A stretch of 63,609 nt of DNA, the filler included, from Acidimicrobiia bacterium (GTDB taxonomy: Bacteria > Actinomycetota > Acidimicrobiia > Spongiisociales > SHLN01): the NCBI GenBank assembly GCA_041619515.1. It is 3 parts of 3 records of this genome, joined end to end, with 100 filler letters (N's around TTAATTAATTAA, not from the genome) between each part and the next. Parts side by side here need not be neighbours in the genome. Positions count along the whole stretch, not along the records: positions 25,291 to 49,314 come from JBFKDW010000044.1; 2 more parts are not named here. One strand, 5' to 3'. This document shows positions 1-63,609 of the stretch, piece after piece. How positions within the stretch are numbered: position 1 is the stretch's first letter; the number at the start of each line of letters is the position of its first letter. The translations under genes were made by a program, and so were the position numbers. The notes under the pieces are model-generated. The model worked only from the letters and a program-made list of their open reading frames with translations. It did no database searches and had not been told where the DNA came from.

Positions 1-165
1 CCCCTCCGGGGGGAGAGAAACACCGGTCTCCTCCCCCGGAGAGGGAGGTGCCCCGCAGGGGCGGAGGGGGCGCCCGCCACAACCCACGTTGGCCTACCTG
101 CCCCAGACAAAAGGCTGCCGCCCCCCTCCCGGCTCCGCCGGACTCCCCCCTCCGGGGGGAGAGAA
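1..165. repeat. REP/REPIN-like GC-rich palindromic repeat cluster (probably truncated by the window edge)
   Basis: 19-bp exact direct repeat CCCCTCCGGGGGGAGAGAA at 1-19 and 147-165; 28-72 and 119-163 are imperfect inverted copies, each with internal hairpins. Confidence 0.65.
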
Positions 166-175
166 GAACATGCCG

Positions 176-505
176 CTACTGGGCTTCGAGGCGCTTTTCG
201 GGGGTCATGAGCTCGTAGAACTCGATCCAGCTGTCGGTGGTGAGCTCTCGAACCTCGGCGTAGAGGTCCTGGGCACGGGCGGGGCTCGGTACCACGCCCT
301 CGCGGTAGGGACTGGCGATGACTTCTTCGGTCCATTCCATGTAGACGCGATTGCGTTCACCCGGCACGGTACTCGAGTTGAAGTAGACGCTCGATGGCGA
401 CCGCTTATCCACCGCCGTGTATTCGTCACCCATCTCGGCGACCAGCGACGCCACCCTGCGAGCTTCGCCCGGCTTCGACTCCCACACCCTCCGTACCACG
501 TACAT
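176..505 (-). CDS. hypothetical protein (109 aa)
   Basis: ATG at 505 preceded by a GAGGAGG RBS; globular composition. Confidence 0.8.
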   Translation of the reverse strand: MYVVRRVWESKPGEARRVASLVAEMGDEYTAVDKRSPSSVYFNSSTVPGERNRVYMEWTEEVIASPYREGVVPSPARAQDLYAEVRELTTDSWIEFYELMTPEKRLEAQ

Positions 506-565
506 TCGACCTCCTCGAGTTGCCGGCTGACGCTAGTAGGACTGATGGACGGCGACCACGGGCCG

Positions 566-994
566 TCAGGCTGCAGCCAGCTCCCGCAGCTGGCGCTTGA
601 TGGTGGCGAGGATGGCGGCCATCCCCCGCAGGCGCAAAGGCGTTATCACCCGGCCCAGCCCCATCTCGAGATAGAAGTCGGCGGGCACATCCAGCACCTC
701 GTCAACCGCCACCCCATTCAGCCCTTCGTACAGGATGCCGGCATAGCTGCGGGTCGTCGGGGCCTCGTGGGGAGCATCGAAGAACAACTGGACATTGTCG
801 TCGTCATCCACCCGGGTGGCCACGAAGAACGGGGACTGGCATTCCTCCACTCGTTCCAACGCTTCTCGGCTTCCGAGCTCGGCGGGCAGTGGAGGGATCT
901 TGTCGACGTAGTCGAGCAACGCCGGAACCATCAGGTTGTCCGGCGCCGACGCGAAGAGGTCGACGATGTGCTGCAAACGGGGCGGTAGGGCCAT
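566..994 (-). CDS. SufE family sulfur-acceptor protein
   Basis: ERVEECQSP conserved Cys, EAPTTR and TPLRLRGM motifs; ATG 994 chosen, with TACGAT -10-like box 7 nt upstream. Confidence 0.9.
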   Translation of the reverse strand: MALPPRLQHIVDLFASAPDNLMVPALLDYVDKIPPLPAELGSREALERVEECQSPFFVATRVDDDDNVQLFFDAPHEAPTTRSYAGILYEGLNGVAVDEVLDVPADFYLEMGLGRVITPLRLRGMAAILATIKRQLRELAAA

Positions 995-1046
995 CCCGCC
1001 AATCGTACCGGGAGTATCGTTGAATCGGCATGCGTAGGGAGGACAC

Positions 1047-1922
1047 ATGACTGATCTCGATCTTTCGCCCAAGTTCCAGGAGTACGCCCGGCCGGAGCGT
1101 CTGGTGAGCACCGAATGGCTCGCCGAGCATCTGAACGACCCGTCGGTGGTCATCGTCGAATCTGACGAGGACGTGCTGCTCTACGAAACCGGCCACATTC
1201 CCGGAGCCGTCAAAGTCGATTGGCACCAGGATCTCAACGACCCGATCGTTCGCGACTACGTCGACAGCACCGGCTTCAGCAAGCTCATGGCCGAGAAGGG
1301 CATCAGCCGCGATTCCACGATCATCTTCTACGGCGACAACTTCAACTGGTGGGCTGCCTACGCCCTGTGGGTGTTCAGCCTGTTCGGACATGAGGATCTG
1401 CGGCTGCTGGACGGCGGGCGCCAGAAATGGGTGGCCGAGGACCGCGAGCTGACTACCGAAGTCCCGACCCGGGTGACGACCGACTACCCGGTCGTGGAGC
1501 GTGACGACGCGGCCATCAGAGCCTTTCGAGACGATGTGCTCGACCACGTCGGCCGGAACGGCAAGCTCATCGACGTCCGCTCCCCGCAGGAGTACAGCGG
1601 CGAGTTGCTGCATATGCCCGACTATCCCCAGGAGGGTTCGCTTCGGGGTGGTCACATTCCCGGGGCCGCCAGCGTCCCGTGGAAACGAGCGGCGGACGAA
1701 GACGGGACCTTCAAGGCTCGCGCCGACCTCGAAGCGATCTACCGCGACGAGATCGGCCTGGAGGCCGGAGACGACGTCATCGCCTACTGCCGGATCGGCG
1801 AGCGCTCCAGCCACACCTGGTTCGTGCTCACCCACCTCCTGGGATACCCCCAGGTACGAAACTACGACGGATCCTGGACCGAGTGGGGCAACGTGGTCGG
1901 CGCTCCCATCGAACGGCCCTGA
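1047..1922 (+). CDS. sseA: thiosulfate sulfurtransferase (tandem rhodanese)
   Basis: GHIPGA twice, active-site loop [27 protein letters not shown]. Confidence 0.93.
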
Positions 1923-1996
1923 GCTCGGGCCCCATCACGGCCGGAACGTCATCTTGCGAATGTTGACGGCCGGTCCGATGCTCCGTTCCATGGGTT

Positions 1997-3244
1997 TCAG
2001 GTCACCCCCGAGCGCTGGTCGGAGTAGTCGCGAAAGCGGCCACTCTCCATAATGTCTCGAAGCCGATCGATCGCATCCCACACGTCTACGAAGCGGGTGT
2101 AGAGCGGGGCCGCTCCGAGGCGAACGACGTCGGGGGCCCGGAAATCCGGCACCACACCGTCATCGATCATGGCCTGGGCGATCCGATAGCCGTCTGGGTG
2201 GCGAAGGCTCACGTGGCTGCCGCGCAGCTCTGCATCCCGCGGGCTCCCGAGGGCGAAGCCGAACTCGAGCAAATGGGCATCGAACAGGTCGACGATCATC
2301 GATGTGAGGGCAACGCCCTTGGTCCGAATGGCGCTGATGCCCGCTTCGGCGGTTATCCCGATCCCGGTCCCGGCCCCGGTGAGAGACAGGATGGGAATTG
2401 TGCCCGTGGCGAAGCGAGCGATGCCGGCCGCGGGCCGATACTCGAGGCGGAAGTCGAACATGCGATCCTGCCCCCACCAACCCTGAATCGGCTGGGTCAG
2501 GTCATGCTGCAGCCCTCGACGGACGTAGAGAAACGCCGGCGCTCCCGGCCCCCCGTTGAGGTACTTGTAGGTACAGCCGACCGCCAGATCTGCTCCGGTG
2601 CCATGCAGGTCGACCGGGACCGCCCCCACCGAGTGGCTGAGGTCCCACAGGGTGAGGGCCGCTGCGCTCTGGGCGGCACGGTTGATGGATCTCATGTCGA
2701 GCAGGGCTCCCGACTTGAAATTGACATGTGAGAGGCTCACGAGGCCCACCTGTGCGTCGAGCGCCGCCTCGATGGCCTTGGTCGACGGTGCCACCGGATC
2801 GACGTCAACCATGCGTACCGAGCCGCCTGCTCGAGCCGCCACACCCGAGAGCACGTAGACGTCGGATGGGAAATTCCCCGAATCGGTCAGAACCGTGCTG
2901 CGAGGCACCTGGTAGGTGAGGGCGGCCACGGCAAGTTTGTAGAGGTTGACGGAGGTCTGGTCGGTGAGAAGCACCTCATCCGGGTCGGCGCCGATGAGCG
3001 GCGCCAGCTCGGCGGCGATCTCGGCCGGGCGGCTCATCCACGTGGTCCGCCACGATCCAACGAGTCCCCCGCCCCATTCTTCGACCGTCGCCGCCTGTAT
3101 ACGGTCGATGGTTTCTCTCGGGAGCCGGCCGAGGGAGTTGCCATCCAGATAGATCAGTTCGGGGTCGGTGTGGACGAATCGTTCCCGAAAGCCTGCCAGC
3201 GAATCCGCCTCATCCAGGGCGGCGGCCTGTTGGCGTGTGAACAT
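1997..3244 (-). CDS. kynU: kynureninase (PLP enzyme)
   Basis: YLDGNSLG, WDLSHSVG and GCTYKYLNGGPG motifs. Confidence 0.93.
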   Translation of the reverse strand: MFTRQQAAALDEADSLAGFRERFVHTDPELIYLDGNSLGRLPRETIDRIQAATVEEWGGGLVGSWRTTWMSRPAEIAAELAPLIGADPDEVLLTDQTSVNLYKLAVAALTYQVPRSTVLTDSGNFPSDVYVLSGVAARAGGSVRMVDVDPVAPSTKAIEAALDAQVGLVSLSHVNFKSGALLDMRSINRAAQSAAALTLWDLSHSVGAVPVDLHGTGADLAVGCTYKYLNGGPGAPAFLYVRRGLQHDLTQPIQGWWGQDRMFDFRLEYRPAAGIARFATGTIPILSLTGAGTGIGITAEAGISAIRTKGVALTSMIVDLFDAHLLEFGFALGSPRDAELRGSHVSLRHPDGYRIAQAMIDDGVVPDFRAPDVVRLGAAPLYTRFVDVWDAIDRLRDIMESGRFRDYSDQRSGVT

Positions 3245-3254
3245 TCCTCGAACG

Positions 3255-3872
3255 CTACCCGGGAGCGGCGCTCACCATCGCCTCCACCACCGGTGCGATG
3301 ACGTCGACCCACCGCCGGTACTGGCGCCCGGAGGGGTGGAGACCGTCCGATGTCAGCTCGCCTGGATGGTGGCGGGTGCTCGTCGTGACGTCGATCATCG
3401 GCAACCCGGCGCCTGCCGCCAGCTCGGCGAGCGCCTGGTTGAACCGGTCGATTTCGGCAGCGATCTCTCGGCGATCCCGCCCCTCGGCATGCGGCGTCAC
3501 CCCCCAATCGGGGATCGACACGACGAATATCCCCCCCGGCTCGGGACTGCGCTTCTGGCGAGCCCGCTCGATGAGAGCACCGGTGTTGGCGACGAACCCA
3601 TCGACGGAGAGCCCGCGGTATTGGTCGTTCACCCCGATCTGAAGCGAGATCACATCAAACTCGCCGGGCAAGGATGCCCCGTCCAGGGCGTCGATCAACT
3701 CAGCACTGGTCCACGCCGTCCTGGCGATGATGGTGGCCTCAACCGTCGTGCCCGCCTCCGTCAGACGGGCGGCGAGCTGCCGGGGCCACGACGAGCCGGC
3801 CGGGACGGACTCGCCGACGGTGTACGAGTCGCCGAGGGCGAGGAGACGGACCGGCGGCCGCGCTACTCCCAC
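3255..3872 (-). CDS. SGNH/GDSL hydrolase
   Basis: LALGDSYT, IGVND and DGLHP blocks; GTG 3872 start overlaps the upstream stop (start uncertain). Confidence 0.88.
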   Translation of the reverse strand: MGVARPPVRLLALGDSYTVGESVPAGSSWPRQLAARLTEAGTTVEATIIARTAWTSAELIDALDGASLPGEFDVISLQIGVNDQYRGLSVDGFVANTGALIERARQKRSPEPGGIFVVSIPDWGVTPHAEGRDRREIAAEIDRFNQALAELAAGAGLPMIDVTTSTRHHPGELTSDGLHPSGRQYRRWVDVIAPVVEAMVSAAPG

Positions 3873-6184
3873 ACCCCGGCGACCGGAGTCCAGCCGGCGG
3901 TCCCCCACACGTAGGACTCGTCCGTTGGTGCCGGTGCTCCGCCGCTCGCATTCGTGTTGCTCAAGTAGACCGTGGTGTTCGATCCCCGGAAGATCCCCGA
4001 AGTGTCGTCCTGGTCTCCGTCCCAGTCACCCGACACGAACGAGTCCGACGCAATCCCGAAGAAGAAGTTGTCTGCGGTGGCCGCAACCGCGCCCGGACCA
4101 ACCGGCGTCTCATTCGTGTAGTACACGAACCCGTCCGACTCCCGGTACAGGAACACGCTGTCTCGCCCGTCGCCGTCCGGATCGCCCCCGAAGGCACGGT
4201 CGCCGGACACGCCAAACCAGAAGTCGTAGTCGGTTGGGACCGGCGCCCCGAACGCACCATTGGAATCCGACAGGAAGATGTGCCCGTTGCGGTTTATCCC
4301 GAGCGTGTCGATTCCGTCCCCATTCCAGTCACCCGAGAACACCCGGTCGTCGGGGATCCCAAAGAAGAAGTCGAACTCGGCCACTGCCACCTCGCCGTCG
4401 CCGGGCAGCGTGTCGGTGAGATAGGCGAAGCCGCCGCCCGGGCCCTGGCGCCACATGCCGGGAGTGTCGAGGCCGTCACCGTCCCAGTCCCCGAACAGGG
4501 GGATGTCGCCCGGGACGCCGTACCAGAACGTCCGGTCCGGGAGACCCTCCTGCCTGAGATGCCAGCGGCCGTTTGGCTCGACCAGAACCACAACATCGGG
4601 CGTGCTGTCGAGCTCGAAGGCTCCGATGTCACAGGCCGGGCCGCGCGGACGCACGATGCCGCGCTGATCGGCCGCGCTGATGCAAAAGGCGTCGGGTACG
4701 CGATCGATGGCCGGGCTTCCCGGGAGCAGGGCGTGGGTCGCAGAGGGACCACCGTTGTCGGCCAGCGGGCCCAGCATCGGATCGACCCCGGTGAGGTCGG
4801 TGCCCAGCGGCGTGAAGGTGCACCCGCTGGTGTCCTCCACCAGGTTGTAGCCGCCGGTTGTCACGACACCGGCGCAATCGGGGCCGGTCGTCGAAACGTT
4901 GCCGGACAGGATGGTGCCGGCCATGGACACGGAGCCGCCGTTGTTGTTCACGCCCCCACCGGTGGCGCCACCGGTGGCGGTGTTCCCCGATATGGTCGCG
5001 AAGGACAGCGTTGCCGTCGCCGGTGAGTCGTTGAACAGACCCCCGCCGCTCCAGGCGCTGTTTCCCGACAGAGTGGTCTCCCCGATGAAGAGGGCGCTGT
5101 CGCCTACATTGAGGATCCCTCCTCCCTCGGCGAGACCGGGGGCAACGTTGTCGGACAGCGTGCTATCGAGGATGTCGACCGTGCCCGAGTCCGAGAAGAT
5201 GGCCCCGCCACCTGTGCCGGCGCTATTGAGTCGCAGCTCACTCGCCAGCACGATCGTGTCCCCCGCCAGCGTGTTGGTGATGGCCGCTCCGCTGCTGGAA
5301 TCGTGGCTCTCGATGGTGCTGCCCGACACGAACAGGCTGCCGCCGTCGTTGAAGATGCCGCCCCCGCCCCCCGCTCCGTTGGTGGAGATCAGCGAGTCGA
5401 GGACGATCACCTCACCCCCTCCGCCCCCCGCTCCGTCTCCGCTGTAGATGCCGCCTCCCAGGCCCCCCGAGGTCTCGTTGCCGAAGATGAGGCTGGCATT
5501 GACGAAGAGCGAGGAGAATGTGTCGGTATAGATGCCACCCCCCAGCCCGAACACCGCCTCGTTGTTGTCGATCGAACTGTCGACGATGAAGAGGTCGCCG
5601 CCGTTGTTGGCCACGCCTCCGCCATCGGTGGCGGTGTTGAAATAGATCTCGACGCCGTCCAGGGTGCCTTCGGCACGGTTGACGACCCCGCCGCCGAACA
5701 GGTCGGCCGTGTTGTCGTTGATGATGGTGTCGACCACGGTCAGCGGGCCGAGCGAATCGATGGCCCCGCCGCTGACATTCGCAGTGTTGAAGGCAATGAC
5801 GGAATCCTGCACCCACAAGTCCCCGCTGTTGTCGATGCCACCCCCGAAATCCCCGGTTCCACCCGTGATCGTCACGTCGAAGAACGAGACGAACGCGCCG
5901 GAAGGAACGGTGACGGCGCTGGCAGCGGCTCCGGATCCGTCGATGACCGCTTCACCAACCCCGAAGATGTCGATGACGTCGTCGGGGGCGAAGAGCAGGT
6001 TCTCGACACACGTTCCGCTGAAATCAATGAACGACCCGGGCGCAGCCGCGTCGATCGCCGCCTGCAGTGAACCGCCCGTGTCACAGTCGACCACGGCCTG
6101 ACCGCCGGCCGCCCCGGCGGTGAGCACCGATCCGACCAGCACCACTGAGATCACCACTCCAACCCGCTGCCTCACGTACCGCAT
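3863..6184 (-). CDS. secreted beta-helix protein (Pmp-type GGGI/GGAI repeats, choice-of-anchor-Q-like) with C-terminal GDWDGDG/FG-GAP-like repeats
   Basis: signal peptide, many N-x-A-x-x-GGGI repeats, LGPLADNGG...GSPAID...CDIGAFE, then four GD(W/P)(D/N)GD repeats. Confidence 0.85.
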   Translation of the reverse strand: MRYVRQRVGVVISVVLVGSVLTAGAAGGQAVVDCDTGGSLQAAIDAAAPGSFIDFSGTCVENLLFAPDDVIDIFGVGEAVIDGSGAAASAVTVPSGAFVSFFDVTITGGTGDFGGGIDNSGDLWVQDSVIAFNTANVSGGAIDSLGPLTVVDTIINDNTADLFGGGVVNRAEGTLDGVEIYFNTATDGGGVANNGGDLFIVDSSIDNNEAVFGLGGGIYTDTFSSLFVNASLIFGNETSGGLGGGIYSGDGAGGGGGEVIVLDSLISTNGAGGGGGIFNDGGSLFVSGSTIESHDSSSGAAITNTLAGDTIVLASELRLNSAGTGGGAIFSDSGTVDILDSTLSDNVAPGLAEGGGILNVGDSALFIGETTLSGNSAWSGGGLFNDSPATATLSFATISGNTATGGATGGGVNNNGGSVSMAGTILSGNVSTTGPDCAGVVTTGGYNLVEDTSGCTFTPLGTDLTGVDPMLGPLADNGGPSATHALLPGSPAIDRVPDAFCISAADQRGIVRPRGPACDIGAFELDSTPDVVVLVEPNGRWHLRQEGLPDRTFWYGVPGDIPLFGDWDGDGLDTPGMWRQGPGGGFAYLTDTLPGDGEVAVAEFDFFFGIPDDRVFSGDWNGDGIDTLGINRNGHIFLSDSNGAFGAPVPTDYDFWFGVSGDRAFGGDPDGDGRDSVFLYRESDGFVYYTNETPVGPGAVAATADNFFFGIASDSFVSGDWDGDQDDTSGIFRGSNTTVYLSNTNASGGAPAPTDESYVWGTAGWTPVAGVWE

Positions 6185-6242
6185 GAGCCACCTTCCCTGT
6201 TGAGCACCTCCCCCCGAAGCTACCAGTCCGGCATTGCCGGGG

Positions 6243-6830
6243 TCATTCGAGAGCTGCCAGGACGCCCAAGCCGGAAGGATTGAGGTGCACCACTGTGTAG
6301 TAGACCCGGGCCGTCGTCTCGCAACCAATCTGAGCAGGCGCCGTCAGCAGGGCACATTCGGAGAACATGTCGGCGAGAAACCCGACATCGGCGCGGGTCT
6401 TGGTGCGAGCGTTCCACACCCGTGCTCCCTCCCGATCGAGCTGCTTGAGGTTTCGCCAGCCGAAATCATGGCGGTGGCACGGATGGCTGAAGCCATACGG
6501 GCCACCACCGATGATGGGAGCCGAGCATCCGTCGGTGTCCCAGCGGAGGTAGCCGGGGACACCGGACACCAGCACCGAATGCGGAAAGCGGGGCAGGAAG
6601 CCGTCGGAGGCCAGCAGAGCCAGGCCCTGGTGGAAATCGATCTCGCCGCAGTAATCACCGGCATCCACCCCGGGAGCAACTTCGACGCCAGGATCGACGA
6701 CCTCGCTGCACACCGTGAGGAATGGCTCCTCGGTTCGATCGGGATCATGAACCGCGATCAACCAGGCCAGCACCGCTGCCACGAGGACGCCGAGTGCCCC
6801 GGCGGCGAGCAGAAGCCGGTCGCTATCCAC
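6243..6830 (-). CDS. prokaryotic phospholipase A2 with N-terminal membrane anchor
   Basis: TDGCSAP...F..PCHRHDFGWRN motif; GTG 6830 overlaps the upstream stop. Confidence 0.82.
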   Translation of the reverse strand: MDSDRLLLAAGALGVLVAAVLAWLIAVHDPDRTEEPFLTVCSEVVDPGVEVAPGVDAGDYCGEIDFHQGLALLASDGFLPRFPHSVLVSGVPGYLRWDTDGCSAPIIGGGPYGFSHPCHRHDFGWRNLKQLDREGARVWNARTKTRADVGFLADMFSECALLTAPAQIGCETTARVYYTVVHLNPSGLGVLAALE

Positions 6831-7770
6831 CGGCGGCTCCCAAGATGGTCCGTAAACGGGACGAATTGCCATCGACGAAGCTGCCGGCCAGCGCCACCAC
6901 CAGGTCCTCGGCGGTGCGGGTGGTGAAAGCCTCCCGGCACTCAGCATCGGCCCCTGCCAGCAGGGTTTCGACCCCGGCAAGGGCCCGCCCGGGTGGCGAA
7001 TCGAGCGCCCGGATCAGAAACCCGACGAATCCGTCGGGATCCCGGAAATCGGGGGCAAACGGAACGAGCGGGAGCGGCGGCTCTCGAGCGAACAGCCCGC
7101 CGAGCTCACCAGCTCGAGCTGCCATACAGCCAAGCCACCCGTCGCCCGCCGCCTGCCAGCGCCCGTCGCCGACGACGGTTTCCCACAGGTCCTCGAGAGT
7201 CGGATCGAGCGTCTGCAGGTCTCGAACGGCTCCGAGGACGCCCTCGAGACCTGCCCGGGCACAACCACCGGGCAAGGCTCCGTCGACCAGATCCCGCAGC
7301 GGGCCCCCGTAGAGGGCAGCCTCGTAGTCGTCGAGGGCGTTCCGGTCGAGCCGTTCCAGATACCCGAGGTCGGCGAGCTCGGCATCCAGCGTGAGGCCTT
7401 GGCCGATCCCATACCCGGTGGCAACCAGCAGATCGAAGCCGGCAACGCGATCGATACCGGGGACCCCGTCGTATGCAAAGCCGGCCGCGCGCATGCACGC
7501 ACCCACGATCCTGCCTGCCTCCATTTGGATCGCCAGGCCGATGACCCCTGGCTCCCGCAGCAGGAGTGACGGGTCGGCGACGAGGTCAAAAGGGTCGACC
7601 TGCGCCACAGCGACGAGGTCGGGAGAGGCCGCCGCAGAATCCTCGACCGAGAGAAGGAAGAGCCACACGCCCAGGGCGGCGGCAACCAGCCAGATGACGG
7701 CAACCGATCCCACCAGGAGTCGCCGCCTCCTGGACACCCGGGCAGCCGGCATTGGGCCGGAGTCGGACAT
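6823..7770 (-). CDS. hypothetical membrane-anchored exported protein
   Basis: N-terminal TM helix, spaced Cys (ACMRAAGF, GGCA, WLGCM, AEC). Confidence 0.7.
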   Translation of the reverse strand: MSDSGPMPAARVSRRRRLLVGSVAVIWLVAAALGVWLFLLSVEDSAAASPDLVAVAQVDPFDLVADPSLLLREPGVIGLAIQMEAGRIVGACMRAAGFAYDGVPGIDRVAGFDLLVATGYGIGQGLTLDAELADLGYLERLDRNALDDYEAALYGGPLRDLVDGALPGGCARAGLEGVLGAVRDLQTLDPTLEDLWETVVGDGRWQAAGDGWLGCMAARAGELGGLFAREPPLPLVPFAPDFRDPDGFVGFLIRALDSPPGRALAGVETLLAGADAECREAFTTRTAEDLVVALAGSFVDGNSSRLRTILGAAGG

Positions 7771-7860
7771 ACGAGCAGACCTCGTGAGTACCCCTCAACT
7801 GTAGGCTCCGCCATCGCCGCCGCCCCGCACACAACGGGCCGATATGGACGAGAATGAGGG

Positions 7861-7888
7861 GGAACCGTAGCGGCGGGTCTGGCGTCTA
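7861..7888 (+). promoter_or_regulatory. ECF sigma-type promoter
   Basis: GGAACC-N16-CGTCTA, same boxes and spacing as 10196-10223. Confidence 0.75.
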
Positions 7889-7916
7889 TTCAAAGACACC
7901 GCCAAGGGAGAGACGC

Positions 7917-10190
7917 GTGACCGACAGGATTACATACGAGGCCGAGCCGATCCCACCGCGAGATCCCGGGGACGGGAAACGATGGTCGGCCATCTTCGGA
8001 GCCGCGGCCGTCATTGCCGTGCTGCTGGTCGGGGTTGCCTTCGGTGCCACGCTATTTCGCGGCAGCGAGGAGCCCGACCCGGTGGCCGAGCCCACCACGC
8101 CGGTCGATGTCCCAACCACTCTTGGGTCACCGTTCTCCGATCAGTCTGTGCGTTCTCAGAGCCCCTACGGGGAGGACGGCGCCGAGAGCAGGCCGTACCG
8201 GCCGGGCGGCGATGTCGGGACGCCCACTCCCCCGTTGCCGGCGCAAGAGTTCACTTGGGAGAAGGTCACGCTCGACCTGCCGGCCGGCGACGAGGCATAC
8301 CTGCAGGGTGTCTACGCGCTCGAAGACGGGTTCATCGCCATCGGGGTCAGCTGGGCCGAGGTGACAGGTCAGCGTCTGATGGTCTGGAAATCGGCCGACG
8401 GGCTCGCCTGGGAGCAGACCGATCTCATCGGTGACTTCTCCAACGCCAACGTCTGGAACGTCGTCTTCAGCGACCATGGAGGGATCGCCTTCGGAGAGCA
8501 GTTCGACGGGCCCGACGGCGGTGAAGACAGCGCCTTTCGCCCATACGACCCGGTGCGGCTGGTGTGGACCTCGCGCGATGGAGTCACCTGGACGAGGACT
8601 CAGCTGGATCTGAACGCAGCCGACAACGAGGAAGTGTGGATCAACGGCGGGTTGGCAGGCCCCTCGGGCTTCCTGGTGTTCGGGCAGCGTTCGACGTCTC
8701 CCGAGTTCGAGCCGATCATCATCGAGAAGGGCGGCTACCGCCTCGAGTTGAGCGACTACTCGTACACCTACCGGGTACTCGACGCCTCGGGAGCAACGGT
8801 GGCCGAAGGTTCGATGGAGGAGATCTACGCCGGCCAGCACGACGAGGACGGTCAGGTCATCACCCACCCCGACACCGGCGAGGTGCTGACGGTCATCCCA
8901 TGGGAAACCTGGGAAAGGGCCTGGGACACCGCCTACTCGGAGTCCGGCTCGGGCCCCTTCGGCGGACATGAGTACACACCGGCGGTGATAACCATCGAAT
9001 TCGACGGCTACCGCATCGTCATCGACGAGGAGTCGAACACCTACCGCATCGAACACGTCGCCACCGGCGACGTCATCGCCTCCGGAGGCGCCGAGTATCT
9101 GTGGCGGGGCCCGGCGCCGGTGATCACCGACGATGCCGGGAACGAGATCCTCAGCTTCAGCTGGGAGGAGTTCGACGCGGCGCAGCGAGCCCACTGGGAG
9201 GGCGAGGAGTTCAGAGAAGGATACGAGTACACCCAGAGCGTCTTCGTGGCCCTGTCCACCGACGGTGTCACCTGGACCGAGGGGGTCGTCGAGAGCGACG
9301 CCAGCGAGCTGAGCTTCGATTCGGTGGTCGCACGTGATAGCGGGTACCTGGCGCTCGGCAGTCAGCACGACGACCGCTTCGGAGGGGGCCCGGTCGTCTG
9401 GACGAGCACGGACGGCCTGCGCTGGCAACACGCCGCGGACATGCCCGGCGGCCTTTACGTTTGGAACGTGGAAACGACCCCCGACGGCACCCTCATTGCC
9501 TTCGGCGATGGCGCCCAGGGCCAGGCCCTGTGGGCGAGCGACGACGGGATCGCCTGGGGCCAGGTTTTCGGCCCCCGCATCCCCGAGGATCGCACCCTCA
9601 TCGAGTGGTTGAACCAGTTTGGGACCGGGAGACTGGGGACCGTCGTAGTCGGTAACCGGGAACAGTATTACTACGGCGAGGAGAATCCCGCCCCGCCGAT
9701 CACGCTGACACAGGGTGACTACACGCTCACCTACGACGATTACGACTGGCCGCCCACCGTGACGGTGGTCGACGATGAGACGGGAGACGTCGTGATCGAC
9801 GTCCGACTGAAGATGGAGGGCGGCCTTCCAGCCGGCTTCTCGTACGAGGACGGGGTCACCTACATCGAGAACAACGGCAGCGTCCTGATGGCCATAACCG
9901 ACCAGGAGTGGTCGGCGGCCCAGGAGAAGCGGGGCCGGGCGATGGAGGAGACAACCGTCTACGCACCGGCCCAGCCCACCATGTACTTCTCCACCGACCT
10001 CGAGTCGTGGACCGAGGTCCCGCTCGACTTCGGTGGCTGGTTCGGGCACATTGCCGTGGGAGACGAGGCGGTGGTTCTCGCCGGCGAAGAGTTCTACGAC
10101 GAGCCTCGCTTGCTCGAACCGGAAACCGAGTACGGCGAGGGTTACGTGTACGAGCCGCAGCCCCCGGTCTTGTTGATCGGCCGCCCGTAG
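7917..10190 (+). CDS. single-pass membrane protein with Asp-box (BNR) repeat extracellular domain; paralog of 10773-12941
   Basis: TM helix, six S-x-D-G-x-x-W-like repeats; GTG 7917 after AAGGGAG. Confidence 0.8.
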   Translation: MTDRITYEAEPIPPRDPGDGKRWSAIFGAAAVIAVLLVGVAFGATLFRGSEEPDPVAEPTTPVDVPTTLGSPFSDQSVRSQSPYGEDGAESRPYRPGGDVGTPTPPLPAQEFTWEKVTLDLPAGDEAYLQGVYALEDGFIAIGVSWAEVTGQRLMVWKSADGLAWEQTDLIGDFSNANVWNVVFSDHGGIAFGEQFDGPDGGEDSAFRPYDPVRLVWTSRDGVTWTRTQLDLNAADNEEVWINGGLAGPSGFLVFGQRSTSPEFEPIIIEKGGYRLELSDYSYTYRVLDASGATVAEGSMEEIYAGQHDEDGQVITHPDTGEVLTVIPWETWERAWDTAYSESGSGPFGGHEYTPAVITIEFDGYRIVIDEESNTYRIEHVATGDVIASGGAEYLWRGPAPVITDDAGNEILSFSWEEFDAAQRAHWEGEEFREGYEYTQSVFVALSTDGVTWTEGVVESDASELSFDSVVARDSGYLALGSQHDDRFGGGPVVWTSTDGLRWQHAADMPGGLYVWNVETTPDGTLIAFGDGAQGQALWASDDGIAWGQVFGPRIPEDRTLIEWLNQFGTGRLGTVVVGNREQYYYGEENPAPPITLTQGDYTLTYDDYDWPPTVTVVDDETGDVVIDVRLKMEGGLPAGFSYEDGVTYIENNGSVLMAITDQEWSAAQEKRGRAMEETTVYAPAQPTMYFSTDLESWTEVPLDFGGWFGHIAVGDEAVVLAGEEFYDEPRLLEPETEYGEGYVYEPQPPVLLIGRP

Positions 10191-10195
10191 GCGAT

Positions 10196-10223
10196 GGAAC
10201 CAAAGCTCCGATTCATGCGTCTA
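10196..10223 (+). promoter_or_regulatory. ECF sigma-type (autoregulatory) promoter
   Basis: GGAACC-N16-CGTCTA just upstream of the ECF sigma gene. Confidence 0.75.
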
Positions 10224-10260
10224 GGGGATGCACGGACGGAACGGAGCGACGATCATCACT

Positions 10261-10776
10261 GTGGTGACAGCTGAGGAATCAACTGCCGAACACGCTGCCG
10301 GGGTGCTGGGGCCCCGGGACTTCGAGGACTTCTACCGCTCCCGCCACGAGCAGGTCTTTCGCGGCCTGACTCTCACGCTGAGAGATCGAGATCTGGCGGC
10401 GGATGCCACCGACGAGGCCATGGCCCGGGCCTACCAGCACTGGCGATCGGTGAGTCGATACAACAACCCGGAGGGCTGGGCCTACCGGGTGGGACTCAAC
10501 TGGGCACGATCGCGCCTGCGCCGGACCAAGCGAGAGGTACGCGGTTTCCGACTCGACGACAAGCCGGCTACGGAGCTCGTTCCCGCCGACCCGATGATTT
10601 CCGCCGCCCTCGAAGCGCTTCCACTCGCCCAGCGGGCGGTGGTGGTGCTTCGTTTCTATTTCGACTGGCCCACCGACCAGGTCGCCAAGGCACTAGGAGT
10701 TCCGCAAGGCACAGTCAAGAGCCGCCTGTCTCGAGCACTCACCCGGCTGGAGTCCCACGTGGAGGTAACACGATGA
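10261..10776 (+). CDS. ECF RNA polymerase sigma factor (SigE-like)
   Basis: region 2 (AADATDEAMARAY..W, PEGWAYRVGLN) and region 4 (LPLAQRAVVVLRF, GTVKSRLSRA); exact start uncertain (10228-10264). Confidence 0.93.
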   Translation: MVTAEESTAEHAAGVLGPRDFEDFYRSRHEQVFRGLTLTLRDRDLAADATDEAMARAYQHWRSVSRYNNPEGWAYRVGLNWARSRLRRTKREVRGFRLDDKPATELVPADPMISAALEALPLAQRAVVVLRFYFDWPTDQVAKALGVPQGTVKSRLSRALTRLESHVEVTR

Positions 10777-12941
10777 ACATCGAGGATCGCCTCAAAGAGG
10801 CATTCGCGCAGGAAGCAGAGCACCTGCACGCTCCACATGGATCCCCCGAACACGCCATCCGCCGCGGCCGGCGTCGCCGTGCCTCCAACCTCATCGGAGG
10901 AGCCGCGCTGGTCCTCACCCTGATCGGGGGAACCGCCGCCGGCGTGCAACTGCTCGGCGACACCGATCAGCCTGATCGAGGGGACCCGGCCGCCACAGCT
11001 ACCAGCAGGCAATCCAACGAACAGTCGACCAGCGGCCGATCAGACGCTCCGGAGGTGGATTTCGTCTGGGAGAGGTTCACGCTTCCTACAACTGCCACCA
11101 CCAACGTCTGGAACCTCCAGGTGACCTGGCGGACCGATCGCTTCATCGCAGCCGGAATCGGCTTCGACGAGATGGAGGGCTTCGGTGAGCCCGGTCAGCA
11201 ACTTCTCGTGTGGGAGTCGGTGGACGGCGCGAATTGGTCCTCGGTGTCGGTCGCCACTCCACTCGACGGGGCGGTCGACACGCTGCTGAGCACCGGCGAA
11301 GGGTTTGTTGCGGTGGTGCGAGGCTTCGAGGGGTCGGGTGACGTGACCCGCTTGTACACCTCGATCGACGGCAGAACGTGGACAGAGGGCGCGGCCGACC
11401 TCGGCTCGCTCACCGACAACCAGTACATCTGGTTCGGTGGGGCCGCCGGCGGCAACGGTGTGACGGTCCTGGCTGGGGTACTGCAGACCGAGCCGCCCCA
11501 GCCGCCCGTCATCCTGGAGGACGCCGGTGTTGTTCTGCAACAGAACATGGGCGACGGCGGTTTTACGGTCAGCAACCTCGCGACGGGCGAGGTCATCACC
11601 ACGATCGACAACGAGATCGTGTTCGGGTCGGGCTCGGGCATCACGGTGCGCAACGCAGACGACGCCGTCATCCTGGTGGTGTTCTGGGACGAGCTCGATG
11701 AGGCCAGGGCTCTCGGCGAGGCAGAAGATGGGTCTCTCCTCATCGACAAGGACGGCATTCGCCTCGAGCTGGACTACGACGAGTACACCTACGTTGCAAC
11801 CGACATAGCAACCAACACAGTGGTCGCGTCCGGGATCCAGGACGATCTGTACCGGTCGCCAAGGGTGCACGTCACGCATCCCGAATCCGGTGAGACCATC
11901 CTCGATATTGGCATCGAAGAGTTCGACGCCGCCATGGAGGATGCGTGGTCGAGCTACGAGTACCGCCCGCAAACCGATTTTGTCCTGCTCACTACCAGCG
12001 ACGGCGTGACCTGGGATCGCACCGACCTGGAACCTGGGCCGGGAGAAGAGTTCAACGTGGGTGGAGTCGGCTTCGGGTCGGATGGCTTCCTCGTCTCTCT
12101 CAACCGGTACGGTCCGGACAGTTTTGGAACGGAAGTGTGGCGCTCACGGGACGGGCACGATTGGGAGGTGGTCTCATCCACCGACACGCCGGGCGACGGT
12201 CCGATCGCCGGCCGGGGGGACGACTATTTCAGGATCAGCCTCGGCCGCCGGTCGGGCGTCGAGCGCTCAGCAGACGGGGTCGACTGGACGATGGTCCACG
12301 AGGCGCCCGACGCCGGGACCTTCTACAGCTGGATGGCCGCCGGGGACCTGGGCATCGTGGCCGTCGGCCAGAATCAAGAGGATGTGTTCGGACCACCCGT
12401 CGTCGTCCGAAAAGAGGGCCGGACACTGGTGATTGATGGCCGGACCGGCCGCATGACCGTGACCGAAGACGACAGCGGCGAGGTGCTCACGACCATCGAG
12501 TTGGATGTGTACGAGGAGGAGCCGCCAGAACAGATCCGGTACGACGCGGCGGCCAAAACCATAACGATCACCGACGTCGACGGAACGGTGCTGATGACGA
12601 TGACCGAGGACGAGGCGAACGCCGCTTCCACCGAGGCCGAAACCGGATACGAGTACCCGGTTCCCGAGCCGAGCATCGCCTTTTCGTCCGATGGTGACGA
12701 GTGGTTCACAACCACCACGGTTGGGCTCGATCTAGCCTGGGCACAGGGTGCGGCCGTCGGTGCGGACGCTGTCGTCATCGTCGGTGAATCGGCGGCATCG
12801 ATCGTGGAATCGCAGTCCGGGACGGAAGCCTCCGTCACGGTTCAGCTCGGAGACGGCAGCCTCCCCGAGGTAACGACTGTTCCCGCCGAACCGTATGGCC
12901 TCAGCCCCCAAACGTTCATTTGGGTGGGCCGTCCGAGGTAG
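10773..12941 (+). CDS. putative anti-sigma/sensor: short cytoplasmic domain, TM helix, Asp-box repeat extracellular domain
   Basis: ATGA overlap with the sigma gene; IEDRLKEAF...RRGRRRR followed by TM; SxDGxxW repeats. Confidence 0.8.
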   Translation: MNIEDRLKEAFAQEAEHLHAPHGSPEHAIRRGRRRRASNLIGGAALVLTLIGGTAAGVQLLGDTDQPDRGDPAATATSRQSNEQSTSGRSDAPEVDFVWERFTLPTTATTNVWNLQVTWRTDRFIAAGIGFDEMEGFGEPGQQLLVWESVDGANWSSVSVATPLDGAVDTLLSTGEGFVAVVRGFEGSGDVTRLYTSIDGRTWTEGAADLGSLTDNQYIWFGGAAGGNGVTVLAGVLQTEPPQPPVILEDAGVVLQQNMGDGGFTVSNLATGEVITTIDNEIVFGSGSGITVRNADDAVILVVFWDELDEARALGEAEDGSLLIDKDGIRLELDYDEYTYVATDIATNTVVASGIQDDLYRSPRVHVTHPESGETILDIGIEEFDAAMEDAWSSYEYRPQTDFVLLTTSDGVTWDRTDLEPGPGEEFNVGGVGFGSDGFLVSLNRYGPDSFGTEVWRSRDGHDWEVVSSTDTPGDGPIAGRGDDYFRISLGRRSGVERSADGVDWTMVHEAPDAGTFYSWMAAGDLGIVAVGQNQEDVFGPPVVVRKEGRTLVIDGRTGRMTVTEDDSGEVLTTIELDVYEEEPPEQIRYDAAAKTITITDVDGTVLMTMTEDEANAASTEAETGYEYPVPEPSIAFSSDGDEWFTTTTVGLDLAWAQGAAVGADAVVIVGESAASIVESQSGTEASVTVQLGDGSLPEVTTVPAEPYGLSPQTFIWVGRPR

Positions 12942-13017
12942 CCGCTCATCGCGAGCTCGATGACCACGGTGGCCGATCGCAACCCGGCCCCGTGCCCGCC
13001 GCCCAGCCCGGCTCTCC

Positions 13018-13809
13018 TCACTCGGGAGGGGCGGTATCGGCCAGGCCCGCTCGCAGTTTGCGCATGCCGGCCAGCCAGCGGTCGTAGTCGGCAGACTTGT
13101 TCCTGAGGTGGGCGGCAACCTCGGGATGGGGAAGTATCAGGAAGCGCTCGTCATCCAGGCCCTCCACCACCGCCGCCGCCACTTCGCCTGCATCCATCAT
13201 CATTCCCTCCACCCAGGCTGTCGCCGCCGGCGTAGTCATCGCCGAACGCCCCATCGGCGTGTCGACGAACTGGGGCGCCAGGCATGACACTCGGATGCCC
13301 CGATCCCCGTAGGTGATGGCCAGCCACTCGGCCAGGGCCACAGAGGCATGCTTGGTCACTGCATACGGTGCCGCCTCGAGGCTCGTCGTCAGGCCGGCCG
13401 CCGATGCGGTCAGGAGCAGATAGCCCTCGCCGCGGGCAAGCATGCCCGGCAGAACCGCCCGGGCTGCGTACACCTGTGACATCAGGTTCACGTCCCATGC
13501 CCGCTGCCACACCCCGGCATCGGAGTCGACATCACCCGCGGTTGCGATACCGGCATTGGCGCAGAACAGGTCGATAGATCCGTGGTCGGCATTCACCGAG
13601 CCCACCATGCCGGCTACGGCGGCCGCATCGGCGGCGTCGAGGGCGAAAGCACTCCCTGCGACCTCACCCGCCACGGCCCGGGCGGCAGCTTCGTCGAGGT
13701 CGGCAATCGCTACGTGGCGCGCCCCGGCGGCGGCAAAAGCGCGGGCCATAGCGGCGCCGATGCCACCGCCTCCACCGGTCACGACGGCCACCCGGTCGGT
13801 CAGTTCCAC
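13018..13809 (-). CDS. SDR family oxidoreductase
   Basis: TGGGGGIG, NAG, YAVTK; GTG 13809 with AGGAGG RBS. Confidence 0.92.
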   Translation of the reverse strand: MELTDRVAVVTGGGGGIGAAMARAFAAAGARHVAIADLDEAAARAVAGEVAGSAFALDAADAAAVAGMVGSVNADHGSIDLFCANAGIATAGDVDSDAGVWQRAWDVNLMSQVYAARAVLPGMLARGEGYLLLTASAAGLTTSLEAAPYAVTKHASVALAEWLAITYGDRGIRVSCLAPQFVDTPMGRSAMTTPAATAWVEGMMMDAGEVAAAVVEGLDDERFLILPHPEVAAHLRNKSADYDRWLAGMRKLRAGLADTAPPE

Positions 13810-13894
13810 GCCATCCTCCTGTCGTCGGAATGCATCGTACGAGGTGGCCGAGGCGCTCGCGGACCACGGCGGAATCGTTTCTACACTCGGGGCG

Positions 13895-16879
13895 ATGAAA
13901 CGCCTGCCGGCACTCCTCGCGGCCCTGGCTCTGCTGGCGACCGCCTGCACTCGCAGCGACGAGGCGACCCCCACCACGACGACCGTGGCCGGCATCACGA
14001 CGACCGTAGCCGCCACCACCCCCACCGGCGGCGACGATAACGCCGTCGACCTCAAACTGATGCTGCTCTACCACCAGCATCAGCCGCTCTACCCCAAGGA
14101 CTCCGATGGGGTCGTCACCCGGCCGTGGGTGCGGGTCCATGCCACCAAGGACTACTGGGACATGGCCGCCTTCCTGCAGGAGTACGACATCAAGGCAACG
14201 TTCAATCTGACACCGGTCCTGATGCTCCAATTGGAGGAGCTGGCCAACGGCGTCAAGGACCGCTACTGGGTACTCACCGAGGTCCCCGCCGACCGGTTGA
14301 CCGAAGCCGATGAACAGTTCATCTTCGACCGCTTCTTCGACGCCAGCTCCAAGCAAATCGGCCGCTTCCCCCGCTACCAGGAGCTGCGCCGCCAGAAGGA
14401 CAGCTTCGGGATCGACTCGTTCACTCCCCAGGACTTCCGCGACCTGCAGCTCCTGTTCAACCTGTCGTGGACCGATCCCAGCTTCCTCGCCGAGGAACCG
14501 CTGGCGGGCCTCGTTGCCAAAGAGCGGGACTACACCGAAGCGGACAAGGCCACAGTGATGGCGGAGCATCTCGCCATCATTCAGCAGGTCATACCGCTGC
14601 ACCGCCAGATGTGGGATGCCGGCCAGATCGAAGTGATCACCACACCCCTGGCCCACCCGATCCTCCCCCTCATCACCGACACCAACCTCGCCTCGGTGGG
14701 AGACCCGACCGCCCTGCTCCCGGCCAACCGGTTCCGGGAGATCCTCGACGCTCGGACCCACATTCAGGAGGGGCTTGCCGAGGCCGAACGGCTGCTGGGG
14801 AGGCGTCCGGAAGGAATGTGGCCGGGTGAGGGCGCAGTCGCCGAGGCCGTCATGCCCTTCTTCGCCAAGGAAGGGGTCCGATGGGTGGCGACCGGAGAGG
14901 ACGTGCTGGCCCCGTCCCTCGGGCTGGGCAGCTTCGAGCGCGACGGCGCCGGAACCGTCGTCGAGGCGGCGGCCCTGTACCGGCCCTATCTGGCGGACAA
15001 CCCCAACGACCCGGGGGTAGCCATGTTCTTCCGGGACCTCGCCATCAGCGACCAGATGGGATTCCAGTACTCGGGCATGAGCCCGGCGGACGCCGCCGCC
15101 GACTTCATCGGACGGATGCGGGCGATCGAGGACCGGCTGGAAGCGCAAGGCGCGTCCGGCACCCACGTGGTCTCGGTCATCCTGGACGGAGAGAACGCCT
15201 GGGAGTCCTACGACGATGACGGCATCCCCTTCTTCGAAGCCCTGTACGCCGCCATCGAGGAGGCCGACTTCTTCGAGACCGTGCTGCCCGGGGAGATTCT
15301 CGACGATCTGGGCGACGATCTGCCGGTGCTCCCCGATGTGTGGCCGGGCGCCTGGTTCTCCCCCAACTATGCCACCTGGATCGGCGAGCCGGAGGAGGCA
15401 ACCGCCTGGGATTACCTGTTCCGGACCCGTCGCGATCTCGGGGAGGCAGAGCGGTCGAACGAGGTGCCGGCAGAGGATCTGGCTCTCGCCAAGCGCACGA
15501 TGCTGTTCGCCGAAGGCTCCGACTGGTTCTGGTGGTACGGAGCCGACCAGGATTCCGGCAACGACGACTACTTCGACTCCGCCTTCCGGGAGTTGCTCGG
15601 GCAGGTGTACGACCAGATGGGACGGCAGCGGCCGAGCTACGTGGGGGTACCCATCATTCCCGAAACCCCGATCCTCGCCCAGCGCTCCCCCGCAGACATC
15701 ATCACCGTGCAGGTGAGCGCCGGGCCGTCCGACGCCGGATGGGAGGAGGCGGGCTTCTACCCCGGAGGTGTCAACGATCTCGTCGACGGCCTCTACTACG
15801 CCTTCGACAAGGACAACCTCTATCTCCGGGTCGACGGGCCATCAGCCGCCACCGTGGGCACCCAGGAGCTCTATCTGGGCGCCCAGTCCGGTTCGAAACG
15901 GGCCGTGACGCTCGACGATCGGGTGCTCGGCTTCGGCGCCACCCATCTCGTCCGCTTCGAGGCAGGCGGTGCGTGCCTCTACGCACCTCTCCCGGTGCCC
16001 GGCAACCCGCAGCTTCCGGCCTGTCAGGAGCTGGAGGCGGCGGTGATCGGAGACAGCTACCTCGTGGCGGTGCCGGTGCGTGCCTTCGGAGCGCTGGAGG
16101 AGGGGGATTCGGTCCTCGTCAAGGCCAGCTTCGGTACGCTCTTCCCCGCCTCCGGGCCTGCGGTCGCCCAGGCCCCGAACCTCTCCGACCTCGAAGTGGT
16201 GCTCGCCGTCGCCGACCCGACCGGCGATGACCACGGGCCGGGCAGCTACAGCTATCCGACCGACCAGGTGTTCATTCCCAACTCATATGACATCACCGGC
16301 TTCGAGGTCGGCCTGTCAGGCGACAATATCGTGTTCAACATCGAGGTGAACACCGTCATCAACAACCCGTGGGGGAGCCCCAACGGGCTCGCCATCCAGA
16401 CCTTCGACATCTACGTCGACCAGGATCCGGGCGCGGCGACCGGGGCCCGCGACCTCATCGACGGCCGCAACGCCGCCCTCGGACCCGAGAACGGCTGGGA
16501 GTTCGGCGTCACCGTCGAAGGCTGGCAGCCGGCGATCTACGTTGCCCGGACGGACGGCTCTACCGAGGAGACGAAACCGACCTTCGACGTGGTCGTCCTT
16601 GGGGACCGCGGGAAGGTGATCGTGCGGATCCCCCTGACGATCTTCGGTGTGGGCGATCCGGAGGACTGGGGCTACGCCCTGGTCGTCATGAGCCAGGAGG
16701 GCTTTCCATCTGCCGGCGTGCGGCGGGTGCGGGACGTGAACCCGACCGCCGAGCAGTGGCGGGTGGGCGGCGGCGATTCCTCCGCCGGTGACACCCGCAT
16801 CCTCGACGCCCTGTGGGCGACCACCGGCGAGGCCGAGGAGCTGCTGCGGCAGGGATTGGTTCCCCTCGTCACCAACTGA
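13895..16879 (+). CDS. GH57 amylopullulanase-like lipoprotein with C-terminal glucodextranase/DOMON-like domain
   Basis: lipobox LLATAC, HQHQP, GMWPGE nucleophile, ILDGENAWE, AEGSDWFWW; DPTGDDHGPGSYSYPT domain. Confidence 0.9.
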   Translation: MKRLPALLAALALLATACTRSDEATPTTTTVAGITTTVAATTPTGGDDNAVDLKLMLLYHQHQPLYPKDSDGVVTRPWVRVHATKDYWDMAAFLQEYDIKATFNLTPVLMLQLEELANGVKDRYWVLTEVPADRLTEADEQFIFDRFFDASSKQIGRFPRYQELRRQKDSFGIDSFTPQDFRDLQLLFNLSWTDPSFLAEEPLAGLVAKERDYTEADKATVMAEHLAIIQQVIPLHRQMWDAGQIEVITTPLAHPILPLITDTNLASVGDPTALLPANRFREILDARTHIQEGLAEAERLLGRRPEGMWPGEGAVAEAVMPFFAKEGVRWVATGEDVLAPSLGLGSFERDGAGTVVEAAALYRPYLADNPNDPGVAMFFRDLAISDQMGFQYSGMSPADAAADFIGRMRAIEDRLEAQGASGTHVVSVILDGENAWESYDDDGIPFFEALYAAIEEADFFETVLPGEILDDLGDDLPVLPDVWPGAWFSPNYATWIGEPEEATAWDYLFRTRRDLGEAERSNEVPAEDLALAKRTMLFAEGSDWFWWYGADQDSGNDDYFDSAFRELLGQVYDQMGRQRPSYVGVPIIPETPILAQRSPADIITVQVSAGPSDAGWEEAGFYPGGVNDLVDGLYYAFDKDNLYLRVDGPSAATVGTQELYLGAQSGSKRAVTLDDRVLGFGATHLVRFEAGGACLYAPLPVPGNPQLPACQELEAAVIGDSYLVAVPVRAFGALEEGDSVLVKASFGTLFPASGPAVAQAPNLSDLEVVLAVADPTGDDHGPGSYSYPTDQVFIPNSYDITGFEVGLSGDNIVFNIEVNTVINNPWGSPNGLAIQTFDIYVDQDPGAATGARDLIDGRNAALGPENGWEFGVTVEGWQPAIYVARTDGSTEETKPTFDVVVLGDRGKVIVRIPLTIFGVGDPEDWGYALVVMSQEGFPSAGVRRVRDVNPTAEQWRVGGGDSSAGDTRILDALWATTGEAEELLRQGLVPLVTN

Positions 16880-17073
16880 TGATCACTACCGGTGGCCGAC
16901 CCTGCTCGTGGCACGCGCCCCGAGTGGGCGTGAGTTGCACGCCGTGCGGTCGAGGGACTAGATTCGGGAGGCGCTGGACATCCGTAGATTGGCACTCCTC
17001 CCCGACCCCGGGAGCACCGTTCTAGCTGATGGGCCGGCCGGGAAGCGGAGAAGACGGAACAAAGGGGAACATC

Positions 17074-20022
17074 TTGTCGAGGAAACGGATTCTGAGCATT
17101 TTCGCCGCGTTCGCCACCGCGATGGCGGTACTGGCCGCCCCGGGAGTAGCGGGTGCGGACGGCATCGACGTACCGAATACCGTGGAGGAGAGCGAGTACG
17201 GCAGTTACATCGTCATCATGGACGACGATCCGCTGGTGGCAACACTCGGACAGGACAACCTGGGTACACCTGCGGCGGAAGCGATGCGGGAAGAGATCGA
17301 GGAAAGCCACGACGCGGCCTTGGAGGAGGTCGGCGCCGATGCCGCCGACAAGGTCAACGACTACTCGAACGCCGTCAACGGCTTCTCAGCGCTGATCTCC
17401 CATGATGAGGCAAACCGGCTGGCTGCGCGCAAGGATGTGCGCCTGGTCATGCCCGACGAGTTGCGTCAGCTGACCACCGACTCCAGTCCCAAGTTCCTCG
17501 GGCTCACCGGAGGCGGCGGAGCGTGGAAGACCGGTCTCACCGGCGAGGACGTCGTGGTGGGTGTCATCGACAGTGGCATCTGGCCGGAGCATCCCAGCTT
17601 CGCCGACGACGGCAGCTACGGGCCCCACCCCGTGCAGCCGCTCGACGCGTTCCGTCCCAACTGTGAGTTCGGCAATACCGCCCACAACCCGAACGATGCG
17701 CCGTTCACCTGCAACAACAAGTTGCTGGGCGCCCGCCAGATGCTCGACACGTACCGGCTCCTCATCGGGGCCGACCCGGACGAGTTCGACTCGGCCCGTG
17801 ACGACGACGGCCACGGCACCCACACGGCCTCGACGGCCGCTGGCAACGCCGGCGTCGAGGCCAGCATGTTCGGCCAGGACCTCGGTGAGATCTCGGGGAT
17901 CGCTCCCCGGGCCCGGGTCATCGCTTACAAGGGCCTCGGCAATCTGGGCGGCTTCGGCTCCGACCTGGCAGATGCCATCGACCAGGCCGTATTGGACGGC
18001 GTGGATGTCATCAACTACTCGGTCGGCGGCGGCCCCAGCCTGACGGGAGCCGACGACATCGCCTTCCTGTTCGCGGCCGACGCCGGCGTGTTCGTGGCCA
18101 CTTCGGCCGGGAACGCGGGGCCTGGACCCGGCACCATCGGCGGTCCCGCCTCCGTGCCGTGGCTCACCTCGGTGGGCGCCAGCACCCAGAAGCGGTTCTT
18201 CCAGGGCAAGGTGAGGCTGCACAGAGGTGGCAAGGTGACCGGTGCTTCGATCACCCCTGGAACGAGTGGCAAGCTGCCCCTGGTGGACGCCGAGTTCGCC
18301 GGCGGTGACCTGTGCATTCCGGGAACCCTCGATCCGTCGGTTGCCGGCAAGATCGTGCTGTGCCGCCGGGGGGCCATTGCCCGCGCAGGCAAGAGCCTGG
18401 CGGTGTCCCTCGCCGGAGGGGCCGGGATGATCATGTACAACAACTCGGACGACGACAACCTGTTCACCGACACGCACTGGGTGCCGTCGGTGCACGTCGA
18501 CCTCACCGAGGGTCTCAAGGTCAAGGACTACATCGCTTCCAGCAGCGATCCCAAGGCCCAGATCCAGACCGGTCAGACCAGCAACTGGAAGCATGCCCCC
18601 ACGATGACGATTTTCTCGTCGCGGGGACCGAACTCTGTGGCCGAGGACATCATCAAGCCGGACATCACGGCTCCGGGCATGCAGATCCTGGCCGGCAACT
18701 CGCCGTTCCCGGATCCGGGAAGCACACCTCCAGGTGAGCTGTTCCAGGCGATTGCCGGAACGTCGATGTCGAGCCCGCATGTGGCCGGTCTGTTTGCTTT
18801 GCTCAAGCAGGCTCATCCGGACTGGAGCGCGGCGGCCGCCAAGTCGGCACTCATGACGTCGTCGTACCAGAAGGTGCGCGACAACGATCGGGTCAGCCAG
18901 GCCGATCCGTTCGACATGGGCGCCGGGCACGCCAACCCGGGCAAGGTGACGAAGAAGGGCTCGATGTTCAACCCGGGCATCGTGTACGACGCCGGGTTCC
19001 TCGAGTACCTCGGGTTCCTGTGCGACGCCGAGCCTTCGATACTGTCACCGACCACTTGCCCGTTCCTGGAGGTGAATGGCATCCCGACCGATGCCAGCGA
19101 CCTCAACCTGGCCTCGATCGGCATCGCCGAGCTTCCGGGGACCCAGACGGTGATCCGGACGGTCACGAGCGTGGCCGACAAGAAGGTGAAGTGGAAGGTC
19201 AAGGTCGACGAGCCCGACGGCTACGACGTCACCGTGACCCCGAGCCAGATGACCCTCAACCCGGGTGATACCGCCACCTACGAGGTGACCATCACCAACG
19301 ACGGCAGCGGCCCGCTGGGTGAGTGGAGGTTCGGCTCGCTGGAGTGGAGGGGCAACGGCTACAAGGCCTACAGCCCGATCGCCGTCCGTGGCGTGGCCAT
19401 CGGCGCGCCGGCCGCAATCTCCGGCAGCGGAACAAGCGGGTCGGCCAGCTTCGACGTGACGTTCGGGTACACCGGCGACTACACGGCGGCACCCCACGGG
19501 TTGTCTGCGGCCGTGGACACGACCGACACGATCAGCCAGGATCCGGATCAGACGTATCCGAGCGGCGACGACGTCGTCGGTGTCGGCATCGACAAGATCG
19601 ACTTTGTCGTCAGCGGCTCGGCGTTCGTACGCTGGTCGCTGGTCGTGCCGGGACCCGATGACATCGACCTGTTCCTCGAGGACTCGGGCGGAAACATCAT
19701 CGCCTCGAGCACCAACGGCGGGACCGACGAGCTGATCGAGTTGGTGTTGCCTGCCGACGACACCTACACGATGGTGGTGCACGGGTGGTCGATCCCCAAC
19801 GAGCCCCTGCCGTACACGCTGCAGTTCTGGGACGTGCCGGCGACGCCGGGCGGCGGCAGTCTGAGCGTCGACAGCGCTCCGGCCTCGGCCACCACCGGCG
19901 CAACGGGGACCGTCGACGTGAGCTGGTCCGGGCTCACGGGCGGGGTCCAATACCTCGGTGCGGTGTCACATAGCGACGCCGGCGGGATCATCGGGCTCAC
20001 GCTCGTGGATGTCGCGGGCTAG
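17074..20022 (+). CDS. S8 subtilisin-like serine protease (I9 propeptide, PA, Fn3-like and PPC domains)
   Basis: VGVIDSG, HGTHTAST and GTSMSSPH catalytic triad; signal peptide; TTG 17074 after GGGGAA. Confidence 0.93.
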   Translation: MSRKRILSIFAAFATAMAVLAAPGVAGADGIDVPNTVEESEYGSYIVIMDDDPLVATLGQDNLGTPAAEAMREEIEESHDAALEEVGADAADKVNDYSNAVNGFSALISHDEANRLAARKDVRLVMPDELRQLTTDSSPKFLGLTGGGGAWKTGLTGEDVVVGVIDSGIWPEHPSFADDGSYGPHPVQPLDAFRPNCEFGNTAHNPNDAPFTCNNKLLGARQMLDTYRLLIGADPDEFDSARDDDGHGTHTASTAAGNAGVEASMFGQDLGEISGIAPRARVIAYKGLGNLGGFGSDLADAIDQAVLDGVDVINYSVGGGPSLTGADDIAFLFAADAGVFVATSAGNAGPGPGTIGGPASVPWLTSVGASTQKRFFQGKVRLHRGGKVTGASITPGTSGKLPLVDAEFAGGDLCIPGTLDPSVAGKIVLCRRGAIARAGKSLAVSLAGGAGMIMYNNSDDDNLFTDTHWVPSVHVDLTEGLKVKDYIASSSDPKAQIQTGQTSNWKHAPTMTIFSSRGPNSVAEDIIKPDITAPGMQILAGNSPFPDPGSTPPGELFQAIAGTSMSSPHVAGLFALLKQAHPDWSAAAAKSALMTSSYQKVRDNDRVSQADPFDMGAGHANPGKVTKKGSMFNPGIVYDAGFLEYLGFLCDAEPSILSPTTCPFLEVNGIPTDASDLNLASIGIAELPGTQTVIRTVTSVADKKVKWKVKVDEPDGYDVTVTPSQMTLNPGDTATYEVTITNDGSGPLGEWRFGSLEWRGNGYKAYSPIAVRGVAIGAPAAISGSGTSGSASFDVTFGYTGDYTAAPHGLSAAVDTTDTISQDPDQTYPSGDDVVGVGIDKIDFVVSGSAFVRWSLVVPGPDDIDLFLEDSGGNIIASSTNGGTDELIELVLPADDTYTMVVHGWSIPNEPLPYTLQFWDVPATPGGGSLSVDSAPASATTGATGTVDVSWSGLTGGVQYLGAVSHSDAGGIIGLTLVDVAG

Positions 20023-20044
20023 CCGCCCAGACTGAGCACTAGTG

Positions 20045-20072
20045 AAGGGGGCGCCCACCAGGGCGCCCCCTT
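20045..20072. terminator. intrinsic terminator-like hairpin between convergent genes
   Basis: AAGGGGGCGCCC-acca-GGGCGCCCCCTT perfect 12-bp stem. Confidence 0.75.
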
Positions 20073-20095
20073 TCCGCGTCGTGCCCGCCGTGCGA

Positions 20096-20743
20096 CTAGT
20101 TGTTCTCCCCACCACCCGACAGACCGATGTCTCCGGCGGGTGGAGCCTCCTTGAGCGGCTGCGCACACAAGAAGGGGGTCGATCGGGTGCCACCGGTGTG
20201 GTAGCTGTAAATCTTGCCACCGTGGGACAGCTCGATGAGCGATCCATCCTCCGGCACCTGCCGGTACACCATGTCGGGGTGGGGGCAACCGAGGCTCGAG
20301 TCGGGCCACACCACCAGCACCGCCGAGTGCACCTCGATATCGGTGGAAGCCACCTCCAACCGGTTCGCCAGATCCTTGATGGCCAGGTCGACCAGGGAGC
20401 CGAGGCCGGGATCGATATCGCCTGAATCGAACAAGGGGGTGTCGCTTCCTGTCGGGGGGTTCTCGGCTTCGAATGGTACGCCGCCGCCCGGGTCGTCTGG
20501 CGGGGCATCGGGGTCCACGCCGTAATCACTGCCGGGAGCGGTCGAGGAGGTTGTTCCGTCGCTACCGGGGAGGACGGTCGTGGTGGATCCGCCGACACCA
20601 CCCGGCACGGTCTGGTCAGGCGACTCTTGGGAAACCGGAGAATCGGTGCCCGCGGTTGACGTCTCCGACGAGGTACCGCCGCAGGCCGACGCCACCATGG
20701 CCAGCGCCAGCACGATACCGAGGACCCTAAATGATGTGCGCAC
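20096..20743 (-). CDS. lipoprotein with Ser/Thr/Pro-rich linker and C-terminal WPDSSLGCP domain
   Basis: lipobox VASAC; GGAGAG RBS. Confidence 0.8.
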   Translation of the reverse strand: MRTSFRVLGIVLALAMVASACGGTSSETSTAGTDSPVSQESPDQTVPGGVGGSTTTVLPGSDGTTSSTAPGSDYGVDPDAPPDDPGGGVPFEAENPPTGSDTPLFDSGDIDPGLGSLVDLAIKDLANRLEVASTDIEVHSAVLVVWPDSSLGCPHPDMVYRQVPEDGSLIELSHGGKIYSYHTGGTRSTPFLCAQPLKEAPPAGDIGLSGGGENN

Positions 20744-20773
20744 CGCTCACTCTCCGTAGCTCCCTACACCCCT

Positions 20774-20801
20774 TTGACGGTATCAGTCTCGCGCAGGTTC
20801 C
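20774..20801 (-). promoter_or_regulatory. ECF sigma-type promoter
   Basis: GGAACC-N16-CGTCAA on the minus strand, 30 nt upstream of the lipoprotein start. Confidence 0.65.
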
Positions 20802-20876
20802 CGGCTTTCACGTCCGGAGCACGGGTAGGTGACGACGAGGCCCCGAAGGCGGCCTCCCCGCGCCAGAATGGCACCC

Positions 20877-22184
20877 ATGCCGACACGCGTGCTCATCCTC
20901 GGTGCTGCCGGGCGTGACTTCCACAACTTCAACGTCCTGTACCGCGACGATCCCGATTTCGAAGTGGTCGGATTCACTGCCACCCAGATTCCCAACATCG
21001 ATGGCCGGCGCTATCCGCCGGAACTGGCCGGGGCCCTGTACCCGGACGGGATCGACATCTATCCAGAGTCGGAGCTGGAGCGCCTGGTGGGCGACTACGA
21101 CGTCGACCTCGTCGTGTTCTCCTACTCCGATATCACCCATGAGCACGTCATGCACCTGGGGGCCCGGGCGGTGGCGGCCGGCGCTGCCTACGCTCTCCCC
21201 GGCGCCGAGACCATGCTGGCATCGTCCAAGCCCGTGATTGCCGTCACCGCCACCCGCACCGGAGCCGGCAAGAGCCCCACCAGCCGCAAGATCCACCACC
21301 TCCTCACCGACGCCGGCAAACAGGTGGTGGCGGTGCGCCACCCCATGCCGTACGGCGACCTGGTCGCACAGCGGGTGCAGCGCTTCGCAACGTTCGAGGA
21401 CCTGAGCGCCGCCGGCGTCACCATCGAGGAGCGCGAAGAGTACGAGCGCTACGTGGCCTCCGGCACCGTCATCTACGCCGGTGTCGACTACGGCGCCATC
21501 CTGCACGCGGCCGAAACCGAGGCCGAGATCATCCTGTGGGATGGTGGCAACAACGACCTTCCCTTCTTCCGGCCGGACCTGCACATCTGTGTCGCCGACG
21601 CCCACCGGGCGGGGCACGGACTGTCGTACTGGCCGGGCGAAGCCAACCTTCGGCGAGCGGACATTGTGCTCATCAACAAGGTCGACACCGCCACCCGCGA
21701 ACAGCTGGCAGACGTTGAGGCGGCCGTTGCCGCCGCCAACCCCGCCGCCCAGGTCATCCGGGCGGCCGGTCCCATCCGGGTCGACGACCCGGGCCTCGTA
21801 ACGGGGAAACGGGTGCTGGTGCTCGACGACGGGCCCACTATCACTCACGGCGGCATGCCGCACGGCGCCGGTGTGATCGCCGCCCGCAACCTGGGAGCAG
21901 CCGAAATCATCGACCCGCGGCCGTACGCGGTCGGGACCATCCAGGCGGTCTACGAGGCCTACCCCCATATCGGCGATGTGCTGCCGGCGATGGGATACGG
22001 GGAAGAACAGCAGCAAGAGCTGCGGGCCACGATCGATCGGGCAGAACCGGACACGGTGGTGGTCGGCACTCCCATCGACCTGGCGTCGCTGCTCGAGCTT
22101 GACCTCCCCCACACCCGGGTGCACTACACGGTCGAGGAACAAGGCTCGCCAACGCTTGCCGAGGTCCTGGCCCGCTATCTGTGA
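20877..22184 (+). CDS. cyclic 2,3-diphosphoglycerate synthetase-like / arginine-synthetase-like P-loop ligase (COG2403-type)
   Basis: GAAGRDFHNFN, RTGAGKS, RHPMPYG, TIEEREEYE and WDGGNND motifs. Confidence 0.82.
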   Translation: MPTRVLILGAAGRDFHNFNVLYRDDPDFEVVGFTATQIPNIDGRRYPPELAGALYPDGIDIYPESELERLVGDYDVDLVVFSYSDITHEHVMHLGARAVAAGAAYALPGAETMLASSKPVIAVTATRTGAGKSPTSRKIHHLLTDAGKQVVAVRHPMPYGDLVAQRVQRFATFEDLSAAGVTIEEREEYERYVASGTVIYAGVDYGAILHAAETEAEIILWDGGNNDLPFFRPDLHICVADAHRAGHGLSYWPGEANLRRADIVLINKVDTATREQLADVEAAVAAANPAAQVIRAAGPIRVDDPGLVTGKRVLVLDDGPTITHGGMPHGAGVIAARNLGAAEIIDPRPYAVGTIQAVYEAYPHIGDVLPAMGYGEEQQQELRATIDRAEPDTVVVGTPIDLASLLELDLPHTRVHYTVEEQGSPTLAEVLARYL

Positions 22185-22284
22185 TCATCGGCACCGTCGT
22201 GCCGAAGGCATACCCGTTTCACTCCGCATCGGCCGGCATGGAAGCGTAGGTTCGGTGGGTACCCCACGATGGGAGGGAGCACGC

Positions 22285-22536
22285 ATGCCGACGTTCATGG
22301 ATGTGCACACAGTGCAGGGTGGCGTGTCGGCAACTGATGTCGCCCAGGCGCATCAGGCCGACCTGGCAACCCAGGACAAGTACGGAGTGAACTACAAGCA
22401 CTACTGGGTCGACGAGGACGCCGGAAAGATCTTCTGCCTGGTGGATGCGCCCGACGCCGCGACTGCGGCCACGGTGCATCGCGAGGCCCACGGTTTGGTA
22501 GCCGACGAGATCTACGAGGTCTCCTCCGAGGGCTGA
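22285..22536 (+). CDS. DUF4242 / SCO4226-like nickel-binding protein
   Basis: FMDVH...AHQADL...YWVDE..GKIFCL..AP...VHREAHG; GGAGGGAG RBS. Confidence 0.88.
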   Translation: MPTFMDVHTVQGGVSATDVAQAHQADLATQDKYGVNYKHYWVDEDAGKIFCLVDAPDAATAATVHREAHGLVADEIYEVSSEG

Positions 22537-22554
22537 TCGAGCCTTCGGCCGACC

Positions 22555-23880
22555 TCATGTTGAGCCGAGCCCGGGTGGGACGAGCACGTTCGGGTTGAGA
22601 ATACGCGCCGGGTCGAGGGCTGCTTTCAGCCGCCGCAGCTCCTCGATGTCGGGGCGGGCGGCCGCGGCCCGGTGCCGCTTGATGGTTCCGACGCCGTGCT
22701 CGGCGGCGATCGACCCGCCGAGTTCCTCGAGGGCGTCGAAGACCGCTTCATCATCCACATCCCCGATCACGTTTACGTGCAGATTGGCGGTGGGCTCACC
22801 ATGGCGATTCGAGAAGGCGTGGCCCCACACGAACACGCGGCTTCCGGGCGAAGCGGCCTCGACCCGGGAGCGGACGTCGTCGAGGGACCGATGGGGAACC
22901 CGGACATCGAACTTGTGGGGGATGCCCCGGCGGGAGACCGCTTCGGTCAGGGCCTCCCGGAACAGCCACAGCTCGTTCCCGGCGGCCGGGTTGCCGGCCA
23001 CGACGGCCGGCAGGTCGCCCACCGCTTCACCGAGTGGCTCGGTCGGGTCGGAGTCGGACCGGCACTCGACCAGGAGCAGCCAGTCGCCGGAGAGTGGTGC
23101 GGTGCGCCCGATGTCGGCGGCCGCCAACTCCACCTCTTGTCCGCCGAACAGCTCGAGCGCATACAGGGACGGCAGACGCCCCAGCCGGCCGACCAGGGGA
23201 GCAAGGCGCTCCGGCGGGACTTCGACCATGGCCACTGCCACCTCCCGGGGGTCGGCTCCGATGGCCAGGGTCGCGTGGACGACCACGCCGAGAATGCCTT
23301 CGCTGCCGGCCAGGTACTCGGTCAGCTCGGCGGCGGGATCATCCGGGCCGAGGTCCCCGATCGAAGGGATGTATCGACCGTCTGCCAACACCACTCCGGC
23401 ATCCACCACCTGGTCGGCCATCGGCCCGAAACGGACAACGTTCATGCCGCCGGCGTTGGTGGCGATCATTCCCCCCACGGTGGCCGAATCGCGAGCAGTG
23501 GTGTCGACCCCGAAACGCCCTCCCACCGACGCTGCGGCCGCCTGGAGACGAGCGAGCGTCACCCCCGCCCCGGCCCATACCCGTGTATTCGACACGACCT
23601 GCAGGCGTGCCAGCCGGGCCACGCTCATCACCAGCTCGCCGGCGAGAGGCACCCCGCCGCCCACCAATCCCGTGTTGCCTCCCTGCACCACGACGGGATG
23701 GCCTTCGCGGTGGCAGATGGCCAGCACGGCAGCCAGCTCCTCCACGCTCCCCGGCCGGATCACGGCGGGTGTATAGCCGCGAAACCGGCCCGTCCAGTCC
23801 ACCTCATAGCCGGCGCGTAGATCCGGATCGGTCAAGCAATGGTCCGGGCCGACCACGGCTACCAGGTCGTCGAGCAGCAT
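22555..23880 (-). CDS. FAD-binding oxidoreductase (D-2-hydroxyacid dehydrogenase-like, VAO/PCMH family)
   Basis: QGGNTGLVGG, TNAGG, GSEGILGV, NLHVN, AEHGVG, LDP..ILNP. Confidence 0.9.
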   Translation of the reverse strand: MLLDDLVAVVGPDHCLTDPDLRAGYEVDWTGRFRGYTPAVIRPGSVEELAAVLAICHREGHPVVVQGGNTGLVGGGVPLAGELVMSVARLARLQVVSNTRVWAGAGVTLARLQAAAASVGGRFGVDTTARDSATVGGMIATNAGGMNVVRFGPMADQVVDAGVVLADGRYIPSIGDLGPDDPAAELTEYLAGSEGILGVVVHATLAIGADPREVAVAMVEVPPERLAPLVGRLGRLPSLYALELFGGQEVELAAADIGRTAPLSGDWLLLVECRSDSDPTEPLGEAVGDLPAVVAGNPAAGNELWLFREALTEAVSRRGIPHKFDVRVPHRSLDDVRSRVEAASPGSRVFVWGHAFSNRHGEPTANLHVNVIGDVDDEAVFDALEELGGSIAAEHGVGTIKRHRAAAARPDIEELRRLKAALDPARILNPNVLVPPGLGST

Positions 23881-23915
23881 TCAGGCACCTTACCGACGGC
23901 TGGTACCGTCACGGT

Positions 23916-25022
23916 ATGAAATCCCCACTCGACCCGCCGACCCGCCTGCTGTTGGGGCCGGGCCCATCTCCGGTCGATCCCGCCGTTCTGGATGCTCTCT
24001 CCAAGCCGGTCATCGGGCACCTCGACCCGGCGTTCGTCGCCATCATGGATGAGACCAGCGAGCGCCTCCGCAGGGTATTCCGGACCCGCAACCCGCTGAC
24101 CTTCCCCGTGTCGGGAACGGGCAGCGCCGGCATGGAAACGGCTTTAGTCAACCTGCTGGAGCCGGGCGACAGGTTTGTGATCGGCGTCAACGGGTTGTTC
24201 GGCGCACGCATGGCCGACGTCGCGGCGAGGGCGGGTGCCGACGTCACCACGGTCGAGTCGTCGTGGGGCGATATCGTCGATCCCGACCGGCTCGGCCAGG
24301 CGGTCCGGAGCGTGAAGCCCAAGGCCGTGGCACTGGTGCACGCCGAGACATCGACGGGCGCTCGCAGCCCCGTCGACCTGGTCCGCCGCGAGATCGGTCC
24401 CGGCCCGCTGCTGGTCGTCGACTCGGTTACCGGTCTCGCCGGTATACCGCTGGAGGTGGACAAATGGGGTATCGACGTCTGTTTCTCCGGAACCCAGAAG
24501 TGCTTGAGCGTGCCACCCGGCCTCGCACCGATAACCTTCTCGGCCCGGGCTGCGCAGGCGGTGGCCGAGCGCACGTCACCGGTGCAGTCGTGGTATCTGG
24601 ACGTTTCCTTGCTCCGCACGTACTGGGAGGAGGGCGAGGGTGCCCGTGCCTACCATCACACCGCCCCCGTCTCGATGGTCTATGGCCTGTGGGAGGGCCT
24701 CCGCCTCGTGCTGGAGGAGGGGCTGGAGGAGCGGTGGAACCGCCATAAGGAGGTTGGAGAATTCCTCGAAAGCGAGCTCACCGACATGGGCTTCAAGCTC
24801 CTCGCCCGCCGCGGGTACCGGCTCCCACAGTTGACGGCGGTCACGTTGCCCCGAGGAGTGCACGATTCGCTGCGGTCCCGCCTTCTCACCGATTTCGACA
24901 TCGAGATCGGCGCCGGCGTCGGTGCCGGCGCCGGCAAGGTGTGGCGAATCGGGCTCATGGGCTTCGGCGCCAAGAAGGAGAACGTCATCCGCCTGGTCCA
25001 ATCGCTCCGGGCGATCATCTGA
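23916..25022 (+). CDS. alanine-glyoxylate/serine-pyruvate aminotransferase (class V)
   Basis: LLLGPGPS, GTGSAGME, HAETSTG, GTQKCL, YHHT, WRIGLMG; leaderless-type start. Confidence 0.92.
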   Translation: MKSPLDPPTRLLLGPGPSPVDPAVLDALSKPVIGHLDPAFVAIMDETSERLRRVFRTRNPLTFPVSGTGSAGMETALVNLLEPGDRFVIGVNGLFGARMADVAARAGADVTTVESSWGDIVDPDRLGQAVRSVKPKAVALVHAETSTGARSPVDLVRREIGPGPLLVVDSVTGLAGIPLEVDKWGIDVCFSGTQKCLSVPPGLAPITFSARAAQAVAERTSPVQSWYLDVSLLRTYWEEGEGARAYHHTAPVSMVYGLWEGLRLVLEEGLEERWNRHKEVGEFLESELTDMGFKLLARRGYRLPQLTAVTLPRGVHDSLRSRLLTDFDIEIGAGVGAGAGKVWRIGLMGFGAKKENVIRLVQSLRAII

Positions 25023-25190
25023 TCGGTGAGATTCGGGGCGCAACGGGCCGAAGTCGGGGCCCCGGCAGCCTTTCGTACTATTTTGAGCCCGGCTGCCCAC
25101 CGCAGGAAGCGCCCAGGACACACATGCCGAGCCGAGTTCGCATCAAGACCGCGATGGGCCGACCGCTCGATGTCGGCCATCCCTCCAATC

Positions 25191-25290
25191 NNNNNNNNNN
25201 NNNNNNNNNNNNNNNNNNNNNNNNNNNNNNNNNNTTAATTAATTAANNNNNNNNNNNNNNNNNNNNNNNNNNNNNNNNNNNNNNNNNNNN
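25191..25290. other. artificial contig linker / gap
   Basis: N runs flanking TTAATTAATTAA (stops in all six frames). Confidence 0.97.
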
Positions 25291-25480
25291 GCCCCAGATG
25301 TCGGTGTCACCGATCTGTGTCATTGCCAGCATCCAAGCATCCGACCGAACACCGCGCCCAAGCTACCTGCCGGCGCGGGCCCGGTGCCACGCCCATCGCG
25401 CGTGGCGTGGGCTTCCCGGCGCCTGCAGCCGCGGAGATGGGGATGGGTAGTCTGGCCGCCGAGCTCTCGACGGGGAGGAC

Positions 25481-26683
25481 ATGAAACTCGCTTCGCTGCG
25501 GCCGCCACAGCTGCGAACGAAGGATGAGGTCCGGCACCGGACCGCCACCTGGCTGGAGCTCTTCTACGACCTCGTGTTCGTTGTCGCCGTGGCCGGCCTC
25601 GGCCACCGGCTGCTGGTGGATCCGACCTGGCGGGGCGGCCTCAGATTCATGGTGTTGTTCATTCCTCTGTGGTGGGCATGGGCCGGATACACGTTCTACG
25701 CCGATCGGTATGACACCGATGACCTCGGGCAGCGCACGCTGGCTGCGGCTCAAATCATGGCGGTCGCATTCATGGCCGCCAGCGTGGGGGGTGAAGAGAC
25801 CGACTCGACGTTTTCCTTTGCTCTTGCCTTCATCGGGGCACGCTGTGTCCTCGTAGCGATGTACCTGCGGGCTCGCCGCCACGTGCCCGAAACCAGGGAG
25901 CTCGTCACCGGCTACATCACCGGGATGTCCATCGCCATCGCCATTTGGGCCGTGTCGCTGCTGCCGGTCGGCGATGCCCGCATCGCCGTGTGGGCCGTCG
26001 CCCTGGCGATCGACTTCTACACCCCATACCGGCTCAGGAAGATCCAGGCCAAGGTCCCTCTCGACGTGTCGCATCTGCCCGAGCGCTTCGGGCTCTTCAC
26101 CATCCTGGTCCTCGGCGAATCCATTGCGGCGGTCGTCGCCGGCCTCGAGCACGAAGGATGGAAGCTGGTGCCCTTCTTCGCCGCCATCCTCGGGGTGGTC
26201 ATCGCCACCGGTCTGTGGTGGCTCTATTTCGACAACCTGGAAGGTTCCGTCGTCCGGCGCCGGGTGGGCCAGCGCACCGCCTGGAAGCCGACCATGTGGA
26301 TCTACAGCCACCTCCCGCTCGCATTCTCTTTGACGGCATCGGGCATCGGGCTGGAGTTCATCGTCACCGACCATTTCGGCATGGCCGAGCGAATGGTCGT
26401 CACCCTGGGAGTCTCCGGGGCCCTCGCGGCGATGGGTCTGATCCACGTCGCCACCGAAGCGGGGCCGGAGAGGCGGGATGCGGCCAAGGCCAGCATCCGA
26501 TTTGGAGCGGCCGGACTGGTGGGGGTGGCCGGGCTGGTGGGAGCGCCGCTGGCACCGAACTGGTTTGCGGTCTTGATTGCGGTCATCGTGGTGAGCCAGG
26601 TGTTCCTCGACCTCGCTCTGGAGCCGGGCGAGGCACCGACGGTCCCGGCGGGCGTGGACATCGATGCGGGCCGGGACGACTAG
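25481..26683 (+). CDS. ltrA: low temperature requirement protein A family membrane protein
   Basis: WLELFYDLVFV, ERFGLFTILVLGE, LWWLYF; multiple TM helices. Confidence 0.9.
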   Translation: MKLASLRPPQLRTKDEVRHRTATWLELFYDLVFVVAVAGLGHRLLVDPTWRGGLRFMVLFIPLWWAWAGYTFYADRYDTDDLGQRTLAAAQIMAVAFMAASVGGEETDSTFSFALAFIGARCVLVAMYLRARRHVPETRELVTGYITGMSIAIAIWAVSLLPVGDARIAVWAVALAIDFYTPYRLRKIQAKVPLDVSHLPERFGLFTILVLGESIAAVVAGLEHEGWKLVPFFAAILGVVIATGLWWLYFDNLEGSVVRRRVGQRTAWKPTMWIYSHLPLAFSLTASGIGLEFIVTDHFGMAERMVVTLGVSGALAAMGLIHVATEAGPERRDAAKASIRFGAAGLVGVAGLVGAPLAPNWFAVLIAVIVVSQVFLDLALEPGEAPTVPAGVDIDAGRDD

Positions 26684-26691
26684 CTAGACCG

Positions 26692-28272
26692 CTATTGGTA
26701 GGTGATCAGGTCCGGGATCGGGTCCACCCGCGTGAAGACCTCCCCCGGCGTGAACATGTTGGTGTCTTCATCGATGAACAGCTTGAACCCGTTGTACCAC
26801 GGGGGCGGATCGAGGTGGAGGAACCCGTAGGTGGTGAGCTTGAGGGCCTGGCTCCCGATGCCGTCGACGTGGATGACGCTGACGAGACCGGGGCGGGCGA
26901 CGAGATCGTCGCGATCGCGGATCATGCTGAACGTGAACTGATGGATGATGAAGAGCTTCTCGGGCAGGCCTTCCTCGCGCACGATATCGGCCAGCCATGC
27001 CGAGACCTCGTTGACCTCGGCAGCATCGACCGACCCGATGACCTTTCCCGGAACTTCGGTGGGCCCCATGCGCCACTCGGGGTCGAGCGCCAACCCGACG
27101 CCCGGCTGGCGAAGCAGGGGCTCGTAGCGCTTGACCTCGTCGACGAACGAAGACCGGCCCGGCTGAATGTCGAGTATGACGAGCATGTCGTGTGCCCTGG
27201 CGGCATTGATCCACGGCTGCAGGTCCTCGAGAGCGGTCGGGGCGCTGTAGTCACCGTCAGGGCCGGCGGAGGCCTGCGCCACCGAGGCGATGAGCTCGAA
27301 TGCGCCGATGGCGGGGCGTTCCGCCGTGGCGAAGGGCGCTGCCGCCGCTTTCACCCGGTCGACCGCTCGCGCCGGCCCTGTTTCCCCCAGGACGCCGAGC
27401 GCCGCCGACGAGGAATTTCCGTAGTAGGCAACGACCCGGTGACCGGGGAAGATGCGCCCCCAGAGGGGGCTGCCGGCATTCTGGAGCGAGAAACGGCCAG
27501 CCCGTACGATCAGGTCGGCGGACGCGTACGAGTAGCTGCTGCTACCCGAGCCCGGCCAATGATGGTTGCGCAACGAGACCGTCTCGTCGCCGGGCCGCAC
27601 CAGGCCAAGCGTGTCGTCCCCGTCCCCGTCCCAGTCGCCCACCACGAACTGGTCGGAGACATCGCCGTAGGCGAACGCTGCGTCGGCGTTTCCGGTTGAT
27701 TGGGCGTTGCGCGTGTACACGGTTCCCGTGGCGGCCCGGTAGAGGCCGACCGAGTCGATGCCGTCACCGTCGAAGTCGCCGGCGAACGGCCGGTCTCCGG
27801 GGACGCCGAAAAAGAACTCGACGTCGGCGGCAGCGGTGCGAAGCGAGTTGCCGAGGAATACCCGGCCGGTGGAAGGCCGGTAGACGCCGAGGGTGTCGCA
27901 GCCGTCGCCGTCCCAGTCGCCAACCAGCGGGACATCCCCGCCTACTCCAAAGTAGAACTCGCGATCGGGCGGTCCTGCGTCGTTGGTGTTGCGGAGGTAG
28001 GCGAACCCGTCGCCCTCCCGGTACATCCCGATGGTGGCGACGCCGTTGCAGTCCCAGTCACCCACCAGCGGGGTATCCCGTGGGTCGCCGTAGAAGAACG
28101 TGTAAGCGGGATAGGCATCTCCGAGGCGGTGAAAGAACCAGCGCCCGTCCGAAGGATCGTAGGCGGCCAGACCGCTTGCGGACGATAGTTCGGCGCCGTC
28201 GGCGCCACCGGCCGGAAGCAGCGCGGCGAGTGCGCCGAACATGAGCATGATGGTCAGTCGGGGAGCACGCAT
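26692..28272 (-). CDS. secreted protein: N-terminal GDWDGDG repeats plus C-terminal glycoside-hydrolase-like domain
   Basis: signal peptide, four GD(W/F)DxxG repeats; VAYYG..LGVLGE, LDIQPGR, LALDPEW, HVDGIG, GFKLF. Confidence 0.8.
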   Translation of the reverse strand: MRAPRLTIMLMFGALAALLPAGGADGAELSSASGLAAYDPSDGRWFFHRLGDAYPAYTFFYGDPRDTPLVGDWDCNGVATIGMYREGDGFAYLRNTNDAGPPDREFYFGVGGDVPLVGDWDGDGCDTLGVYRPSTGRVFLGNSLRTAAADVEFFFGVPGDRPFAGDFDGDGIDSVGLYRAATGTVYTRNAQSTGNADAAFAYGDVSDQFVVGDWDGDGDDTLGLVRPGDETVSLRNHHWPGSGSSSYSYASADLIVRAGRFSLQNAGSPLWGRIFPGHRVVAYYGNSSSAALGVLGETGPARAVDRVKAAAAPFATAERPAIGAFELIASVAQASAGPDGDYSAPTALEDLQPWINAARAHDMLVILDIQPGRSSFVDEVKRYEPLLRQPGVGLALDPEWRMGPTEVPGKVIGSVDAAEVNEVSAWLADIVREEGLPEKLFIIHQFTFSMIRDRDDLVARPGLVSVIHVDGIGSQALKLTTYGFLHLDPPPWYNGFKLFIDEDTNMFTPGEVFTRVDPIPDLITYQ

Positions 28273-28370
28273 CGTGCAGGACGGTACCGCGGGCAGCCTT
28301 CGCCGGCGTGGTCCGACGGCGCAGCGAACACCGGGTCTCGCAGAAGGGCCGTCTTGCTAACCTCCTGGCC

Positions 28371-28443
28371 GGGTCGCTAGCTCAATTGGCAGAGCAGGAG
28401 CCTCTTAAGCTCAAGGTTGTGGGTTCAAGTCCCACGCGACCCA
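28371..28443 (+). tRNA. tRNA-Lys(CTT), CCA not encoded
   Basis: cloverleaf GGGTCGC/GCGACCC, anticodon loop CT-CTT-AA, T-loop TTCAAGT. Confidence 0.95.
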
Positions 28444-28447
28444 CAAT

Positions 28448-28534
28448 GCGGGTGTAGCCGAACTGGTATAGGCGCCAGATTTAGGATCTGGTGGGTTCGT
28501 CCCATTGGGGGTTCGAGTCCCTCCACCCGCACCA
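28448..28534 (+). tRNA. tRNA-Leu(TAG) with encoded CCA
   Basis: GCGGGTG/CACCCGC acceptor stem, TT-TAG-GA loop, long variable arm, GTTCGAGTC. Confidence 0.95.
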
Positions 28535-28535
28535 G

Positions 28536-29378
28536 TCAGTGGGCGCGGTCGCGGATGCCTGCCAGCTCCACCCCCTGCGATGCGATCCACTCCCTGAACC
28601 GGCGATCGCCGAACAGCTCGTATTCGGCGATGCGCCAGGCGGCGGACTCCGGATGAACCGTCTCGATATCACCGGGAGCGCTGCAATGAAGCGAGAGAAA
28701 CGTCGTGCCCGCCTGCACATTTGCGATGAGGCGCTGGTACACCTCCCGGCACGGCTCGTCCTGGTGGTTGTAGCCGATGACGAACATGTCGGCGACCGAC
28801 AGACCGAGGCCGGCGAGCTCCCGACGGGCCTCCGCTACCGGCGCCGGGTCGGCTTCGCCGATGTCGAGGTCGGCGAAGTACCCGGCGACATCGGCCGGAA
28901 CCAGCGCGGGAATTCCCAATTCGGCGGCGAGCCGAACCGTGACCTCGACGAATTCGGGGGCGGCCGCCGCGCCCATGTGGTGATCGAAATGGGTTATGTC
29001 GATGCCCGAGTCGAGGGCCAACTGCACCTGAGCCCTCAGCTCGATCTCAACCGCCTCGGGAGAGGCATGCCTGCGCACCTGGGACGTCGACGGCCACAAC
29101 CACCCGGCCGGCTCTGTCAGCTCGCTCGTATGCGGGCCCTCCGACACCGGCCCCCACCGGAAGGATTGCGATTCGCTGGTCAGCGTGAGATGCACGCCCA
29201 GGTCGAGGCCGGGCCGGCGCCGGTTCAGTGCAACCACCTCGCCGAACAGTGCGCTCGGTACGATGATCGATCCGCTGGTGACCGAGCCGAGCCGGGTCAG
29301 CTCGTCGAAGGCAGCGATTGATCCCGCCGAACAACCGATGTCGTCGAGATGCGAAATGATGACCGGGGTCGGATCCAA
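28536..29378 (-). CDS. ChbG/HpnK (YdjC) family carbohydrate deacetylase
   Basis: HLDDIG, DLGVHLTLTSE and THFDHHM motifs; TTG 29378 start inferred. Confidence 0.85.
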   Translation of the reverse strand: MDPTPVIISHLDDIGCSAGSIAAFDELTRLGSVTSGSIIVPSALFGEVVALNRRRPGLDLGVHLTLTSESQSFRWGPVSEGPHTSELTEPAGWLWPSTSQVRRHASPEAVEIELRAQVQLALDSGIDITHFDHHMGAAAAPEFVEVTVRLAAELGIPALVPADVAGYFADLDIGEADPAPVAEARRELAGLGLSVADMFVIGYNHQDEPCREVYQRLIANVQAGTTFLSLHCSAPGDIETVHPESAAWRIAEYELFGDRRFREWIASQGVELAGIRDRAH

Positions 29379-29386
29379 GAAGGCCG

Positions 29387-29686
29387 CTACGTCGCCTTCT
29401 TGCGGGCCGCCCGCTGCTTGCGGCGGCTGAGCGCAAGGCTCCCGAACCCGCTGATCACCGCCATGTAGAAGCCGAAGTCGTACCACCAACCCGTGTTGTT
29501 CGGCTCGTACACCCGGATGTCTGAATCGAAGATCTCCCAGATGAGGGTGAACGGCGCAATCCAGCCGTGCCATACCCCATGGAAGAAATTGGCTCGATCG
29601 TCGGCTGCGAAGCTGTCGCTGCCCGGGGCACAGGCAGCCAGCATCAGCGCCAGGACGATAACCAACAGCAGGGTCCGCTTGCGCAT
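29387..29686 (-). CDS. small membrane lipoprotein
   Basis: lipobox LAAC, FFHGVWHGWIAP...YEPNNTGWWYDFGF; GGGAG RBS. Confidence 0.8.
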   Translation of the reverse strand: MRKRTLLLVIVLALMLAACAPGSDSFAADDRANFFHGVWHGWIAPFTLIWEIFDSDIRVYEPNNTGWWYDFGFYMAVISGFGSLALSRRKQRAARKKAT

Positions 29687-29808
29687 GTGCTCCCTTCCTA
29701 TCAGTCGCACAAGCTACCAGCGCGCCTCCGGGGCGTGCAGCGGTATTTTCTCGCTTCGAGAACGCGAAACCTAAGATATCGGTACTTCCCTGCCGATAAC
29801 GGAATGGC

Positions 29809-31218
29809 ATGCGCCCTCTTGAAATCCTCATACTTGCGGTGGCTGTCCTGTGGTTTGCCCTCCCCAGCGTCACCGCCCGCCGCGGCATCCGCCAGGCCGT
29901 CGGCTTGCTCCTGGTCATGGTCGTGCCCTGGCAGCTGGCCATCGAGGGATACCGCTGGCAAATGGTCCCGGCCTATGCCCTGGCCGCCGTCATCGGCCTC
30001 GCGACGTGGTGGGAGTTCATCGGCCCCGACGAGGATGATCAGCCCCGGCGACGACGGGGAGCCGGTCGCGCCCTCGGCGGGCTCATCGCGGTGGGCGCGA
30101 TAGCTCTGCCGATCGTGCTTCCCGTGCCGAGCCTCCCGACTCCCGACGGGGCCTACCAGGTCGGCACGTTCTCCCTCCACCTGGTCGACGAGAGCCGCAC
30201 CGAGAGCCTGGGCGCCCGCCCAGGCCCCCCGCGCGAATTGATGGTCCAAGTGTTCTATCCGGCCGAGCCAGGTGCCGACGCCGAGACCGGCCCCTGGATC
30301 GAGGACCTGCCCGCGGTCGGCGCCGCCCTCGCCGAGTTCATCGATGTGCCTTCGTTCAGCTTCGACCACCTGGCCCTGACCGACACCCATACCTTTCCCA
30401 ACGCTCCGGTTTCCGGCGCCGCCGACACGTTTCCGGTGGTCGTCTATTCCCATGGGTGGCGCGGGTTTCGAACCATCAACTTCAACCAGGCCGAGACACT
30501 GGCGGCCGACGGCTTTGTCGTGGTGACGATCGACCACACCCACATTTCGGCCATGACCGTCTTTCCAGACGGACGAGAAGTGCCCGCCGACCCGGCGGCG
30601 CTCCCGGATGAGGACAAGGTCGGCGAAACAGCCTTCCTGGCGGCAGGCGCCCGGCTCATCGACACGATGGCAGCAGACCTGGACTTCGTCGTCGACGAGC
30701 TCGAAGACGTCAACGAGGGAGTGCTATCGACCCCTCTGGCCGGGCGCCTCGACCTCGAAGACCTCGGCCTGTTCGGTCATTCGCTCGGCGGGGGTGCCGT
30801 CGTGACCTTCTGCGGCACCGACTTCCGGTGCCAGGCCGGCATCGGCTTCGACCCCTGGGTGGAGCCGGTCGACCCGGCGATCATCGCGCAGGGAATGCGA
30901 ATTCCGTTTGCGTTCGTGCGGAGTGAGGAATGGATCGGAAACGACAACGACATCGTGCTCCGCCGGCTCTTCGACAACGGGCGACGGGATCAGTACTGGC
31001 AGTCGATCACGGGAACCCAGCACCGCGACTTCGTGTTTGTTCCGCTTATGAGCCCGATCGGCAGCCTCATCGGGATTCAGGGCTCGATCGACTCGAGCCT
31101 GCTGATCGATATTCTCGACGCCGAGCTCACCGGGTTCTTCAGCCAGTATCTTCGCGGCGAGGATCGCGGCTTCCCCAACTCCATGGAACAACAGTACGGC
31201 GAGGTAGCCGGACCCTGA
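29809..31218 (+). CDS. membrane-anchored PAF-acetylhydrolase-like alpha/beta hydrolase
   Basis: N-terminal TMs, RELMVQVFYP, YSHGW, GHSLGG, DPW, H.DF. Confidence 0.88.
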   Translation: MRPLEILILAVAVLWFALPSVTARRGIRQAVGLLLVMVVPWQLAIEGYRWQMVPAYALAAVIGLATWWEFIGPDEDDQPRRRRGAGRALGGLIAVGAIALPIVLPVPSLPTPDGAYQVGTFSLHLVDESRTESLGARPGPPRELMVQVFYPAEPGADAETGPWIEDLPAVGAALAEFIDVPSFSFDHLALTDTHTFPNAPVSGAADTFPVVVYSHGWRGFRTINFNQAETLAADGFVVVTIDHTHISAMTVFPDGREVPADPAALPDEDKVGETAFLAAGARLIDTMAADLDFVVDELEDVNEGVLSTPLAGRLDLEDLGLFGHSLGGGAVVTFCGTDFRCQAGIGFDPWVEPVDPAIIAQGMRIPFAFVRSEEWIGNDNDIVLRRLFDNGRRDQYWQSITGTQHRDFVFVPLMSPIGSLIGIQGSIDSSLLIDILDAELTGFFSQYLRGEDRGFPNSMEQQYGEVAGP

Positions 31219-31228
31219 GCCGCCGCGG

Positions 31229-33265
31229 CTAGTTCCACCAGCCGGCAACCGCCACCGAGCGGGGGCCCCCAAACACGATGAGCTGCTGGGCACCGCCGCC
31301 GGCTACCGCCGTGATGACCCCGTCGGAGAACGCCGCCACCTCGTCCCGGCCGGTGCCGGTCAGATCGGCCACCACTGGTTGCCCCGCGGCCGGCAGCTCC
31401 CATTGGCTTCCGTCGATCCCATAGACGAGGCCGGTCGCGGGGCGGAAGACGGCTACCGAGGCGGTGCCGTCCCCATCCCAGTCGCCGGCGAGCGGCAGGT
31501 CGCCGGACATCCCAAACTCGAAATCCACGTCGCTGAACCCGAGCGAGTTCGCATTGCGAAGGAAGAATCGCTGCTGCGAGGGACGATAGACACCGATGGT
31601 GTCGACGCCGTCGCCGTCCCAGTCCCCGCAGACGGGCAGGTCGGTGGGGATTCCGTAGTAGAACTCAACGTCGGCGAACCCGAGGGTGTTGGAGTTTCGG
31701 AGGTACACGTACCCCTCGCTGGGACGGTAGAGGCCGACCGTGTCCTCACCGTCGCCGTCCCAATCGCACAGGAGCCCGATATCTCCGGGAACTCCGTAAT
31801 AGATCGTCTCGCGGACTCCCTCTCCCAGCCGAAACGACCATCGACCGGATGTCGGGTCGTGCACGGCCCATTTGTCCCGGGCCGAAAGCGTTCTCAGGAG
31901 GAGCGGGTCGGCCGTCACCCGGTTGCCGCTGGCGTCCACGGCGGTCACGCGGAACTGATACTCCTGGTCGGGTGAAAGCCCGGCAATCACCGTCGAGGTG
32001 GCGGCCGTCACCGCCCGCAGCTGCCCATCAACTGCCACCTCGTAGCTCACGGCCTCGGCATCAACCGCTTCCGGCCACGACAGCGAGACGCTCGACGATT
32101 CGATTCCGGTGGCGACCACCGGGCCCCCGAACACGGGAGCAGTCATGTCCGCCAGGTGAACGATGAACTCGTCGCCCACCCGGTCTTGCACGGTGAGCAC
32201 CCAGCCATTGGGCAGCTCCAGCGATTCGCCGGCGGCCAGCACGTGCGCGTAGGAGTCGGCTTCGGCAGGCCATTGCTGCACCCGGCGCGACAGCCCGAAG
32301 CACGGAAGCGTGCTGCCGCATGCCTCCGGCCGCTGGTCGAGGATATGCACGGTCGCCCCCGCCTGGGCAAGCGCAGCGTCGTAACCGGCTCGGACCCGAG
32401 CGTCGACTGCGGTCAGCCACCCCTGCTGGCCGTTGGGCACGAGCAGCAGTTGGGTGCCGGGCTCGCCGAGCGGGGCCAGGCTGAACGTGCCCGGAGCGCG
32501 GGCGACGGCCACGTCCTCGGGATCGATCCAGCCGGCGATGTAGCGATTGATTGCGGGCGTCGCCATCAGCTGGGTGCGATCCCCGGCCTTGCTCATCACG
32601 TCGGTCGGGTCGTCGTATTCGGACCATGTCCCAACCGTTTGGCCGCTGAAGGTGTGGCCGAAATGAAGCGTGTGGCCGAGTTCGTGCACCACCGTCACCA
32701 GCCGCGGATTGGGGCCGACCACCGCATGGGCGCCCAGCGTGACCGATCGGTAGTTCTCCGGATAGGTCTCAGGAGACGGCGGGCACATGCCCTCGTAGGG
32801 GCACCAGATGCCGCTCTGGGCCGAGCCGCCGTTGGACGCCTGGTCGGTGACGATGATCACGCCGTTCGGCTGGGACACAACCTCGTCAGCCACCGCAGTG
32901 GTACAGCCCGTCCCCTCCGACACGGTCCCGCCGGTACGGAAGATCGGGCGATAGGCGCCGTCGGACAACCACAGGTAGAAGGGAGTGACCTGGGCCGAGA
33001 GGACGGTGGCAACGGCGTCAGGCTGGACCGCGACACTGCCTGCGGCCGTGTCACACACCCACACCTCCCACACATCCTCGCCCTCCGAGTGCAGCCGTAG
33101 CTCGGAGCTGCCGGCGATGACCCCGAGCGGTTCCCACCCGTAGACATCGTTGGCCAGCTGCGCGGACATGTTGGCGGTGGCGGCTCCCCATGGGACGAGG
33201 AACGTCGCCACGAACGCGACGAGAAACAACTCCCGCCAGACCCGCCCCCGGGTCGTGTTAGCCAT
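31229..33265 (-). CDS. secreted zinc metallopeptidase with Fn3 domain and C-terminal GDWDGDG repeats
   Basis: HELGHTLHFGH zincin motif, YDDPTDVM Met-turn, Fn3 (LSW..YEV..GLSPDQEYQFRVTAVD), DWDGDG repeats. Confidence 0.85.
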   Translation of the reverse strand: MANTTRGRVWRELFLVAFVATFLVPWGAATANMSAQLANDVYGWEPLGVIAGSSELRLHSEGEDVWEVWVCDTAAGSVAVQPDAVATVLSAQVTPFYLWLSDGAYRPIFRTGGTVSEGTGCTTAVADEVVSQPNGVIIVTDQASNGGSAQSGIWCPYEGMCPPSPETYPENYRSVTLGAHAVVGPNPRLVTVVHELGHTLHFGHTFSGQTVGTWSEYDDPTDVMSKAGDRTQLMATPAINRYIAGWIDPEDVAVARAPGTFSLAPLGEPGTQLLLVPNGQQGWLTAVDARVRAGYDAALAQAGATVHILDQRPEACGSTLPCFGLSRRVQQWPAEADSYAHVLAAGESLELPNGWVLTVQDRVGDEFIVHLADMTAPVFGGPVVATGIESSSVSLSWPEAVDAEAVSYEVAVDGQLRAVTAATSTVIAGLSPDQEYQFRVTAVDASGNRVTADPLLLRTLSARDKWAVHDPTSGRWSFRLGEGVRETIYYGVPGDIGLLCDWDGDGEDTVGLYRPSEGYVYLRNSNTLGFADVEFYYGIPTDLPVCGDWDGDGVDTIGVYRPSQQRFFLRNANSLGFSDVDFEFGMSGDLPLAGDWDGDGTASVAVFRPATGLVYGIDGSQWELPAAGQPVVADLTGTGRDEVAAFSDGVITAVAGGGAQQLIVFGGPRSVAVAGWWN

Positions 33266-33334
33266 ACGATCACGTTACTCAGAGTGAGTGTGGCTGCTTA
33301 CGTTAAGTGACTAGTTTGGCTGTGCCCCCAGCCG

Positions 33335-33910
33335 TCAAAGCCGGCGAGCCAGCTCGTGCAGCGCCCGGGCGCGGTGGCTGAGCCGATTCTTCTCTTCCTC
33401 GGGTATCTCGGCGAGAGTTCGGAAGCCGCACTCCTCGACTTCGAAGACCGGGTCGTACCCAAAGCCGTAACTTCCCCGCCTGTGCGATCCAATCCGGCCC
33501 TCCAGAACCCCCTCGGCGGTGACTTCGGTACCGTCCGGATAGACGAGCGCCACTACGGTGCGGAAGCGGGCTGCGCGCTCGGGCACGCCCTCGAGCTCGG
33601 CGAGCAGCTTGGCGATGTTGTCGTCGTAGGTGGCACCCTCCCCCGCAAACCGGGCGGTGAACACACCGGGCGCGCCATCGAGGGCGGCTACTTCGAGGCC
33701 GGTGTCGTCGGCGAGCGCGGCGATCCCGGTATGGCGCGCCACCGAGCGTGCCTTGTGGCTGGCATTGGCGGCGAGTGAGTCGTACGGCTCGTCCACGTCG
33801 GGCCAGGTGAGGCCGCGCACGACCTCGAAGGGGTCGGCCAGGCCCGACAGAACCGCCTCCACCTCCCGGATCTTGTCCGGGTTCTTGGAGGCGACGACAA
33901 CGCGCTTCAG
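33335..33910 (-). CDS. rdgB: non-canonical purine NTP pyrophosphatase (HAM1 family)
   Basis: ADDTGLEV.AL.GAPGV, GFGYDPVF, SHR; conserved VVASKNPDK N-terminus lies upstream of the first canonical start, implying a CTG start at 33910. Confidence 0.9.
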   Translation of the reverse strand: MKRVVVASKNPDKIREVEAVLSGLADPFEVVRGLTWPDVDEPYDSLAANASHKARSVARHTGIAALADDTGLEVAALDGAPGVFTARFAGEGATYDDNIAKLLAELEGVPERAARFRTVVALVYPDGTEVTAEGVLEGRIGSHRRGSYGFGYDPVFEVEECGFRTLAEIPEEEKNRLSHRARALHELARRL

Positions 33911-34620
33911 CCGGCCACCGCCTGTCGCTGGAGGTCCACGAGGGTCTCGATGCCGGCGGCGGCGGCATCGACCAGCCCGTTGAGGTCCTCGCGAGTGAAC
34001 GGGGCGTGCTCGGCGGTTCCCTGCACCTCGATGAGCCGCCCCGAGCCCGTCATCACGACGTTGAAATCCACGTCTACCGAGATATCTTCCGGATAGTCGA
34101 GATCGAGGATCACGTCACCGTCCCGGACTCCGACGCTGACCGCAGCACAGTGGTCGAGCATCGGATCGGACTCGACCAGCCCTTCATCGCGGCAGGCCGC
34201 CAGCGCATCGTGGAGGGCAATCCAGGCCCCGGTGATACTGGCAGTCCTGGTTCCGCCGTCGGCCTGCAGCACATCGCAGTCGACGCGCACCGAAACCTCG
34301 CCCATCTTCTCGAGATCAACCACTGCCCGCAGCGACCTGCCGATGAGGCGCTGGATCTCCTTGGTACGTCCACCGTTGATGGAGCTGCGCGAGATCCGCT
34401 CGCGTGACGAGCCGGGAAGCATGTTGTACTCGGCCGTCACCCACCCCTTCCCCGTGTCTTGGAGCCAGCGTGGAACGGTGCGGTCGATGGCGGCCGTGCA
34501 GAGCACCCTGGTCTTCCCCATCTCGATGAGGACGGAACCGGGCGTCATCTCCGTGTAGCTCCGAGTGATGCGGACCGGCCGAAGCTCGTCGCTGCGGCGG
34601 CCGTCTCCCCGCGCGCTCAT
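33907..34620 (-). CDS. rph: ribonuclease PH
   Basis: GWVTAEYNMLP, EIQRLIGRSLR, DVLQADGGTRTASITGA. Confidence 0.96.
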   Translation of the reverse strand: MSARGDGRRSDELRPVRITRSYTEMTPGSVLIEMGKTRVLCTAAIDRTVPRWLQDTGKGWVTAEYNMLPGSSRERISRSSINGGRTKEIQRLIGRSLRAVVDLEKMGEVSVRVDCDVLQADGGTRTASITGAWIALHDALAACRDEGLVESDPMLDHCAAVSVGVRDGDVILDLDYPEDISVDVDFNVVMTGSGRLIEVQGTAEHAPFTREDLNGLVDAAAAGIETLVDLQRQAVAG

Positions 34621-35360
34621 ATCAGGACCTCCAAACTGGGCGCGGCCACCATCACATCGCCGTCGAACACAGCCGTCGCCTCGGCTAACGATTGTTGCGG
34701 GTCAAGGGTAGGCGTCAGGTGGGTGAGGATGAGACGCTCGACACCCGCCCGACGAGCGATGTCTCCAGCCTCGGTAGCCGTCAGATGGTGGGGCACCGGC
34801 TTGCTCGATCCCTGGAAGGTCGCCTCGCACAGCAGTGTGTTGGCCCCTCCGGCCAATGTCACGAGGTCCGATGCGACACCGGTGTCGGCCGAATACGCGA
34901 TCGACCTGCCCGCCGCCTCCGCTCGCAGCTGCAATGTCGGAACCGTGTGGTCGGCGAGGCTGAATCGGAAGGACATCGATCCGAGCACCAGATCCGTCCC
35001 GGCCCCGGGAACGTGGGGAGCAAAGACCTCGCCCAGGCCGGGTCCACCGCCTGAGCCCACGAAGGAGGCCATGCGGTCGAATGCACCCTCGGGCACGACC
35101 AGCGGCACTCTGCCGGGCGCTCCCGCACCGAATCGCAGGTAGTGGTAGAGGCCGAAGATGTCCGCGCAATGATCGGCATGGACATGGCTGATGATCACGG
35201 CGTCGAGCTCTGCAGGATCCATCAGCCGCTGGACTGCGTCCAACGTCCCCGAGCCGGCATCAACCCACACTCTCGAGCCGTCGTGCGAGAGCAGGAACCC
35301 GGCGCTGGGGCGGCCGGCTGTCGGATAGGTTCCGTTGGCACCGAGAATCCATAGCTCCAC
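34617..35360 (-). CDS. MBL-fold metallo-hydrolase (RNase Z/cyclic phosphodiesterase-like)
   Basis: SHVHADH, YSADTG, LCEAT, HLT, LTH; usual position upstream of rph. Confidence 0.9.
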   Translation of the reverse strand: MELWILGANGTYPTAGRPSAGFLLSHDGSRVWVDAGSGTLDAVQRLMDPAELDAVIISHVHADHCADIFGLYHYLRFGAGAPGRVPLVVPEGAFDRMASFVGSGGGPGLGEVFAPHVPGAGTDLVLGSMSFRFSLADHTVPTLQLRAEAAGRSIAYSADTGVASDLVTLAGGANTLLCEATFQGSSKPVPHHLTATEAGDIARRAGVERLILTHLTPTLDPQQSLAEATAVFDGDVMVAAPSLEVLI

Positions 35361-35369
35361 GGCGCGAGA

Positions 35370-35768
35370 CTACCCCCGGTCGATCACCAGCTCTTCCTCG
35401 AAGACCTCACCGGCTTCTATTCGAAACGCCCGGATGAGGGGAGATTCCGCCATCGGGCCCACGACGAGCCATACCCAGTCCGGCTCAGCGGCGCCTGCAA
35501 CATCGGTGGGGGACGGATAGGCCGGACCATCGACATGGCTGTGGAAAGCACCGATGAGCTCCCAGCCGCTGCGCTCGGCATCGGTGAGGGCAGCGAAGTG
35601 ACCGGTGGGATCAATGGTGTAGGACACGGGCGAGGCGTCGGCGTTCGCAATGCAGTAGACCCTCCGGACCTCCCCCCGCTCGCCCCCCAGCAGCCCGCAC
35701 GCCTCGTTTGGGAGCGCCGCTCGACTGTGCGACAGGATCTCGGCGGCCATCAGGGCCGGGAGCCTCAT
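35370..35768 (-). CDS. JAMM/MPN+ metalloprotease (Mec-like, M67)
   Basis: PNEACGLL, FHSH...PSPTD; ATGA overlap with the upstream gene. Confidence 0.9.
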   Translation of the reverse strand: MRLPALMAAEILSHSRAALPNEACGLLGGERGEVRRVYCIANADASPVSYTIDPTGHFAALTDAERSGWELIGAFHSHVDGPAYPSPTDVAGAAEPDWVWLVVGPMAESPLIRAFRIEAGEVFEEELVIDRG

Positions 35769-36166
35769 CCCCCCGCCCGGCTTGCTCCGTTGCGCTCTAG
35801 TGCCCGCTGCAGCTGGTCCTTCTTCACGAGGCCGCTCGACCGCCACCGTTCGCCTGGTACACCGCCCTCGCGTTTGGACTTCTTGGCCTTCTTCTTGGCG
35901 GAGGCGCCGTAGACGATGAAGGTAGGCGTGGCCATCACCCGGAAGCGCTGGGCGGCGGCGGGGACGTTGCGCACGTTGACTTTGACGACGTGGGCCGAAC
36001 CCTGATACTCGCCGGCCAGCTCATTCACCACGCCGTCCATGGTCCGGCACGACTGGCAGCCGGTCTGCCAGAAATCGAGAAAGACGGGCTGGCCGGTAGC
36101 GGCCAGCTCGTCGATCTGGTCGACATGCTCCAGGTTGATGGGTTTGATTCGCCGTTTGAAGATCAT
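35765..36166 (-). CDS. thioredoxin family protein
   Basis: LDFWQTGCQSC CxxC motif, ATPTF cis-Pro loop. Confidence 0.85.
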   Translation of the reverse strand: MIFKRRIKPINLEHVDQIDELAATGQPVFLDFWQTGCQSCRTMDGVVNELAGEYQGSAHVVKVNVRNVPAAAQRFRVMATPTFIVYGASAKKKAKKSKREGGVPGERWRSSGLVKKDQLQRALERNGASRAGG

Positions 36167-36195
36167 GACTTGCTACAACGCTCGGGAGATTGAAT

Positions 36196-37401
36196 TCATT
36201 TCTCGTCTACATCGGCCGTCTGCGGGCTCACACTGTGAGACTTCTGCCGGCGGTGAACGGCACCGAGGTATTTCCCAATGCCGTGCACCACGTGGCGGCT
36301 GCGCAGCGAATGCAGCACGTCGAAACCGTGCGTGGCCCCGGGCAGCTCGGCGAAATGCACCTCTGCCGATTCTGCGCGCAACGCTCCCACGAATTGGCGC
36401 GACTCCTCGGGCGGAACCAGAGAATCGTGCGATCCATGCAGCACGAAGAAGGGAGGCGCGCCGGGGCCGACCCGGGAAATCGGTGACGCCTTCTCCCATG
36501 CCTCCGGGTCGGCCTGTGGTGACACCTTCATCACGATGCGCTCGATGAAAGGCCATGGATAGCGGATGCGATTGCGGTCCAGCAGATCATGAATCCCGTA
36601 GAGGGGGATGCATGCCTGAACCGATGTATCTGACGCGGGAAACTCAGCCTGATAGGCGGGATCGTTGGCGGTGAGGGCGGCGAGCGCTGCCAGGTGGCCG
36701 CCGGCCGAGCCGCCCGTGACGGCGATGAACGAGGCGTCGCCACCCCATTGCGCGATGTTGTCCCGCACCCAGGCAATGGCACGCTTGACGTCGATGAGGT
36801 GGTCGGGAAAGGTGGCGGCGGGACTCAGGCGGTAGCCGATGCTGACGCACACCCAGCCGTTCTTTGCCATGGAGTAGACGAGTGGGCGTGCCTCCCGCTC
36901 CTTGTTTCCGCGCCGCCATCCCCCTCCGTGGATTTGCAGCAACACCGGATGCAGCTCGGACCGTCCCTCGGGAAGGTGGAGGTCGAGGAGGTGGGCCGGA
37001 TGGGGCCCATACCGGATATCGGTTCGTGCCTCCACACCGGCGGGAACGCTCGCCCGGGCCCGCACGAAATCGCCCAGCGTGGGCGCCGGACCGGGCCGGA
37101 CCCCGTTCCCCAGCCCGTTGAGGGCGGCTCGCATGGCAGGCTTGGCTTGGGCAGCCCAGTAGACCATGACTGCCAGCCCCGCCCACGAAGCGAGCGTCAC
37201 TCCCAGCGCCAGGCGCCCGAGGGTGGTGTCGAGCACGCCACCCCAGACGAACAACGCCGTCAGGGCGGCCTGCCAGGCAACATGATGGATGGCCAGCTCC
37301 CCGGTCACGAGCGCCGGCAGCCACAGCGACCGCCGACGGAGGCCGTTGATCGTGAAGAGGGCGCCGATGAGACTCCCCAGAAAGAACAGAACGCTCAACA
37401 C
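36196..37401 (-). CDS. membrane-anchored alpha/beta hydrolase (HSL-like esterase)
   Basis: HGGGW, GGSAGG, HGSHD, HGFD. Confidence 0.9.
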   Translation of the reverse strand: MLSVLFFLGSLIGALFTINGLRRRSLWLPALVTGELAIHHVAWQAALTALFVWGGVLDTTLGRLALGVTLASWAGLAVMVYWAAQAKPAMRAALNGLGNGVRPGPAPTLGDFVRARASVPAGVEARTDIRYGPHPAHLLDLHLPEGRSELHPVLLQIHGGGWRRGNKEREARPLVYSMAKNGWVCVSIGYRLSPAATFPDHLIDVKRAIAWVRDNIAQWGGDASFIAVTGGSAGGHLAALAALTANDPAYQAEFPASDTSVQACIPLYGIHDLLDRNRIRYPWPFIERIVMKVSPQADPEAWEKASPISRVGPGAPPFFVLHGSHDSLVPPEESRQFVGALRAESAEVHFAELPGATHGFDVLHSLRSRHVVHGIGKYLGAVHRRQKSHSVSPQTADVDEK

Positions 37402-37478
37402 GGACGACAGTATTGCGCGCCCGATGCCCCTAGCGAACCGCCGTTCCGGCCGCGCAGCCCACCCGACCCAGCCGGTCG

Positions 37479-37514
37479 CGCCCGAGGCCCCTCGGAGAAG
37501 AGGGGCCTCGGGCG
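37479..37514 (-). terminator. terminator-like hairpin
   Basis: 15-bp perfect stem CGCCCGAGGCCCCTC/GAGGGGCCTCGGGCG just downstream of the RTX gene. Confidence 0.65.
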
Positions 37515-37538
37515 TATCGCATCAACGAGCGCGGCGGA

Positions 37539-38348
37539 TTACTCCTCGAAGATGACGGTGGACGGGTCGGGATGCTCCTCGATCGACGTCTGGTACTCGC
37601 AGAACGTCTCGGCGTCCTTGCCGTTACCCCCGTCACAACTGTCGGTATTGCTGTTTGGGTCCTGGTAGGCGCCGGGCGGGGCCGGAGATTGGTCGGCCGG
37701 GAACGGAAGATCACCGTTCAGGAAGTCCTTCCCGTTTCCTCCAAACAGCGAGTCGTCGCCGAAGTTGCCGAAGAGCAGGTCGTCGCCGTTGTCGCCGTAC
37801 ACGGTGTCGTTGCCCGGGCCTCCCACGGCGATATCGCTGCCGTTGTCACCGTGGAGAACGTCCTTGCCCTGCTGGCCGGCGAGGAAGTCGTCACCGTTGC
37901 CTCCCCAAATGTGGTCGTCGCCTTCCCAGCCACCCAGGAACTGATCGTTGCCGTTTCCACCCCAGATGCGGTCGTTGCCCACGCCACCGTCGACGATGTC
38001 GGCACCGTTGTCACCGTGGAGCAAGTCGTCGCCGGCACAACCAACGACGAAGTCATCCCCGTTGCCGGCACGGATGGTGTCGTGACCATCGAGGCCGACG
38101 ATGAGATCGTCGCCGGACGTGCCGTTGAGTGTGTCGTTGCCGCTGGTTCCGACGATGAGGTTCAGCACCCAACCCTCTTCGGCAAGGAGGAAGGCGTTGA
38201 AGCCCACCGGGTCTTCACACACATCAGGGGGCCCGTCCTGGGCGCCGGCGGTTCCGGCCCCCGCCACCGAGACTGCGGCAACCAGGGTGAACGCTACGCC
38301 AAGCCGAAGAGCTCGTTTCAAGCTCCACCATCCAAATGCATGTTGCAT
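37539..38348 (-). CDS. secreted RTX/hemolysin-type calcium-binding repeat protein
   Basis: many GGxGxDxLx nonapeptides after a signal peptide; start uncertain. Confidence 0.85.
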   Translation of the reverse strand: MQHAFGWWSLKRALRLGVAFTLVAAVSVAGAGTAGAQDGPPDVCEDPVGFNAFLLAEEGWVLNLIVGTSGNDTLNGTSGDDLIVGLDGHDTIRAGNGDDFVVGCAGDDLLHGDNGADIVDGGVGNDRIWGGNGNDQFLGGWEGDDHIWGGNGDDFLAGQQGKDVLHGDNGSDIAVGGPGNDTVYGDNGDDLLFGNFGDDSLFGGNGKDFLNGDLPFPADQSPAPPGAYQDPNSNTDSCDGGNGKDAETFCEYQTSIEEHPDPSTVIFEE

Positions 38349-38518
38349 TCGGTGCACCTTTCTAAACGAAACCGCGCTGTGCGGTTCTGAACATGGCAAA
38401 ACTACAAGCCAGAGTGGTTGCCGGTCCCGGTCGGCGGTTGGCAGGATCCCGCCATCGATTCGGCCCTCGCCGAGTCCCGCACGGCCCGCCTAGTCTCGCC
38501 GGGGAGGACAGGAGGAGC

Positions 38519-38908
38519 ATGGACCACATCGCAGCCGAACACATCCAATGGGCAGACGCCGGCGACGAGCACTTCACAGGACGGGTGCGGTTCGGGCCGC
38601 TGTCCAAGGCACCCGATCCCGGGTTGAATGCCCTCGGCGTTCTCTTCGAGCCGGGGGCGCGCACCGATTGGCACACGCATCCCGAGGGACAGGTGCTCTA
38701 CATCGCCTCCGGCGCCGGGAAGGTCCAGACCGATGACGGCGAGACCGTCCGGGTGTCGGCCGGCGATGTCGTGTATTCCCCTGCAGGGGAAACGCACTGG
38801 CATGGCGCCACCGAGAACAGCTACTTGATGCACCTCTCGCTCACCACCGGCGGGCCGACGGAGTGGCTGCCGAGGAAGGTCAGCGACGAGGAATACCGCA
38901 GAGACTGA
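38519..38908 (+). CDS. cupin domain protein
   Basis: FEPGARTDWHTHPEGQ...GETHWHGA; AGGAGGAG RBS. Confidence 0.9.
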   Translation: MDHIAAEHIQWADAGDEHFTGRVRFGPLSKAPDPGLNALGVLFEPGARTDWHTHPEGQVLYIASGAGKVQTDDGETVRVSAGDVVYSPAGETHWHGATENSYLMHLSLTTGGPTEWLPRKVSDEEYRRD

Positions 38909-38934
38909 GGCCGCCGACTGGTGAGGCACTCCGC

Positions 38935-40533
38935 CTAGGCAAGCGCCACCAGATCCAGCATCGCCTGATCGAAGTAGGCGGCGGTGCCCTCCGGCATGAG
39001 GATGGCACGATCGATATCGACCCGGGCGACGAAGTCGGTGTCGTGGCTGACGAGGATGATGGTTCCCGGATAGTGGTGGAGCGCCTCGAGCAAGGCAGAC
39101 TGCGCCTGCGGATCGAGGTTGTTGGTCGGCTCGTCCAGCAACATCACATTGGGGCCGGCCAGAACCACCTGGCACAGTGCCAGCTTGGTCTTCTCCCCAC
39201 CCGATAGGGTCCCGGCGTCCTGGTCGACCTTGTCTGCGAGCAGGAAGTGACCCAGTACCGATCGCAGCGTCTGATCCGGCTCGTTCGATACCGCCTTGAC
39301 ATGCTCGAACACGGTTTGACCGCGGCGTATCTGCTCGTGTTCCTGTGCGTAGTAGCCGAGCCGGGCATTGTGGCCGACCACGACCTCGCCGAGGTCGGGC
39401 GCGTCGACGCCCGCCAGAATGCGCAGCAGCGTCGTCTTGCCCGCCCCGTTGAGACCCATGATGAGGATGCGCTGTCCCCGCTCGGCATAGACGTCCACGT
39501 CGAGGAACACCACGTTGTCTCCGAACGCTCTTCCAAGGCCCTTGCCCTCCAGCGGGATCCGCCCGGACGGCTCCGGCATCGGGAACCGGACCGACACGTT
39601 CTTTCCCAGTTTCGAGACTTCCGTGAGCTCGCTGCGCATCCTCTCCACCCTGGTCTCCCAGGAGCGGGCGCGTTTGGCCATCTTCTCGGTCGTCCCCTTG
39701 AAGCGTCGGATGCCTTCCTCGAGGCGGGCGATCTTCTCGTCCTGATGCTTGCGCTCTCGGATACGCTGCTGGCGCCTGCGGTCGCGTTCGGCCAGGTAGT
39801 AGCCGTAATTGCCGCGGTACGGCTCGAGCTTGCCGTCGTCGATCGCCAGAACCGAGGTGATCGACTCGTCGAGCAGCTCGAGGTCGTGGCTCACGACCAG
39901 GAGCCCGCCGGAGTATGCGGCCAGCCATTCCATCAGCCACGCCTTGGCGTCGAGGTCGATGTGGTTGGTCGGCTCGTCGAGGAGAAGCGTGTCGGTCTCT
40001 TGAAACAGGACCCGGGCGAGCTCGACCCTTCGGCGCTGTCCCCCCGACATGGTGGCGACCGGCTGATCCAAGTCGGCGGTCGCAATGCCGACCGAGGCGG
40101 CGAACTTCTTCGCTTCGGCGATGGCGGCGTACCCACCCCGGGTCTCGAACTCGAGGCGCAGCCGGTCGTAGCGCCGGATGAGCCGGTTTCGGGCCTCGCC
40201 GACTTCGACGCCCATCTTGCGCCGCACTTCCTCGATCTCCACTTCCAGGCTGCCGATGTCGCGAGCCGTCAGAACTCGCTCGAGGGCCGACAGAGCGGGG
40301 TTGTCGAGCTCGGGGAGGGCCGACTCCTGCGAGAGATATCCGACGATGCCCGAGCGGGCGAGATGCCCCGCCGTCGGGTTCAGCTCACCGGCGAGGGTTC
40401 GCATCAGCGTGGTCTTGCCGGCGCCGTTCCTTCCCACCAGACCGACCTTGTCGCCGGGTTGGAGGTTGAGCGAGGCCCCGGAGACGAGGGTCCGGACGCC
40501 GGCCTCGATGGTGAGGTCACGGGCAAGAATCAC
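38935..40533 (-). CDS. ABC-F family ATPase
   Basis: two NBDs (GRNGAGKTT/MSGGQ/LLDEPTN and GLNGAGKTT/LSGGE/LLDEPTN), no TM helices. Confidence 0.93.
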   Translation of the reverse strand: MILARDLTIEAGVRTLVSGASLNLQPGDKVGLVGRNGAGKTTLMRTLAGELNPTAGHLARSGIVGYLSQESALPELDNPALSALERVLTARDIGSLEVEIEEVRRKMGVEVGEARNRLIRRYDRLRLEFETRGGYAAIAEAKKFAASVGIATADLDQPVATMSGGQRRRVELARVLFQETDTLLLDEPTNHIDLDAKAWLMEWLAAYSGGLLVVSHDLELLDESITSVLAIDDGKLEPYRGNYGYYLAERDRRRQQRIRERKHQDEKIARLEEGIRRFKGTTEKMAKRARSWETRVERMRSELTEVSKLGKNVSVRFPMPEPSGRIPLEGKGLGRAFGDNVVFLDVDVYAERGQRILIMGLNGAGKTTLLRILAGVDAPDLGEVVVGHNARLGYYAQEHEQIRRGQTVFEHVKAVSNEPDQTLRSVLGHFLLADKVDQDAGTLSGGEKTKLALCQVVLAGPNVMLLDEPTNNLDPQAQSALLEALHHYPGTIILVSHDTDFVARVDIDRAILMPEGTAAYFDQAMLDLVALA

Positions 40534-40583
40534 GCCGCTACCGTAGCGGAGGGCCTCCCGTTCGGAGCGCCGCCCGGCCGTTC

Positions 40584-42155
40584 TCAGTATCCCGACGCCG
40601 GGTTGTGGCACTGGGTGCACTTCACGGTCTTCCAGACGCCGCCGATGTTGGCGGGATGCTCGAACTCCAGGCCGGCGAGGTCGTCCTCGAGCGCTGTCAG
40701 GTCGTCGGTGGGACCCTGGGCGACGATGGCGTGACAGCTCTCGCAGTCGGCGGAGATCGTGAGACCGGTCTCGGTTTGCAGGTCGTTGTTGTGGCAGCGG
40801 AAGCATCCGTCGTTGACGAAGTGGCTGAGGTTGTTGGTGCGGGCCCGGTAATCGGTCTTCAACTCGGGGAAGAAGTTGTTCTCGTAAACGCGCTGGAGAG
40901 CAGCCGTCGCTTCGTCGATCTTGTCTGCCAGCTCGGCAGCCCGCTCGGGATACTGATCGGCGTAGAACCCGGCTACTCCGACGGCAATGGAATTGATCCC
41001 CTGCTCCTGGGTCTCGTAGTCGGCGTTGAGGAGCCCGAGGCCGATGCTGCGAATGAAGGGAAGGTCCCGAGAGATGGCGCCCCGCGTGATCTCGAGGTTC
41101 ATCGCCGTTGCCGGAGGCTGGAACGAGTGGCTGGGTCGGTTGTGACAATCCATGCAGTCGAAGAGCCGCACCTCGGTATCCGGGTCGGCGGGGTCGGGTA
41201 TGTCGGCATCGGGATCGGCGTACACGGTCACGTCGCCGGTTGTGGTGTCGGTGACCCGCACCCAGGGGATCTCCTGTCGCCGGTCGTCGGCCGCGATGTA
41301 CTCGACGTCGACGGCGCTGAGCATGTGCCAGTGGATGCCCTCGAGCTCACCGGTGCGGGGGTTGCCGCCGCCGACGTTCACGAGGAGGCTGATGGTCCAC
41401 GGGGAGCTGGCCTCATCGGTCCGGTAATAGGTGCGGTTGGTCAGTTTCTGCCCGAAGAACTGCTCCGGCCAGTGGCAGCCCTCACAGGTTTGCTGGGCGG
41501 GTCGCAGGCTCTCGACCGGGGTGTGGATGGGCCGGTCGTAGCTGTTGGTGGCTGTTGCCACCAGCTGGCGAATGCCGTCGATCTTCGACCTGACCCAGAA
41601 CGATCCCCCCGGCCCGATGTGGCAATCAACGCACGGTACCCGAGCGTGCGGACCGTTGGCATAGGTCACATTCTGCGGATCCATGACATGGCACGATTCA
41701 CCACAGAACGAGACCGAGTCCGTTGCTTCGTAGGCCTTGAACCCGCTCCATCCGACCACCGACACGAAGAGCCCGGTCAGGGCGAGGAAGACCCACAGGT
41801 TACGCATGTAGCGGGGGTCGGACGGCTCGACCTTGAGCACGAAGTGAATGTCCTCTCCGAGTCGCCGGGCCTTCCGAACCTGGATACGGGCCGCAATCAG
41901 AAACAGGATGACTCCGAGGGTGAAGATGGCGGGGGCGCCCACAAAGGTGACGAGAGACCGGTACGGGTTCTCGACATCGCTGGCGATGTCGACGGCGGAG
42001 AGCACCACGAACGCGAAGGCGCCGGTGGCGATGAGGGCACCGCCCACTGCCGCCAGGGGGTGACGGTAGAGGGACCGTCGCTCCCGCTCATCGGTGCCTA
42101 TGGGGGCATCACCGGGCCGGCCCACGCCGGGACCATCGTCACCTGAGTCGCTCAC
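40584..42155 (-). CDS. membrane-anchored NapC/NirT-domain heptaheme cytochrome c (ImcH-like)
   Basis: 3 N-terminal TMs; CGESCH (CX3CH) plus CVDCH, CEGCH, CMDCH, CFRCH, CESCH, CTQCH. Confidence 0.88.
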   Translation of the reverse strand: MSDSGDDGPGVGRPGDAPIGTDERERRSLYRHPLAAVGGALIATGAFAFVVLSAVDIASDVENPYRSLVTFVGAPAIFTLGVILFLIAARIQVRKARRLGEDIHFVLKVEPSDPRYMRNLWVFLALTGLFVSVVGWSGFKAYEATDSVSFCGESCHVMDPQNVTYANGPHARVPCVDCHIGPGGSFWVRSKIDGIRQLVATATNSYDRPIHTPVESLRPAQQTCEGCHWPEQFFGQKLTNRTYYRTDEASSPWTISLLVNVGGGNPRTGELEGIHWHMLSAVDVEYIAADDRRQEIPWVRVTDTTTGDVTVYADPDADIPDPADPDTEVRLFDCMDCHNRPSHSFQPPATAMNLEITRGAISRDLPFIRSIGLGLLNADYETQEQGINSIAVGVAGFYADQYPERAAELADKIDEATAALQRVYENNFFPELKTDYRARTNNLSHFVNDGCFRCHNNDLQTETGLTISADCESCHAIVAQGPTDDLTALEDDLAGLEFEHPANIGGVWKTVKCTQCHNPASGY

Positions 42156-42257
42156 CGTGACCTCACTTCTTATGCGACCGTAACGGTTGACGGGGCCGCT
42201 GGGCTAGGGCCGAGATGCCCCCTGCGTTGGGACGGCTGCGGAGGACGCCCCGGCGGG

Positions 42258-43445
42258 TCACCGCTCGGCGGCACCGCCATCTATCCACGCCCTGACGAGA
42301 CCGAGATCGGCCTCGGACAGAAGCACCGGATGGCTGCCCGATTCCATGATCTGGACGATGCGGCTGGCACCCGAATCGCCGGGCACGATCACCGCCCCGT
42401 CGTCGCCTCCGGCGAGGGCCGACGCGTAGGTCGAGAGGTCGAGCCCGCCCGACTGGAGGTTGGCCCCGTGGCACCCGGTACACGTCGGGTTGAAGAGCGC
42501 CGCCACCTCCCCATCCCAGGTGCCGCCCCCGGTGATGGTTGTGGTTGGTCCGGACGAAGTGGTCGTGGTCGTCGGTGCCGTTGTGGATGTCGTCGGCGGG
42601 AGCGTTTCTACGGGCGCGAAGACCCGGACCTGCTCGGGCGGGGCGATGGTCGCAATGTTGGTGTGCTCAAAGGTCACGAACAAGTACACACCTGCCAGCA
42701 GCACGACGGAGAGACCTGCGTAGGCGGGACCGAACCGCATCAGGCGCCGCCGCTGTTCCTCGGGCGGCGGCAGCGGGTGGGCGTCCGCATCGATGGCGGC
42801 GAGTTCCAGCGGGTGGAAGTCCTCCATCTCACGGCGCGACAGGACGCCGGAGAACATGCTCTTGTTGAAATGGGCGAAATGAACGTGGTAGGTGTGCCAC
42901 ACGATGACGGCGAGGACCGCCAGGGTGGCCTCGCCTCCGTGAATGACCTTGGCGGTCGGCACCAGCTCTCCCGGCAGGACGCGGGTGGTCGCAATCGGGT
43001 TCCACAACATGTATCCGGTGATCACCATGACAACCGTGCCCCACACAAAGGACCAGTACTCCACTTTCTCTTCCCAGGTGAAGCGGCCCTGGGCCGGCGG
43101 TCGCTCGCCGCGCCCGAAGGCGTATTTGAGCGATCCCCGGAGGGCTTTCACATCGGCTGCGCCCGGGATCATCGTGCGCGGCCGTCGCAGAACGAACTTG
43201 CGATAGCCGGCCGACCCGAAGTGGTAGACGACGGCGATCATGAGCACAGTGGCAAACACCCGGTGAAGGTCGCGCACCATTTCGATGCCGCCCATCGCAT
43301 CGATGAGCGCCTCCGATACCCAGGCACCGTCGTAGCGCTGAACCAGCCCGGTGAGAGCCAGAACGACGAAAGCGACCATCTGTACCCAGTGCTCGAGCCG
43401 ATCAGATGCGGAGAAACGACGGATCTCGTCGGCGCCGGCTGTCAT
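42258..43445 (-). CDS. FdnI/HydC-type cytochrome b fused to a C-terminal monoheme cytochrome c
   Basis: TM His residues RLEHW, DLHR, VIHG, VWH; RFTWEEKVEYW; Thr-rich linker; CTGCH. Confidence 0.88.
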   Translation of the reverse strand: MTAGADEIRRFSASDRLEHWVQMVAFVVLALTGLVQRYDGAWVSEALIDAMGGIEMVRDLHRVFATVLMIAVVYHFGSAGYRKFVLRRPRTMIPGAADVKALRGSLKYAFGRGERPPAQGRFTWEEKVEYWSFVWGTVVMVITGYMLWNPIATTRVLPGELVPTAKVIHGGEATLAVLAVIVWHTYHVHFAHFNKSMFSGVLSRREMEDFHPLELAAIDADAHPLPPPEEQRRRLMRFGPAYAGLSVVLLAGVYLFVTFEHTNIATIAPPEQVRVFAPVETLPPTTSTTAPTTTTTSSGPTTTITGGGTWDGEVAALFNPTCTGCHGANLQSGGLDLSTYASALAGGDDGAVIVPGDSGASRIVQIMESGSHPVLLSEADLGLVRAWIDGGAAER

Positions 43446-44608
43446 GCGGCCACTGCCCGGGCCGAGCGCCGTTTTCTCACCGCCAGCGCGATCAGGTACA
43501 GCACCATGGCGCCGATGACCGTCGGGATGAGAATGCGGTAGGCCCAGCCCGCCAGCCAGACGAGGGTCGCCTTCCCCGGTTCGGGTGAGTAGTGGCTCAG
43601 CCAGGCGGCCGAGAAATTCTCGGTGGCGTCCGGGTGACACCGCTGGCAAGTCTGGAGGAGATTGGCCTGGAACACCGTGCCTTCCGGGTCATCGGTCCCG
43701 CGGATGGCGTGGACGCCGTGACAGTCGATGCACACCGGCTTGTTGGTCTCTTGATCGGGCGCCAGGTCCTCGAAGAGAATCACCGTCGATCCGTGGAAGT
43801 CGGCCACGTAGGATTCGAGGACGTTGGTGCTGAGGCCGTAGGGAGCCATCAACTCGCTGTCGGTATGGCAGTCGGCGCAGATCTGCGGCGAGAACAGGTG
43901 GAAGGGTGAGTCGGTGGGCCCTTCCACGCTGTGAACTCCGTGGCAATCGGTGCAGGTAGGGACGTCCCGATTGTCGGCGTTGAGCGCCTCGCCGTGGACA
44001 CTCTGTTCGTAGAGGTCGTAGATCTCCGAATGGCACTGGCGGCAGGTGAGAGGGACTTCGGCGCTGTGCGCCACCGGCTTGGCGGTGTCGTGGGCGCCAT
44101 GGCAATCGGTGCACACGGCCGCTGCCGTTTGCCCGTCCGCCAGCGCTGCCGAGTGCACGTTGTCGACGGCTTCGGTGTACTGGTCGAGATGGCAGCCCTT
44201 GCAGGCATCGGCCCGCTCGATCGTGAACGCCCTGGCGTCGAGTGAACTGATCGGATGATGAGGGAACGGCGTGATGTCGGTGTGGCAGAGGGCGCAGGGA
44301 ATCTGGTACGAACCGTGCACCGAGGACTCGAAGGCAGGAATGTCGAAGGTGAGGTCGAGGATCTCCCCACTGGGAAGCGTGGTCTGCATCCCCTCCTGGG
44401 CGTGACAGCCGAGGCAGTACTCGTTGTCGAAGCGGATATCGTCGGGCGGCTGATCCTGGGCGGGAGCGGCACCCACTCCCAGCCCCAAGAGCACGAGGAA
44501 GCCGATGCCGGCTGCTGCCGCCACACGTGCGATCGACGCAGCCGCCCGCCGGCCGCCGTCCACCGGCGGAAGCGGGCCGTGGTCGTCGCCGACGCGTGTT
44601 CCTATCAC
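43442..44608 (-). CDS. nonaheme cytochrome c with C-terminal TM helix
   Basis: nine CxxCH (CLGCH, CALCH, CKGCH, CTDCH, CRQCH, CTDCH, CADCH, CIDCH, CQRCH); ATGA overlap with the cytochrome b gene. Confidence 0.9.
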   Translation of the reverse strand: MIGTRVGDDHGPLPPVDGGRRAAASIARVAAAAGIGFLVLLGLGVGAAPAQDQPPDDIRFDNEYCLGCHAQEGMQTTLPSGEILDLTFDIPAFESSVHGSYQIPCALCHTDITPFPHHPISSLDARAFTIERADACKGCHLDQYTEAVDNVHSAALADGQTAAAVCTDCHGAHDTAKPVAHSAEVPLTCRQCHSEIYDLYEQSVHGEALNADNRDVPTCTDCHGVHSVEGPTDSPFHLFSPQICADCHTDSELMAPYGLSTNVLESYVADFHGSTVILFEDLAPDQETNKPVCIDCHGVHAIRGTDDPEGTVFQANLLQTCQRCHPDATENFSAAWLSHYSPEPGKATLVWLAGWAYRILIPTVIGAMVLYLIALAVRKRRSARAVAA

Positions 44609-44704
44609 ACATCGAACGTACCGAGCAGGTTCGCAGGCGATTAGGGCCGGGAGGCCTCATCAGCATGGGACCTGCGGGCCGCCGATTGGGCTCAGCCAAT
44701 CGGC

Positions 44705-44977
44705 CGTCTGGTCGGCACGGGCCCCACGGTGCGAAGGAGGGCAGACCGGCGTCTGTTCGGCCCGGGACACAAGTCGGCGCGCGAGCACGGCCGCCGTGGG
44801 GCAGGGGCCCCACCTTGCGGAGGAGGGCCGACCGGCGTCTGTACGGCACGGGCGAAGCCCGCACCCAAGTCGGCCCGGAAAGACGCGACCGCCGTGGGGC
44901 AGGGGCCCCACGTTGCGGAGGAGGGCCGACCGGCGTCTGTTCGGCACGGGCGAAGCCCGGGCCGAAGTCGGCCCGGG
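44705..44977. repeat. tandem palindromic (REP-like) repeat, about 3 units
   Basis: about 70-bp near-identical units starting at 44791 and 44889 (98-bp period), plus a degenerate copy at about 44719-44761; hairpins GTGGGGC-aggg-GCCCCAC and CGGGC-gaa-GCCCG. Confidence 0.85.
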
Positions 44978-44987
44978 CTACAACGCG

Positions 44988-45337
44988 TGGAGGTGCGGGG
45001 ATTCGAACCCCGGTCCTCTGAAGTTTCAGCGCCGGCATCTCCGAGCGCAGCCGACAGCGAGTTTGTCGGGCCTCGGGACTCTGTCAGCAAGTTTCCCTCG
45101 GCCGTATCCGGAGTTGTTCTTTCCCCTCCGGTCCCGGACCCCGGTGGGGGCATCCTGCGTTGCGACGCCCTGTCCCGGCGAGGCAGGCACCCACCGGGAG
45201 GACGGGCTACTTAATTAGGCAGCCAGTGCGAAGTTGTCTTCGGCACTTATTTGTTTCCCGGCTCTTTAACGAGGACTCCGGGGACCTCGGCTCGCTTCCG
45301 ACGCCTCAACCTTCAAAGTCGAAGCCAGTTCACCCCC
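44988..45337 (-). ncRNA. ssrA: tmRNA; tag peptide (A)AEDNFALAA at 45244-45215
   Basis: 5' GGGGGTGAACTGGCTTCGAC and 3' GGTTCGAATCCCCGCACCTCCA with G3-U wobble; tag ends in ALAA; downstream of smpB. Confidence 0.95.
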
Positions 45338-45460
45338 AGGGGTGGCTCCGTGTGGAGCGCCCACCGGCGCAGCGCACGCAGCGCCGTACCGAATGGACCT
45401 GATAAGGGTAACGGTTGTTCGGCACAACATCTTCCGGTTTGTTGGGCCCCGAGACGCGGC

Positions 45461-45913
45461 CTAGCGGCGCCCGCGCCTGGCACGGTCCATCTCACGCTCT
45501 TGCTCGCGCTTCTTGATGCTCTGGCGCTTGTCGAGCGTGCGTTTCCCTTTGCCGAGGGCAAGCTCGACCTTGGCGCGCCCATTCGTGAAATACACGCGGG
45601 TGGGAACCAGCGTGAGGCTTTGTTCACGAAGCTTCTCCACGATGCGCTGGATCTCCCGCTTGTGGAGCAGCAGCTTGCGGGGCCTGGCCGGCTCATGGCC
45701 CCCGTCGCGGGCGAAGCTGTAAGGGGGAATGTTCATCGACTCCAGCCACAGCTCTCCATCCCGCTCGAACGCGTACGCCTCATTGATCGATGCCTTGCCG
45801 GCTCGCAGGCTCTTCACTTCAGAGCCGAGCAAGACCATCCCCGCCTCGTAGGTGTCGAGGATCTCGTAGTCGAATTTGGCCCGCCGGTTGGAGGCCACGA
45901 CCCGGTGGCTCAC
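45461..45913 (-). CDS. smpB: SsrA-binding protein
   Basis: NRRAKFDY, EAGMVLLGSEVKSLR, RKLLLHKREI, DKRQ. Confidence 0.97.
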   Translation of the reverse strand: MSHRVVASNRRAKFDYEILDTYEAGMVLLGSEVKSLRAGKASINEAYAFERDGELWLESMNIPPYSFARDGGHEPARPRKLLLHKREIQRIVEKLREQSLTLVPTRVYFTNGRAKVELALGKGKRTLDKRQSIKKREQEREMDRARRGRR

Positions 45914-47100
45914 GAGAAGTAGGGAGCCGGATCCGTGTGGGCGCCGTTGATGCGAACTTCGAAGTGAAGGTGGGGCCCGGTGGAAAGCCCGGTGCTGCCG
46001 ACATACCCGATGAGGTCGGCCAGTTTCACCTCGTCGCCGGTGGAGACAACCAGTTGCGACTGGTGGGCATAGAGGGTGGCCATGCCACCACCGTGGTCGA
46101 TGATGACCGTGTTCCCGTAGCCGCCGCGATAGCCGGCGTATATCACCCGGCCGCCGGCGGCGGCCACGATCGGGTCACCAGAGTTGCCGTCGATGTCGAC
46201 GCCGGTGTGGACCTTGGTGTAGCCGAGGATGGGATGCAGGCGCGGACCGTAGCCGGAGACGATCCGACCGTTCTCGATCGGTGGCCACAGCTCCCCGGGG
46301 GCGATCCCTCCTCGATTCTGCTCCCGCGCCAGCAGCTCCAACAGCCGCTCCTGCTCGGCTTCGAGGTCCTCCAACTCGTTCTCGAAGAAGGCGACCTCGT
46401 TCTTGACGGCTTGTAACAACGCGCGCTGGTTGATCAGCTCACCCTCGACCTGCTGGCGATTCTCTTCGACGATCTGACGCTGGGTCATCGCTTGCTGCTG
46501 GGCACCATCCAGGCGGCTCAGATGGCCGTTGAGGGTCGCCTTCTGCTCCTCGATGAGCTCCACCTGTTGCTCTTCTTGCCGGCGCAGCTCCTCGAGAACA
46601 CCGAGCGCTTCGTTGGTGTCGGCGATGACCGATGATCCGTACTTGACCGCGACCGCCGCGTCCTGGACGCTCGTGTAGTCGAAGGCGGCCTGGATCTGGC
46701 CACCCCCCCGCTTGAAGAGCTCAACGGCCTGGGCGACTACCTTCTCGTGTGTGGATGCGATGTTGGCGGCCGTCAACGCAAGCTCCGCCTCCTTCTGAGA
46801 GATCTCCAGCTCTGTGAACGAAATGGCGGCCCGGGTTTCGCTGATGGCCAGATCGAGATCGGCCAGCACCGCCTCGGCCGCATCGAGCTGGCCGAGCACA
46901 TCTCTCATTCGGGCCGAGGTGGCTGAGATCTCATTGAGCCAGAACGAGACGTCGCCCTCGGCGTTCTCCATTTCTTGCTGGATCCGCTCGATCTCTCGCG
47001 CCGTGTCCTCGAGATCGTCCCTGACGGCATTCTGTGCGAACACCGGGCTCCCGGAGATGACCAGCAGCACGCCGACACCGAGGATGCCGAGGCGCCTCAC
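45910..47100 (-). CDS. coiled-coil M23 peptidase (EnvC-like FtsEX partner)
   Basis: signal peptide, long coiled coil, HTGVD and TGPHLHFE; follows ftsX with a GTGA overlap. Confidence 0.9.
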   Translation of the reverse strand: MRRLGILGVGVLLVISGSPVFAQNAVRDDLEDTAREIERIQQEMENAEGDVSFWLNEISATSARMRDVLGQLDAAEAVLADLDLAISETRAAISFTELEISQKEAELALTAANIASTHEKVVAQAVELFKRGGGQIQAAFDYTSVQDAAVAVKYGSSVIADTNEALGVLEELRRQEEQQVELIEEQKATLNGHLSRLDGAQQQAMTQRQIVEENRQQVEGELINQRALLQAVKNEVAFFENELEDLEAEQERLLELLAREQNRGGIAPGELWPPIENGRIVSGYGPRLHPILGYTKVHTGVDIDGNSGDPIVAAAGGRVIYAGYRGGYGNTVIIDHGGGMATLYAHQSQLVVSTGDEVKLADLIGYVGSTGLSTGPHLHFEVRINGAHTDPAPYFS

Positions 47101-47969
47101 CGGGACTCCTGTAGGTGCCGGCGGAGACCCACCAGGCTGCCGACGGCGCCGGCGGCGGCTCCGAAGGCAAGCACGATGATTCCCCGGCTGATGAGAAACG
47201 ACTCGGCCACCTCGGTTTCGATGACGCCGAGGTCGAGGTTCGATATGAACCACCGATAGCCAAACCAGCCGGCTAGCACGGCCAGGCCTCCCCCGATGAG
47301 CCCTTCCACGAGCCCCTCGAGGAGAAAGGGCGTGCGCACGAACCAGTTCGACGCCCCCACCAGCTTCATGATCCCGATCTCCTCGCGGCGGGCGTAGATG
47401 GCCATCCTGACCGTATTGGAGATCATGACGACGGCCGACAGGCCGAGGGCGACACCCAGCACGATGCCGGCCGTGTTGAGGATGCGAGACGCCTCGAGTG
47501 TGTCCTCCACGGCCTGGGAGGCTTCGATGACCTCGTCGACACCGACGATGCCGCTGAGGCGCAAGACCACCGCCTCGTGGGTCTCGTTGTCGGCCAACTC
47601 GACTCTCACCGAGGCGGGCATGGAGTTGGGATCCACCTCGCGCACGAGGGCGGGGTTGGAGGCGAACAGTTCCTGGAACTCTTGAAAGGCTTCCGCCTTG
47701 CCGACGTACTGGGCGCGCTTGACCTCGCTCCAGCTCGCCACCTCGTTGGTGATGAGCGTATGGTCGGCGAGATCGGAGCCATCCAGCCAGGCGATGATCG
47801 TGATCCCCTCCTGCCAGCGGGCCGCCGAATTGCGGCCGACCTCGTTGACGACGAGCGCCATGTAGGTCATGAAGAGCGACACGAACACTGCCAGGATCGC
47901 CCCGAGCACCAGCAACACGTTGCGGCGCAGGTTGGTGGCCGCCTCGCCGATGACGTACTCAGCCCTCAT
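47097..47969 (-). CDS. ftsX: cell division permease FtsX
   Basis: [37 protein letters not shown]. Confidence 0.94.
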
Positions 47970-48777
47970 CGGGCTCCCCAGGAGCCACCACCGCGCTTTC
48001 GGCGGGCTCCCCCGGCGACGGCGCCGGCGGCTCACCGTTGGCTTGCACGCGGGAGGGCCCGTTTGGAGAAGTTGCCGCCACATCCGGTGCCGGTGCCGGG
48101 CCTTCGTACACACCGCGAGACTCATCGCGCACAATCCGGCCCCGCTCCAGCTGCATGACGCGCCGGCGCATCGCATCGACGATGGCATGGTCGTGGGTGG
48201 CCATGACCACCGTCGTCCCCGTCCGGTTGATCCGGTCGAGCAGACGCATGATTCCCACCGAAGTGGCGGGGTCGAGGTTCCCGGTGGGCTCGTCGGCCAG
48301 GAGAATCAGCGGGCGGTTGACGAACGCGCGTGCGATGGAAACCCGCTGTTGCTCACCGCCGGATAGCTGGCGCGGGAAACGCTCCGACTTCGAAGAGAGC
48401 CCGACCAGCTTCAGCACCTTGGGCACCTGCTGAGCGACCATTCCCCGGGGCCGCCCGATCACTTCGAGGGCAAACGCCACGTTCTGGAATACCGTCTTGT
48501 TGGGGAGCAGCTTGAAGTCCTGGAACACGGTCCCCACGGACCGCCGCAGGTAGGGAACCTTCCAATCCGGGAGCTCGGCGATATTGCGCCCCGCCACCCA
48601 TATCTCACCGTCGGTGGGCTTCTCCTCACGCATGAGGAGACGGATGAGCGTCGACTTGCCCGACCCCGAGGGCCCGACGAGGAAGACGAACTCGCCTTTC
48701 TGAATGGTGGCGCTGGCCTCACGGATTGCGACGGTCGAGCCGTCGTAGACCTTCGTGACGCCTTGCAAGCGAATCAT
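47959..48777 (-). CDS. ftsE: cell division ATP-binding protein FtsE
   Basis: [35 protein letters not shown]; Pro-rich C-terminal tail. Confidence 0.95.
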
Positions 48778-48828
48778 TGAATGACTCCAGAGGAGGGCTG
48801 CCGGGATCGGCTCAGAAATCGTACCAGT

Positions 48829-49314
48829 TCAGACACTTTGTGCCGTTCCATCCGAGGCGTGCAGGCGCCGCCACTCCAGGTAGCCGTCGGTGAACATGGA
48901 TATGTCACCGTCGAGCACTGCCTCCACATTTCCTATCTCGACGTTCGTCCGCAAATCCTTGACCATCTGGTAGGGAGCCAGCACATAGCTGCGGATCTGG
49001 TGGCCCCAGGCAGCCTCGTTCTGTTCACCGCGGATCTCCTCGAGACGGTCGGCATGCTGCTGGCGGGCAAGCTCGGCGAGCCGCGAGTTGAGCAGCTCCA
49101 TGGCCCGGGCTCGATTCTGGAGCTGGGAGCGCTCCGCCTGGCAGGTTACGACGATATTGGTCGGAAGATGGGTGATGCGCACTGCCGAATCGGTTGTGTT
49201 GACGTGCTGGCCGCCTGCACCCTGGGCTCGCATGACGTCGATCCGGAGATCGTCGGGGCTGATCTCGAAGGGCGCCTCTTCCACCTCGGGAATGACATCG
49301 ACTGCGGCGAACGA
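48829..49314 (-). CDS. prfB: peptide chain release factor 2, 3' part (5' end lost at contig break)
   Basis: [31 protein letters not shown]; synteny with ftsE. Confidence 0.92.
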
Positions 49315-49414
49315 NNNNNNNNNNNNNNNNNNNNNNNNNNNNNNNNNNNNNNNNNNNNTTAATTAATTAANNNNNNNNNNNNNNNNNNNNNNNNNNNNNN
49401 NNNNNNNNNNNNNN
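49315..49414. other. artificial contig linker / gap
   Basis: N runs flanking TTAATTAATTAA. Confidence 0.97.
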
Positions 49415-49415
49415 C

Positions 49416-49769
49416 TACGAAACCGGCGATGGATGGGAGGTGGTCGACTTCAAGTCGGGGCGCCCCCGGCCCGACCCGGCCAGAATCGTCCAACTGCAGG
49501 CATACGCGGTGGCAGTCGACGAGGGGATCCTCGGCACCGAACGTCCCGAGTCGCTCACCGTCACGTTCGCCTACTTCGGTGATGGCCTGGAGGAGGTGTC
49601 CGAGGTGGTTGACGAAGCCTGGCTGACCAAGGCGCGGGCCCGCATCGATGACATCCTCGAAGCAATCGACGGTGAGGAATTCGCTCCCATGCCCTCGGCC
49701 GCCTGCCACCACTGCGATTTCGTCAAGTTCTGCGAGGCCGGCCAGGCGTGGCTGGCCGACAACGGCTAG
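49416..49769 (+). CDS. C-terminal fragment of a PD-(D/E)xK (RecB/AddB-type) nuclease domain, 5' truncated
   Basis: VVDFKSG, QLQAYA, C-terminal CxxCxxxxxC. Confidence 0.8.
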   Translation, partial: YETGDGWEVVDFKSGRPRPDPARIVQLQAYAVAVDEGILGTERPESLTVTFAYFGDGLEEVSEVVDEAWLTKARARIDDILEAIDGEEFAPMPSAACHHCDFVKFCEAGQAWLADNG

Positions 49770-49832
49770 GCAGGCGTCCGCCGGGATACGAAAGAACCTG
49801 CCGTCGCCATCAGGCTCGATACTCTCCGGTTC

Positions 49833-50663
49833 ATGACCAACTCTGATCGCTGGGCATTCGACGACGTCATCGCGGCCGACCGGAAGGCAGCCATCCCGCC
49901 CCCCATCGAGGTGCCGCTGGGGCTGACGCTCACCCATCGATCTACCAATACGACCGGCGAGGTGGTTGCGTTCACCGAGAGACGGCGCATCGTGCTGAAA
50001 GATGCATCCGGGACCCACCACGAGTTCGCACCGATCGACGGGTTCTTCGACTACGAGGGAACCCGGGTGGCTTTGCGGGCGCCCACGACAACACCCGCCG
50101 GCCCCACCCGACGCACAGCCTCCGGGTCGATACAGGCACCGGCCGCGCCCGCCAGGGTGGCCCGGGCGAGCCGCATCTGGGTGGAGGGCATCCACGACGC
50201 GGAGCTGATCGAGAAGATCTGGGGGGATGACCTCAGGGAGGCGGCAATCGTCGTAGAGCCCCTCCACGGTGCCGACGATCTTGCCGCCGCCGTCGAACGG
50301 TTCGCGCCGGGACCGGGTCGACGCCTCGGAATCCTGCTCGATCACCTCATCGAGGGCTCAAAGGAGTCGCGCATCGCCCGCGAAATCGAGCATGACCACG
50401 TGCTCATCGCCGGACACCCGTACGTCGACATCTGGCAAGCGGTCAAGCCCGCCGCCGTCGGCATCACCCAATGGCCGGTGATTCCCCGCCACCAGCCGTG
50501 GAAAGCAGGCGTGGTCGCCGCCCTCGGACTCGAGGGGGACGCCGGTCGGTTCTGGCGAGACGTCCTTGGATCGGTTGGGTCGTACACGGACGTCGAAACA
50601 CCGCTCGTCAATGCGATGGAGCGCATCATCGATTTCGTCACCGACGAGCACGGCTCCCGCTAG
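49833..50663 (+). CDS. DUF3097 family protein
   Basis: RTASGS...ARASRIWVEGIHDAELIEKIWGDDL, GHPYVDIWQAVKP. Confidence 0.88.
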   Translation: MTNSDRWAFDDVIAADRKAAIPPPIEVPLGLTLTHRSTNTTGEVVAFTERRRIVLKDASGTHHEFAPIDGFFDYEGTRVALRAPTTTPAGPTRRTASGSIQAPAAPARVARASRIWVEGIHDAELIEKIWGDDLREAAIVVEPLHGADDLAAAVERFAPGPGRRLGILLDHLIEGSKESRIAREIEHDHVLIAGHPYVDIWQAVKPAAVGITQWPVIPRHQPWKAGVVAALGLEGDAGRFWRDVLGSVGSYTDVETPLVNAMERIIDFVTDEHGSR

Positions 50664-50673
50664 CGCCCACCGG

Positions 50674-51129
50674 CTATTGGATGCGGCCGGCCCTGGTCTC
50701 GACAACGATGGTCACCGGCCCGTCATTGACGAGATCGACCTCCATGTGAGCTCCGAACGTCCCGCTCTCCACCCCGACCCCGCGGGCGGCGATGTCCTCG
50801 GCCACCTGCCGTACCAGCGGATCCGCCAGCGCCGGCTCGGCCGCATGGACGAACGACGGTCGCCGCCCCTTTCTGATGTCGGCCAGCAACGTGAACTGGC
50901 TGATCAACAGGACTGCGCCGCCAACATCTGCCACCGACAGGTTCATCTTCCCCTCGCCGTCGGCGAAGATCCGCAGCCCGACCAGCTTGTCGGCCATCGT
51001 CCGGGCATCCGCCCGGCCGTCCTGGTCTCCGACTCCGACCAACACCGCCAACCCCGTGCCGATGGCGCCGACAACCTCTCCGCTCACTGCGACCGACGCC
51101 CGGGAAACTCGTTGCACGACGGCTCGCAT
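50674..51129 (-). CDS. dtd: D-aminoacyl-tRNA deacylase
   Basis: [19 protein letters not shown]. Confidence 0.96.
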
Positions 51130-51998
51130 CAGTCGACCGGAACCTCTGATGCCGCACCAATGCGAGTGATCAGCGACACGAGCCCGGCACCGACCACAGC
51201 CAGCAGAAAAGGGGCTGCAAACTGATCGGCGGTCGGGCCCGACAGCTCTGGTCCCTGGATGCCGTTTGGCCATGGCCACAGGACCCGGAGCGAGCCGAGG
51301 AGAAGCCCGGTGATGGCGGCCATCACGAGATCGTGCCGGGTCTCGAGAGCCCAGTTCAGGGCCGACGAGAACAGGGCCAGGCCGATGACGGCACCGGCGG
51401 TGAAGACGAGCAAGATCAGGAAGTCGCGATCGGTGACGGCTCCGAGCACGGCCTCGTACATGCCGAGCGTGAGCAGCAGGAAGGAGCCCGATACTCCGGG
51501 GAGGATCATGGCGCAAATGGCCACTGCCCCTGCCAGAAAGAAGATCCAGGTAGCCGGGCTCTCGGCTTCACCCGAGCGCAGGCCGAGGATGAAGAAGGCG
51601 ACCACGGTCACCGTTGCGAACACCGCCAGGAGAACCGCGTCCCACCGGGACACCATCCTGGCGGCGACGAAAACTGATGCAGCCACCAGGCCGAAGAACA
51701 GCGCGGACATCTCTATGGGGTGGTCATCCAACAGCCGCTCGATGAGATGGGCGAGCGAGACCAGCGCAACTCCAATCCCCGCCAGCAGAGGGAGGAGGAA
51801 GCGCCACTCAACCGCCTGCAGCCGCACACCGGCGTCGCGAAATCGGAAGCGCACCACCGCCCCCAACACTCCGGCACCGGCCCGTATGTTGGCGATGAGC
51901 CGCGGGTATATGCCGACGATGAGGGCAACCGTGCCGCCGGAGACACCGGGCACGACATCGGCCGATCCCATCAGAAATCCACGTACAAAATTGACCAT
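51129..51998 (-). CDS. DUF368 family membrane protein
   Basis: [13 protein letters not shown] and [10 protein letters not shown] repeated motifs. Confidence 0.9.
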
Positions 51999-52028
51999 CG
52001 GGCGATCAGCGTAGTTGGGGGCCTCGAG

Positions 52029-52193
52029 TCAGTTGCGGCGTCCCGACCTGCCCCGCCAGGTGAGAATGGCCTCAGCCACCCACTCGGCCGGGATGCGGTA
52101 GGTTCCGGCCGCGATCTGGCGTGCCAAATCCTGGATGCGATCGCGCCGGCTCATCGGCCGGGTGGCGTGCCGTTGCTGAGGTGGTCGGTCCAT
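52029..52193 (-). CDS. small FlgM-like (anti-sigma28 C-terminal motif) protein
   Basis: RIQDLARQIAAGTYRIPAEWVAEAIL resembles the FlgM C-terminal consensus. Confidence 0.6.
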   Translation of the reverse strand: MDRPPQQRHATRPMSRRDRIQDLARQIAAGTYRIPAEWVAEAILTWRGRSGRRN

Positions 52194-52345
52194 GCAGGTA
52201 TGATCGACCACTCTCTGTGGTGGTTTGAGTGCTATTGCCGAATAGCACGTTGTAGCTAGACAGTACCTTTCGGCAGGATCACCTACGTCTCGACGGGCAG
52301 TGTCACGGGCGGCAACCGATGCGCAGAGTGGCGGGCACGGGTCGG

Positions 52346-53437
52346 TCAGACGTTGAAGCGAAACAGGATGTGGTCGCCCTCCTGCACCAGGTAGTCCCTG
52401 CCTTCGAGGCGCCAGCGGCCGGCCTCTTTGGCGCCCTGCTCGCCCCCGAAGCGAATGAAGTCGTCATACCCGATGACCTCGGCCCGGATGAATCCCTTCT
52501 CGAAGTCGGTGTGGATGGACCCGGCAGCCTGCGCGGCGGTGGCGCCGTGTCGAAACGGCCAGGCACGCACCTGCTTCTCGCCCGAGGTGAAGAAGGTGTT
52601 GAGCCCGAGCAACTCGTAGCCGGCTCGGATCACGCGATGCAAGCCCGGCTCGGAGTGACCGAGTTCGGCGAGGAACTCGACGCGATCCTCCGGGTCGAGT
52701 GAGGCTATTTCGCCTTCCACGCCGGCACACACAACCACCACGGTGGAATGCTCGGCGGCGGCATGGTCCCGGACGAGGTCCACGTACTTGTTGCCGAGCG
52801 CACCGGATTCGTCGACGTTGGCAATGTACTCGACCGGCTTCATCGTGAGCAGGAACAGGTCGCGGACCACCACCAGATCCGGGCCGGAGAGACTGAGCGT
52901 GCGGGCGGGCTTCCCCTCGTCGAGGTGTGTGCGCAGGCGCTGAAGCACGCTGAGCGCCGATTGCGCCTCCTTGTCCCCCGACTTGGCCTTGCGCCCGAAG
53001 CGCTCCAGCGAGCGCTCGACGGTAGCCAGATCGGCATAGATCAGCTCGAGGGCGATCGTCTCGATGTCCCGGATAGGATCGATGCTGCCGTCGACGTGCA
53101 CGATGTCTTCGTCGTCGAAGCACCGGACGACGTGAACAATCGCGTCGGTCTCCCGGATGTGTGAAAGGAACTTGTTTCCGAGGCCCTCGCCCTGCGAGGC
53201 GCCTTCAACCAGGCCGGCAATGTCGACGAACTCGATGGCAGTGGGAACGATCTCCCGGGGCTGAACGATTTCGGCGATGGCCTGCAACCGCGAGTCGGGG
53301 ACCTGGGCGACGCCCAGGTTGGGCTCGATGGTCGTGAACGGGTAGTTCTCGGCGGCGATCCCGGCCTCGGTGAGCGCGTTGAACAGGGTCGACTTCCCGA
53401 CATTGGGTAGCCCGACGATGCCGCATTTGATTCCCAT
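52346..53437 (-). CDS. ychF: redox-regulated ATPase YchF
   Basis: [50 protein letters not shown]. Confidence 0.96.
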
Positions 53438-53530
53438 GACACACTCGCAGCTCGGAGGGAGCGCCGAAACAGTAGCCCACCGAACCGGGCCGAGGGTGTG
53501 CTTTTTCGCCGGGATGCCGATAACGGAGCC

Positions 53531-54118
53531 ATGGAGGAATTCGAGGGCACGGTCCGCATGGCCGGCGATGCCGTTGCTTTGCCGGCGGTGCTGCTCGTTG
53601 CCGACGACCGGCTCAGGGTATCGACTCGCCGTCACGAGATCGGCCACTGGAGGCTGAGTGACGTGTCGGCCCGGGTGCTGGAGGACGCCTGCCACGTGTC
53701 GGTCGAGGGCGAAGAGCTCGTCGTGGTGGTGGCCGACCCGCTTCGATTTGCCGAAGCCATCGGGCCGCGGCTGAGCAACCCGGGAGACGGTTCGCTGCGC
53801 AGACACGCCGATCGCGCCGGGGCGGCACCGGTCGGCGGATTGTTGACCCAAGCTTCCAAGCTGGCGAGGCGCCTGCCGGGCACCGGTTGGGCACTCGCCG
53901 CCTCGACGGCCGCCGGAATCTCGCTGGCACTCTGGGCTCCGGCGATTCTGGTCGGGCTCGTGGTCCTCGGCGCCTTGGCCGGGCTCCTGATCGGCGGATT
54001 CGCCTTGCTGGACCCGTTCGTGGCAGTTCGGCTGCCCGACCCTGCTACACCGGCGTTACTGATACGTGCGGGCACCCTTGCTCTCGGAGTCGGACTCAGC
54101 CTGGCGATACTGATCTGA
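53531..54118 (+). CDS. hypothetical membrane protein
   Basis: soluble N-terminus plus C-terminal TM helices; GGAG before ATG. Confidence 0.7.
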
Positions 54119-54374
54119 GACTGCCAGCCAATGCATCCATGCGCACGCGAGGCTGCCGGACTGAGAACAGGGCTTGCCCGACCGGTTATCGACGACGTTT
54201 CTTCCCGCCGACCGGGCCTTCTCTCGACGAACGCCTCCCGAAGTAGGCAAAACGCGGGACCAACCTCTGGGAAAGGTCGTCGTGCTTCCAGGCAACGGTG
54301 CTCTCGAGCACGACGCCTCCTCATCCAGTGGCTCCGCTCCCGGACTCACCCGGAGGCAAATCAGTCCGGGTCCG

Positions 54375-54755
54375 TCAAGACTTCGGGCGGAATATGCGGG
54401 CGACTCGAGTCGATGTGTCGGACGACAATCGACGAGCGGCGGTCATCTTGTGGATGCGACGGATCTCGTGCAGGCAGAGCTGCCAGGCGACCATCCCCGC
54501 GACAAACGAGACGAGGAGAATCACCCACAGCGGCCATTCGAGGTCGAGCACCGACCACTCGAACTTGACGGTCTCGCCGTTCTGGATGATGAGCAGCGTC
54601 ATTGCCACGGTGACTGCGGCACCCACGATGAACCCGGTACGAAACGGATGCCGTTCGGCAGCCTGCTGCGCGTGGTCTTGGCTCCGCCCATGCCCCTCGT
54701 CTCCCTGCCCTTGGTGACGATCCCCGACCAGATCGAACCGATTTCGAGTGGCCAT
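54375..54755 (-). CDS. LapA/DUF1049-like small membrane protein
   Basis: LIIQNGETV.F.W....WPLWVILL pattern; GGAGG RBS. Confidence 0.7.
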   Translation of the reverse strand: MATRNRFDLVGDRHQGQGDEGHGRSQDHAQQAAERHPFRTGFIVGAAVTVAMTLLIIQNGETVKFEWSVLDLEWPLWVILLVSFVAGMVAWQLCLHEIRRIHKMTAARRLSSDTSTRVARIFRPKS

Positions 54756-54954
54756 TGGTCCTCCTTTTCCTCCTGTGTGATAACGCGGACCATCCACACG
54801 GTTGACGTTGCTGAGGGTCGTGATATCGCGCGTATTCCGGCCCCCGAGCGCCCCCGGCTCCGACGATCACCACGCCGGCAGGGACTGAGAACGCGGAGGA
54901 CACCATCGGTATCGACTGCTCGGTACGGGGCCCGTGCCAGAATCCACCTCGTTC

Positions 54955-56094
54955 ATGTCCCTTCCTACTCGACTCTCGTACGCCCTCCGCCCGGGGGCGC
55001 AACCCGGCTTCCTGGCGGCAGCGGCGGCGGTGGCGATCATGTTCGGCGCCACCCCCTTCCTGATCCCGGAGCTGTCCGATCATTTTGGGGTGTCGAAGGG
55101 CCTGGCAGGCGGGGTCTCGGTGGTCCAGGTGGGATCGTTCGCCGCCGCCAATGTGGTGCTGCCCCGCCTGGCTCAGCCGTCCGGATGGTTGCTGCTCAGG
55201 GCAGGCGCCGTGCTGGTGGCAGGCAACATGCTCAGCGTGTTTGCACCCAACTTCACCGTGCTGCTGATGTTTCGTGCTGCCGCAGGGATCGCGGCCGGCA
55301 CTATCACGTGGATCGCCTGGACCGACGCCATGCGGCACCCCCGGTCCCTCTCTTCGCTGGCGGCCGCCGGCCCGATCACGGCCCTGGTCAGCGCGCCGCT
55401 CCTGTCGCTCATCGCCGAGTTGGGCGACCGCGCCGTCTACCTGGCCCTCACGGTGGTGGCATTGCCGATCGTCATGCTGCGTGTCTCCACCGATGGGAAC
55501 GCGAGCCTCACGCGTACCGTCAGCAAGTCACGATCGAATCGGATACTGCTCGGAGCTTTGTTCATCCAGGTGTTTGCCGGATCGGCTCTCTTCATATACC
55601 TGGCGGTTGCGGCCGGTGAGGAGCTTGGGCTAACTCCGGTGGCTGCTTCCCTGGGATACAGTCTCAATGCACTCGGCGGCTTGATCGGTGCCCGCCTGTC
55701 CGGACGGCACCGTCGCCCCGGGTGGTGGCTGGCCACCTCCGGGGCGGCCGCATTCCTGACGGTGGGTGGCGGCGGAGCTTTCTGGTTCTTTGCCGGCCTG
55801 TTCTGGTGGGGTCTCGCCTTCTGGATGGGGATCCCCGGAGTGCTGCAGATGCTGGCAGAACGTTCGCTGGAGCCGGGCGAACGGGCCGGCGACGCCCAGG
55901 CGGTGATGGCCATCGGCCGGGCGCTCGGTCCGATCCTCGGCGGCGGTCTGACCGACGCCGGAGCCTTCCGCCAACTGGCCGTCATCTCCGGGGTCGGGAT
56001 GACGCTGTCGGGGCTCACCGTCACGGGAGTTCAGGAGGGACGGGAGCTGCTCCCTCCTTCAGATCCCGGATCGGCTCTGCAACCGGGCACATAG
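54955..56094 (+). CDS. MFS transporter
   Basis: about 12 hydrophobic segments, FRAAAG and GPILGG motifs. Confidence 0.82.
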   Translation: MSLPTRLSYALRPGAQPGFLAAAAAVAIMFGATPFLIPELSDHFGVSKGLAGGVSVVQVGSFAAANVVLPRLAQPSGWLLLRAGAVLVAGNMLSVFAPNFTVLLMFRAAAGIAAGTITWIAWTDAMRHPRSLSSLAAAGPITALVSAPLLSLIAELGDRAVYLALTVVALPIVMLRVSTDGNASLTRTVSKSRSNRILLGALFIQVFAGSALFIYLAVAAGEELGLTPVAASLGYSLNALGGLIGARLSGRHRRPGWWLATSGAAAFLTVGGGGAFWFFAGLFWWGLAFWMGIPGVLQMLAERSLEPGERAGDAQAVMAIGRALGPILGGGLTDAGAFRQLAVISGVGMTLSGLTVTGVQEGRELLPPSDPGSALQPGT

Positions 56095-56115
56095 TCGGGC
56101 TGTGAGGGCCCAACG

Positions 56116-56592
56116 TTATGCGGCATCGCCCAGGTAGACCGGCCTCATCACTGTGCGATCGGTGAGGTAGGCCTGGAGCGGCGCGACAAGCGCCCGGGGG
56201 AAGATGTTCACCTCAGGGAGCCGCCGGACCTCGACCCATTCGACTCCCACTTGGAACTCGTCGGCCTCGTGGGGGTCGGCTGCCGCTGCGCCCGCGAGAC
56301 TGGCCCGGAACATCAGCTCAACCGCGTGGAAGCCAGGCGGATCGATGTACCCGTAGTCGTGATGAGAAGCCACATAGTCCCGCACCCACAACAGCTCATG
56401 AGCCTTGACGGTGTAGCCGGTCTCCTCGCGAGTCTCCCGGGTGAGCGCATCGCCGGGCCCCTCCCCGGGACGCAATCCCCCACCCGGGAGTTGATAGAAA
56501 TCTCCAGCCCGGGGGTGGCGAAGGTGGATCAGGAGCAATCGGGTTTCCTCGGCGATGACCGCTTTGGCCGAGGGGCGGGGCGGGCGGGTCAC
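56116..56592 (-). CDS. NUDIX hydrolase
   Basis: Nudix box GGGLRPGE....ALTRETREETG; GTGA overlap with the rad50/sbcC stop. Confidence 0.9.
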   Translation of the reverse strand: MTRPPRPSAKAVIAEETRLLLIHLRHPRAGDFYQLPGGGLRPGEGPGDALTRETREETGYTVKAHELLWVRDYVASHHDYGYIDPPGFHAVELMFRASLAGAAAADPHEADEFQVGVEWVEVRRLPEVNIFPRALVAPLQAYLTDRTVMRPVYLGDAA

Positions 56593-59102
56593 GCCCTCAC
56601 CACGACGCTGTCGCCGGTGACCGGATCGGTGTCGAGCTCGATGAGGTCTTCGACCCGCTCTCGCAGCTGAGGCACGTGGCTCACGACCGCCACCAGCCGA
56701 TCGCCGCCGACCAGGGCTTCAATGCCTTCCATCGCCAGGTCGAGATGCTCCGGGTCGAGACTCCCGAAGCCTTCGTCCAGGAAGAACGCATCCAACCGGC
56801 CACCCGACCGGGTCACCATTTCGGCCAGGGCCAGCGCCAACGCCAGCGACGCCAGGAACGTCTCGCCGCCGGAGAGCGATTCAGCCTTTCGCTCCGACTC
56901 GGCCGCCGACAGGTCGACGACGTCGAAATCGCCATCGTGGGTGAAGCGATAGCGCCCCCGGGTCATCCGCTCGAAGTGATCGCTGCCGAGCTCGGCGAGG
57001 GCCCGGCGTTCCTCGTCGAGTATGAACTTCAAGAACCGGGAGGGCAGCAGATCCTCCGCCAGGGTCGTGTAGATCTCGAGGCGGGCCACGAGGTCGGCCG
57101 AGCCTGCCTCCAGCTCATCGAACTTCTCGAGGCGGGCTGCGAGCTGCTCGGCACGCTCGGCGAGCTTGCCGTGGTGGGCGGCCGCCCTCTGACGAGCATC
57201 GGCGATCGTCTCGGTCCCCTCCAAACCCAAGGAGGCGCCCAGCTCGGCCAGGGCCGCCGCCGCCTCTCCGACCCGCGCCTGGGCCGACGCCACCTCGTGG
57301 CCGGTCCTCGCCTGCGCCTCTTCCCACAGTTTCCGAAGGTCGGTGAGGGCGGCATCCAGTTCCACGACCTCCGCTCGCGGGCGCACATCACCGCCCAGCT
57401 GCCCCGCCAGCGTCGCCACGGTGGTCGCCAGCTGGACCAGCTCGGTGGTGAACCGCTCCTGCTTCGTGCGAAGCTCGTCGAGGGCCGTTCGGGCGGCAGC
57501 TTCTCTCCCCGCGCTGTCTTCGACAAACCCCGCCGCTTCGGCCAGGGCTCGTCGACGGGTGTCGATCTCGCCGACGGGATCATCGCCGGGAATCAGCTCG
57601 CCCAGCTCCACGTCCATGGCGGCGCGGACTTGCCGAGCCTCGGCCAGCTCCGCCTCTGCCTCGGCCGCCATCTTCCCGGCCATCTGCAGGGTGCCTTCGA
57701 TTGCCTCGATTTCCGCCCGGACGGCCGCCTCAGCCGCAGTCGCCGCGGTGTGTGCTTGCTGAGCCTCGTCCCGGGCAGAGCGGGCCGCACGCGCCTGCTT
57801 CTCTGCGGCATCGATCGCGGTCGTCTTCCCGACGGGCGGCAGTTTTTCGATCACCTGGGCACACACCGGACAGATACCGCCTTCGGCCAGCTCCTGGCGA
57901 AGGGTCACCGCCATCGAGTCGTGTTGCGCCTCGTGGAGGGCAGCGTCGGCTCGCTCGGATGCCTCGATGGCCTCGGCCAGACCCGCCTGCGCTGCCTGCG
58001 CCACCGCCTGCAGCTCTCCAGCCCGCTTTTCGGCAGCGCTGAGCTGGTCGGCGGCGGATCGGGCGCGGGCCGCAGCTTCCCCGGCTTGCCCGGCCAGAAT
58101 GGTGAGGCGAGCCTCGAGATCGGTGCGCCGGTCGATGATGGCGACGGCACGGGCGATGATTTCGGCGCCTCCGGTGGCCGCGATCACCTCATCCTGCCGG
58201 CGCCGGGCCGATTCCAGCGCCGCGGTCGCAGCGTCCAGCGCCTCCTGGGCCAGCCGCAGCTCGTCGGCGCCGGCCCCGGCTCGTTCGAGCAACTCGGCGC
58301 TTTGTTCGCGTGCGGGCAGCTGGGCGGCGATGTCGCCGAGCTCGCGCATGCGCCGATCGGCTCGTTCCATTTCTCCCGCCGCCGTGGCGCGAGAAGCTTC
58401 GAGCTCGGCAGCCTTTGCGCTGCTGGCGTCCAGCCGTGCCAGCCGATCGGCAGCCTCCGCCAGGGCCGGGGTGGTGTCCTTCAGGCGCGTCCGGTCTGCT
58501 TCGACGTCGCTTCGCAGCCGCTCTAGGTCGGCGAGCTGGCCCCGGAGGTCGTCTCGCGTCGCCTTCGCCACCTCCGCCATGCGGTCGAGCCGCTCGAATC
58601 CGAACACGCCTTTCAGGACGGCGTCGCGCTGGGCGGCCGTCGCCTGAAGGAACTCGGCAAAGCGATTCTGTGCCAAGAAGACGGATCGATTGAACGCGTC
58701 GAAGTCGAGTCCGAGCAGTTCTTCGATCCGTGCCGTCATCGCCCGCTCCCCCGACACCTCCTCGAGCCGCTCGGTTTCGCCGTCGGCCTCTGCGTGCCGG
58801 TAGAGGTTGTGAGCGCTCTGTCCCTTGCGGCGCAGCGCCCGCACCGCCCGCCACGTCTCACCCTCGACCTCGAACCACAGCTCGACGTGAGCCGAGGCGC
58901 CTCGCTGATTGATGAGGTCTTTGGTTCCCCGCCCGGCCCGCGGCGTCTTGCCGTAGAGGGCGAACGCGATTCCGTCCAGCAGCGAGGACTTGCCCGAGCC
59001 GATCGGGCCCACCACCCCCAACAATCGCCGGTCACGAAAGTCGAACGTCTGCTCGGCGGCGTAGGACTGGAAGCCGCGCAGGGTGAGCTCAAGCGGGCGC
59101 AT
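56589..59102 (-). CDS. sbcC: SbcC/Rad50 SMC-family ATPase
   Basis: GPIGSGKSS, zinc hook CPVC, LSGGETF, FFLDEGFGSLD, coiled coils. Confidence 0.93.
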   Translation of the reverse strand: MRPLELTLRGFQSYAAEQTFDFRDRRLLGVVGPIGSGKSSLLDGIAFALYGKTPRAGRGTKDLINQRGASAHVELWFEVEGETWRAVRALRRKGQSAHNLYRHAEADGETERLEEVSGERAMTARIEELLGLDFDAFNRSVFLAQNRFAEFLQATAAQRDAVLKGVFGFERLDRMAEVAKATRDDLRGQLADLERLRSDVEADRTRLKDTTPALAEAADRLARLDASSAKAAELEASRATAAGEMERADRRMRELGDIAAQLPAREQSAELLERAGAGADELRLAQEALDAATAALESARRRQDEVIAATGGAEIIARAVAIIDRRTDLEARLTILAGQAGEAAARARSAADQLSAAEKRAGELQAVAQAAQAGLAEAIEASERADAALHEAQHDSMAVTLRQELAEGGICPVCAQVIEKLPPVGKTTAIDAAEKQARAARSARDEAQQAHTAATAAEAAVRAEIEAIEGTLQMAGKMAAEAEAELAEARQVRAAMDVELGELIPGDDPVGEIDTRRRALAEAAGFVEDSAGREAAARTALDELRTKQERFTTELVQLATTVATLAGQLGGDVRPRAEVVELDAALTDLRKLWEEAQARTGHEVASAQARVGEAAAALAELGASLGLEGTETIADARQRAAAHHGKLAERAEQLAARLEKFDELEAGSADLVARLEIYTTLAEDLLPSRFLKFILDEERRALAELGSDHFERMTRGRYRFTHDGDFDVVDLSAAESERKAESLSGGETFLASLALALALAEMVTRSGGRLDAFFLDEGFGSLDPEHLDLAMEGIEALVGGDRLVAVVSHVPQLRERVEDLIELDTDPVTGDSVVVRA

Positions 59103-60258
59103 GGCCGACCTCTTCTTCGACGTGGCGGAAGGCGGCCAGCAGCGCGGCCGGGGCAGGCTCTCCCCGTTCCTGTTCGTAATAGGCCGCGTAGACGTCCTCC
59201 CAGGCCAGGTGGCCGTATGAGGCCTCCTCACCAACTGCTCGCTCGTAGACCGCAGTCACCTTCACCAGGTAAGGGAAGGCTTCACGAGCCAGCGCGTCCA
59301 GCCCCGGCTCGGGCCCATTGGTCTCTACACGCAGGTCGAGATATGCGTCGGCGAGGTCGGTGCGAGCTGAGATCTCTTCCCAGGTTCCGCTCACCTGCAC
59401 CAGGCGGCGGCCGGATGTCACGGGGATGCTCCGCACCGTTGCCGGCCTCGCCGGTGCCGCGTCGACGATCACCACCCGCTTCTCCTCACCGGCCTCGCCG
59501 AAGTCGAGTGCCAACAGCGACCCGGCATACTCTGCGGGCACGTTGGCTCCAGGAACCGGCTGGGGCGCATGAATGTGCCCCATGGCCACGTACCCGAGCG
59601 AGGGAGGGATCGCCCCCTCGCCGACGGCGTAGGCCTCTCCCATGTGGAGCGCCCGCTCTCCCCGGGGAGCGCCATGGCCGCCGACCCGGGCTCCTGTGAC
59701 CATGAAATGCGCCACGAGCACCGACACGGCCTCGGAGCCGGCTTCGGCGACGAGGTACTCGCTGTAGGCCTCGGTGAGGCGGCGAACCCGCTCGGCATAC
59801 TGGCCGTACCAGCGGTCGGTGCCGGCCATGAAATCGACGACCCGCCCCTCTCTGAGAAATGGAAGGCACGCCACCAGCGCCGGGCCGGCTCCGGTCTCCA
59901 GGGTCAGCACGCCACCCTCCGCAGGTCCCTTGATCGCTCCCACCAGATGAATCTTCCAACCCGCCAGGAACGGTGCCAGCGCCTCGAACAGGTCGGCAGA
60001 ATCGTGGTTGCCGGCAACGACCACCACCGGCCTGGCTCCCCCGCCGGTGAGCCGCACCAGGCCGGCCAACCCGGCCTGCAGCGCTTCCATCGGCGGGACC
60101 GGACGGTCGAAGAGATCCCCCGAGTGCACCACGAGGTCGACGGCTTCGGCATCGGCAATCGACGCGAGCTCCTCAATGGCGTCGCGGGTCTCGTCGAGCC
60201 GGTCATAGCGGCCGAGCCGCTTGCCGACGTGCCAGTCGGAGGTGTGCAGGATACGCAC
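59089..60258 (-). CDS. sbcD: SbcD/Mre11 nuclease
   Basis: HTSDWH, GDLFD, GNHD, GHIH; start GTG 60258 or 60276. Confidence 0.93.
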   Translation of the reverse strand: MRILHTSDWHVGKRLGRYDRLDETRDAIEELASIADAEAVDLVVHSGDLFDRPVPPMEALQAGLAGLVRLTGGGARPVVVVAGNHDSADLFEALAPFLAGWKIHLVGAIKGPAEGGVLTLETGAGPALVACLPFLREGRVVDFMAGTDRWYGQYAERVRRLTEAYSEYLVAEAGSEAVSVLVAHFMVTGARVGGHGAPRGERALHMGEAYAVGEGAIPPSLGYVAMGHIHAPQPVPGANVPAEYAGSLLALDFGEAGEEKRVVIVDAAPARPATVRSIPVTSGRRLVQVSGTWEEISARTDLADAYLDLRVETNGPEPGLDALAREAFPYLVKVTAVYERAVGEEASYGHLAWEDVYAAYYEQERGEPAPAALLAAFRHVEEEVGHAPA

Positions 60259-60301
60259 TATCGGCTGATTCCGCACCCGGGCACGACCGTACCGTCGAGC
60301 A

Positions 60302-62035
60302 CTACAGGCCCTGGAAGGGGTCGCCGTCTGTGACCACTTCTTCCTTGCGAGTCGCCCACGGCGGGAATGGAAAGTCCACCACCAGCGGCAGCGGGATGGC
60401 CGGCTGGCTCACCACCATGGTCCCAGGCTTGAGGAGGCGGGCCCGGGCTCGGGTGGATGGCAACATCCAGCCGTACTCGGCCCGCTCGGCCTCGGCCGCA
60501 TCCAGCCGACCGGCCACCTTGAGGGCGGCGTTTTCCATGACCTCCTGGGCTACCCGCGAGGCGGTCTGCTGGGCACCCACCAGCAACACGCCGAGCGACC
60601 GACCCCGCTGGGCGATGTCGATGAGCATGTCTTTGATGGGGCTCTGCCCTTCGCGAGGGGCGTACTTGTTGAGCTCATCGAGCACGATGACCGACAGCGG
60701 GAAGCGCTGCCCGCTGCGCTCCTTCTCGGCGAACGTCTCGGCCAGCAAGGCGCCGACCACAAAGCGCTGTCCCAGGTCGTGGAGGGTCTGGATCCCGACC
60801 ACGGTGACCTGGGCGGCCGATCGATCGATGCGGCGGCTTTCGCCCGCCCGGATGAGATGGCCGAGGCGGCCGGCGCCGGCATGCACCCGGCGCATGAAGG
60901 CCGATACGGTCCCCGGCTGCACCCGGCCGGTCCAGCGGAAATCGGGCTCGCCGTCCGGCGGATCCACTAACTCCTCTATCGCGTCCGCCAGCGACTTGAG
61001 ATCGCGGATCACCGTCTCGCCTTTGCCTGCCGTGACCACGTCGCCCGGCTTGTGGCCCTCGATGGGATCCCGCAGCACGACGGCCCCGGGCTCGCCGGCA
61101 ACGTCGACGGCGTACCGGCGAAGCTGGGCCTGCACCCGCTCCTCGATGAACGGGATCTGGTTGCGGGTGTCGGAGGCGTCGGTGAAGAGGAACCGCAGCA
61201 AGCCATCGTCGATGAATTCACGCGGCGTCCAGGCGAACGCCTCAACCCCCTCCTGGCGCCCTCCGATGTCGGGGACGACGACGTCACCCGAGCGGGGACG
61301 GGGTGGGGCCCAGAAGGCGACCGACTCGAACGGTGTCGGCTTCACTCCGAGCACGTCCCACCCGGCGGCGGCCGACTCGGTGAAATCCTTGTTGTGCTTG
61401 TCCAGCCACAGCAGATCCTCACCTTTCACGTTGAAGACCAGTACCCGCAGGTTGGCTGCCGCTTCGCCGACCACCTCCGGCTTTGACGTGAGCATCCGGA
61501 GGAAGAAGAGTGCGAAGCTGGTCTTGGTGGCGACCCCGCTAATGCCTGAGATCGACATATGGCCGCCCTTGCGGCCGTCGAAGAAGTCGAGATCGACGAA
61601 CATCGGCTCGCCGTCACGGCCCAGGCCGATGGCAAGCGGACGGCCCATCTCGTCGGTATAGAGCGCTTTGTGACGCTCGGCTCCGGTCGCTCGCCGCACC
61701 ACCTCGCCCGGGTCGGGCGACACCCACAGCTCCGGGTCGACCCGGGTGATGGCAACCTGAGCGGATCGCACCTTGGCGCCCGGGAGGATCCCGTCGGCGG
61801 CGATGCGATGCGTGTCTGATTCGAAGGTGGCGCCCTCGTACACCGCCTCGACCTCCGTCACCACCCCGTACGTTTTGACCTCGCCGTATTTGGGTACTCC
61901 CGTGGATACCACGACGAGGTCGTCGAGCTGCAGGTAGTCGTCGTCTTCGAGAACCACTCGAAACTCGCGAGTCGACGTGTGCTGGGTCCCGAGCACCCGG
62001 CCGACACCCGCCTCCGGCATTGGCTTGTCTGTCAT
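60302..62035 (-). CDS. herA: HerA-like ATPase/helicase
   Basis: N-terminal HAS-barrel-like region, variant Walker A GISGVATKT, Walker B VLDELNKYAP, RGRSLGVLLVGAQQ. Confidence 0.85.
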   Translation of the reverse strand: MTDKPMPEAGVGRVLGTQHTSTREFRVVLEDDDYLQLDDLVVVSTGVPKYGEVKTYGVVTEVEAVYEGATFESDTHRIAADGILPGAKVRSAQVAITRVDPELWVSPDPGEVVRRATGAERHKALYTDEMGRPLAIGLGRDGEPMFVDLDFFDGRKGGHMSISGISGVATKTSFALFFLRMLTSKPEVVGEAAANLRVLVFNVKGEDLLWLDKHNKDFTESAAAGWDVLGVKPTPFESVAFWAPPRPRSGDVVVPDIGGRQEGVEAFAWTPREFIDDGLLRFLFTDASDTRNQIPFIEERVQAQLRRYAVDVAGEPGAVVLRDPIEGHKPGDVVTAGKGETVIRDLKSLADAIEELVDPPDGEPDFRWTGRVQPGTVSAFMRRVHAGAGRLGHLIRAGESRRIDRSAAQVTVVGIQTLHDLGQRFVVGALLAETFAEKERSGQRFPLSVIVLDELNKYAPREGQSPIKDMLIDIAQRGRSLGVLLVGAQQTASRVAQEVMENAALKVAGRLDAAEAERAEYGWMLPSTRARARLLKPGTMVVSQPAIPLPLVVDFPFPPWATRKEEVVTDGDPFQGL

Positions 62036-62066
62036 ATTCCCTCCGCCCCTCTGGCCATTATGGCGG

Positions 62067-63008
62067 TCACGTCGGCACCCGCATGGTTGCCTCTCGCAAT
62101 GCCCGGTAGATGATGTGCCGGTCTCCGAGGCGGGAGCGAAGCTGTTTCTCCAGTGCCCCGATCGGAACCAGATTCTGCGGTGCCCGCGGATCGATGTGCG
62201 GCTCGGAGGCGAAGCGCGGGAGGAGGGCGGCTGTGCGGTCCGCCAGCACCTGCACCTGGTCGAACGACAAGGACCCCGGCGCCTCGCAGCGCACGATGCC
62301 CGCCCAGCTGTGCCCGCCCGCCGGGCGGGTGAGCCTCAGATACCACGAGTACCGCCGGTAGCTCGGCATACCGAAGAGCGGCGTGCGCTGCCCGGGCTCC
62401 AGCCGGCCCATGATCGGCGCCACCTCAGCGGGCAGGTAGGAGACCCGGTGGCTCTTGATGTAGCCGACCACCGATTCGGCTGCCAGATCGGAGATCGGGC
62501 CGTCGGCGACCACGAAGTAGCCGCTCCGGGCCAGGTCGAGCGCGATCTCCGCCTCGGCCCGCCGCATCTGGGTGTGGAAGTGCGAGATCAGCATCCCCGG
62601 ATCGGGGCTCCCAACCGACTCTGTGCGGTAGACGATTCCGTGACTCAACGGCGGGATGGCGCCTGCCGTGCCGGCCGCGAAGATGGCCAGGCGCTCGACC
62701 CGTACCGCTTCGATCTCCGATCGCGGCGGGTCACGGCGCCACAGGGTTGCCCCGGCCGCAAACGACCCGCAGATACCGGGAACGGGGCCGGCGCCGCCGT
62801 CGTCGATCGTGAGACGCGCGTCGACGCGCCGGATCCCGTCCACGAAGGCCACCGCCGGGAAACCGTCGTCGCATCCGTCGATCGGCTCCCACTCCCCAGC
62901 TACTTCGATGGTGGTGTCGATCTGACCGGCTGCGGGCGCGAGCGACTCATCGGTGTCGACGGACGCTCCATACTCGGGCGACCACTCCTCGACGTAGAGC
63001 CGGGCCAT
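62067..63008 (-). CDS. nurA: NurA-like nuclease
   Basis: AFVDG and VVADGP acidic motifs, GYIKS, DPRAPQNL.PI.ALE; directly upstream of herA. Confidence 0.75.
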   Translation of the reverse strand: MARLYVEEWSPEYGASVDTDESLAPAAGQIDTTIEVAGEWEPIDGCDDGFPAVAFVDGIRRVDARLTIDDGGAGPVPGICGSFAAGATLWRRDPPRSEIEAVRVERLAIFAAGTAGAIPPLSHGIVYRTESVGSPDPGMLISHFHTQMRRAEAEIALDLARSGYFVVADGPISDLAAESVVGYIKSHRVSYLPAEVAPIMGRLEPGQRTPLFGMPSYRRYSWYLRLTRPAGGHSWAGIVRCEAPGSLSFDQVQVLADRTAALLPRFASEPHIDPRAPQNLVPIGALEKQLRSRLGDRHIIYRALREATMRVPT

Positions 63009-63082
63009 TGTGGGCGATGGTACAACGGGGGTGGGACACAGAATCGACCATCAGGAACCGGTTGGAGCGGCCACCCAATTCG

Positions 63083-63412
63083 TCAAGCGGTGCTCAGCAG
63101 TGTCAGCAGCATCACCGTCGGCTCCAGGGCGCGGACGGCGTGCGTGAGACCCGCATCCATGCGCACCCACGAGCCTGGGTCCAACTCGACCGGATCGCCG
63201 TCCAGGTCGAGCAGAATACGACCGGAGACCACCTGCACGATGGCGGGCTTGGCGGCCGTATGGTCGGTGAGCTCCTGGCCCTCATCGAAGGCGAATACGA
63301 CAACACGTACCGAATCGTCTCGGTACATGACCCGGCTCAGCGTTCCGTCGGCAGGGATCTCGACCTCTCGTGCAACATCGAGGAACACCGTCGAGGGGGA
63401 ATCTGCCGTCAT
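63083..63412 (-). CDS. cupin domain protein
   Basis: FAFDEGQELTDHTA...HAVRALE; ATG 63412 with TAGGGT -10-like box 7 nt upstream. Confidence 0.88.
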   Translation of the reverse strand: MTADSPSTVFLDVAREVEIPADGTLSRVMYRDDSVRVVVFAFDEGQELTDHTAAKPAIVQVVSGRILLDLDGDPVELDPGSWVRMDAGLTHAVRALEPTVMLLTLLSTA

Positions 63413-63459
63413 GGTTGCAACCCTACCGGCCGGTCCTCGACCAGGCAGCCGGTCATTGC

Positions 63460-63609
63460 GAGCCCGTGACACGTCGGCCAAGCGGCCCGGCCGACAGATG
63501 GGAAAACCGATAAGCGCTTCGGTGCCGCATCCGACGTCCAGCCATCGTAGTCCCGGAGGAGCATCGAGACCCCTCACGAAATCCGATCCGAGCAGCCGGC
63601 TCCACCGGC
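63460..63609 (-). pseudogene. class I SAM methyltransferase remnant (internally deleted; 5' end outside the window)
   Basis: RWSRLLGSDFVRGLDAPPGLRWLDVGCGTEAL jumps directly to FPICRP. Confidence 0.55.

Follow-up and report, generated by a model that had tools for sequence, protein, structure and literature searches.

A candidate electron-export operon in an Acidimicrobiia bacterium pairs a split CbcL/MtrH-type bc cytochrome with an ImcH-family heptahaem cytochrome

Three adjacent genes (A, B and C) of an Acidimicrobiia bacterium encode, judging by motif positions, domain matches and alignments with homologues, the two halves of a split CbcL/MtrH-type bc cytochrome and a heptahaem cytochrome of the ImcH family, and electron export is the likely role and the best reading of this operon. 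We consider it fairly probable that A+B and C together oxidise menaquinol in the cytoplasmic membrane and that, in a cell lacking an outer membrane, the electrons pass to haems on its outer face. The window analysed (63,609 nucleotides, filler included) consists of several contigs with runs of N between them, and all coordinates are window positions. The whole cluster is carried by one contig of 24,024 bp (C44, 25291–49314). An earlier note on this DNA had described three co-oriented genes with 17 c-haem motifs in total; all three are genuine ORFs on the minus strand, with a GC3 of 0.78–0.83, and the same number of predicted motifs was counted.

Gene A (43442–44608, minus strand, 388 aa), identified by motifs, Pfam matches and helices, encodes a nonahaem cytochrome c with CXXCH motifs at residues 65, 105, 136, 166, 189, 219, 244, 293 and 321. 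It matches the Pfam families Cytochrome_C7 (2.1e-12) and Paired_CXXCH (4.4e-10), and has an N-terminal hydrophobic segment (29–47) for export or anchoring plus the C-terminal transmembrane helix (352–370) that had been proposed for it. The long ORF of gene B spans 42258–43649; B was taken as a 395-aa protein (42258–43445, minus strand) because the alignment with its relatives begins at the ATG at 43445, which overlaps the TGA of A as ATGA. Residues 1–261 of B (42663–43445, minus strand) form an FdnI/HydC-type dihaem cytochrome b (Ni_hydr_CYTB, PF01292, 1.1e-23) with a core of four helices, after which a predicted fifth helix brings the chain back to the outer face. A low-complexity Pro/Thr-rich stalk, read from the translation, follows this helix (42534–42662, minus strand). 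The tail (42258–42533, minus strand, stop codon included) is one PSCyt1-like monohaem cytochrome c domain (PF07635, 8.3e-10), whose CTGCH, the only one in B, follows the PPTTSTTAPTTTTTSSGPTTTITGGG linker and lies at residue 322 (395-aa numbering). The overlap and the bipartite build of B, a cytochrome b with a monohaem domain on a Thr-rich stalk, are thus as the earlier note had them.

The likeness of A+B to CbcL (GSU0274), and that of C to ImcH (GSU3259), was assessed through published motif positions and homologues from other phyla. End to end, A+B is collinear with 29 single-chain proteins of the CbcL/MtrH type with 11, 13 or 19 haems, and it is this alignment that upholds the earlier description of the pair as a split and extended CbcL. 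These fused ORFs have 5–6 helices and adjoin ImcH homologues in other phyla; members of the CbcL/MtrH/MtoC family are tabulated with these same haem numbers and sizes (Zhong & Shi 2018, Table S2, PMC6295460). The nine motifs of A and most of its distal His match the last nine haems of the 29 fused homologues (30/30 aligned). On these alignments, A+B is homologous to single-chain multihaem-c/dihaem-b proteins of CbcL/MtrH/MtoC architecture, and gene A is the c-type half of the split protein. Like CbcL, the pair has nine c haems, an anchor helix, a four-helix FdnI/HydC-type core with conserved His and one more helix, giving six helices in total, as in CbcL (TMs at 285, 351, 399, 477, 511 and 589). 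It differs from CbcL in being split into two genes, joined by the ATGA overlap, in the cytoplasmic loop past the anchor helix, and in the haem spacing of A; the Thr-rich stalk and monohaem domain of B are absent from all 30 fused ORFs read. The Geobacter proteins CbcBA (GSU0593-0594; Joshi 2021, 10.1101/2021.04.15.440034) resemble A-B in having separate b and c subunits, with the c gene first and a C-terminal helix as anchor. However, CbcA has seven haems where A has nine, CbcB has four helices and three His and takes the fourth His from CbcA whereas B supplies all His itself and has a fifth helix, and the cbcBA operon is under sigma-54/BccR control, a regulator of which kind is not found near A-B-C. 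According to its authors, CbcBA has no sequence homology to CbcL (Joshi 2021).

Gene C (40584–42155, minus strand), identified by motifs, helices and Pfam, encodes a 523-aa heptahaem cytochrome with three N-terminal helices (34–52, 71–89 and 120–138). Its first haem motif is CGESCH (CX3CH) at residue 151, followed by six CXXCH at 175, 224, 334, 451, 471 and 513, in agreement with the proposed three-helix NapC/NirT-type protein with seven motifs. The similarity to NapC/NirT (PF03264) has an E-value of 4.7e-9, and the NrfH chain 2j7a_C matches residues 141–229 (5.6e-5). The NCBIfam NrfH score (66.8) is below the cut-off of 134.2, and the Foldseek match to NrfH (2j7a/2vr0) is weak, a match probability of 0.93–0.96 being accompanied by E-values of 0.24–0.32; NrfH has one helix and four haems, in contrast with the three helices and seven haems of C. 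The spacing of the motifs in C (24/49/110/117/20/42) nearly equals that of GSU3259 (24/49/106/117/20/38; Zhong & Shi 2018, Table S3, PMC6295460), which bears out the resemblance to ImcH claimed before. Across 90 members of the family no variation is seen in the seven motifs, in K191 and Q197, or in exactly six additional His, which suffice for six bis-His haems. K191 and Q197 lie 35 and 41 residues past the haem-1 His, and C is one residue shorter right after the haem-1 motif (a one-residue gap); in GSU3259, K173 and Q179 lie 36 and 42 residues past H137 (Pimenta 2023 preprint, 10.1101/2023.05.03.539133). The haem ligands and the proposed quinol-site Lys and Gln are kept in the C family. ImcH (Levar 2014, PMC4251993; PMC6295460) shares with C the three N-terminal helices, a CX3CH that comes first and adjoins helix 3, six CXXCH, a length of about 500 aa, the conserved Lys/Gln near haem 1, and the NapC/NirT/NrfH similarity across helix 3 and the first haems. 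By these features C belongs to the ImcH family, in which it falls in a subfamily that stands well apart in the tree (32 of 95 rows, support 100) and is only 34–43% identical to the branch with the Melioribacter, Draconibacterium and Korobacteraceae relatives.

The earlier note had presented the co-location of both modules as a trait of this organism. The co-location is real; as a peculiarity it does not stand, since a b-subunit with a multihaem partner was found near an ImcH homologue in 33 of 80 genome-contig loci of many phyla, the partner being sought within the DNA available around each homologue, and on this survey the pairing is common. A sample of the class gave C in 15 of 401 genomes and B in 15 of 401, all in one Acidimicrobiia order; the survey of operon conservation that had been suggested thus came out in favour of the link, as 14 of the 16 genomes with B or C have both. 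One of the other two has C only, and one has only B, cut off by the contig end. The genes are collinear (A-B-C) in 10 of the 17 loci of this sample, A-B is convergent with C in three and spaced in one; of the rest, one has a monohaem gene only and two have C alone. This common operon across many phyla and its co-inheritance, set against the monocistronic imcH of Geobacter, would fit a coupled redox loop or supercomplex, in which one of A-B and C reduces menaquinone inside and the other oxidises menaquinol outside, so that protons are moved while electrons pass between two outer-face partners of different potential. The predicted quinone sites on opposite faces (NrfH-like for ImcH, FdnI-like for B) agree with this idea, but copies of C without A-B nearby occur in several genomes (L113, L118) and each protein works alone according to the Geobacter data, and such a loop appears highly unlikely.

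The b domain of B bears on the direction of electron flow. Residues 10–216 match the FdnI chain 1kqf_C (E 3.6e-11), His19, His61, His169 and His184 align with His of FdnI, and H19, H61, H75, K127, H169 and H184 (B numbering) are invariant across 54 b-domains; the score for the formate dehydrogenase gamma subunit (TIGR01583, 69.1 bits) is below the cut-off of 115.85. With its FdnI fold and the full set of four FdnI-type His, B could also work in the reverse direction, with an external donor (Fe(II), reduced humics or a partner cell) feeding A, the b haems of B and then menaquinone. FdnI in Fdh-N reduces quinone, menaquinone reduction through the b haems generates proton-motive force in FdnI-type proteins, and the high-potential oxidases of the genome can dispose of the electrons. 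The CbcL/MtrH/MtoC family, described as bidirectional, also includes MtoC of Fe(II) oxidisers (Zhong & Shi, PMC6295460), which counts against a fixed direction. Against this, ImcH homologues have so far been linked to reducers only, and C is co-inherited with B as given above; the reverse reading is considered distinctly improbable.

The genome is 95.65% complete, and neither Omp85 nor MtrB was found in it; the host, a marine bacterium, is probably a monoderm aerobe, unlike the Geobacter sulfurreducens host of ImcH. Respiratory genes include two haem-copper oxidases (cbb3-like and aa3-type), two Rieske/cytochrome b complexes and many class-I cytochromes c that are bound to the membrane, so electrons could remain in the ordinary respiratory chain. 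A-B-C would then be an internal menaquinol:cytochrome c oxidoreductase, whose tethered c domain delivers electrons to the cell's own oxidases, or to a wall-side reductase with its gene elsewhere, and no acceptor outside the cell would be involved. The class-I-like c domain of B on its flexible stalk is in line with this, and Actinobacteria replace soluble cytochrome c in a similar tethered fashion (cf. QcrC). However, the role is already filled by the two Rieske/cytochrome b complexes. Moreover, the tail domain, compared in 21 copies from relatives, retains W, CxxCH, GLD, Y, GD, S, G-H and WI-GA and has a conserved His where this PSCyt1-type family usually has Met, which would suggest a low potential. 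Tail-domain copy number is 0–3 among the loci read, and database lengths reaching about 690 aa suggest up to four.

The neighbours of the homologous clusters are not oxidases, which also speaks against the internal route. A decahaem lipoprotein of 707–784 aa with MtrC/MtrF-type domains occurs, with Ccm genes nearby, in 11 of 21 Acidimicrobiia loci, and in a diderm of the Pseudomonadales with the same C subfamily (L016) the pair is followed by genes for an MtrA-like protein, an MtrB/PioB porin (390 bits) and an MtrC/OmcA-like protein. Mtr-type conduits near the pair of diderm relatives work both ways, so the direction is not decided by them. In favour of the internal route, this genome yielded no counterpart of the decahaem partner that many relatives have; on balance that route is judged unlikely. 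A search of the genome for surface multihaem cytochromes and maturation genes, as had been suggested, yielded a hexahaem lipoprotein encoded next to ccmFHIG on another contig (C10). This lipoprotein contains a lipobox, PF22113 and a (GPA)n linker and shares 44% identity with the hexahaem genes that accompany the clusters of L008, L115 and L004; because of its location, its tie to the operon is by analogy only. No gene for a catalytic reductase (NrfA, formate dehydrogenase or hydrogenase) was found among the neighbours on the contig, as reported before, and FdnGH, the partner of FdnI, is likewise missing beside A-B-C. Clustering with such catalytic subunits, which would have spoken for a soluble substrate, was seen in none of the 11 inspected loci of other phyla.

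In the preferred reading, electron export, the C-terminal helix of A would dock on B like the matching helix of the single-chain forms. B would take electrons at a quinol site facing the cytoplasm and carry them across the membrane through its two b haems, a reversal of the FdnI geometry that has also been put forward for CbcL. At an NrfH-like site beside haem 1, on the outer side, menaquinol would be oxidised by C in an electroneutral step like the one measured for Geobacter ImcH. The stalked domain of B may replace the soluble carriers found in the periplasm of diderms. The electrons would then pass to the hexahaem lipoprotein and from it to an external acceptor such as Fe(III), Mn(IV) or humics. 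The metal or humic reduction, or electron uptake, suggested in the earlier note is likewise a putative function.

Directly upstream of the cluster lies the tmRNA gene ssrA (44985–45337, minus strand; Rfam RF00023, 168.4 bits, E 3.5e-67), which marks a variable slot. Its sequence shares 94% identity with the tmRNA of a genome of the same genus (G234), where other genes are found next to ssrA instead of the cytochrome cluster; by this comparison the cluster occupies a variable slot in the present genome. Between ssrA and gene A there is a G+C-rich tandem repeat of three copies (44702–44976, no strand assigned; unit 91–98 nt, RNA fold z-score −2.0), and no further copy of the unit was found in the genome, nor any in the G234 slot.

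The combination of a split CbcL-like pair with an ImcH homologue has a published precedent in Carboxydocella thermautotrophica, a monoderm that reduces Fe(III) and, according to the available part of that report, has two-gene CbcL-like clusters (Toshchakov 2018, PMC6085454). There too, a separate dihaem b protein and a one-helix multihaem c protein were read as a split CbcL, a likeness by description. Carboxydocella differs in being a thermophilic anaerobe of the Firmicutes with the ImcH homologue in another cluster, and no cytochrome c tail of the b subunit is mentioned in that part of the report. As the pairing itself is common in many phyla, the novelty lies in the lineage, in the split form with its tethered cytochrome c tail and in the insertion beside the tmRNA gene.

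The genome carrying the cluster (3.10 Mb in 146 contigs, 95.65% complete, 0.2% contamination) is metagenome-assembled, and the N runs at window positions 25191-25290 and 49315-49414 are contig joins, across which the neighbourhood is not real. The cluster's own contig (C44) measures 24,024 bp. Three minus-strand ORFs were found on it, in agreement with the three co-oriented cytochrome genes described in the earlier note. Gene A (43442-44608, minus strand) encodes 388 amino acids with nine CXXCH motifs; a hydrophobic segment is present at its N terminus and a helix at its C terminus. The start of gene B (minus strand) was placed at the ATG at 43445, since its relatives align from that residue, and this ATG overlaps the stop codon of gene A as ATGA, as had been claimed. 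In its product, a Ni_hydr_CYTB domain (1.1e-23) and a fifth helix are joined through a linker rich in Pro and Thr to a monohaem domain of the PSCyt1 type (8.3e-10). Gene C (40584-42155, minus strand) encodes 523 amino acids with three helices, one CX3CH and six CXXCH motifs, and similarity to NapC/NirT.

The proposal that genes A and B are a split CbcL was borne out by alignment, because part of A together with residues 1-275 of B aligned collinearly with 29 fused ORFs of the CbcL/MtrH/MtoC type. All nine CXXCH motifs of gene A were aligned with the last nine haem motifs of the fused homologues. Over the part of A and of B residues 1-275 compared with these ORFs, the nine motifs and H19, H61, H75, K127, H169 and H184 were kept in 30/30 sequences; H19, H61, H75, H169 and H184 of gene B were invariant among 54 sequences. 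The dihaem b domain of gene B matched PF01292 (1.1e-23) and, at E 3.6e-11, chain 1kqf_C, which is FdnI of Fdh-N from E. coli; His19, 61, 169 and 184 were placed opposite FdnI histidines, the four haem ligands of that protein. Hydropathy at a threshold of 1.6 revealed the anchor of A (352-370) and helices 1 and 5 of B, helices 2-4 of B being predicted from the FdnI alignment. In tblastn searches against fused proteins of other phyla, A gave values of 1e-25 to 1e-52 and B of 1e-17 to 1e-35.

Members of the CbcL/MtrH/MtoC family bear a multihaem c domain of 3-23 motifs on the outer face, with nine in CbcL. Fused A-like and B-like ORFs beside ImcH homologues in other phyla showed 11, 13 or 19 haems and 5-6 helices after the last haem, and the same haem counts and sizes appear for family members in Table S2 of Zhong & Shi (PMC6295460). 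There, CbcL is described as 619 aa with nine motifs followed by helices at 285, 351, 399, 477, 511 and 589, an order (anchor, four-helix core and one more) that is also the predicted order of A's anchor and B's five helices. The CbcL-type homology rests on the fused proteins of other phyla and on these published motif and helix positions, not on an alignment with GSU0274, the Geobacter CbcL. The c and b parts form one polypeptide in the family, whereas here they are two separate genes with an ATGA overlap, and for this reason A + B is classed as a split homologue, outside the fused architecture. On this homology, we consider the family assignment of A + B as a split CbcL/MtrH-type cytochrome firm.

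Two other identities were discarded. CbcBA (GSU0593-0594 of Geobacter) fits A + B less well than CbcL, with differences in haem count, His supply and operon control. As described for CbcBA, a seven-haem CbcA is paired with a four-helix CbcB containing three His, the fourth coming from CbcA, and the operon is under sigma-54/BccR, whereas gene A has nine haems and gene B has all four FdnI-type His and a fifth helix; no regulator gene was found near the operon on its contig. Gene B was also rejected as a formate dehydrogenase gamma subunit (FdnI), its TIGR01583 score being 69.1 against a cut-off of 115.85 and partner genes (FdnG/FdnH) being absent: no molybdopterin or Fe-S subunit gene lies near the operon. 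The earlier remark that no catalytic reductase is adjacent extends to other loci, as catalytic genes for NrfA, formate dehydrogenase or hydrogenase were present in 0/11 loci inspected.

The actinobacterial form has its own architecture. All A/B pairs of Acidimicrobiia were split (16/16) and their gene B relatives carried zero to three stalked c domains; a haem motif after the helices was found in none of 30 fused ORFs. Among the best 120 gene B protein-database clusters, PF01292 and PF07635 occurred together in 116, lengths grouped near 400, 490, 600 and 690 aa, and the named gene B-type members came from Acidimicrobiia or Actinomycetota MAGs. The b subunit with a cytochrome c tail is abundant in metagenomes. 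The tail domain of gene B keeps a conserved His at a position where its family usually has Met, which would point to a bis-His-ligated haem of low potential. Many gene B homologues (P0127-P0240) are labelled "formate dehydrogenase gamma subunit" by JGI despite their cytochrome c tails. At the loci read, such homologues have an ImcH homologue as their neighbour, and the vicinity contains no gene for formate dehydrogenase. The label is likely a systematic misannotation, and it hides the b subunit with a c tail from surveys.

Gene C had been described as ImcH-like, and the comparison with GSU3259, the Geobacter ImcH, upheld this. The ImcH family is defined by Zhong & Shi (PMC6295460) by three helices, an atypical CX3CH adjoining them and five to nine CXXCH. 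Hydropathy peaks of gene C were located at 34-52, 71-89 and 120-138, and the helices of GSU3259 are given in the same source at 13-35, 45-67 and 100-122. The motifs of gene C are CGESCH at 151 and CXXCH at 175, 224, 334, 451, 471 and 513, and those of GSU3259 are at 132, 156, 205, 311, 428, 448 and 486 (Table S3 of PMC6295460). The resulting gaps are 24/49/110/117/20/42 in gene C against 24/49/106/117/20/38 in GSU3259 and 24/49/108-109/117/20/39-40 in the other ImcH members that the table lists. In an alignment of 90 gene C homologues, whose loci span at least 16 phyla, all seven motifs were invariant together with K191 and Q197; the number of other invariant His was exactly six. For haem 1 of GSU3259, the Pimenta preprint (10.1101/2023.05.03.539133) predicts His/Gln ligation (H137/Q179) and reports a conserved K173. 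The Lys and Gln lie 35 and 41 residues from the haem-1 motif His in gene C against 36 and 42 in GSU3259, offsets that agree once a one-residue gap after the haem-1 motif of gene C is allowed for; this match is by position, not by sequence alignment, and neither the 80 retained loci nor the 120 listed proteins included a Geobacter record. Judged by these motifs, we regard the assignment of gene C to the ImcH family as firm. That of a menaquinol oxidase required for high-potential extracellular acceptors is the role ascribed to this family, which is very large: 4,185 ImcH-like proteins passed E <= 0.001 among 8,000 candidates scored, and the gene C search matched at least 599 species-level genomes.

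Similarity of gene C to NapC/NirT/NrfH covers helix 3 and the first haems (PF03264, 4.7e-9; chain 2j7a_C, E 5.6e-5). Tetrahaem quinol dehydrogenases of the NrfH/NapC/CymA type have one helix and four haems, whereas gene C has three helices and seven motifs; membership of that group was rejected on this count and on the scores for TIGR03153 (E 2e-18; 66.8 against a curated cut-off of 134.2) and TIGR02161 (20.4 against 310.6). A structural model of gene C from 20 sequences was unusable (pLDDT 55), and the model from the 90-sequence alignment was confident (pLDDT 83.9, pTM 0.77). Foldseek of the gene C model against the PDB returned nothing at E <= 0.001, the sole meaningful match being a weak one to NrfH (probability 0.93-0.96, E 0.24-0.32). 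VIA-align wide gave uninformative helical-hairpin matches to helices 1-2 only (Z up to 8.1), and the ESM Atlas gave generic NapC/NirT clusters only. In the PDB sequence search no ImcH or CbcL entry was found, and the best match of gene A was an unnamed "cytochrome c" (E 0.004).

The co-location of both modules had been presented as a property of this organism. It is present here, but it is not special to this organism, since pairing is the rule across phyla: a b subunit and a multihaem partner occurred within the stretch covered in 33/80 genome_contigs loci with an ImcH homologue (only the fused form in 22, only the split form in 5, both in 6). An A-like gene only was present in 6/80 and neither part in 41/80, 19 of these 41 having less than 3 kb of flank on one side. 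A class sample of 401 genomes contained C in 15 and B in 15, all from one order; the operon-conservation survey in Acidimicrobiia that had been proposed gave 14 genomes with both B and C, one with C only and one with B cut by a contig end. The 17 loci from this sample comprised ten with A-B-C collinear, three with A-B convergent with C, one spaced, one with a monohaem gene only and two with C alone. The two modules are co-inherited in a near-strict manner. The sequencing-run search for the operon returned no RNA runs; the DNA runs were marine metagenomes of two studies, one of them perhaps the origin of the DNA analysed here, and one soil metagenome.

In the best-supported reading of the pair, there would be two routes for menaquinol oxidation, and the electrons would exit at the outer face. 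Gene C would provide one route through an outer-side NrfH-like site, and the other would lead from the two b haems of gene B to gene A. Pairing of the modules might also mean that A-B and C act together as a coupled redox loop, which we consider very improbable.

Regarding the genomic context, the order is prfB, ftsE, ftsX, an M23 peptidase gene, smpB, ssrA (the tmRNA gene), three repeats, A, B, C and an ABC-F ATPase gene. The slot between the ABC-F gene and ssrA is variable: it holds the cytochrome operon here (window 40549-44985), against genes for a secreted protein, an OmpR-type regulator and a histidine kinase (a two-component system) and a 194-aa ORF in the same-genus genome G234 (L123:8437-12329), which is 89% identical in smpB and 94% in tmRNA. 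The ImcH-like gene of G234 is 53% identical; a different contig carries it, together with a 15-haem partner. None of the other 97 loci has a tmRNA near the cluster. The closest relative, whose C is 84% identical, has its cluster after ccmF-H-I-G and a decahaem lipoprotein gene; in the studied genome the ccm genes are on contig C10, and the downstream flank of that relative maps to C47. The C tree placed gene C with two Acidimicrobiia MAGs (support 99) within a 19-row actinobacterial clade (98), nested in turn in a 32-row subfamily with Zixibacteria, Ignavibacteria, Calditrichota and a Pseudomonadales MAG (100); no donor is claimed, because the tree is midpoint-rooted. The slot comparison, the lack of tmRNA at the other loci, the context in the relative and the C tree show that the cytochrome cluster moves as a unit, and the patchy distribution (15/401 class genomes) fits this.

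Three tandem G+C-rich units of 91-98 nt (window 44702-44976) directly follow the tmRNA gene, with two predicted hairpins (z -2.0); the unit was found nowhere else in the genome, nor in the slot of G234. A genomic-island origin marked by directly repeated tmRNA 3' ends was rejected, since no such repeat was found and no integrase gene is nearby. The composition of the cluster resembles that of the rest of the genome. The promoter scan of the cluster gave no promoter-like site, and terminator-like sites were at chance level only. In four relatives (L103, L105, L107 and L109) the cluster is located beside genes for TPP-enzyme and chorismate-binding domains that look like menD and menF of menaquinone synthesis. 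Window 37539-38399 (minus strand) encodes a 286-aa secreted protein with four RTX calcium-binding repeat matches (1.2e-30).

Seven ORFs with at least two CXXCH were found in a genome-wide scan with no GC3 filter. The statement that the genome has no other multihaem cytochrome, based on a scan filtered at GC3 > 0.75 (three ORFs), was abandoned. The search for further multihaem cytochromes and maturation genes suggested in the earlier note yielded a hexahaem lipoprotein and CcmF- and CcmC-type genes, but not the decahaem lipoprotein of relatives, which neither tblastn nor protein search found in the genome; for System II maturation, ResB was not found in the genome. Besides A and C, the hexahaem lipoprotein on C10 was the sole multihaem ORF of the c3/c7 kind, which makes it a candidate for a partner of the operon that spans the wall. 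Hexahaem genes beside the clusters of three relatives share 44% identity with it, and one half of the decahaem protein resembles it distantly; PDB sequences gave nothing better than E 0.24. Its gene (G000:C10:22575-23660, L128:11576-12661, minus strand) adjoins ccmG, and the product has a lipobox and a collagen-like linker of the (GPA)n type. Omp85 and MtrB were not found in the genome; in diderm relatives the pair lies beside MtrA/MtrB/MtrC genes (L016) or other multihaem cytochromes. Following oxidation by the two routes, electrons would pass from the tethered c domain to the hexahaem lipoprotein and on to an external acceptor; for this path, flow direction, acceptor and partners are our inference. 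Electron uptake from outside, involving the same proteins, is distinctly unlikely.

The other four multi-CXXCH ORFs encode class-I cytochromes c of Rieske/cytochrome b complexes, an NrfD-type cluster and oxidase-linked proteins. On C10 (G000:C10:14744-18100, L128:3745-7101), directly before ccmF, Rieske and cytochrome b genes are followed by one for a 790-aa protein with a petD-like cytochrome b C-terminal part and tandem class-I cytochrome c domains (seven CXXCH); similar 7-haem genes occur near the ABC cluster of relatives L017 and L104. A 645-aa fusion of haem-copper oxidase subunit I and a FixO-type monohaem protein is encoded on C8 (G000:C8:6525-8462, L130:2526-4463, minus strand) beside a gene for a 311-aa cytochrome c. 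In the cluster on C3 (G000:C3:79300-83200, L129:3310-7204, minus strand) an NrfD-type membrane protein gene precedes a 509-aa dihaem gene with one PSCyt1-like domain and a gene for a 396-aa protein of four class-I c domains; this cluster may be an alternative quinol:cytochrome c module. Oxidases of the aa3 type and a cbb3-like one are encoded in the genome. That the A-B-C cluster is an internal branch feeding the organism's own oxidases is rather unlikely, and export to an external acceptor remains the preferred reading.

ImcH, CbcL and the wide distribution of both are known from print. A split CbcL-like pair with an ImcH homologue is published for a monoderm, Carboxydocella (PMC6085454). A literature search with a partial view of the papers, and hence of little weight, found no report of this form in Acidimicrobiia, of a cytochrome c tail or of near-strict co-inheritance of the two modules, and these may be unpublished. 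A wider proposal, doubtful yet worth stating, is that a marine Acidimicrobiia order regarded as ordinary aerobic heterotrophs is equipped with a compact kit for electron export, horizontally mobile and fitted to a cell without an outer membrane. Split CbcL and ImcH would form one unit; from the membrane, electrons would be carried through the wall to multihaem lipoproteins by one to four swinging c domains on Thr-rich stalks. If true, an abundant sediment and particle lineage would be electroactive, wired differently from the Geobacter as well as the Firmicute model. Electrons enter the best-studied extracellular electron transfer chain through ImcH and CbcL, which serve as its marker genes. 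The occurrence of ImcH and a split CbcL, with a tethered cytochrome c replacing soluble carriers, in probably monoderm, oxygen-respiring marine Acidimicrobiia would add to the candidate electroactive lineages.
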